The notes under the pieces: generated by a model | The model's input: the letters and a program-made list of their open reading frames with translations, nothing else | Told to the model about the DNA's origin: nothing | Database searches by the model: none | Virus genome (UHGV): UHGV-0193172 | Reading direction: 5' to 3' (one strand) | Length of the DNA: 10,937 nt | Source of the DNA: a virus | Program-made: the position numbers and the translations under genes | In this document: in pieces, positions 1 to 10,937 of the stretch | How the letters are laid out: each line of letters opens with the position of its first letter | Numbering within the stretch: the stretch's first letter is position 1

Positions 1-1
1 G

Positions 2-154
2 AAAATCTTCTGAACGACGGAAAATAAGACCGAAGGCATCATTGAAAATTCGCAGCGCATTCACCGTGCCAATTTTCAGCTCTCCGGTCATTTTATCGCC
101 GGAACGCTGAACGGCGTTACCAGCCTTGTTTACTGTTTCCTGCAAACCGAGGTT
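2..154 (-). CDS. Partial tail-fibre variable (C-terminal) exon, silent copy inside the invertible segment; 5' end at the crossover site, 3' end cut by the window start
   Basis: Minus-strand frame is open from 154 to the window edge (NLGLQETVNKAGNAVQRSGDKMTGELKIGTVNALRIFNDAFGLIFRRSEDF...). It begins immediately inside the gix-like site, with a TAA (155-157, minus) in the outer half-site, as expected for the non-expressed orientation of a Mu-G/P2-type invertible tail-fibre segment. Not in the ORF track because it is truncated. Confidence 0.45.
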
Positions 155-162
155 TTAGATAA
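137..162. other. DNA-invertase crossover site (gix/hix/pix-like 26-bp imperfect dyad)
   Basis: TTCCTGCAAACCGAGGTTTTAGATAA matches my recollection of the Gin gix site (TTCCTGTAAACCGAGGTTTTGGATAA) at 24 of 26 positions; it lies about 55 bp upstream of the invertase start, the usual position of the invertase-proximal site. Confidence 0.7.
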
Positions 163-216
163 TGGCCGTTTCCGGCCTGCATGGCATGATTTGCGCTTTT
201 GGACGGGAGATTCAGT

Positions 217-816
217 GTGCTGATTGGTTATGTAAGGGTATCAACAAATGACCAGAATACAGACCTGCAACGAAACGCTCTTGTTTGCGCAGGATGTGAA
301 CAAATATTTGAAGATAAATTAAGCGGGACAAAGACAGACCGACCGGGATTAAAACGCGCTTTAAAGCGGCTTCAAAAAGGTGACACGCTGGTTGTCTGGA
401 AACTGGATCGCCTCGGGCGAAGCATGAAACATCTGATTTCTCTCGTCGGGGAACTACGGGAGCGAGGGATTAATTTTCGCAGTCTGACCGACAGCATAGA
501 TACATCTTCTCCAATGGGGCGTTTTTTCTTCCACGTTATGGGTGCCCTGGCTGAAATGGAACGTGAATTAATTGTTGAACGTACACTGGCCGGACTGGCG
601 GCAGCGCGCGCACGGGGGCGCACAGGCGGACGTCGCCCGAAGCTGACAAAAGAACAGCATGAGCAAATAGCAAGGCTGATCAAAAACGGTCATGACAGGA
701 AACAACTGGCGATCATTTACGACATCGGCATATCGACGATTTATCGTTATCACCCTGTAGGCGATATACAGGCTGAAGAAACAACCAGGCAGACTCAGGA
801 AAATGAAAACCGCTAA
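217..816 (+). CDS. pin: Serine-recombinase DNA invertase, Pin/Gin/Hin/Cin family
   Basis: ORF track 199..816; the product from the GTG at 217 (read as MLIGYVRVSTNDQNTDLQRNAL...DTLVVWKLDRLGRS...SLTDSIDTSSPMGRFFFHVMGALAEMERELIVERT...) is near-identical to my recollection of E. coli Pin and closely related to Hin/Gin. GGGAGA Shine-Dalgarno 7 nt upstream of GTG 217. Start codon choice (GTG 217 vs TTG 199) is uncertain. Confidence 0.9.
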   Translation: MLIGYVRVSTNDQNTDLQRNALVCAGCEQIFEDKLSGTKTDRPGLKRALKRLQKGDTLVVWKLDRLGRSMKHLISLVGELRERGINFRSLTDSIDTSSPMGRFFFHVMGALAEMERELIVERTLAGLAAARARGRTGGRRPKLTKEQHEQIARLIKNGHDRKQLAIIYDIGISTIYRYHPVGDIQAEETTRQTQENENR

Positions 817-835
817 TCTGACCATTAGCGGTTTT
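806..835. terminator. Bidirectional hairpin terminator between convergent pin and the T-U ORF
   Basis: 12-bp stem AAAACCGCTAAT / ATTAGCGGTTTT (806-817 / 824-835) with a 6-nt loop; A/T runs on both sides; overlaps the pin stop codon (814-816) and sits 8 bp from the T-U stop (843-845). Confidence 0.5.
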
Positions 836-842
836 GCGTTAA

Positions 843-1322
843 TCAAAACAGCCCTTTAACGGAGCTGGCCGCGCTGTTAAGGGATGATGTGACCTTATCT
901 TTGAAGCCGGACAGCATATCACTGAACGATGAGGATTGCAGGCGCTCCCGCAAATCCTCATCACAGCGTTCAAGAGTCAGTGAAAATTCTATCTTTTTCG
1001 CCTTACCGTAGCGATCAAACTCGGAGCGGGTCGTATTCGTTTCAGTCAGTACATACATGCCGTAAATCTGCCCGACACCATCAATCAGAGGCCAGGGGCG
1101 TCCTGTATATGCCTGCGTGGTCAGCAGCGAAAGCGACACTTCGCCACCTGTAATTTCAGGATAAAGCACGCCAGAAAGCACGATGCGATCATCACCTGCA
1201 CCGATATACTGCCAGCTTGCTGAGCGGTTACTGACCTGCGCAATCTTCCGCTCCTGCCACTCCCCACGAACAGCAAGTGCGCGGGGCAGGTTCTTAAAGA
1301 CAATATCGCCGGGGCCAATACG
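843..1322 (-). other. gpU-like tail protein domain (P2 U family) with no start codon of its own in this frame
   Basis: C-terminal 159 aa (RIGPGDIVFKNLPRALAVRGEWQERK...LSGVLYPEITGGEVSL...WPLIDGVGQIYGMYVLTE...KIEFSLTLERCDEDL) match my recollection of P2 gpU (…LAGVLYPELTGG…WPLLDG.GMIYGMYV…). The domain begins directly after an A7 tract at the junction (1323-1329). Confidence 0.6.
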
Positions 1323-3737
1323 TTTTTTTGTCTCATCAACCAGCTTACCTGTGTTATCAGCAATTTTGCTGAGTCTGCGTAGCGTGCCGGTATTGCTGTC
1401 TGTGAGCGGTTTGTTGTCTTTGGGTTTATCGCCTCCGGTGCCATTGCCATTTTCCGCAGACTTCGGCGGATTGATTTTCGCAATGTCTCCCTGAAACAGA
1501 GCAACCTTGTCCTGAAGAATGGCCGCACGCTGTGCGTCTTCGATTTTCTTTCTCGCCCTTTCCGCTTCATCCGGAAGCACACCGAGTTTTTCAAGTATCC
1601 ACGCCAGCGTATCCAGCAACATTTTTGCAGGCGTCAGAACAAGCTGTAGCGCGCCACCAAGAACGTTACCGAATATCTCGCCAGCACTGGTACATTTATC
1701 CAGCGTTTCCTTGCTGGACTCCATCGGTGACAGCAGCGATTTAAACCAGTTAAACACCTGGCTGATCCCGCTTCCGATTGCGTCAAAAACAGGACCAAAC
1801 CGTTCAAAGGTTTCGCGCAACGGGGTCAGCCTTTCCATAATCCCGCTGAACACCCCGGCAAAAAATGCCCTGATGGGATCCCAGTATTTCCAGATAAGAA
1901 CGGCAGCTCCGGCAAGCGCAGCCACGATAAGACCAACCGGACTGAACAACGCCCCGATAGCGCCTCCCAGTAAAGAAACGGAACCCGTCACCATTCCCCA
2001 TAGTGCTGGCAGAACCCTGACAGCATTCATTGATCCGGTCAGGAGGGAAAAACCAAGACGCAGTTTTGCCAGCGGGCCAGCAAGCACACCAATAGCCAGC
2101 GACAACGAGCCAACCGTTGCAGTCATTGCCAGCAGTGCACCGCCTGCAATCAGTAGCTGGCGCGTCAGTGCGGGATGGGCCTGCGCCAGCGCCGTCACCT
2201 TTGATACCACACGCGTGAGCCACTGCGTGACAGAACGCAGCGGACCATCAATCAGATCTGCAATGCGGATGCGCAACCCTTCCCATGCACTGCTGAGTGA
2301 TTTCAAATCGCCGTCAAGGTTGTTGGCCATAACCTTTGCCGTGCGTTCAGCCTCACCGCGCGCGCCTTCAAGTTCTTTTCTCAGTTTGGGTAAGGAGCCG
2401 TCACCTGCCGCATCAACGAGGGCCATAAATGATGTGAAAGCCTCTTCTCCGGCAATGTCCTTAAAGAACGATACCCGGTCAACTTCCCCGTATTTGCGGG
2501 TAGCTTTATAAAGGTCAGCCAGCACATCCTCCATCGGGCGCATTTTGCCCCCGGCATCCGAGACAGACACGCCAAGCTCTTTCAGCGCCTCTGCTGCCGC
2601 CTTTGGCGGTGATGCCAGACGAGCCAGGCTGGCACGCATTGCCGTACCAGCATCACTCCCCCTGATACCCATATTCGCCAGCACGCCCGCCATCGCTGCG
2701 GCCTGCTCCAGCGATATTCCCAGCTTACCCGCCACCGGACCTGCATATTTCATGGTTTCACCCAGTGCGCGAAGGTCAGTGTTGGTACGGGTAAACGCTG
2801 CGGTGAGTGTGTCGCCGACCCGGTCCATCTGGTCAGCAGAAAGACCGAACTGCGTCAGAATATTTGAGCCAATATCCGCCGTCTCACCGAGGTCCATACC
2901 GCCAGCCGTTGCCATGCTCAGTACGCCAGGGAGCGCAGCCTGAATGGCCTGTGGTGTGAAGCCAGCCATTGCAAGAAATGCCTGCCCACTGGCGGCATCG
3001 CCTGCGGTGAACTGCGTTTCAGAGCCAAGTTTTAACGCCTGCTCACGCAGCGCCTTAAACTGCGGGCTGTTTTTGTCGATTCGCGTCAGTGCCTGAACGC
3101 GGGACATCTCTTTCCCGAACCCGATCGCAGGCTGCAAAAAACGCCCGGCAGCATAGCCGCCCGCCGCTGCCGCACCAATTGCCAGCGCACCACCTGTTTT
3201 CAGTTTTCCCGCTGTTTCCTGCGCGCGCGAATACCGCTCACGCGCCTGCGTTACACGCGCAAGCGCCTGCCGTTCGCGTTCAAGCTGGTTGTTGTACTGT
3301 TCGGTGCGTCTGATGGCCTGCTGGATGGTGTTATCGCTGCCTGTCAGGGAAATGCCGTGGCGTTTCAGCTCTCCGCCAATCTCCCGCATTTTCTGAATTT
3401 CCCGTGTGCGCGATTCATTCAGGCGTTCAAGCCGGGTGCTTAACTGCTGCATCAGCTTTTGTTGTTTTTCGCTGAGCACTGTACCCGTGCGTTGTAACTG
3501 ATTAAGGGCGTTAAGCTGGCGTCGTGCTTTCACGATACCCGCATCCGCTTTACTGACAGCGTCGCGGGCGCGCTCAAATGAACGCGCCTGACGCTCGAGA
3601 TTTTTGATCGCCCCCTGCGTTCGCTGGATGGAGTCACCAAACTGCCCCATCAGGCGGCGGGCGTTTTCGGCAGGCCGGGTCAGCCTGTCAACGGCGCTGA
3701 AAGCGACCCGGATATCAAGAGTCTTCATTGTCTGCAT
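843..3737 (-). CDS. Phage tail tape-measure protein (P2 gpT-like) continuing in frame into a gpU-like tail domain (T-U fusion ORF)
   Basis: ORF track 843..3764, 973 aa. Long helical, Ala/Gly-rich protein with hydrophobic glycine-zipper-like stretches typical of tape-measure proteins; it lies immediately downstream of the E/E' chaperone pair and its start overlaps the E' end. Start is probably ATG 3737 or 3728 (GTG 3764 also possible). The last ~159 aa resemble gpU (see next feature). Confidence 0.8.
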   Translation of the reverse strand: MQTMKTLDIRVAFSAVDRLTRPAENARRLMGQFGDSIQRTQGAIKNLERQARSFERARDAVSKADAGIVKARRQLNALNQLQRTGTVLSEKQQKLMQQLSTRLERLNESRTREIQKMREIGGELKRHGISLTGSDNTIQQAIRRTEQYNNQLERERQALARVTQARERYSRAQETAGKLKTGGALAIGAAAAGGYAAGRFLQPAIGFGKEMSRVQALTRIDKNSPQFKALREQALKLGSETQFTAGDAASGQAFLAMAGFTPQAIQAALPGVLSMATAGGMDLGETADIGSNILTQFGLSADQMDRVGDTLTAAFTRTNTDLRALGETMKYAGPVAGKLGISLEQAAAMAGVLANMGIRGSDAGTAMRASLARLASPPKAAAEALKELGVSVSDAGGKMRPMEDVLADLYKATRKYGEVDRVSFFKDIAGEEAFTSFMALVDAAGDGSLPKLRKELEGARGEAERTAKVMANNLDGDLKSLSSAWEGLRIRIADLIDGPLRSVTQWLTRVVSKVTALAQAHPALTRQLLIAGGALLAMTATVGSLSLAIGVLAGPLAKLRLGFSLLTGSMNAVRVLPALWGMVTGSVSLLGGAIGALFSPVGLIVAALAGAAVLIWKYWDPIRAFFAGVFSGIMERLTPLRETFERFGPVFDAIGSGISQVFNWFKSLLSPMESSKETLDKCTSAGEIFGNVLGGALQLVLTPAKMLLDTLAWILEKLGVLPDEAERARKKIEDAQRAAILQDKVALFQGDIAKINPPKSAENGNGTGGDKPKDNKPLTDSNTGTLRRLSKIADNTGKLVDETKKRIGPGDIVFKNLPRALAVRGEWQERKIAQVSNRSASWQYIGAGDDRIVLSGVLYPEITGGEVSLSLLTTQAYTGRPWPLIDGVGQIYGMYVLTETNTTRSEFDRYGKAKKIEFSLTLERCDEDLRERLQSSSFSDMLSGFKDKVTSSLNSAASSVKGLF

Positions 3738-4244
3738 TCCCGCTGCGAAGTGCCGCCCGCTCACGCCAGCTAACCACTTCGCCGGGCGTCATCATGAAGA
3801 TTTCGGCGGGCGACCAGTTAAAAATAACGGCAATATCTGCCACAAAGTCTTCTATGTGCTCAAAGCACACAACCGTGATCAGGCTTCCGTCGCCTGTTCG
3901 TTCTTCCCGCCAGAGTCCGCACCGCTCAAAAAATTTACGGCAACCACACATAACTGAATAAAGTCACGGGATGCCATTTTTTTGATCGTCACTTCATCCA
4001 GTCGCGGTGATGTCACGCGTGACAGCAGCGTAAACATGGATTCCGCTTTCAGATTCAGCACATCAGACAGCGACAAATCTCGCAGAGATCCAGCCTGCTC
4101 AATAGCCCCGGTGATCTCCACATACGTGATTTTTTCGCCGCCTCGCTCAATTGGTTGGGTAAGTTTTACGCCACGCTCACTGGTTTCTTTCACAGTGTCA
4201 GCAACTACCGTGTTTTCGGTATCGATGTTTTTCGTCTCTTTCAT
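3715..4244 (-). CDS. E+E' -1 programmed-frameshift tail chaperone product (shift at 3927-3933, about 176 aa)
   Basis: Minus-strand T_TTT_TTG (plus-strand CAAAAAA, 3927-3933) is in the X_XXY_YYZ register of the E frame (codons AAT TTT TTG). The -1 frame is open from there to the TGA at 3715-3717 (the track's 3715..3951 ORF), ending inside the start of T. This is the conserved arrangement in P2 E/E' and lambda G/GT. Confidence 0.65.
3879..4244 (-). CDS. Tail assembly chaperone gpE-like (upstream product of the E/E' pair)
   Basis: ORF track 121 aa; AAAGGAG Shine-Dalgarno 7 nt upstream of ATG 4244; lies between the tail tube and tape-measure genes and contains an in-register T_TTT_TTG slippery heptamer near its 3' end. 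Confidence 0.75.
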   Translation of the reverse strand: MKETKNIDTENTVVADTVKETSERGVKLTQPIERGGEKITYVEITGAIEQAGSLRDLSLSDVLNLKAESMFTLLSRVTSPRLDEVTIKKMASRDFIQLCVVAVNFLSGADSGGKNEQATEA

Positions 4245-4298
4245 CAGGAAACTCCTTTCAGTCAGAGGCGACGCACTGCGCCGCCTGCATATTACTTA

Positions 4299-4811
4299 TC
4301 AGCCAAGCCCAAGCGCGGAACGGATGCGATCGGGCACAATGTCCTTGCCGTCCTTCCGGTAAATGAAGTTCAGCAGGTCAATCTCCCACAGCGGGCGATC
4401 GTTAACGCTCAGCTTGTAGTAGGTGTTTTTAATGGCGTAAGAGTGTGATGTGGCTTCGCCCTGTTTGGCTTCCCCCATATCAATTTCCGTCACACGTCCG
4501 CGCATTTCGACTTCATACAGGTCGCTTTCTGCATCGGTGTAGTATTCACCCGCAAAACGCAGCAGCGTGCCGTCAATCGTGCCGCCATACTTAAGGAACA
4601 GCTCACGAACTGCGCCCCCCATGACAAAGCTCGCATCAAGCGCGGAGTCGTCCAGACCGAGATCAATACTTACCGCACCCATCATGCCACCACCCCGGTA
4701 GCTGTCGGTTTTGCGCGTCAGCTTAGGCAGAGTGACGGACGTCACCTTACCCACTTCGTTTTCACCATCCACAAACAGCGTAAAAAAGCGAAGATGTTTT
4801 GGCACAGCCAT
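4299..4811 (-). CDS. Contractile tail tube protein (P2 gpFII-like)
   Basis: 170 aa, MAVPKHLRFFTLFVDGE...LPKLTRKTDSYRGGGMMGAVSIDLGLDD...YYKLSV...EIDLLNF resembles P2 FII; GGGAGGTG Shine-Dalgarno upstream; start overlaps the FI stop (TGATG at 4809-4813). Confidence 0.85.
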   Translation of the reverse strand: MAVPKHLRFFTLFVDGENEVGKVTSVTLPKLTRKTDSYRGGGMMGAVSIDLGLDDSALDASFVMGGAVRELFLKYGGTIDGTLLRFAGEYYTDAESDLYEVEMRGRVTEIDMGEAKQGEATSHSYAIKNTYYKLSVNDRPLWEIDLLNFIYRKDGKDIVPDRIRSALGLG

Positions 4812-5995
4812 CAGGCACCTCCCAGCACCGAAAATGCGGGTTCAAAGTATTCATCAGTAAACGTCTGGTAAAGCTCCATATCTTCCAGCGGGGGAACAGG
4901 CGTATATTTGTAGCGAATACGCACACGCCCCTGACGTAAATCCGTGGTGCTGTTATCCACCACGTCATACCAGCACTCCGCGCCAATCAGTTTCCCGGCA
5001 GTAACCAGTGAATCCAGTTTTGCCCTGATGGCACTGATAACATCCTTCACGTTCGCAGGCGTCAGTGGACTGTCGATGGTTTCAAACTGCGCTTCCGCAA
5101 TTGAATCAGCCAACACCTGTGCGGTTCGGGTATACACCTCAAAGATGTAGGCGTTCGTTTCCGGTGTGCGGTTGCCCCAGAAGCGGAACCCGTTGCGACG
5201 AATAATGGTCGTGATTTCTTTGTTGTTGAGGCTGTTGGCATCGCTGTCTTCGGCCTGCAACGACCAGAACACATGCCTCGACATCCCCAGCACATTTTTA
5301 ACCGGAACGTTGGACAGTGATTTGTGCCAGCCCTGCTCATGGTCAATGTACGCACGAAGGCCGCACGCATAGGCAGGCGCGGGGAACGTTTCGTTTTTGC
5401 CACTTTTCGGGTTGTAGGCGATGAAGTCCGGCCATAAGAGCATCACCTCACGTTCGTTGAATTTCTGGCGATAGGTAATCGCCTCAGCCATCGTGTTACA
5501 GCCGTGACATGAGGCATACACAAACGCGCGCAGTTTACCTGCAATCACGCACAGGGATTTTGTTACAGCCTCCGTGTCCAGCTCCGGCGCGGCCAGAATA
5601 CGCGGACGGTATCCGATGCTTTCATCCTGCTCTGCAACAAGCAGCGCATACATCCCCGTATAGCTGCCGTCATCCTCAGAACCACCGATAACCAGTTGAT
5701 CCTGCGTCTTTCCGTCTTCTTCTTTGTGTTCAGCCACGCGAACGACGATCACCTTTGTGCTCACCTGGTCTGAGATGGCCTTAAGCGCACGATAAAGCGT
5801 CCCCGTTGTTCCGCATTTTCCCAGCACGTCATTGACGCGGGTCAGCAGTGTGGGCTTGTTCAGCGGGAACAGCTTCGCGTCCGCATCATCCGCCGTTGCC
5901 ACGATACCGATAACGCTGGAATCAACATCGTTAATCGCTGTTACCAGGTCGGTATTTTCCGTAACACGGGCACCATGAAAACGAGTTTCACTCAT
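4811..5995 (-). CDS. Contractile tail sheath protein (P2 gpFI-like)
   Basis: 394 aa, size and sequence character of P2 FI sheath; AAGGGG Shine-Dalgarno before ATG 5995; immediately upstream of the tube gene with a 1-nt stop/start overlap. Confidence 0.85.
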   Translation of the reverse strand: MSETRFHGARVTENTDLVTAINDVDSSVIGIVATADDADAKLFPLNKPTLLTRVNDVLGKCGTTGTLYRALKAISDQVSTKVIVVRVAEHKEEDGKTQDQLVIGGSEDDGSYTGMYALLVAEQDESIGYRPRILAAPELDTEAVTKSLCVIAGKLRAFVYASCHGCNTMAEAITYRQKFNEREVMLLWPDFIAYNPKSGKNETFPAPAYACGLRAYIDHEQGWHKSLSNVPVKNVLGMSRHVFWSLQAEDSDANSLNNKEITTIIRRNGFRFWGNRTPETNAYIFEVYTRTAQVLADSIAEAQFETIDSPLTPANVKDVISAIRAKLDSLVTAGKLIGAECWYDVVDNSTTDLRQGRVRIRYKYTPVPPLEDMELYQTFTDEYFEPAFSVLGGA

Positions 5996-6152
5996 AGCTT
6001 CAGCCCCTTGTATCCGTTAAATGATTCAGCAACAATCATCACCCACCACGCGCGTAATCTCACCCCTGCGCTATTCTCCCGCCACGGCGACAACAAAAAG
6101 CAGTAACCCCCTCCGCACGCACATGCGACCATGCCGCACAGGGAGGGAACAG

Positions 6153-7262
6153 ATGACCGACACCACCATGCAATTGCTCAGTCAGGGCACAGCCCCCGTG
6201 AAAATGCCGGATTTTGATATTCTCGCGGAGGGTAAAACGCTGTCAGGCGTGGCAGAGCGCCTGATGAGCCTGTCACTGACCGACAACCGGGGATTTGAGG
6301 CGGACCAGCTCACCATCACGCTGGATGATGCGGATGGTCAGTTGCAGCTACCGCCACGGGGCGCGCGCCTGACGGTTCTCATTGGCTGGAAAGGAGAACC
6401 GCTGACAGAAAAAGGCACTTACATTGTTGATGAAATCGCTCACGAAGGACCGCCGGACAGGCTGACTGTTTCAGCCAGAAGCGCAGATTTTCGGGATGAA
6501 TTTAACGTTAAACGTGAGGTGTCCTGGCATGATGTGACCGTTGAGCGTGTGGTATCCGCCATCGCTCATCGGTATGGTCTGAAACCGCAAATCAGCGAAA
6601 TGCTGATGGATATCGAAATCGACCACGCCGACCAGACCGAAGAAAGCGACATGTCCTTCCTTACGCGCATGGCGGAAATGCTGGGCGCAATCACCACGGT
6701 AAAAAGCGGCAATCTGTTATTCATCATGCCAGGTGGTGGCGTGAACGCGCAGGGCCAGCCGTTGCCCTCGTTCGCCATTACACGCAGCAGCGGCGATCGC
6801 CATCAGTTCCGCATTGCTGACCGCGAGGCGTATACGGGGGTACGCGCTTACTGGCTTGATCTTAATTACGGGAAAAAGAAAAAAGTCAGCGTGAAACGCC
6901 GCAAACCGCCAAAACCCAAAAAGGAGAAAAGCAGCAGCCGTGAAGGTGATTATATGGAAGGCGCGGAAGGCAATGTGTTTGTGTTACGCAAGACTTATCA
7001 GAACGAGCAGGCAGCAAGACGCGCAGCGGCGGCAAAGTGGCAGCAGCTACAACGCGGAGCTGCATCATTCTCCATCACGCTGGCGCGTGGACGTGCGGAA
7101 CTCTACCCCGAAATGCATGGCACGGTGACAGGCTTCAAAAGTGACATCGACAATCAGGACTGGATTATTGCAAAAGCCGAGCACACCATTGATAACAGCG
7201 GCTTTACCACGCAGCTTGAGCTTGAAGCAAAAATCCCGGAATGGATAGCAGAAACAGAGTGA
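6153..7262 (+). CDS. Phage late control gene D protein (P2 gpD-like tail/baseplate hub protein)
   Basis: ORF track 6021..7262; the part from MTDTTMQLLSQGTAPVKMPDFDIL... with SLTDNRGFEADQL, RSADFRDEF, SWHD, a lysine-rich KKKKVSVKRRKPPKPKKEK stretch and GFTTQLELE matches my recollection of the gpD family. Preferred start is ATG 6153 with a GGGAGGG Shine-Dalgarno 5 nt upstream; ATG 6021 lacks one and would put the promoter inside FI. Confidence 0.85.
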   Translation: MTDTTMQLLSQGTAPVKMPDFDILAEGKTLSGVAERLMSLSLTDNRGFEADQLTITLDDADGQLQLPPRGARLTVLIGWKGEPLTEKGTYIVDEIAHEGPPDRLTVSARSADFRDEFNVKREVSWHDVTVERVVSAIAHRYGLKPQISEMLMDIEIDHADQTEESDMSFLTRMAEMLGAITTVKSGNLLFIMPGGGVNAQGQPLPSFAITRSSGDRHQFRIADREAYTGVRAYWLDLNYGKKKKVSVKRRKPPKPKKEKSSSREGDYMEGAEGNVFVLRKTYQNEQAARRAAAAKWQQLQRGAASFSITLARGRAELYPEMHGTVTGFKSDIDNQDWIIAKAEHTIDNSGFTTQLELEAKIPEWIAETE

Positions 7263-7328
7263 GCAACTTAGATATATTAGCTCAGACTTAAGCTGGCAAG
7301 TTTACAGTATAGAATTAAACATAAACGA

Positions 7329-7360
7329 CGGTCCGCTCCGTGCCAGAAGCGGACTTTGTC
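7329..7360. terminator. Bidirectional hairpin terminator between convergent gpD and the AT-rich cargo gene
   Basis: Stem GTCCGCT / AGCGGAC (7331-7337 / 7348-7354) followed by TTTG on the plus strand and a T-rich run on the minus strand; 69 bp after the D stop and 23 bp after the cargo-gene stop. Confidence 0.5.
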
Positions 7361-7382
7361 ATCCCCATGTAAGGTTGATTGC

Positions 7383-8405
7383 TTAATACGCATTTAATTT
7401 AAATTTGTATTTGCTTTCTATGTAATGGATAAATTCAATTATGCTTTTTTCTATCGCGTCTAATATATGAATATATCCATCCCGATTTAAGGTCCTATCC
7501 AACTCAAAATGATGAACTATCCCATGTCTATATTGTATGATTTCAGAAATTCGATTCTCAAGGTAATCAACTGATTTTCCAATTCTTTTTTTCTTATAAA
7601 GAATCGCTCTCACATCTATATCTAGCCACTCTTTATATGCTTTGTTTAGGAGGGTTAAGTTTTGAAAAGTGTAATTTCTTGCAATAACACTTTCTATTGA
7701 AATATTTCCTTTCTCTATCTCAAGCAGAATATCAAAATCAACTTTTTGCTTATACGATGTTCTTTTTGCTATTGCGAAAGGATCGTACTTTATAAGTATT
7801 TGAAAAGCTCTAGAGAAAAAATATTCAAACATAGCAACCGCAAAAGGTACTAATCCATTATATATAACTCTACTGGGATCCATACATTGCATATCATCAA
7901 AGTATTCGGATAAGCCGCCATCTTCCGGCAGGTTTAATTTAATAGAAGGTTCAGGTAAGGCATGTTTAACAGCGGAAATCTCATGATGAACATGATTAAA
8001 TATTGAAGAAATGCCACGACTGATCGGACTACTAGAATCCTCCCATAGAGGAGCGTATCTATTTTTCCCATAATCACCTATAAGTGTTCCACCAAAAAGA
8101 CTCCTTGCGCCTTTTAGAACATCATTAAGCATTTTTACATCATGCCAACTAGCGCTAGATAAATTACGCACATGCAATGCCCATTTATTACCAGATATGT
8201 GTAGTTCGTCATTTGAAACAGGATATATATCAGCCGAAACTCCATCTGTAGATTTGAAGTCCGTATCATCAAACCAAGAGTAATTTAACGTTCCTTGGGG
8301 CCATTCCCACAAATGTTTACACCTTTTAAAACCTAAATTTTCAAGATAATTTTTAAGTTCGTTTCTAGTTGCTTTTTTAGGGTACAGCGTTATATCTCTT
8401 CCCAT
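7383..8405 (-). CDS. Hypothetical 340-aa protein in an AT-rich cargo island; candidate HEPN-like (R-x4-H) abortive-infection/defence protein
   Basis: ORF track 340 aa; ATG 8405 with AGGTGA-like Shine-Dalgarno upstream. Region about 7263-8560 is visibly AT-rich (roughly one-third G+C by eye) against >50% in the flanking phage genes. Predicted-helical C-terminal half carries RHGIVH (aa 293-298). No family recognised by eye. Confidence 0.6.
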   Translation of the reverse strand: MGRDITLYPKKATRNELKNYLENLGFKRCKHLWEWPQGTLNYSWFDDTDFKSTDGVSADIYPVSNDELHISGNKWALHVRNLSSASWHDVKMLNDVLKGARSLFGGTLIGDYGKNRYAPLWEDSSSPISRGISSIFNHVHHEISAVKHALPEPSIKLNLPEDGGLSEYFDDMQCMDPSRVIYNGLVPFAVAMFEYFFSRAFQILIKYDPFAIAKRTSYKQKVDFDILLEIEKGNISIESVIARNYTFQNLTLLNKAYKEWLDIDVRAILYKKKRIGKSVDYLENRISEIIQYRHGIVHHFELDRTLNRDGYIHILDAIEKSIIEFIHYIESKYKFKLNAY

Positions 8406-8537
8406 GCTTTATTCACCTGACATACAATATTTTACATTTTAACTATCATGAACGTATGAATTTTTACATTGGATGTATGGAAGTTCAACAGCTATTGAAA
8501 GTTCAATTTTCACTCTTCGCACAGAGCGAGCTGTTAG

Positions 8538-8566
8538 TTGGAATTAGGGATCGTACAATCTAGAAT
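8538..8566 (+). promoter_or_regulatory. Putative sigma70 promoter for ogr
   Basis: TTGGAA (8538-8543), 17-bp spacer, TAGAAT (8561-8566), about 30 bp upstream of the ogr start and its GGGAGG Shine-Dalgarno. Confidence 0.4.
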
Positions 8567-8596
8567 AGCGGCAGCACCACGTTAAGGGAGGTCGCT

Positions 8597-8857
8597 ATGT
8601 TCCGTTGTCCGCTTTGTGGCGCATCTGCCCGTATCCGCACAAGTCGTCCGGAAAATGATTCAAACACCGTGCGGCAAAAGTATTACCAGTGTAACAATCT
8701 GGAATGCGGCGTATGCTTCTCAACACTGGAAGCTTTCCATAAATTCACATCGAAACAAGCCTCCGGCGTTCACTCTTCAGAAGGTATCCCGTGGCATGAG
8801 CTGCCAGCTTCACACAGGGGAAACAATCAGATGAGTTTGCCTTTACCTCAGAATTAA
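8597..8857 (+). CDS. ogr: Ogr/Delta-family zinc-finger late-gene transcriptional activator
   Basis: MFRCPLCGASARIRTSR...YYQCNNLECGVCF resembles my recollection of P2 Ogr (MFHCPLCQHAAHARTSR...YHQCQNVNCSATF) with the C-x2-C...C-x4-C zinc finger; it follows D as in P2. 86 aa, C-terminally longer than the P2 Ogr I recall. Confidence 0.85.
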   Translation: MFRCPLCGASARIRTSRPENDSNTVRQKYYQCNNLECGVCFSTLEAFHKFTSKQASGVHSSEGIPWHELPASHRGNNQMSLPLPQN

Positions 8858-9047
8858 CAGGCAGAATTGCCGGAGTAACAAAAAAGCGATAGATTACGCG
8901 CGGGTGCCTTTCGGCTGATGGTCGGAGGGAACACCCGAAGGCCAGATGTGGAAAGGCCCCGGAAAACACTTTTGTTTAACCGAGGCCCTAACCGTCTACC
9001 CTAAGCAAGTGAAAGGTTAGCGCCTCTCCGGAAAAGGAGCAAGTGCT

Positions 9048-9188
9048 ATGTCGCAAAAATCGCTTACGGCCATCACGTTCTGCGTGACGGTAATCCTCAT
9101 CATCTGGATGTTACACGGTTCGCTGTGCGAAATACGGATGAGCTTCTGGGGAGCGGAGTTTGCGGCGTTCTTACAGTGTAAGCAGTAA
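9048..9188 (+). CDS. Hok/Gef-family type I toxin (HokA-like small membrane peptide, 46 aa)
   Basis: Not in the ORF track (too short). ATG 9048 with AAGGAG Shine-Dalgarno 8 nt upstream. MSQKSLTAITFCVTVILIIWMLHGSLCEIRMSFWGAEFAAFLQCKQ has the N-terminal TM helix plus the SLCE(I/L)R and E(V/L/F)AAF(L/M) signature of Hok/Gef peptides (compare Hok ...[21 protein letters not shown] and HokA ...SLCELHIKQESYELAAFLACK, from memory). Confidence 0.7.
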   Translation: MSQKSLTAITFCVTVILIIWMLHGSLCEIRMSFWGAEFAAFLQCKQ

Positions 9189-9267
9189 GGAAACCGCGAC
9201 GGGGGAGCAATCCCCCGTCAATCGGTTGCCAGGGTAAGGCCGAAGTGGCACCCAAATTTAAATTGAG

Positions 9268-9300
9268 GCCCACCAGTAAGAGTGGTGGGCTTAACACTTG
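9268..9300 (+). terminator. Putative terminator / 3' stem-loop of the hok-like transcript
   Basis: Stem GCCCACCA / TGGTGGGC (9268-9275 / 9283-9290) followed by a T-rich tract; preceded by a GNRA-looped hairpin GACGGGGGA-GCAA-TCCCCCGTC (9198-9219). Confidence 0.35.
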
Positions 9301-9323
9301 TTTAAATTTGAAAGGAACTCTTT

Positions 9324-9620
9324 ATGAGTGAAATGGTATTTTGTCGCGGATGCGGCAAGGAAATACATAAAGATGCCACATCCTGCCCCAATTGTGGAGC
9401 ACCTCAAAGAACAGCAAGTTCAAAAAGCAGAATGACAGCCGCACTACTGGCTTTCTTTTTAGGTGGTCTTGGTGCACACAAATTTTATTTAGGTAAAGTG
9501 GGGCAAGGATTCCTTTACCTTATTTTTTGCTGGACATTCATTCCGGCAATCGTGGCATTTATTGAGTTTTTTATCTATCTATGCACCTCTGATGAAGATT
9601 TCGCCCGCAAATATGGCTGA
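9324..9620 (+). CDS. Small membrane protein with N-terminal zinc ribbon (CxxC...CxxC) and C-terminal TM2-like domain
   Basis: ORF track 98 aa; AAGGAA Shine-Dalgarno upstream; CRGCGKEIHKDATSCPNCG zinc-ribbon motif followed by two hydrophobic helices (LLAFFLGGLGAHKFYLGK...LYLIFCWTFIPAIVAFIEFFIYL). Confidence 0.6.
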   Translation: MSEMVFCRGCGKEIHKDATSCPNCGAPQRTASSKSRMTAALLAFFLGGLGAHKFYLGKVGQGFLYLIFCWTFIPAIVAFIEFFIYLCTSDEDFARKYG

Positions 9621-9647
9621 TGCCTAACGGACGAATCAGAATGACAA

Positions 9648-9680
9648 ACCCGCAGCGTAAAAATTGCGGGTTTTCTTTTT
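9648..9680 (+). terminator. Rho-independent terminator after the Zn-ribbon/TM2 gene
   Basis: Stem CCCGCA / TGCGGG around a 10-nt loop, followed by TTTTCTTTTT (9671-9680). Confidence 0.65.
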
Positions 9681-9885
9681 GTCACCCTCACACGTGAGGG
9701 CATCATACTTAAGACAAAGCCCGCAATATTGCGAGCTTACCCTACATCTCGAAAATGTGGTCACTGCGTGGACACGCTCTGACATAAATCCTTTTATATC
9801 AATTAATTAAATCATCATTTTTTTCATCAACAAGGATTTTCACGTTTGTGTTACCTGTATGAGACGAGAGTTAACCGGACAAGTG

Positions 9886-9894
9886 TGCCATAAT
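9886..9894 (+). promoter_or_regulatory. Putative extended -10 promoter element for flk (TGcCATAAT)
   Basis: TG at 9886-9887 followed by CATAAT at 9889-9894, about 48 bp upstream of the flk ATG; no good -35, consistent with an extended -10 promoter. Confidence 0.3.
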
Positions 9895-9941
9895 CTCGCG
9901 GCCAGGCATACTTGCGAAGATTTCAGGTATAAGGATACGTA

Positions 9942-10937
9942 ATGATACAACCTATTTCCGGCCCTCCTCCTGGGCAACCACCAGGTCAGGGAGATAATCT
10001 GCCGTCTGGCACGGGCAATCAGCCTTTATCCAGTCAGCAACGTACTTCGCTGGAAAGCTTAATGACGAAAGTGACCTCACTGACGCAACAGCAAAGAGCA
10101 GAACTGTGGGCGGGTATCAGGCACGATATTGGTCTGTCGGGAGATTCACCGCTGCTTTCGCGTCACTTCCCTGCCGCTGAGCATAATCTGGCGCAACGTC
10201 TGCTGGCCGCGCAAAAAAGCCATTCTGCCCGCCAGCTTTTAGCGCAATTAGGGGAGTATTTACGTCTGGGGAATAATCGTCAGGCGGTCACGGATTATAT
10301 CCGTCATAACTTTGGTCAGACGCCGCTGAATCAGCTCTCACCGGAGCAATTAAAAACCATTCTCACCCTGTTGCAGGAAGGGAAGATGGTTATTCCGCAA
10401 CCACAGCAGCGCGAGGCGACCGACCGTCCTTTATTACCGGCGGAGCACAATGCGCTAAAACAGCTGGTGACCAAACTTGCGGCGGCAACGGGGGAACCCA
10501 GCAAACAGATCTGGCAATCGATGCTGGAACTTTCCGGGGTGAAAGATGGCGAGTTAATTCCAGCGAAACTGTTTAACCATCTGGTGACCTGGCTACAGGC
10601 GCGTCAGACGCTAAGCCAGCAAAATACGCCGACGCTGGAATCACTACAGATGACGCTAAAACAACCTTTAGATGCCAGTGAACTGGCGGCGTTATCGGCA
10701 TATATCCAGCAAAAATATGGTCTTTCTGCGCAATCATCGCTTTCTTCTGCCCAGGCCGAGGATATTCTTAATCAGCTTTATCAACGGCGGGTTAAAGGGA
10801 TTGATCCGCGTGTTATGCAACCGCTGCTTAATCCTTTTCCACCGATGATGGACACGTTGCAAAATATGGCAACGCGTCCCGCGCTGTGGATACTGTTAGT
10901 CGCGATTATCCTGATGCTGGTCTGGCTGGTTCGTTAA
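9942..10937 (+). CDS. flk: Flk (flagellar regulator; C-terminally membrane-anchored protein)
   Basis: ORF track 331 aa; AAGGA Shine-Dalgarno before ATG 9942; Pro/Gln-rich N-terminus and a single C-terminal hydrophobic anchor (ALWILLVAIILMLVWLVR), matching my recollection of enterobacterial Flk length and architecture. Stop codon is the last three bases of the window. Confidence 0.65.
   Translation: MIQPISGPPPGQPPGQGDNLPSGTGNQPLSSQQRTSLESLMTKVTSLTQQQRAELWAGIRHDIGLSGDSPLLSRHFPAAEHNLAQRLLAAQKSHSARQLLAQLGEYLRLGNNRQAVTDYIRHNFGQTPLNQLSPEQLKTILTLLQEGKMVIPQPQQREATDRPLLPAEHNALKQLVTKLAAATGEPSKQIWQSMLELSGVKDGELIPAKLFNHLVTWLQARQTLSQQNTPTLESLQMTLKQPLDASELAALSAYIQQKYGLSAQSSLSSAQAEDILNQLYQRRVKGIDPRVMQPLLNPFPPMMDTLQNMATRPALWILLVAIILMLVWLVR

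Follow-up and report, generated by a model that had tools for sequence, protein, structure and literature searches.

The window analyzed here, a stretch of 10,937 nucleotides from the virus genome UHGV-0193172, comes from a P2-like prophage of E. coli (P88/Xuanwuvirus type), of which it represents the right part, and adjoins flk. Its first 816 nucleotides contain the following features, with the evidence for each in parentheses:

1..149, minus strand: 5' end of exon B, which is silent and encodes an alternative C-terminus of the tail fibre; right end of an invertible segment (open frame, PHROG)
137..162, plus strand: gix-type crossover site of 26 bp, the right site (position weight matrix, Mu gix match, inversion breakpoints), with inner half-site TTCCTGCAAACC, outer half-site TTATCTAAAACC (minus-strand reading) and central dinucleotide GA at 149-150
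163..216, plus strand: leader of 54 nt, from the site to the start codon of the invertase (sequence, similarity to the Mu spacer)
217..816, plus strand: gene for a Gin-type serine DNA invertase of 199 aa (Pfam, PDB and PHROG matches)
238..301, no strand assigned: predicted Fis-dependent recombinational enhancer within the invertase gene (homology to hin, wobble conservation)
806..835, no strand assigned: hairpin with a 12-bp stem over the invertase stop codon (terminator scan and RNA fold)

The crossover site reads TTCCTGCAAACCGAGGTTTTAGATAA on the plus strand and differs at two of 26 positions from gixL and gixR of phage Mu, which both read TTCCTGTAAACCGAGGTTTTGGATAA at the ends of the G segment in the Mu reference genome. 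The count of 24 of 26 positions that the first-pass annotation had given for the agreement of this site with the Gin/Hin/Pin consensus is therefore correct. In a self-match scan of the window allowing up to three mismatches, 137-162 was the sole copy, with an expectation of zero from 200 shuffles, and a half-site weight matrix gave it a score of 29.7, as compared to 10.9 for the runner-up position and a shuffle maximum of 14.7. The outer edge of the site is also the homology breakpoint of the natural inversions described below. Read in the inverted orientation, the consensus of the site is TTATCGAATACC TC GGTTTRCAGGAA.

The invertase gene lies outside the invertible segment and extends from a GTG codon at 217 to a TAA stop codon at 814-816. 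A TTG codon at 199 was offered as an alternative start by the ORF lister, but GTG 217 was adopted because it aligns with the annotated start of Mu gin; a possible Shine-Dalgarno motif for it, GGGAG, is found at 205-209. The leader is approximately 85% identical to the spacer between gixR and gin in Mu and equal to it in length (54 nt). A scan of window 1-1000 for sigma-70 promoters returned no consensus match for the invertase, and we presume that a weak promoter overlaps the crossover site. At the other end of the gene, the hairpin at 806-835 has a calculated RNA folding energy of -16.9 kcal/mol (z = -5.3 versus shuffles) and is likely the terminator between the invertase on the plus strand and a convergent tail gene on the minus strand that ends at 843.

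The protein encoded by this gene comprises a Resolvase domain (Pfam, residues 3-135, E 1.2e-50) and an HTH_7 domain (residues 138-180, E 8e-13). Its matches among known structures are to Gin (PDB 4m6f/3uj3, E ~1e-101) and to Hin's DNA-binding domain (E 1.7e-12), while the gamma-delta/Tn3 resolvases are distant, with E values of about 1e-31 to 1e-28. The PHROG family 'DNA invertase' was matched with an E value of 5.9e-97, and in a search of NCBIfam no family-specific model exceeded its cut-off, with only other serine recombinases appearing below threshold. The nucleophile of Gin is Ser9 (PMC3575834), and the corresponding catalytic Ser9 codon is found at 241-243, the residue being part of the motif YVRVSTNDQ.

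With respect to the type of invertase, the protein shows 85% identity with Mu Gin, 78% with PinE of e14 and 70% with the invertase of a P2-like prophage from enteropathogenic E. coli (EPEC). This identity is unevenly distributed. Within residues 1-119, 118 of 119 positions are the same as in Mu Gin, the single change being K39 (an arginine in Gin), but from about residue 120 onward the identity to Gin falls to some 55-60%, and the protein ends in a polar C-terminal tail of 15 residues by which it exceeds Gin. The DNA follows the same pattern, with 97% identity to Mu gin over window 217-420 and approximately 95% identity to Mu from the crossover site to about window position 565, beyond which the sequences are diverged. 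As protein and DNA break together, near residue 120 and position 565, we read the enzyme as Gin-type with a recombinant 3' end. By this comparison it is a natural chimera, in which a Mu-type gin module consisting of crossover site, predicted enhancer and catalytic domain continues, from about codon 120, into a DNA-binding domain of different origin. We also considered whether this C-terminal domain was specifically Hin-like, but dropped the idea, as identity to Hin and to Gin is similar in this region, about 50-55%. The sites lead to the same assignment. Those of e14, termed pix, bear no resemblance to the site in the window when as many as three mismatches are allowed, and their cores are AA/TT (read at 2779-2804 and 4606-4631 of the e14 locus, L006), in contrast to GA/TC in the present case. 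With a site matching gix at 24 of 26 positions and a GA core, and pix unmatched and of AA/TT core, the switch is on sequence grounds Gin-type and not Pin-type. The initial assignment of a Pin-like invertase following the site thus holds for the invertase itself, encoded 54 nt downstream with its Resolvase and HTH_7 domains, but not for the Pin subtype, and 'Pin-type' is acceptable only as a label for the family.

Two groups of residues, K47/R48/K51 and Q151/R154/L155, are uniquely conserved in Hin and other invertases that depend on Fis and an enhancer (PMC3798978). Their counterparts here are K46/R47/K50 in the basic patch of helix B and Q150/R153/L154 in helix 1 of the DNA-binding domain; all are retained, as they are in Gin and PinE. 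In addition, Met114, the residue whose replacement by valine renders Gin independent of Fis (PMC3575834), is of the wild type. These residues suggest that the switch would depend on Fis.

An enhancer for Fis probably resides at 238-301, a stretch that differs from Mu gin in a single base. Two candidate Fis cores of 15 bp, 238-252 (GTATCAACAAATGAC) and 287-301 (GCGCAGGATGTGAAC), are separated by 49 bp from centre to centre. In the hin locus of Salmonella (L069), tracts of ATTTA and TAATG are situated between GTGTCAACAATTGAC and GTGCAAATTGTGACC within hin nucleotides 25-88; these two elements we take, in view of their G...C signature, to be the Fis cores of hin. Window 238-301 is positionally homologous to this stretch of hin that we regard as its enhancer. 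In hin, the enhancer has a pair of Fis sites spaced by 47 bp from centre to centre, with the tracts of ATTTA and TAATG between them (PMC3798978), and a work by Kahmann (1985), cited in the same paper, places a site stimulating G inversion within the invertase gene according to its title.

Conservation at the proximal core further supports this prediction. In a set of 59 distinct relatives, all from other Enterobacterales, the wobble positions 243, 246, 249 and 252 are conserved in 50 to 53, as compared to an average conservation of about 58% at the wobble positions from 255 to 285 in the same set, and the proximal core would therefore be under a constraint at the level of DNA that goes beyond coding. 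The distance from crossover site to start codon is 54 nt in 11 relatives, with further classes of 45, 64-65 and 75-76 nt. These classes step by approximately 10 bp, or one turn of the helix, which is what a need to keep site and enhancer in phase would lead one to expect. A scan with a degenerate Fis motif produced dozens of matches and was not discriminating, and they included another possible pair (262-276 with 310-324), spaced by 48 bp and located 99 bp from the crossover site. As the motif scan alone cannot decide, the pair homologous to hin, 238-252 and 287-301, was preferred. Note that its distal candidate core is richer in GC than the counterpart in hin.

To the left of the invertase, a minus-strand frame is open from 154 to 2. 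Its 51 codons (NLGLQETVNKAGNAVQRSGDKMTGELKIGTVNALRIFNDAFGLIFRRSEDF) continue beyond the left edge of the window, and the encoded fragment of 51 aa matches tail-fibre PHROGs (phrog_6859, E 6.5e-24). This is the fibre frame that had been described from the sequence as an opposite-strand frame with its beginning in the site and its continuation outside the window. An in-frame TAA codon at 157-155, in the outer half-site, immediately precedes it.

As a stand-in for the sequence left of the window we used the corresponding locus of E. coli ZY22049, here referred to as L001, which is 100% identical to window 1-1229; past 1229 the two are 99.8% identical apart from one deletion. The gene order in L001 is V, W, J, I, the fibre gene H (744 aa) and an assembly gene, followed by an opposed cassette and the invertase. 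This opposed cassette consists of a fibre-assembly gene and a 'hypothetical protein' with an annotated TTG start inside the site. In L001, exon B extends to a fibre C-terminus of 301 aa, after which comes a Caudo_TAP assembly gene of its own. Both cassettes, in opposed orientation, encode fibre domains together with a Caudo_TAP chaperone. Extending the sequence leftward in this identical genome revealed the inverted partner site, with three mismatches, at L001 6185-6210, inside gene H, with a leftward distance of 2,952 bp from the site in the window. The first-pass annotation had predicted that a partner site would lie left of the window, together with the expressed exon and the fibre's constant part, and in genomes 100% identical to its left end this is where they are located. 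The central dinucleotide GA/TC is identical in the two sites. Their four half-sites vary among themselves and with respect to Mu at position 6 or 7.

The half-site weight matrix yielded two sites in L001, with scores of 29.7 and 29.2, as compared to a next best score of 10.9 and a shuffle maximum of 14.7. A search for a third or cryptic site in L001, which also covered the distal end of the inverted tail operon, yielded nothing above chance. We considered a multiple-inversion system such as Min of p15B, a shufflon-like arrangement or the three-site locus of EPEC, and rejected it, as only two sites in L001 beat chance. With just these two scores exceeding the range of the shuffles, the system is best described as a simple two-site switch. 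All 10 of the 10 related loci checked contained two inverted sites, the same pair in each case. When L001 6198-9149 was inverted in silico, the reading frame was retained, and the resulting fibre comprised 725 aa, as compared to 744 aa in the native protein. In this inverted fibre, residues 1-425 of H lead via VIEYLGLQETVN into another C-terminus, and the junction motif YLGLQETVN spans the crossover site.

In order to look for inversion in nature, L001 5900-9400 was searched in its native and its in-silico inverted form against 5,426 complete genomes of E. coli, and full-length matches in a single piece were obtained for both orientations of the segment. The native orientation is found for example in ZY22049, 4600, E66, FDAARGOS_1059 and 12A. 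The inverted one is present at full length in E300082, and from query position 279 onward in MIN10 and E24377A. In genomes of the opposite orientation, the match spans exactly query positions 286-3263, the outer edges of both sites. The clearest pair is E300082 and FDAARGOS_1059, which harbor the same P2-like prophage with the same invertase protein. Their flanks are collinear, at 99.1% and 99.9% identity, and between them the 2,978-bp segment (1786-4763) shows an exact inversion, at 99.3% identity, that ends at the outer edges of the 26-bp sites on its two sides. The invertase of this pair is a variant of 196 aa (WP_000905050.1), as opposed to the 199-aa protein in the window. The latter, WP_000905055.1, adjoins exon B in ZY22049 and the other exon, A, in TW10590.

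Judged by this comparison between genomes, site-specific inversion occurs in the prophage lineage, and the switch in the strain of the window itself is probably active. Two further genomes were set aside as proof of inversion. ETEC1706 shows a 100% match to the inverted left junction, but the exons at the two ends of its segment are both B-like, and therefore no flip is shown. In TW10590 exon A is situated beside the invertase, yet a third exon occupies the expressed position, which indicates an exchange of cassettes rather than a clean inversion.

Taken together, we are confident that window 1-816 is the right end of a Gin-family invertible tail-fibre switch for host range in a P2-like prophage of E. 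coli. The first-pass annotation had proposed an arrangement of the type of the Mu G, P1 C and e14 P segments, and the geometry of the parts, the in-frame fusion and the occurrence of both orientations across genomes, all of them observed, bear this out. An effect of the present switch on host range is what we infer by analogy to the related phage P88, in which the exchange of C-terminal fibre residues changes the host range (PMC5285337).

In the mechanism that we propose, dimers of the invertase would bind to 137-162 and to the inverted partner approximately 2.95 kb to the left in fibre gene H, and host Fis, bound to an enhancer near the 5' end of the gene for the invertase (predicted at 238-301), would assemble the synaptic complex on supercoiled DNA. 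Ser9 would then cut the two sites within their central GA/TC, half of the tetramer would turn by 180 degrees, and the DNA would be rejoined. The 2,978-bp segment flipped in this way would contain two opposed cassettes, each with a C-terminal fibre exon and the gene of an assembly chaperone, and the constant N-terminal part of approximately 425 residues would be joined to either of two C-termini of about 300-320 aa. In the orientation found in the window, the silent exon is B, which adjoins the invertase and is preceded in frame by the TAA codon in the outer half-site.

The system as such is already known, its invertase being annotated in P88-like phages, and inversion has been demonstrated experimentally in P2-like prophages. 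A close counterpart is the G segment of Mu, which shares the order of constant fibre part, site, exon with tfa, opposed tfa' with exon', site and an invertase outside the segment, as well as the GA core, the spacing of 54 nt from site to start codon and an invertible segment of approximately 3 kb (2,978 bp here). Moreover, exon A of ZY22049 ends like S' of Mu, whose cassettes are S/U and S'/U'. The differences concern the host element, P2-like here and with genes for gpU, tape measure, gpD and ogr, as opposed to com/mom downstream in Mu, the length of the invertase (199 aa versus 193 aa in Gin), and the silent exon, which is unlike both Mu exons except for the junction NLGLQETVN and the C-terminal ~65 residues.

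The P segment of e14 in E. coli K-12 belongs to the same family and has the same architecture, with stfP/tfaP opposed to tfaE/stfE and pinE outside, but its pix sites, such as TTCTCCCAAACCAACGTTTATGAAAA, have an AA/TT core. In the P2-like prophages of EPEC E2348/69, sequencing and PCR revealed coexisting orientations of fibre segments within clonal cultures (Goldberg et al. 2014, PMC4272514). As in the window, the invertase is located beside opposed cassettes of fibre exon and tfa, but the EPEC sites are pix-like (AAACCTTGGTTTGGGAGAA), the invertase is the one of 70% identity mentioned above, and one EPEC locus contains three sites, as compared to two in L001. In EPEC the invertase is furthermore followed on the same strand by sheath, tube and tape measure, as in P2, whereas the operon in the window is convergent on the opposite strand; the entire tail operon of this lineage, from sheath to gpU, is inverted relative to P2.

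The Hin/hix system of Salmonella likewise has a 26-bp site upstream of the invertase, an enhancer in the 5' coding region (predicted in the present case) and the Fis-contact residues, and the proximal Fis core GTGTCAACAATTGAC of hin is identical to our candidate GTATCAACAAATGAC at 13 of 15 positions. Unlike the present gene, hin is inside the invertible segment, which flips a promoter and not coding exons, and in Salmonella the spacing from site to gene is about 10 bp longer. The Cin system of P1 shares family and mechanism with Gin-type switches, but the phage backbone flanking the C segment is unlike that of the window. The pair of fibre cassettes itself (~95-96% identical) is also found on plasmids of ~90-134 kb, judged to be P1-like from their size only, in a Mu-like prophage of MIN10 with com/mom downstream and in a locus near potB, in line with the known modular exchange of such cassettes. 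Fels-2, a P2-like prophage of Salmonella, encodes an invertase of this kind, Fin, and in GenBank records of P88-like phages the gene is annotated as a DNA invertase. The paper on the host range of P88 makes no mention of an invertase or of mixtures of two fibre types (PMC5285337).

The most substantial alternative reading concerns consequence rather than mechanism and is compatible with our preferred explanation. At window position 1228/1229, an in-frame deletion of 423 bp has fused the genes for the tape measure and gpU into an ORF of 961 aa with the domains PhageMin_Tail and Phage_P2_GpU. In the complete genomes that match best, this deletion is absent throughout. The prophage may thus be tail-defective; if it failed to build tails, fibre switching would be without a phage phenotype in this strain, and the switch would be intact as DNA but functionless for the phage. 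On this reading, which we consider possible although unlikely, flipping would go on as phase variation of a neutral kind, or the sole use of the invertase would be in trans, on other segments of the same family in the genome. In its favor it counts further that Gin, Cin, Pin and Hin complement one another and that an E. coli genome often contains several such segments, in up to 10 places. Against it, the deletion could be an artefact of assembly, an in-frame fusion need not be non-functional, and prophages whose tail genes are intact have an invertase, site and exon 100% identical to those in the window.

That the element is a frozen relic that no longer inverts in its lineage, be it through weak expression, the chimeric DNA-binding domain and tail or a spoiled enhancer, appears improbable to us. 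The promoter consensus not found in window 1-1000, the divergence from Gin past approximately residue 120 with the extra C-terminal tail and the variation of the four half-sites at position 6 or 7 are consistent with such a loss, but near-identical prophages of the same lineage show an exact inversion from site to site, albeit with the 196-aa variant of the invertase. The 199-aa protein itself is found beside different exons, B in ZY22049 and A in TW10590, and the catalytic and Fis-contact residues are all retained. The notion of a chance resemblance, or of a recombinase with another role such as a resolvase or a prophage integrase, is one to which we attach hardly any weight. Resolvases are also found among serine recombinases of this size, and NCBIfam provided no family-specific match, but the 26-bp site has a chance expectation of zero, Gin is 85% identical where resolvases are distant, and neither the geometry of the fibre exons nor the natural inversions fit the model of a resolvase.

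Returning to the reading as a Gin-type two-site switch, its value is mainly one of annotation and leaves the current understanding of the system unchanged. ORFs labeled 'hypothetical protein' or 'phage tail protein' that begin at an artefactual TTG codon inside a crossover site represent silent fibre exons without a start codon of their own, as exemplified by WP_001158481.1 of ZY22049, and genes annotated 'recombinase family protein' can be named Gin-type invertases. In work with P88-like phages, for example in the engineering of host range, lysates are to be expected as mixtures of two fibre types. As a speculation that we regard as improbable, the altered DNA-binding end may change the choice of sites or the dependence on Fis, and a past event catalyzed by the invertase may have inverted the tail operon. 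If this were true, the altered enzyme might for instance act in trans on segments of other prophages, and the switching of host range would then be coupled between Mu-, P1- and P2-like elements that reside in one host and share the same cassette.

Among minor observations, a cargo ORF of 340 aa was without a match in a PADLOC search. E. coli genomes often contain several segments of the present kind, at up to 10 places per genome, and draft assemblies tend to end exactly at these crossover sites.

The pair of opposed tail-fibre cassettes that makes up the invertible segment was found, at approximately 95-96% identity, in three further settings: a Mu-like prophage with com/mom in E. coli MIN10 (locus L010), a locus near potB in E66 (L008) where the invertase is truncated, and a set of plasmids of approximately 90-134 kb (matches H95-H99) that are termed P1-like from their size only. 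As the same cassette pair thus occurs in a Mu-like prophage, next to potB and on plasmids, we conclude that the invertible module circulates among unrelated phage backbones.

A variant arrangement was observed in E. coli ETEC1706 (locus L002, 5185-8186), where exons resembling exon B, the silent alternative fibre C-terminus adjoining the invertase in E. coli ZY22049, are found at both ends of the invertible segment. Their identities to the ZY22049 exon B are 89% and 94%, and the annotation marks each of the two assembly genes as carrying a frameshift. Here the switch takes a near-palindromic, probably degenerate form. In draft genomes of other Enterobacterales, contig sequence stops no more than 200 bp ahead of the invertase homologue at 19 of 76 loci, and at least nine contigs (L017, L018, L020, L021, L023, L024, L025, L047 and L080) terminate within the 26-bp crossover site itself. 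Such breaks are as expected if assemblers fail on invertible or repeated segments.

To the right of the invertase, the window holds the following features up to the chromosomal gene flk.

approximately 843-5995, minus strand: operon for sheath, tube, E/E', tape-measure and gpU (9843-15418 in the ZY22049 locus, L001)
6021-7262, plus strand: gpD-like ORF of 413 aa, matching Phage_GPD
7386-8405, minus strand: ORF of 340 aa between gene D and ogr
8597-8857, plus strand: Ogr/Delta zinc-finger gene
9048-9188, plus strand: Hok/Gef-family toxin ORF
9324-9620, plus strand: TM2/zinc-ribbon ORF
9942-10937: flk

In P2, the sheath-to-gpU operon comes after the invertase or G and on the same strand, and the same holds for a P2-like remnant in EPEC. 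In the window, however, this operon lies on the opposite strand, convergent with the invertase gene and opposed to both the fibre genes H-G and gene D. A search of the distal end of this block returned no gix-like site.

Within the part of this minus-strand region at 843-3764, an in-frame deletion of 423 bp with respect to ZY22049, its junction at 1228/1229, merges the tape-measure and gpU-like tail genes. The resulting ORF of 961 aa (846-3728, minus strand) contains both a PhageMin_Tail and a Phage_P2_GpU domain. The deletion is absent from ZY22049 and from all other top-matching complete genomes, and microhomology at the junction amounts to 2 nt only. Either a genuine prophage defect or an assembly artefact may lie behind the deletion.

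The gpD-like ORF is intact in the window; the same region of ZY22049 is annotated as a shorter, 801-bp gene of the VgrG/Pvc8 family plus a partial pseudogene. For the 340-aa ORF the sole domain match, to HEPN_RiboL-PSP, is weak and below threshold, and PADLOC returned no match; the ORF may belong to a variable locus of the P2 type, as a cargo or defence gene. The Ogr/Delta, Hok/Gef and TM2/zinc-ribbon ORFs are placed between the phage late genes and flk.

Follow-up and report, generated by a model that had tools for sequence, protein, structure and literature searches.

Divergent orientation of the FI-to-U tail block and D is the standard layout of P88-like prophages and probably centers on a bidirectional late promoter

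In phage P2, the F operon (pF-FI-FII-E/E′-T-U-D, then ogr) has all seven of its genes in one direction, with D last and its start overlapped by U, and a −1 frameshift heptamer for E+E′ is annotated. Late promoters of the P2/186/P4 type depend on Ogr/Delta activators and carry a partial dyad, TGT-N12-ACA, centered about −55 from the start. The record for the P2 pP/pO promoters, which lie between terminase gene P and scaffold gene O and whose geometry has been mapped experimentally, annotates one activator site common to both; the mapped starts, 111 bp apart, are each 55.5 bp from the center of a TGT-N12-CCA dyad, which we located inside that site. Fels-2 (Felsduovirus) and Cartapus (Elveevirus) are P2-like phages in which an invertible tail-fiber segment and invertase immediately precede FI (H/G, inverted G′/H′, invertase, then tail module, D, and ogr), and their FI-through-U genes are codirectional with both the invertase and D, an order presumed to be ancestral. 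In P88 (Xuanwuvirus P88, Peduoviridae; NC_026014), the invertase is on the plus strand, U, T, E′, E, FII, and FI are on the minus strand, and D, ogr, and hok follow, D again on the plus strand. P88 is mitomycin C inducible and plaque forming, has a head and tail by electron microscopy, and was sequenced from virion DNA (PMC5285337), while Citrobacter phage phiSM is released spontaneously and forms plaques (PMC6456863). In the searchable literature, we found no explicit description of an inverted FI-U module, its promoters, or a bidirectional pF; the "inversion" of an ST131 preprint does involve a P88-like prophage, but the inverted part is its tail-fiber H segment rather than the FI-U block.

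We analyzed 10,937 nt of the virus genome UHGV-0193172 (the window), with genes assigned from an open reading frame (ORF) map and Pfam matches (Table 1). FI, FII, E/E′, T, and U all lie on the minus strand (843 to 5995), while the plus strand carries the invertase, D, and ogr, so that the codirectional FETUD order of P2 is absent. An earlier sequence-only reading had described these strands, which the ORF map and Pfam confirm, and its gaps of 26 bp (817 to 842, bounded by two stops, that of the invertase at 816 and that of the ORF containing U at 843) and 157 bp (5996 to 6152, bounded by the starts of FI at 5995 and D at 6153) agree with the stop and start coordinates. Its description of U as convergent with the invertase gene (pin) holds for the ORF that contains U but not for U as a separate gene, since U is fused to T. 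The start of D is the ATG at 6153, and either residues 1 to 369 or residues 13 to 369 align with relatives. The window shares with the P2 operon its genes and their internal order, the frameshift heptamer, an Ogr-type late activator, and the type of activator box, but its proteins are only 31 to 49% identical to those of P2, the FI-through-U genes are flipped, and D comes with a leader, a ribosome-binding site, and probably a promoter of its own.

Table 1. Features of the 10,937-nt window
Feature	Position	Strand	Basis
gix/pix-like crossover site TTCCTGCAAACCGAGGTTTTAGATAA	136-161		Sole perfect AAACCNNGGTTT core in window (144-155)
Din-family serine DNA invertase (pin/gin-like)	218-816 (ORF 199/218-816)	+	Pfam Resolvase 1.3e-50 and HTH_7
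Hairpin, 12-bp stem AAAACCGCTAAT/ATTAGCGGTTTT, flanked by A-run and T-run	806-835		Terminator scan and sequence
T-U fusion ORF, 961 aa	843-3728 (ORF 843-3764)	-	PhageMin_Tail residues 240-439; Phage_P2_GpU residues 843-936
Junction of 423-bp in-frame deletion, 2-bp TT microhomology	1228-1229		blastn of window against relatives L001-L004; junction sequences
E′ reading frame, -1 relative to E	3715-3951	-	Pfam Phage_P2_GpE; slippery TTTTTTG at 3933-3927
E (tail assembly chaperone)	3879-4244	-	Position and annotation in relatives; tblastn 31% identity to P2 E
FII tail tube	4299-4811	-	Pfam Phage_tube 6.3e-47
FI tail sheath	4811-5995	-	Pfam Phage_sheath_1, Gp18_domIII_N, Phage_sheath_1C
Divergent FI-D control region; proposed Ogr-dependent promoter pair (pF leftward, pD rightward)	5996-6152		Alignment of 43 distinct homologous regions; geometry statistics
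Predicted -10 of pF, GATGAT; predicted start ~6029	6035-6040	-	Conserved GA.tAT, +43.5 to +48.5 from box center, 40 relatives
Ogr-type activator box TCTCCCGCCACGGCGACA (T[G/C]T-N12-ACA), center 6083.5	6075-6092		In 40 of 43 distinct relatives
Predicted extended -10 of pD, TG-C-GACCAT; predicted start ~6139	6124-6132	+	Conserved TG.aA.caT, equal offset on D side
D (baseplate hub/late control D), intact, 369 aa	6153-7262	+	Pfam Phage_GPD; PHROG 52 at 3.6e-166
ogr/delta-type zinc-finger late activator	8597-8857	+	Pfam Ogr_Delta 5e-14

The gene order of P88, from the plus-strand invertase through the minus-strand block to D, ogr, and hok, is that of the window. P88 and its relatives P884B11, phiSM, PhiR44_2, and Chuche are 97% identical to the window at the nucleotide level over shared parts. 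For P88, the comparison concerns the right ~9.3 kb of the prophage, which is all that the window contains, and the identity extends over 84% of that length. Of the 21.7 kb of the ETEC1706 prophage, which is 100% identical, 18.8 kb align to P88, with ~97% identity in the main blocks. The ICTV genus criterion is ~70% nucleotide identity over the full length. We consider it most probable (roughly 85%) that the window represents a P88-like (Xuanwuvirus-type, Peduoviridae) prophage, specifically its right end, inserted beside flk in E. coli, that the divergence of FI-U from D and ogr is the standard functional layout of this clade, derived from a single old and fixed inversion, and that the FI-D gap most likely serves as a bidirectional late promoter.

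The layout is widespread and fixed. The native FI-D junction is contiguous in 1,109 of 5,426 complete E. coli genomes, at least 150 of which carry the entire window layout at the flk locus, while a synthetic flipped junction was found in none of the 5,426. Gene order and strands as in the window recur in P88, 500465-2, P884B11, phiSM, PhiR44_2, and Chuche and in Klebsiella phage Kp4871-3 (Reginaelenavirus). The sequence-only reading had proposed a synteny comparison with related prophages; in our scan of species-representative genomes, all informative loci (~43 of ~43, from ~20 enterobacterial genera, with D 64 to 98% identical) have U, T, E, FII, and FI on the minus strand followed by D and ogr on the plus strand. 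The block is codirectional in phages whose D is at most 53% identical, namely, P2, Fels-2, Cartapus (~52 to 53% for the last two), and KP12. The statement that P2 and its relatives are all codirectional thus stands for Peduovirus, Felsduovirus, and Elveevirus and fails for Xuanwuvirus, Gemsvirus, and Reginaelenavirus.

This distribution bears directly on two explanations that treat the orientation as an anomaly. The sequence-only reading had raised misassembly, in which an assembler would have misoriented the 5.1-kb block, an idea for which we found no support beyond the comparison with P2. Identical junctions in so many complete genomes, produced by many laboratories and platforms, in independent phage genomes, including virion-derived P88, and in the ~43 loci from other genera leave it with practically no credence. 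Only marginally less improbable is an inversion that arose recently in this strain alone and inactivated the prophage by splitting D from its operon. The window copy does look degraded, given a 423-bp deletion across T and U, but the orientation is common to relatives with D identity as low as 64%, functional phages (P88 and phiSM) share it, D is intact, the FI-D gap retains a conserved promoter-like footprint, and among the 5,426 genomes, we did not find a codirectional order in the closest relatives. The ~5.1-kb inversion that had been suggested to uncouple D would therefore be ancient and date to the base of the clade, not to this strain; that it happened once is suggested by the gap in D identity (at least 64% versus at most 53%) rather than by a phylogeny. 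A lineage with a reorganized late region, also among the earlier suggestions, is borne out by the distribution of the P88-like clade. The sequence-only reading had itself named, as what would count against it, evidence that a known, functional group of phages has this orientation as its standard, and plaque-forming P88 and phiSM belong to just such a group.

We asked whether the neighboring invertase could account for the orientation. Like Mu G/Gin, P1 C/Cin, and e14 P/Pin, the window combines a Din-family invertase with a gix-like site; its gene, annotated in relatives as "recombinase family protein" or "DNA invertase," is 91 to 96% identical at the nucleotide level to gin of Mu and D108. Enzymes of this kind invert the DNA next to them, and the gene ends 26 bp from the end of the block, so that FI-U might be a second invertible segment. 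However, the Din-family switch acts on a tail-fiber segment upstream of the invertase, and the gix-like site marks the right end of that segment, most of which lies upstream of the window on the side of the invertase away from the block (window positions 1 to 162 are the inverted repeat of L001 9162 to 9323). No crossover sites flank the FI-U block, with neither gix/pix-like sites nor inverted repeats at 817 to 842 or 5996 to 6152, which leads us to reject an invertase-mediated origin or switch. Furthermore, the block was never seen flipped in the genomes surveyed above, in the several kilobases retrieved past U, no invertase was detectable for most relatives that share the layout, and Fels-2 and Cartapus have an invertase yet a codirectional block. 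A second invertible segment is accordingly very hard to credit. The divergent layout is the already known gene order of a functional phage group and is due to neither misassembly, recent rearrangement, nor an invertase switch.

The FI-D gap, 157 bp in P88 as well and with the same box, offers a possible mechanism by which D escaped being orphaned by the inversion. An exact TGT-N12-ACA has no match anywhere in the window. The box was found only after one mismatch was allowed and the gap was compared with the P88 P-O region and with 43 relatives; it reads TCT-N12-ACA, one mismatch from the P2 consensus, while many relatives have a perfect TGT-N12-ACA and 3 of 43 have no recognizable box. In P88, the composite TTCT-N12-ACAACAAAA is confined to the P-O and FI-D intergenic regions. 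Both sides of the box carry xAxxxT hexamers at +43.5 to +48.5 from its center in 40 of 43 distinct FI-D regions, with no indels between, while box-to-ATG distances differ by up to 10 bp. These conserved −10-like hexamers place the window box at about −55 from the predicted starts on both sides, and an Ogr/Delta zinc-finger activator is encoded by the same element. As in P2 pP/pO, one dyad box lies midway; the two predicted −10 hexamers occupy identical offsets, and the predicted starts are ~110 bp apart. The FI-D geometry is deduced from conservation and has the sheath gene FI on one side and the hub gene D on the other. Since the box and its equidistant hexamers copy the pP/pO geometry, D probably has its own late promoter.

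From these patterns, we infer Ogr binding and two transcription starts in the gap. A single Ogr-binding box would lie ~55 bp upstream of each of two divergent starts, one at ~6029 (minus strand) driving FI through U and the other at ~6139 (plus strand) driving D. The FI-to-U and invertase transcripts, which converge, would both end at the hairpin at 806 to 835, probably a shared bidirectional terminator. A generic sigma-70 scan of 5900 to 6300 returned no promoter at the predicted pF and pD positions, as expected where promoters are activator dependent, although this null result is not positive evidence. A sigma-70 match at 6246 to 6219 (minus strand, inside D) was disregarded, as its position is not conserved relative to anything. 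A search of the whole window against Rfam at gathering thresholds gave no match.

Alternatively, the layout could be standard and the box serve pF only, with D relying on a promoter unrelated to it or on low constitutive expression. On the D side, GACCAT makes a weak −10, the sigma-70 scan found nothing on that side, and the window box is imperfect (TCT). Against this, the D-side TG.aA.caT is kept at a fixed distance from the box in 40 diverged sequences in which neighboring positions and leader lengths vary, that distance equals those on the pF side and in P2 pP/pO, and D is a structural hub protein needed simultaneously with the rest of the tail. We therefore regard a box for pF alone as unlikely. 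We lean toward the P88-like FI-D gap being a bidirectional Ogr-dependent late promoter, the second of its kind and independent in origin, in which one palindromic box at about −55 would serve both pF and a new pD, and the symmetry of the Ogr site may have let a 5-kb inversion in an essential late operon be tolerated and fixed across a Peduoviridae clade. We found no description of the gap in these terms in the searchable literature.

The window copy itself differs from its relatives in ways separate from block orientation. Compared with every relative, 423 bp are missing at 1228/1229, which removes the last ~103 codons of T and the first 34 codons of U. In relatives, P88 included, U and T each form a gene of their own (162 and 935 aa, respectively), and both are intact in P88; in the window, there is no separate U gene, and the single 961-aa ORF keeps the C-terminal 128 residues of gpU in frame with the tape measure. 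An identical fusion protein is encoded on an ENA metagenome contig. Given this deletion, the window copy lacks a complete set of essential tail genes, is probably tail defective, and is probably a defective derivative of a P88-like member rather than a viable phage. The deletion is an event separate from, and later than, the block inversion. A low-GC ORF of 340 aa also sits between D and ogr (7276 to 8561, absent from P88), and ogr is 1.3 kb downstream of D, whereas it directly follows D in most relatives. Searches of this ORF with PADLOC and PHROG gave no match, and its sole Pfam match, to HEPN_RiboL-PSP, was subthreshold.

For the family, our results are mostly a caution that being unlike P2 does not equal being abnormal. 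The mark of defectiveness in the window copy is the T-U fusion deletion, not the orientation of the block. Divergent FI and D are a signature of the P88-like clade (Xuanwuvirus, Gemsvirus, and Reginaelenavirus), and since about one-fifth of complete E. coli genomes have this layout, annotators and prophage scanners should read it as such and not as damage. A box midway between FI and D would be a simple explanation for the continued late control of D after the inversion and, if true, would be the second case in nature, after P2 pP/pO, of divergent promoters built around a shared activator.

In P2, FI, FII, E, T, U, D and ogr all lie on one strand, whereas in the window FI through U lie opposite to D. 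The sequence-only reading had noted this contrast and had sized both flanking gaps exactly (817 to 842, 26 bp; 5996 to 6152, 157 bp), attributing the arrangement to an inversion, a misassembly, or a lineage with a reorganized late region. Our comparisons confirm the contrast and support that interpretation in part: the arrangement is a lineage-wide reorganized late region. In a megablast search of the window against 5,426 complete E. coli genomes, at least 150 carried the entire arrangement at flk, including ETEC1706 (100% identity), IHE3034, and O55:H7 DEC5A, and a 1.2-kb probe recovered the divergent FI|D junction as contiguous sequence, at several chromosomal sites, in 1,109 of the 5,426. 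Among collected phages, P88 (Xuanwuvirus P88), Xuanwuvirus P884B11, Citrobacter phage Shae_phiSM, PhiR44_2, and Chuche were 95 to 97% identical to the window, as were the predicted prophage records 500465-2, 520873, and 503458.

Order and strands in the P88 RefSeq record are identical to those of the window (invertase plus; U, T, E′, E, FII, and FI minus; D plus). P88 is a plaque-forming phage that was induced with mitomycin C; electron microscopy shows its head and tail, and its genome sequence came from the DNA of purified virions (PMC5285337). Citrobacter phage phiSM is released spontaneously from C. rodentium and forms plaques on E. coli K-12, with a reported 76.8% identity to P88 (PMC6456863). 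Since both are functional with this layout, the orientation is standard for a known, functional phage group; it is present in annotated public genomes of characterized phages and is thus already known. The description of phiSM virions as having long noncontractile, Siphoviridae-like tails (PMC6456863) disagrees with the phiSM genome (OR565851), whose sheath, tube, and baseplate hub are of the P2 type and ~96% identical to those of the window.

We asked how widely the layout extends by scanning for D protein in one genome per bacterial species and placing pin, U, T, E, FII, FI, D, and ogr by tblastn at the resulting 46 loci. Wherever the upstream region is retained (~43 of 46 loci), U, T, E, FII, and FI lie on the minus strand and D and ogr on the plus strand, with D identity ranging from 98% down to 64%. 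Their hosts include Salmonella, Klebsiella, Enterobacter, Citrobacter, Kosakonia, Serratia, Erwinia, Pantoea, Pectobacterium, Brenneria, Edwardsiella, and Symbiopectobacterium, among others, and an invertase adjoins U in only a handful. Klebsiella phage Kp4871-3 (Reginaelenavirus; D, 70%) shares this layout, whereas P2 (Peduovirus), Fels-2 (Felsduovirus), Cartapus (Elveevirus), and KP12, with D ~53% identical or less, are codirectional. In Fels-2 and Cartapus the invertase lies directly upstream of FI, and a reversal of FI through U is all that sets the P88 type apart from this arrangement. A gap in the distribution of D-hit identities separates the divergent from the codirectional group, and the simplest reading of this gap would be a single ancient inversion, at the root of a clade now spanning at least three ICTV genera.

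The neighboring invertase raises the alternative that the FI-to-U block is an invertible switch, which we reject. In a synthetic query for the flipped state, the invertase 3′ end ran into the reverse-complemented FI promoter-proximal region; none of the 5,426 complete E. coli genomes had one locus covering this junction, and a repeat search found no inverted repeat pairing the two block junctions. The sole gix/pix-type core in the window, AAACCGAGGTTT, lies within TTCCTGCAAACCGAGGTTTTAGATAA at 136 to 161, separated from the block by the invertase; this site closes the well-known invertible tail-fiber segment as its right inverted repeat. Window positions 1 to 162 are an inverted copy of positions 9162 to 9323 of the ETEC1706 genome region (L001); in ETEC1706 these positions mark the other end of the segment, ~2.7 kb upstream of the window. 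The invertase shares >91% DNA identity over ~450 bp with gin of Mu and D108, far closer to Mu than the remaining prophage, which suggests module exchange. A hairpin with a 12-bp stem (806 to 835), together with its flanking A and T runs, contains the invertase/U gap and looks like a common terminator for the convergent transcripts.

Features of the window, with the basis for each assignment
Feature	Position	Strand	Basis
Serine invertase	199/218-816	+	ORF list, Pfam scan
Long ORF, tape-measure domain and C-terminal Phage_P2_GpU domain	843-3764	-	ORF list, Pfam
E′ frame	3715-3951	-	ORF list, Pfam
E	3879-4244	-	ORF list
FII, tube	4299-4811	-	ORF list, Pfam
FI, sheath	4811-5995	-	ORF list, Pfam
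D	ORF opens 6021; real start ATG 6153 (to 7262)	+	GGGAGGG ribosome-binding site precedes ATG
Low-GC 340-aa ORF	7383-8405	-	ORF list
ogr	8597-8857	+	ORF list, Pfam
hok	9048-9188	+	
TM2-domain ORF	9324-9620	+	
flk, chromosomal gene	9942-10937		

A slippery heptamer, TTTTTTG, at 3927 to 3933 (minus strand) falls inside the E/E′ overlap, and E′ is in the -1 frame; thus, the P2-type programmed frameshift yielding E+E′ is conserved. D is an intact 369-aa ORF conserved from residue 1. RefSeq/PGAP annotation, inconsistent between genomes, in many of them calls D a 266-aa "contractile injection system protein, VgrG/Pvc8 family" (L001, 18886 to 19686), starting at the equivalent of 6462, and adds a spurious pseudo-CDS.

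This copy lacks 423 bp at 1228/1229 relative to every relative, with 2 bp of microhomology. The deletion spans the last ~103 codons of T, a spacer of 12 bp, and 34 codons from the start of U, leaving an in-frame T-U fusion of 961 aa (843 to 3728, minus strand). None of the best 8 of 1,374 matching complete-genome records holds the T-U junction in one piece. Since an identical protein is encoded on ENA metagenome contig ERZ1304393 NODE_2678, recorded in five samples, the fusion is unlikely to be an assembly error private to this sequence. T and U are annotated as essential tail genes in P2, so this copy is probably tail defective, from a cause unrelated to the inversion.

Between D and ogr lies an inserted low-GC segment (7276 to 8561; 32 to 37%), absent in P88 and present in IHE3034 and 500465-2. 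Its 340-aa ORF had no PADLOC or PHROG match and only a subthreshold Pfam match, to HEPN_RiboL-PSP; it resembles a moron and may be a defense gene, occupying a P2-like cargo site not reported before. A hok/gef toxin gene lies at the prophage end, with no Rfam match at the gathering threshold for an antisense RNA nearby. The hok-flk segment is variable (9254 to 9747): the window and ETEC1706 carry the TM2-domain ORF, in place of which IHE3034 and 500465-2 carry a zinc-ribbon gene and a TagO-like gene.

Among 43 aligned distinct FI-D gaps, T[G/C]T-N12-ACA occurs in 40, many with a perfect TGT-N12-ACA, and a conserved -10-like hexamer lies +43.5 to +48.5 from the box center on both sides. The D-side consensus is TG.aA.caT (TG-C-GACCAT in the window, 6124 to 6132) and the FI-side consensus GA.tAT (GATGAT, the complement of 6035 to 6040). 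No indels separate the box from either hexamer, while the intervening sequence and leader lengths vary (box to ATG, 78.5 to 88.5 bp on the FI side and typically 67.5 to 71.5 bp on the D side). In the P2 record, the divergent promoters pP and pO are annotated with one activator-binding site between them. Their mapped starts are 111 bp apart, and each lies 55.5 bp from the center of a TGT-N12-CCA dyad that we located in that site; the starts predicted in the window (~6029, minus; ~6139, plus) match this geometry at ~110 bp. From the conserved box and hexamers at this geometry, we propose that D would be transcribed from its own Ogr-dependent promoter, pD, with one box common to pD and the leftward FI promoter, pF; Ogr binding, both start sites, and Ogr dependence are predicted from sequence. 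Two observations weigh against this model: the box is imperfect in the window (TCT, one mismatch), and a generic sigma-70 scan returned no promoter at the predicted positions. We found no description of such a shared-box arrangement in the searchable literature, and we regard it as a modest, testable by-product of this analysis.

The P88 record (NC_026014) places a doubtful 44-aa ORF (gp50) across the FI-D control region and leaves unannotated an ogr 97% identical to the window's (34476 to 34736). An extended motif, TTCT-N12-ACAACAAAA, occurs exactly twice in the 35.8 kb of P88, once in the P-O gap and once between FI and D, and S and V overlap (19576 to 20789), with neither the orf30 nor the pV intergenic region of P2. 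Given this overlap and the restriction of the motif to these two gaps, the P88-type clade may run its entire late program from two bidirectional promoter regions, compared with the four promoters of P2.

Follow-up and report, generated by a model that had tools for sequence, protein, structure and literature searches.

The DNA analysed here is a window of 10,937 nucleotides (virus genome UHGV-0193172) that corresponds to the right end of a P2-family prophage (Peduoviridae) integrated beside flk in Escherichia coli; a deposited relative, 'Escherichia phage 500465-2', has been classed as Gemsvirus. A block of 1,292 bp (7273-8564) lies between gpD and ogr and contains one intact gene together with a strong bidirectional hairpin (Table 1). 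The gene product, a protein of 340 amino acids, is labeled 'hypothetical protein' by PGAP (WP_001525173.1). A preliminary description of this DNA had reported a 340-aa minus-strand reading frame at this place, and the frame is present exactly as it was drawn.

Table 1. Features of the gpD-ogr region of the window.
Feature	Position	Strand	Basis or remark
gpD, P2 late tail gene D, left backbone flank	6021..7262	+	413-aa ORF; related records: tail protein or late control D
Left copy of the imperfect 10-nt direct repeat GCAACTTAGA, marking the insertion point	7263..7272		Comparison with the UTI89 empty site
Left 'frame' of the cargo site, common to cassettes with different cargo; holds the hairpin	7273..7382		Cassette alignment
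G+C-rich hairpin, probable bidirectional terminator for D (+) and the HEPN gene (-)	7331..7354		Terminator scan, folding
340-aa gene: N-terminal α/β domain and predicted C-terminal RiboL-PSP-type HEPN domain	7383..8405	-	ATG start
HEPN domain (predicted), aa 167-333	7407..7907	-	
Codons R293-H-G-I-V-H298, putative Rx4H catalytic motif	7512..7529	-	
N-terminal α/β domain and long helix, aa 1-150	7956..8405	-	
AT-rich 5' region; Shine-Dalgarno at ~8414-8418, presumed promoter; right part is the inter-cassette 'frame'	8406..8554	-	
Right copy of the imperfect direct repeat, ACAATCTAGA	8555..8564		Cassette and empty-site comparison
ogr, late-gene activator, right backbone flank	8597..8857	+	

The boundaries of the block are evident from its composition and from comparison with an unoccupied junction. 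Its G+C content is 34.4%, against 52.6% in the rest of the window; along the sequence the value stays at 0.30–0.38 across 7200-8550 and at 0.53–0.57 in both flanks, and GC3 is 0.25 in the 340-aa gene vs. 0.60 in D and FI, in agreement with the strikingly lower G+C noted at the outset. The strain UTI89 has a matching backbone with a D-ogr gap of just 42 nt, that is, an empty site in which the D stop codon is followed by a single copy of GCAACTTAGA and then by ATAGCGGCAGCACC...ATG(ogr). When the window is aligned with this site, 1,292 bp are seen to sit between GCAACTTAGA and an imperfect second copy of it, ACAATCTAGA. Most of the E. coli records that match the block (347 of 412) do so only over its last 36–44 bases, which are the ogr leader.

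The hairpin is called as a terminator on both strands (3 sites in the scan vs. 0.6 expected), with folding energies of -21.7 kcal/mol for the minus strand (z -3.95) and -16.4 kcal/mol for the plus strand (z -3.18); a bidirectional terminator had been proposed at 7329-7360. The promoter that had been attributed to the gene itself (8406-8530) did not find such support, as a sigma-70 consensus scan returned no minus-strand site upstream of the gene start and the sites detected were not in excess over shuffled sequences. Upstream of the gene, the elements that recur across hosts are limited to the Shine-Dalgarno sequence and, some 40 nt from the start, a short GTTAWATG-like element.

The prophage lineage is common in E. 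coli. Using a chimeric query in which the left flank (3263-7262) was joined to the right flank (8553-9300), the backbone was found in 1,112 of 5,426 complete E. coli genomes, about a fifth. In an evenly spaced sample of these 1,112 hits, the D-ogr junction was empty in most backbones and the occupied junctions carried unrelated single genes in either orientation. One alternative cargo encodes a GmrSD_N protein of 527 aa whose HNH match stays below threshold. Others encode PIN_4, DUF3800 and SEC-C/YecA-family proteins (500, 389 and 379 aa, respectively), a 261-aa DUF2971 protein that matches the PADLOC defence candidate PDC-S31 (E 6e-27) and two proteins assigned to no family (221 and 487 aa). 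The gene examined here occupies the junction, intact, in 65 complete genomes as two alleles that differ by about 2%. Cassettes with different cargo have approximately 90 nt in common on the left, including the terminator hairpin, and approximately 70 nt on the right; the left frame was defined by aligning the window with the DUF2971 and YecA-family cassettes. Cargo swapping by recombination within conserved frames would give shared ends of this kind.

Thus, the D-ogr junction of this E. coli prophage lineage is a cargo (moron) site, either empty or filled by unrelated cassettes. The hotspots published for P2 are the A-portal (tin/old) and Z/fun sites, plus minor ones (Rousset, 2022; Vassallo, 2022; a 2026 preprint). 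Both resemble the D-ogr site in that unrelated cassettes of one or a few genes replace one another at a fixed intergenic position, but their location is different, tin-old being placed between A and the portal gene. D-ogr is not among the hotspots named in these three sources, the preprint going at most as far as 'within the late genes', and as far as these sources go it is a P2 cargo site without an explicit published description. Literature searches likewise retrieved no prior description of the protein accession, of a D-ogr hotspot or of the gene in recent prophage screens.

The gene had been considered an orphan, a view that the database searches do not sustain. A word-indexed search gave 292 matches, nearly all of them full length (~340 aa) and 63–86% identical, in Pantoea, Proteus, Shewanella, Aeromonas, Methylococcaceae, Halochromatium and many metagenomes. 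In an exhaustive profile search that covered 1.84 billion representatives, 343 clusters at the 50% identity level were matched (E ≤ 1e-3); among the best 150 of these 343 the full-length members (~310–370 aa) span both domains, and the rest are mostly short fragments. On inspection the atypical or short matches turned out to be frameshifted or fragmentary gene calls (a Pseudomonas chromosome copy, for instance, has a frame shift near residue 200). Since this accounts for the atypical matches, the data searched contain no alternative architecture, and the idea that the N-terminal domain is a modular sensor reused with other effectors was discarded. As judged from the sequences retrieved, the family is spread across Gammaproteobacteria and beyond with one fixed two-domain layout.

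The dN/dS values of the window copy relative to copies that are 98, 83, and 80% identical are 0.12, 0.08, and 0.08, respectively, with no internal stops; the family is under purifying selection (dN/dS 0.08–0.12). In every host checked the gene is AT-rich, with 33–42% G+C where the flanking host DNA has 42–63%, which fits a gene that has been mobile for a long time. Together with the empty-site comparison and the alternative cargos, this low G+C in the hosts checked upholds the initial view of the block as a horizontally acquired moron.

A structure model of the protein (AlphaFold2 with a 29-sequence alignment; mean pLDDT 87.5, pTM 0.79) comprises an α/β domain (residues 1–125, order β-α-β-β-β-α-β), a long helix (127–149), a linker of lower confidence and an all-helical domain (167–333). 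The HEPN superfamily is characterized by an Rx4-6H motif, a polar residue (N/D/H) after the arginine and an upstream acidic residue, typically within Ex3[KR]; where Rx4-6H is intact, these domains work as dimeric RNases that do not depend on metal (Anantharaman et al., 2013; PMC3710099). The sequence RHGIVH, previously noticed at residues 293–298 and read as a motif of this type, is there, and R293 and H298 are invariant in the 29 close and the 39 distant sequences compared, the latter reaching down to 19% identity. The polar residue is H294 in at least 90% of the 39 sequences (N in one member) and the acidic residue is E194, invariant as well; an Ex3K/R arrangement around E194 is present in distant subgroups, and in the close subgroup position +4 is S and position +5 is R/Q. 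Across the 39 sequences G55, D89, E194, R293, and H298 are the sole invariant positions. The all-α core consists of two helical hairpins, as in solved HEPN domains; the motif region has the lowest pLDDT of the domain (68–70) and is drawn as a β-hairpin, not as the start of a helix.

Residues 181–330 of the window protein match the Pfam family PF18735 (HEPN_RiboL-PSP) with E 1.7e-4 and 22 bits, below the gathering score of 28.4. The same family matches 30 of the 39 diverse relatives at E ≤ 0.01 (best 5e-9), and a precomputed PF18735 tag is carried by most close homologs. The Ribo L-PSP-HEPN clade has been placed beside AbiD/AbiF (Anantharaman et al., 2013; PMC3710099). From its sequence, the C-terminal half can be assigned to the HEPN domains and, among them, to the RiboL-PSP clade with its relationship to AbiD/AbiF; all the predicted catalytic residues are kept. 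The 340-aa gene displays neither the fusion to endoRNase L-PSP nor the ParB-like operon partner that are traits of the original clade.

The N-terminal domain is conserved as strongly as the nuclease domain, the conserved residues being G55, D89, N94, F104, and G106, with G55 and D89 invariant in all 39 sequences. In the searches it turned up in this family alone. Pfam has no match for it and no structural relative is convincing, in keeping with the earlier remark that this part of the protein could not be assigned: a Foldseek search of the model against PDB and against viral structures gave nothing at E ≤ 1e-3, and the family profile found no chain at E ≤ 10 among PDB sequences. An endoRNase L-PSP/RidA domain, as the name of the clade might hint, was rejected. 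Searches of NCBIfam and PHROGs with the whole protein also returned nothing. A phage structural or housekeeping protein was rejected, no such match having appeared in Pfam, NCBIfam, PHROGs, profile or Foldseek searches, and the statement that the protein has no structural-protein features holds.

The protein was also compared with known defence systems. PADLOC v2.0.0, which we take to hold models for PD-T4-2, PD-T4-5, PD-T7-3 and ApeA, gave no family at E ≤ 1 for the window protein and, for 39 relatives, only two single chance-level matches to unrelated models; a known PADLOC-modelled defence system was discarded, with no match for the protein or 38 relatives. It is not one of the 21 Vassallo systems either, as gene sizes and hotspots differ and none of them has a gene of 340-aa size. 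At the domain level, the closest validated relative is PD-T4-2B, a small HEPN protein which, with a DUF262/ParB-like protein, forms the system PD-T4-2 of the E. coli accessory genome that protects against T4, also in its native strain (Vassallo et al., 2022; PMC9519451). The top HHpred hit of PD-T4-2B is PF18735 (97.8%; PMC9519451), the Pfam family that the 340-aa family matches too. However, PD-T4-2 has two genes and a ParB-like partner, whereas here a single 340-aa protein has an unrelated N-terminal domain and no partner gene.

Two stand-alone prophage proteins are similar in outline. [quoted passage not shown] Like the protein in the window, it is a single prophage protein of comparable size whose N-terminal half is unassigned and whose HEPN domain follows on the C-terminal side, with Rx4H close to the end of the chain (R265-H270 vs. 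R293-H298 here), but the part that can be aligned is limited to the 21 columns of the motif helix (BLASTP E 0.12; hhalign probability 0.4%, E 0.13; the sequence compared was 80α gp03, which carries the reported motif), and membership in Tha-1/Tha-2 was excluded by both methods. The Tha N-terminus models poorly (pLDDT <50) whereas the N-terminal domain here is a confident, highly conserved fold; the trigger (minor tail proteins) and the inhibitor Ith are established features of Tha only (PMC11087260). HepS, from the Gifsy-1 prophage of Salmonella, is a tetrameric tRNA anticodon-loop nuclease, constitutively present but inactive until infection, when the tail-tip protein J triggers it; its family is defined by a stand-alone HEPN of <250 aa with no extra domain and homology to STM14_3211 (PMC13043305). 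HepS is likewise a stand-alone HEPN Abi protein encoded by a prophage moron without a partner gene, but it is a bare HEPN domain (motif R100-H105) whereas the protein described here has 340 residues and an additional domain of 150. Membership was rejected on account of that extra domain and because no PDB sequence was found at E ≤ 10 (the HepS chains being assumed present in the PDB copy searched). RnlA (RNase LS) requires the antitoxin RnlB, encoded next door, and no such neighbor occurs beside the HEPN gene; homology to RnlA/LsoA was dismissed, since hhalign aligns just 11 motif columns (probability 0.15%) and a weak N-terminal BLASTP match to RnlA (E 8e-4) is not reproduced by profile comparison. 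The protein thus resembles Tha, HepS and PD-T4-2 in outline yet belongs to none of them, because these comparisons and PADLOC set it apart, and it is a candidate new member of the stand-alone prophage HEPN proteins of Abi type, with a distinctive N-terminal domain.

Outside the D-ogr site of P2-like prophages of E. coli, homologs occur in a variety of mobile contexts. These include a lambdoid prophage of Pantoea, where the gene follows the replication genes and a SIR2_2 gene is carried by the same prophage; the moron region of a lambdoid-type viral contig, after J, a lom-like gene, stf, an invertase and umuDC-like genes (viral contigs were scanned using the closer alignment); a conjugative element with a DpnII/MboI-type restriction enzyme one gene away; an integrative island adjacent to smpB with AbiTii, two integrases and a type I R-M system; and regions rich in IS elements and toxin-antitoxin-like genes. 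Several other copies lie in small chromosomal islets with no informative or defence neighbors, so that the association with defence islands, raised as a check on the original proposal, is borne out by the AbiTii, R-M, SIR2 and DpnII-type neighbors and fails in these islets. In the Shewanella, Aeromonas, Pantoea and metagenome loci the neighbors are mutually unrelated and no neighbor gene is shared, on which ground a hidden partner gene was rejected; a hidden RNA antitoxin (AbiF/ToxI type) was rejected as well, since neither tandem repeats nor an Rfam family turned up and the upstream DNA is not conserved. The conserved adjacent antitoxin gene or repeat RNA of type II and type III toxin-antitoxin systems is therefore lacking, and the gene always travels alone, without a partner, in the contexts found.

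Taken with the lineage and residues of its HEPN domain, these properties make an abortive-infection RNase the most likely candidate function for the 340-aa protein. The proposal of a single-gene defence or Abi module stands as a candidate, although the gene is no orphan and the dedicated promoter that had been part of the proposal found no support. From these features we infer an RNase activity, an anti-phage function with an abortive outcome and a role of the N-terminal domain as sensor or regulator. In the mechanism proposed, a horizontally mobile single-gene cassette, held in the swap-in site between gpD and ogr, would provide an RNase that needs no metal and in which the Rx4H sites of two subunits come together in a dimer. 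Sensing or regulation may fall to the N-terminal α/β domain, which would hold the nuclease in check in the lysogen, in a manner comparable to the solo prophage HEPN proteins that are held inactive and triggered during infection (PMC11087260; PMC13043305). Upon infection by another phage a cue would lift the inhibition and the freed HEPN site would cut cellular and/or phage RNA (tRNA or mRNA), with the result that translation halts, the infection aborts and the kin of the lysogen and the prophage are protected. We give this reading, of a mobile cargo cassette whose N-terminal domain senses or silences and whose activated nuclease cleaves RNA and aborts infection, slightly better than an even chance of being correct. 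Several observations count against an abortive-infection role: some homologs lie in plain chromosomal islets devoid of defence neighbors, frameshifted copies of the gene exist, PADLOC v2.0.0 gives no match and the window protein scores below the Pfam gathering threshold, the motif region of the model is of low confidence and predicted as a β-hairpin, and no sigma-70 promoter emerged from the scan.

Other explanations must be weighed against the same evidence. The absence of any conserved ORF or RNA next to the gene (unrelated neighbors, no tandem repeats, no Rfam hit, unconserved upstream DNA) bears directly on the idea of an addiction or selfish toxin that stabilizes the prophage or element rather than stopping phages; the neutralizer would have to be the N-terminal domain itself, as a cis-antitoxin, or an unrecognized small RNA or peptide. 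Moreover, most prophages of the lineage manage without the HEPN gene, since the D-ogr junction is usually empty. An addiction module appears rather unlikely, although toxin-antitoxin and Abi roles can coexist and the two are not mutually exclusive. The strong conservation of the N-terminal domain also counts against the abortive-infection reading and is the principal point at odds with a plain sensor of phage proteins, as it is unlike that of fast-evolving sensors of this kind; it may point to a constant cue or to a non-defence role. The latter would be that of an RNA-processing or regulatory moron with a benefit such as transcript turnover under stress or the control of competing plasmids or satellites (P4). 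The deep conservation of G55, D89, and N94 suggests a constant ligand or substrate instead of a variable phage protein, some homologs have no defence neighbors, and the SEC-C/YecA-family and DUF3800 cargos found at the same site have no established defence role. Nevertheless, the patchy and horizontally scattered distribution, the low G+C in every host, the recurrent association with phages, ICEs and R-M/Abi genes and the Abi-related HEPN clade are usual for conflict systems and unusual for housekeeping RNA metabolism, and this role is unlikely.

That the gene could be a silent passenger, an AT-rich relic silenced by H-NS with no current function in E. coli, would agree with its very low G+C, with the lack of a recognizable sigma-70 promoter and with an annotation as a mere hypothetical protein. 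This option is highly improbable, as it is contradicted by a gene that is intact in 65 complete genomes, by the dN/dS of 0.12 between its two alleles, and by the family-wide value of ~0.08 and the invariant putative catalytic residues. The abortive-infection reading, on the other hand, can be extended: the family might represent a widespread and unrecognized form of single-protein immunity, its N-terminal domain a new type of sensor for a constant cue and the D-ogr junction an unnamed defence hotspot of P2-like prophages. The cue could then be, for example, a small molecule, some feature of RNA or a conserved factor of host or phage that switches on the AbiD/F-related HEPN RNase, and the PIN, DUF3800 and SEC-C proteins as well as the two cargos without a family would be defence candidates themselves. 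As a whole, this broader proposal is tentative and somewhat doubtful.

If a defence function is confirmed, a new family, widespread in Proteobacteria, would join the small set of stand-alone HEPN Abi proteins represented by Tha and HepS, one missed by current detection tools (no PADLOC hit; 'hypothetical protein' in PGAP), and it would offer a compact two-domain model, in which the sensor or regulatory domain is confidently modelled and highly conserved, for how a solo HEPN nuclease is silenced and then switched on. Defence genes could then be sought at the D-ogr junction too, where at least six other cargos are still unexplored. Strains of ST131, O55:H7 and ETEC carry the gene, which could therefore, if this role is confirmed, influence phage susceptibility in clinical lineages of E. 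coli.

The cargo at the junction between gpD and ogr, where the window carries the gene for a two-domain protein with a C-terminal HEPN domain, lies between two imperfectly matching copies of a 10-nt direct repeat (GCAACTTAGA at 7263-7272 and ACAATCTAGA at 8555-8564), of which the empty site has one copy only. Cassettes that hold unrelated genes at this site have ~90 nt in common on their left side and ~70 nt on their right side, and the cargo could be exchanged either by homologous recombination within these shared frames or by site-specific insertion. The cargos found at the same position in other E. coli are mostly uncharacterised single genes (see table), and two of the encoded proteins (221 and 487 aa) have no match in Pfam or PADLOC. 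It is possible that these alternative cargos represent further defence candidates.

Features of the window and cargo proteins encoded at the gpD-ogr junction of other E. coli
Feature	Position in window	Length (aa)	Location
Hin/Pin-type serine invertase	199-816		adjoins U
hok/gef-family toxin gene	~9048-9188		directly after ogr
Small TM2-domain membrane protein gene	9324-9620		between hok and flk
PIN_4 protein		500	gpD-ogr cargo, other E. coli
DUF3800 protein		389	gpD-ogr cargo, other E. coli
SEC-C/YecA-family protein		379	gpD-ogr cargo, other E. coli
GmrSD_N protein with sub-threshold HNH match		527	gpD-ogr cargo, other E. coli
DUF2971 protein (PADLOC defence candidate PDC-S31)		261	gpD-ogr cargo, other E. 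coli

On the left of this junction, the tail genes FI-FII-E-E'-T-U (199-5995 region) and the pair D and ogr (6021-8857) are encoded on opposite strands, an arrangement that differs from that of classical P2 and is common to every record inspected for this prophage lineage. Next to U, related records also carry duplicated genes for tail fibres and their assembly. Compared with E. coli strain ZY22049, the window lacks ~421 bp (positions 13545-13965 of the ZY22049 locus compared) and is otherwise 100% identical; the gap, with its junction near 1228/1229, takes in the 3' end of T, the tape-measure gene, together with the 5' end of U, which leaves a single fused T-U ORF of 973 aa (region 843-3764). 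Since T and U are intact in every best-matching complete E. coli genome among the matches listed, the source of the window probably has a defective tail module, unless the assembly is in error. In related genomes, PGAP annotates gpD as a shortened 801-nt "VgrG/Pvc8 family" CDS preceded by a small pseudogene fragment. The shortening probably reflects an artefact of annotation, because the full 413-aa ORF (6021-7262) is intact in the window and gpD is annotated at full length in Escherichia phage 500465-2.

On the right, the hok/sok region (8902-9188) belongs to the conserved prophage backbone; the match to the sok antitoxin RNA (RF01794, 8902-9061) scores 50.2 bits (E 1e-9), below the gathering score of 59. 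The TM2-domain gene beyond it lies in DNA of lowered G+C (~0.40-0.43), and its place is taken by a zinc-ribbon gene and TagO in 500465-2 and by Com and a DNA methyltransferase in strain RM14723, so that this flk-side position looks like a second variable spot, located at the prophage end or just outside it. The 500465-2 "complete genome" (NC_049343.1 / CP025901.1) includes the host genes flk, fabB, mnmC and an MFS transporter gene; it represents a predicted prophage that extends past the attachment site, not a packaged phage genome.

Relatives of the HEPN protein are also encoded in other hosts. In each of the four Aeromonas dhakensis loci, the HEPN gene is followed after 41 nt by a co-oriented gene for an uncharacterised 297-aa protein (locus positions 11064-11957), and no counterpart occurs beside the HEPN gene in the other hosts compared. 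Copies of the family are frameshifted or truncated in several genomes, for instance in Pseudomonas sp. 15A4 (locus positions 6001-7013). The breaks fall within the first HEPN helix and suggest recurrent inactivation of the nuclease half of the protein, a pattern that would not be surprising for a gene that is costly or toxic.

Follow-up and report, generated by a model that had tools for sequence, protein, structure and literature searches.

The hok/mok/sok system is the textbook case of indirect antisense control, in which the antitoxin RNA acts on the toxin gene via a leader reading frame. The Hok-type locus analyzed here lies in a window of 10,937 nucleotides (the whole stretch of DNA under study, UHGV virus genome UHGV-0193172) and has no mok. 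It is this layout that may matter, and it raises the question of how hok could be controlled when the frame used in plasmid R1 is missing. We consider it moderately probable that the region at about 8867-9253 is a self-contained type I toxin-antitoxin cassette of the hok/sok type, without mok, in which the initiation region of hok is gated directly. The locus belongs to a common prophage-borne subfamily that keeps the fold-back and processing logic of the classical system while mok is absent, and this subfamily is a natural comparison for understanding why R1 requires mok. The layout also suggests a refolding switch that can be tested.

The toxin gene and its genomic setting

The protein-coding part of the locus is a single short gene:

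9048..9188, plus strand: hok toxin gene, 46 aa, MSQKSLTAITFCVTVILIIWMLHGSLCEIRMSFWGAEFAAFLQCKQ, matching Pfam PF01848 above the cutoff

The first-pass annotation had read this peptide as a member of the Hok/Gef family, and a profile search agrees: PF01848 (HOK_GEF) scored 30.1 bits against a gathering score of 22 (E 3.7e-7), and the alignment spans profile positions 5-42 of 42. The narrower NCBIfam models stayed below their thresholds (HokA, 35.8 versus 89; the Hok subfamily model, 23.6 versus 73); therefore, the window peptide represents a divergent subfamily. The set of conserved Hok residues and the family traits, i.e., about 50 aa, a basic N-terminus, one hydrophobic helix and the pattern C..T...LCE....E, were taken from the literature, and all of these traits are seen in the window peptide when it is aligned with R1 Hok. 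The core C12..L42 is 39% identical to R1 Hok, including SLCEIR. The window residues are M1, K4, C12, T14, L26-C27-E28 and E37, and the R1 counterparts are C16, T18, L30-C31-E32 and E41. The residues G24, C27, E28, A36, E37, A39-A40, L42 and C44 are invariant across the 46-residue subfamily. Every homologue begins with MSQK or MLQK, and the longer homologues are C-terminal read-throughs. The 24 distinct coding sequences encode only five peptides, with a median dN/dS of about 0.08, which is indicative of purifying selection. The gene had also been credited with a strong Shine-Dalgarno (SD) sequence of its own. Indeed, AAGGAG is present at 9034-9039, 8 nt 5' of the hok ATG; however, it does not distinguish this locus, because R1 hok has AAGGAG too.

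It should be noted that the toxin gene is not new: it is annotated in RefSeq, widespread and catalogued in a survey of Hok proteins. The earlier description of the peptide as unannotated does not hold, since the public record is WP_000078920.1, "Hok/Gef family protein", at the same locus in RefSeq. The 2026 Hok survey of Escalera-Maurer et al. (bioRxiv 10.1101/2025.08.07.668861), a large catalogue with 61 Hok clusters, lists the window peptide under id 1628 and places it in the "60% identity cluster 72" together with 72_1621 and 72_1589. This cluster is the subfamily considered here, which comprises prophages of E. coli and Shigella, and chromosomes of Salmonella, Klebsiella and Citrobacter. 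According to the survey, which is a preprint, 42 of 45 Hok constructs were toxic, including 72_1621 (V15A, one residue off the window peptide) and 72_1589 (the Stx-phage type); the window peptide is predicted to be toxic as well. The survey found hok to be enriched in prophages. It dealt with coding sequences only, called the identification of Mok "not trivial" and left it unattempted (bioRxiv 10.1101/2025.08.07.668861); the RNA architecture of cluster 72 and its lack of mok are absent from that work. RefSeq phage records name the homologue of the window peptide "MokW-like host killing". The name is incorrect, and misleading on the phage copies, as the ORF resembles Hok and there is no Mok at this locus. 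We also considered whether the window locus is hokW/sokW of the Stx2 prophage Sp5/933W and rejected this identity: HokW is a different peptide of 51 aa (MKQQKAM...) with a different leader, of the classical GGGUGCUUGAGGC type (Takada et al. 2021, PMC8621323). The relative of the window locus in Stx2 phages, which is 82% identical, is a separate 46-aa gene and not hokW.

The cassette is cargo (a moron) of a P2-like E. coli prophage of the P88/Gemsvirus type and lies directly 3' of ogr; in many P2-like prophages it sits as self-contained cargo between ogr and the prophage end. Relatives of the locus were found with an alignment of homologues as the query (the peptide is shorter than 48 aa). About 1,530 of 5,426 complete E. 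coli genomes (about 28%) have most of the region, the locus is kept across hundreds of genomes, and the ends of the cassette, from the -35 element through the fbi element, are sharp in at least five genomic contexts. The locus had been placed at the prophage-chromosome junction; however, the junction lies about 570 bp further right, at about 9821, with a gene for a TM2-domain protein in between, and the cassette is thus close to the prophage end but not at the end itself. The TM2 gene was considered as a partner of hok and discarded, as just 7 of 5,426 genomes had a match covering 80% or more of the interval in which it lies (9254-9941, from hok to the chromosome junction). A PADLOC search of hok, the TM2 protein and the neighboring 340-aa protein returned zero matches, and a literature search on mok-less hok, the window peptide and the leader sequences in the texts of papers returned nothing relevant. 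A role of the cassette in addiction or stabilization is plausible; prophage retention, phage exclusion and help with lysis on induction are candidate roles.

The hok mRNA and its antisense RNA

The elements of the hok transcript are as follows:

8867..8895, plus strand: hok promoter, -35 TTGCCG at 8867-8872, 17-nt spacer, -10 TAGATT at 8890-8895, read from the sequence
8902..9253, plus strand: full-length hok mRNA unit and conserved cassette, 352 nt, from Rfam, homology ends and fold
8902..8916, plus strand: tac, the 5' fold-back partner, which pairs with 8948-8960 instead in the processed mRNA, from minimum free energy (MFE) folds of full-length and truncated RNA
8982..9026, plus strand: Sok-target stem-loop of the processed mRNA, with the YUNR loop CUAA at 9001-9004
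9018..9048, plus strand: SD-sequestering hairpin, covering AAGGAG 9034-9039 up to the A of the AUG
9198..9219, plus strand: GNRA-capped hairpin, 9-bp stem and GCAA loop, the expected protective 3' end of the processed mRNA
9222..9236, plus strand: Sok-target masking segment, pairing with 8997-9012 in the full-length mRNA (MFE and centroid)
9238..9253, plus strand: fbi, the 3' fold-back inhibitory element, pairing with tac over 15 bp, the last conserved segment of the cassette

Both promoters of the locus, those of hok and of Sok, were placed by homology and conservation. For hok, the arrangement TTGnnn, 17-18 nt and TAGAnT, located 6-7 nt 5' of GGGTGCC, is kept in at least five unrelated upstream contexts, and homology between these contexts starts at the -35 element. 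A generic promoter scan with a threshold of 9 of 12 consensus positions reported no promoter in this region, because each of the two promoters matches just 8 of 12 consensus positions. The sole terminator-like call of the scan was the GNRA hairpin on the minus strand. At the other end, homology among loci of different contexts stops exactly at GGCACCC (9247-9253). A second hairpin had been described beyond this point, at 9268-9290. The hairpin is real (10 bp, -18.1 kcal/mol, z -4.0); however, it spans 9266-9293 and lies outside the conserved cassette. It was rejected as a hok terminator or as a part of the cassette, since homology between contexts ends at 9253 and other loci have unrelated sequence there; it may terminate read-through in this prophage.

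The 352-nt unit has an MFE of -155.4 kcal/mol (z = -6.3), a fold beyond what chance would give, and the earlier impression of a structured 3' region is borne out by foldings and covariation. Fold-back pairing between the mRNA ends, a check proposed on first reading, is found between 8902-8916 and 9238-9253, over 15 bp, in both the MFE and the centroid structures. Over 46 alleles, the full-length structure is 96.3% paired, compared to about 40% when the partners are slid. There are 17 pairs altered on both sides among these alleles versus 6.0 +/- 1.7 in shuffles, although such controls overstate the significance because the alleles are closely related (89% mean column identity). The tac helix is paired in the 46 alleles at 95% in the full-length form and 99% in the truncated form, and the tac/fbi pairing covaries, from CGGC/GCCG in E. 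coli to CGAC/GUCG in the Salmonella copies. In the masking helix, five pairs are changed on both sides; one of them is C-G in 23 alleles, U-A in 10 and U-G in 8. The GNRA hairpin at 9198-9219, noted from the start as stable, has a computed energy of -19.7 kcal/mol (z -5.4), three pairs with compensatory changes and the loop variants GCAA, GUAA and GAAA. It is analogous to the terminal stem-loop of the truncated R1 hok mRNA (PMC9841398) and would mark the processing site.

The Sok-target stem-loop (-16.6 kcal/mol, z -3.6) agrees with the target hairpin of the RF01794 consensus and is 100% paired in the 46 alleles, yet nearly invariant; Y-U-N-R is kept in all variants of the loop, with N and R varying. 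The SD hairpin (-12.3 kcal/mol, z -2.4) is present in the full-length MFE structure and broken in the truncated one. It is 96.8% paired across alleles, and its changes are one-sided (wobble) only. This hairpin cannot form together with the 3' arm of the target stem-loop; both use the segment 9018-9026. Covariation does not prove the SD hairpin or the two helices modeled for the processed form (the target stem-loop, and tac paired with 8948-8960), which are nearly invariant within the subfamily, although all three fit the data.

The Rfam model RF01794 aligns with 8902-9061 over its full length, with 50.2 bits (E 3.8e-10) against a gathering score of 59; the model gives 118 bits for K-12 hokC, 87 for R1 and 31-54 for the relatives of the window locus. 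This plus-strand match to "sok" was rejected as the Sok gene: the K-12 and R1 controls put the model on the hok-sense strand, ending at the hok AUG, and the "sok" model in fact represents the leader strand of hok. The RNA parts of the locus escape both gene-finders and Rfam at default thresholds.

The antisense elements are on the opposite strand:

9014..9042, minus strand: Sok promoter, -35 TTGCTC at 9042-9037, 17-nt spacer, -10 TAACCT at 9019-9014, read from the sequence
8947..9007, minus strand: predicted Sok, about 60 nt, with a 5' single-stranded tail of about 14-18 nt, a terminator-like hairpin and UUUCC

An antisense RNA had been anticipated over about 8900-9050, and the predicted Sok at 8947-9007, with its minus-strand promoter at 9014-9042, fits this expectation. 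The ends of Sok (9007 to about 8947) are predicted from the sequence, and the position is homologous to that of annotated sokC of K-12. The predicted Sok fold has -23.2 kcal/mol (z -2.8). The pairs of the Sok hairpin are standard in 98% on the antisense strand versus 89% on the sense strand, an invariant C.A of the sense strand becomes U.G on the antisense strand, and the mean MFE over 25 variants is -24.6 kcal/mol antisense versus -16.4 kcal/mol sense. All 46 alleles have the same -10 element of Sok, and 44 of the 46 have the same -35; R1 has TTGCGC/TATCCT at the equivalent position. The hok SD shares sequence with the -35, as does the invariant in-frame TAG (described below) with the -10. 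At the sequence level, then, a cis-antisense RNA with its own promoter appears to cover the leader of the toxin mRNA.

The leader frames and the absence of mok

In R1, mok starts at an in-frame ATG 57 nt 5' of hok, inside the target stem-loop, and its translation up to the hok SD is mandatory (PMC9841398). In K-12, mokC is an in-frame extension of 19 codons from the target stem; the window has no equivalent. The first-pass annotation had seen no obvious mok frame in the window, and the same is true of 46 full-length alleles and of the Salmonella, Klebsiella and Citrobacter relatives. Where mokC and R1 mok have their AUG, the homologous position of the window has no start codon, and an in-frame TAG follows (9018-9020), which is invariant in 46 of 46 alleles. 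The relatives also have an in-frame stop, either TAG at -30 (TGA at -39 in the Citrobacter locus L011) or TAA at -9. No ORF that starts upstream with ATG, GTG or TTG overlaps hok in the window, where the three frames are shut by TAA 9002-9004, TGA 9010-9012 and TAG 9018-9020. Two short upstream frames had been listed, and both exist: a 14-codon GTG frame, the start of which is located at 9043, and a 24-aa frame that stops before hok, ending 28 nt 5' of the hok ATG:

8946..9020, plus strand: leader ORF, 24 codons, with a putative SD GAAGG at 8937-8941, from the ORF listing

This leader ORF is probably incidental and not a conserved equivalent of mok. Its ATG is found in 44 of 46 E. coli-type alleles, with a frame and a stop that vary (from -68 to -27, or into hok), and is missing from the Salmonella and Klebsiella copies. 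In four to five alleles the leader ORF crosses the hok start, and in Citrobacter L011 the two form a UGAUG overlap. A long ORF in the +2 frame crosses hok in about 20 of 63 distinct leader variants. We rejected this ORF as an "interrupted mok", since it starts at different AUGs between alleles, and the AUG at -130 as a mok start, since it is without an SD and lies within the tac helix. An open +2 frame would be expected from the hydrophobic (NUN) codon bias of hok. Judging from the aligned leaders, the lack of mok appears to be a trait of the entire 46-residue subfamily, which leaves room for non-canonical starts.

It had been suggested that regulation may differ from that of R1. This is supported as far as mok is concerned; however, the remaining R1-type elements are all present, i.e., the tac/fbi fold-back, the masking of the target, the 3' processing hairpin, the YUNR loop and a Sok promoter that overlaps the SD of hok. 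The R1 system (hok/mok/sok, parB, the type I paradigm) has a toxin of the same family (PF01848, with SLCEIR and AAF in common) and a homologous leader (RF01794, 87 bits for R1 versus 50 for the window). The two share tac/fbi, the terminal hairpin of the processed mRNA, the YUNR target loop and a Sok promoter whose -10 falls within the 3' arm of the target hairpin and whose -35 overlaps the SD of hok. They differ in the length of the leader (146 nt in the window versus about 170 nt in R1) and of the peptide (46 aa with an LQCKQ C-terminus versus 52 aa), and in the SD hairpin, which in the window adjoins the target hairpin and competes with it. The K-12 locus hokC/mokC/sokC (gef) is a chromosomal homologue.

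Proposed direct control of hok and its alternatives

In the mechanism that we propose, the first steps have the support of the sequence analysis: a weak constitutive promoter would produce the 352-nt hok mRNA (8902-9253), which in its full-length form should be inert, with tac and fbi paired, the target masked by 9222-9236 and the ribosome-binding site held in the hairpin 9018-9048. By analogy with R1, the 3' end would next be trimmed slowly as far as the GNRA hairpin (about 9220). This would free tac, which would then pair with 8948-8960 while the target stem-loop 8982-9026 forms. According to the structure and energy calculations, the target stem-loop, by taking 9018-9026, would strip the 5' arm from the SD hairpin and make hok directly translatable. 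The short-lived Sok, from about 9007 to about 8947, would bind the target hairpin at its YUNR loop and 5' arm; this would release GGUUAGCGCCUC and let the SD hairpin re-close, and the Sok/mRNA duplex would probably be cleaved by RNase III. Once Sok is no longer synthesized, production of the 46-aa Hok would begin, and the peptide would damage the inner membrane. The initiation region of hok itself would fill the role that the mok initiation region has in R1. Because the target stem-loop and the SD hairpin share the strand 9018-9026, Sok binding would shut hok translation directly. That the whole 46-residue subfamily is without mok and closes hok translation directly by Sok-induced refolding is a tentative proposal, to which we give slightly less than an even chance; if true, it would explain how an invariant -10 element of Sok tolerates an in-frame stop codon.

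We used region-opening free energies in place of unpaired probabilities as the measure of accessibility. The mean unpaired probability of the hok initiation region is nearly flat (0.33/0.42/0.33), and this measure was rejected, as it failed to reproduce the known behavior of R1, whereas the opening energies reproduce it. In the R1 control, hok initiation is state-independent (17.7/17.4/16.1 kcal/mol) and mok initiation drops from 13.4 to 9.1 kcal/mol, which matches the published genetics. In 10 of 13 alleles of the subfamily, the cost of opening the hok initiation region is 2.3-6.4 kcal/mol lower in the processed than in the full-length form and climbs again when the Sok target is occupied. 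In one more allele (L097), the cost drops by just 1.0 and then climbs by 6.5 kcal/mol; in the other two (L010 and L095), the hok initiation region is without state-dependence. For the target loop, the opening cost is 6.5 kcal/mol before processing of the mRNA and 0.9 kcal/mol after it. These models suggest that Sok may gate the ribosome-binding site of hok itself through refolding, with a hok initiation region predicted to be state-dependent in the window, in contrast to the constitutively closed region of R1. It should be noted that the hok initiation region still takes about 8 kcal/mol to open in the processed form.

One alternative, which we rate rather unlikely, is that regulation is R1-like and that the ORF 8946-9020 is a relocated, shortened mok: Sok, whose duplex starts at the AUG of this ORF, would block its initiation, and a ribosome ending at UAG 9018-9020 would unwind the SD hairpin and thereby bring about coupled or re-initiated hok translation. 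The ORF has features that point this way. Besides the conserved ATG (44 of 46), GAAGG is found 4 nt upstream in 41 of 46 E. coli-type alleles; the unpaired probability of the AUG is 0.07 in the full-length and 0.65 in the processed mRNA; and a ribosome parked at the stop of the window cuts the opening cost of hok from 8.3 to 6.4 kcal/mol. In Citrobacter L011, the corresponding start codon is a GUG, and its ORF of 34 codons ends with UGAUG at the hok start; the ORF runs across hok in four alleles, and by R1 genetics only translation reaching the hok SD matters. However, indels change the frame and the stop of the ORF, and the commonest stop is at -43, where a parked ribosome lifts the opening cost of hok to 10.9 kcal/mol, as Sok does. 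The Salmonella, Klebsiella and S. diarizonae copies have no such start, and their Hok peptides are intact and conserved. The initiation region of the ORF costs the same to open, 6.3 kcal/mol, in the full-length and the processed form. Both leader AUGs sit in the two strands of a conserved helix, so that the conservation of the leader AUG may be structural.

Direct gating of hok by refolding also has to be weighed against the possibility that Sok acts without refolding or a leader ORF, either through decay by RNase III or through occupation of a standby site. In tisB/istR-1 and other type I systems that lack a leader ORF, the antitoxin RNA acts indirectly, at a site far 5' of a toxin initiation region that is itself structured; the tisB mRNA needs processing before it is translated, and IstR-1 occupies a single-stranded ribosome standby site on it. 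The window shares with this system the indirect upstream logic of the antitoxin, the processing-dependent mRNA and the absence of a leader ORF; it differs in that the toxin families are unrelated and in that IstR-1 is divergently encoded, not cis-antisense, and there is no tac/fbi fold-back in tisB/istR-1. The Sok duplex would stop about 27 nt 5' of the hok SD, a distance too great for the SD to be occluded directly. An opening cost of about 8 kcal/mol even after processing favors a standby requirement, RNase III dependence has been reported for R1 Sok and sokW, and two alleles have no refolding effect. On the other side, a contribution of refolding is argued for by the 10 of 13 alleles with state-dependent opening energies and by the segment 9018-9026, which the two hairpins have in common. 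Decay or standby occupation is compatible with refolding and differs just in which effect dominates; as the whole explanation, we regard it as quite improbable. We find it hardly credible that the locus is an inactive relic, like several chromosomal hok loci of K-12, in which the loss of mok silenced hok and the cassette hitch-hikes. Premature mok stops upstream of hok abolish Hok synthesis in R1, databases hold frameshifted and read-through alleles of window-type hok, and the +2 ORF of about 20 of 63 leader variants could be read as an intact mok, with the window allele (TAA 9002) as a null. Against this stands strong purifying selection in those alleles that have no ORF reaching the hok SD: in 33 such alleles, 17 coding sequences encode four peptides, with a median dN of 0 and a median dS of 0.11. 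Conservation also extends to the two promoters, tac/fbi, the target loop and the 3' hairpin, and the cassette is spread over many contexts and over about 28% of complete E. coli genomes.

Toxin gene and limits of the cassette

The open reading frame at 9048-9188 (plus strand) encodes the 46-aa peptide MSQKSLTAITFCVTVILIIWMLHGSLCEIRMSFWGAEFAAFLQCKQ. A profile search upholds its placement in the Hok/Gef family by the first-pass annotation: the peptide scores 30.1 bits against Pfam HOK_GEF (PF01848; gathering score 22), and its conserved core, SLCEIR and AAF included, is 39% identical to Hok of plasmid R1 (BLASTP). It is, however, not unannotated, as had been thought: several complete genomes contain the surrounding 466-nt region at 100% identity and annotate the ORF as WP_000078920.1, "Hok/Gef family protein". 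At least 80% of this region is present in 1,530 of 5,426 complete E. coli genomes, 35 plasmids match it, and a relative of the peptide is encoded on 311 IMG/VR viral contigs. Homologues are known from E. coli, Shigella, Salmonella, Klebsiella oxytoca and Citrobacter. Every one begins with MSQK or MLQK, and those that are longer in databases owe their length to C-terminal read-through or a frameshift, never to an N-terminal extension.

The exact peptide is id 1628 of a 2026 Hok survey, and its subfamily is 60%-identity cluster 72, two members of which were cloned (72_1621, differing by one residue, and 72_1589); the constructs named as non-toxic all come from other clusters (Escalera-Maurer et al., bioRxiv 10.1101/2025.08.07.668861). 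Because the peptide is listed, and members of its cluster were cloned with none named non-toxic, the toxin is already known and effectively validated, through these catalogued relatives, and the gene is an ordinary one, catalogued before. Selection on it is strongly purifying (24 coding sequences yield 5 peptides; median dN/dS ~0.08). It should be noted that the label "MokW-like host killing", given to the ORF in RefSeq phage records, is misleading: the experimentally studied HokW, that of prophage Sp5, is another peptide, 51 aa long, whose leader differs too, and in Stx2 phages an 82%-identical copy of the window locus is a separate 46-aa gene, distinct from HokW. Some E. coli genomes carry frameshifted alleles, reading on after ...SFW as ERSLRRSYSVSS..., or stop-codon read-through alleles (peptides P0025, P0030, P0037, P0038, P0002, P0005, P0007 and others), which are presumably inactivated copies.

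When loci from different genomic contexts are aligned, shared homology opens at the hok promoter and closes exactly at GGCACCC (9247-9253); the sequence 3' of 9253 varies with context. The second hairpin of the first-pass annotation does exist, with the exact span 9266-9293, but lies outside the cassette, since the sequence beyond 9253 differs between contexts.

Promoters and predicted antisense transcript of the cassette
8867-8872 and 8890-8895, plus: hok promoter, -35 TTGCCG and -10 TAGATT, 17-nt spacer
9042-9037 and 9019-9014, minus: Sok promoter, from sequence and conservation, -35 TTGCTC and -10 TAACCT, 17-nt spacer
~9007 to ~8947, minus: predicted Sok transcript, ends placed by analogy with sokC

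Folding of the hok mRNA and its predicted antisense RNA

The 352-nt unit folds with -155.4 kcal/mol (z = -6.3 against dinucleotide shuffles). Folding recovers the pairing between mRNA ends raised in the first-pass annotation: the minimum-free-energy and centroid structures both contain a 15-bp fold-back of the 5' end (tac, 8902-8916) with the 3' fold-back inhibitory element (fbi, 9238-9253), a second long-range helix in which 9222-9236 masks the antisense target 8997-9012, and a hairpin, 9018-9048, that buries the hok Shine-Dalgarno (SD) sequence as far as the A of the AUG. The stable GNRA hairpin noted earlier is present at 9198-9219 with a GCAA loop. Over 46 distinct alleles the full-length structure is 96.3% paired, versus ~40% with slid partners, and 17 pairs are altered on both sides, versus 6.0 ± 1.7 in shuffles; these controls flatter the structure, because the alleles are closely related and the fold was derived from the window's own sequence. 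Most compensatory changes fall in two elements, the helix masking the target (5 pairs) and the GNRA hairpin (3). The tac/fbi helix is nearly invariant within E. coli and covaries relative to the Salmonella copies (CGGC/GCCG versus CGAC/GUCG). On the minus strand, the GNRA hairpin (9197-9220), followed by CGGTTTCCTT, is the sole terminator-like site called by the scanner in 8800-9400 and could stop transcription entering from the right.

RNA cut after the GNRA hairpin is predicted to refold, with tac pairing to 8948-8960 and a target stem-loop forming at 8982-9026 with a YUNR loop (CUAA). The two helices agree with the Rfam consensus and are compatible with every allele, but are too conserved for proof by covariation. 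The predicted cost of opening the target loop falls from 6.5 kcal/mol in the full-length RNA to 0.9 in the processed form. We are dealing, almost certainly, with a hok/sok-type cassette of fold-back architecture.

Rfam model RF01794 ("sok") matches 8902-9061 on the plus strand with 50.2 bits (gathering score 59; E 3.8e-10). In the K-12 control this model falls on the strand of hokC/mokC, where it begins at the mRNA 5' end and stops at the hokC AUG (118 bits), opposite the annotated sokC; in an R1-type plasmid it falls on the hok-sense leader (87 bits). Besides the window hit, matches are recorded at L004 602-754 (minus) and L092 182-353 (plus). RF01794, named "sok antitoxin", models the hok leader and not the Sok RNA strand. 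Since the controls place it there, position 8902 (GGGUGCC...) is the likely homologue of the hok mRNA 5' end. Subfamily scores of 31-54 bits stay below the gathering threshold, so the whole subfamily is missed.

All 46 alleles share the -10 box of the Sok promoter, and 44 of the 46 share its -35 box; R1 has TTGCGC/TATCCT at this position. The predicted Sok RNA begins with an unpaired 5' tail whose sequence is complementary to the target loop; a hairpin resembling a terminator comes next, then UUUCC (-23.2 kcal/mol; z -2.8). Pairs of this hairpin are standard in 98% of cases on the antisense strand versus 89% on the sense strand, one position being an invariant C.A in the sense and U.G in the antisense; the mean minimum free energy over 25 variants is -24.6 versus -16.4 kcal/mol. 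Better pairing on the antisense strand is the signature to be expected of a functional Sok.

The mok question and control of hok translation

The 24-aa frame (8946-9020), the 14-codon GTG frame at 9043 and the SD sequence AAGGAG (9034-9039) are all as first described, and the suspected lack of mok is borne out: in the window, no ATG, GTG or TTG frame starts upstream and overlaps hok, all three frames being closed within 9002-9020, and the in-frame TAG at 9018-9020, which overlaps the Sok -10 box, is invariant in 46/46 alleles. In R1, mok starts at an in-frame ATG 57 nt upstream of hok, within the target stem, and mokC of K-12 is an in-frame extension of the same kind; the homologous position in the window, by contrast, has no start codon. 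Saturation mutagenesis showed that R1 needs the mok start and also translation that continues as far as the hok SD (PMC9841398).

E. coli alleles conserve two upstream AUGs, 8918 and 8946, which sit on opposite strands of one conserved helix. The frame of the ORF starting at 8946 is moved by indels, so that it ends anywhere between -68 and -27 and crosses hok only in four or five alleles. The target region of the Salmonella and Klebsiella copies contains no AUG, and ahead of hok these copies have a stop codon in its frame, either TAG at -30 or TAA at -9. It is very probable that a canonical mok is missing, and the alignments suggest that this extends to the whole subfamily, with hok expressed nevertheless. 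In the 33 alleles in which no leader ORF reaches the hok SD, 17 coding sequences yield 4 peptides. The survey left Mok unanalysed, its identification being "not trivial" (bioRxiv 10.1101/2025.08.07.668861), and our literature search for a mok-less hok found no description of one. The residual novelty is an undocumented mok-less layout in a common Hok subfamily, together with a testable refolding model.

The target stem-loop and the SD hairpin share the segment 9018-9026 and are thus mutually exclusive. We calculated the opening free energy of the hok initiation region (SD to +6) in the full-length RNA, in the processed RNA, and in the processed RNA with the Sok target held single-stranded.

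Opening free energy of the hok initiation region (kcal/mol)
Window: full-length 10.6; processed 8.3; processed + Sok 11.1
Homologous locus L003: full-length 14.7; processed 8.5; processed + Sok 13.5
Homologous locus L011: full-length 14.2; processed 7.8; processed + Sok 15.7

The region goes from closed to more open to re-closed in 10 of 13 alleles; locus L097 mainly re-closes, and in L010 and L095 the calculation gave no effect of state. For R1 the calculation reproduces the known behaviour: its hok initiation region is closed in all states (17.7/17.4/16.1 kcal/mol), whereas that of mok opens upon processing (13.4 to 9.1 kcal/mol). By this calculation, the subfamily hok initiation region behaves like the mok initiation region of R1.

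The predicted cost of opening the initiation region of the leader ORF is 6.3 kcal/mol, the same in full-length and processed RNA. Stalling of a ribosome at the stop codon of this ORF would favor hok in the window allele (predicted hok opening 6.4 kcal/mol) but hinder it in the commonest alleles (10.9 kcal/mol). These results argue against a conserved coupling role for the ORF. Tentatively, with odds somewhat short of even, we favor a refolding switch: the full-length mRNA would be inert, 3' trimming would make it translatable, and Sok binding would refold the processed mRNA, closing the hok SD again, while the duplex, by analogy with other systems, might also attract RNase III. Hok would be made once Sok decays and is not replaced.

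Genomic setting

The window is E. coli chromosome with a P2-like prophage (Peduoviridae; relatives P88, Gemsvirus and Xuanwuvirus), in the order tail genes, gpD, a 340-aa ORF, ogr, hok, a TM2-domain gene and chromosomal flk. The cassette is self-contained cargo: most P2-like prophages that have it carry it at the identical site, after the ogr stop codon, and it is also found in Stx phages, on plasmids and, as tandem copies, in Salmonella chromosomes. It could plausibly serve to retain the prophage, to exclude other phages or to assist lysis when the prophage is induced; this last role has been demonstrated for hokW-sokW (Takada et al. 2021, PMC8621323).

Contrary to the first-pass annotation, hok is not at the prophage-chromosome junction. 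Core-genome homology (pdxB 5' end and flk upstream region) begins at 9821 in 5,426/5,426 genomes, which puts the junction ~570 bp from the cassette, with the TM2 gene between. The matched 121 bp at ~9821-9941 are annotated as pdxB; thus, the prophage appears to have inserted at the end of pdxB that lies nearer flk.

9324-9620, plus (flanks 9254-9820): TM2 protein, 98 aa, N-terminal zinc ribbon and TM2 domain (PF05154, 68.6 bits)

In many other prophages the terminator AAACCCGCAGCGTAAAAACTGCGGG follows within ~20 nt of the hok cassette; in the window it lies at 9647-9675, 3' of the TM2 gene. Because the terminator is displaced past this gene, and just 7 of the 5,426 complete genomes of E. coli contain matches to 80% or more of the interval 9254-9941, the gene looks like a rare insertion, a second cargo gene between cassette and terminator. 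A PADLOC search with its product gave no hits. The 340-aa ORF (7383-8405, minus) between gpD and ogr has a weak, sub-threshold HEPN_RiboL-PSP match (22 bits versus 28.4) and no PADLOC or NCBIfam hits; its RefSeq copy in ETEC1706 is annotated as shorter (295 aa). Possibly this ORF is cargo, or a defence gene, in a P2-like variable region.

Salmonella enterica chromosomes can hold two tandem 46-aa hok cassettes ~500-640 bp apart (locus L095, 601-741 and 1240-; L096, 601-741 and 1105-1245), with near-identical leaders and different target loops and peptides. E. coli-type cassettes in a Planococcaceae MAG (L005), Vagococcus sp. (L006, adjoining ogr-type sequence) and Xanthomonas pisi (L009), with peptide identities of 100%, 100% and 74%, most likely reflect assembly contamination, not real host range. 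About 20 IMG/VR loci of length 1641 (e.g., L016, L021, L024) terminate exactly on the hok stop codon and so lack the 3' UTR, the GNRA hairpin and fbi included; it looks as if the prophage caller placed the boundary at the gene end. In S. enterica subsp. diarizonae (L010), the sRNA STnc540 (Rfam RF02082, 185.7 bits; 1809-1995, minus) lies ~100 nt beyond the 3' limit of the hok mRNA unit, ~170 nt past the hok stop codon.
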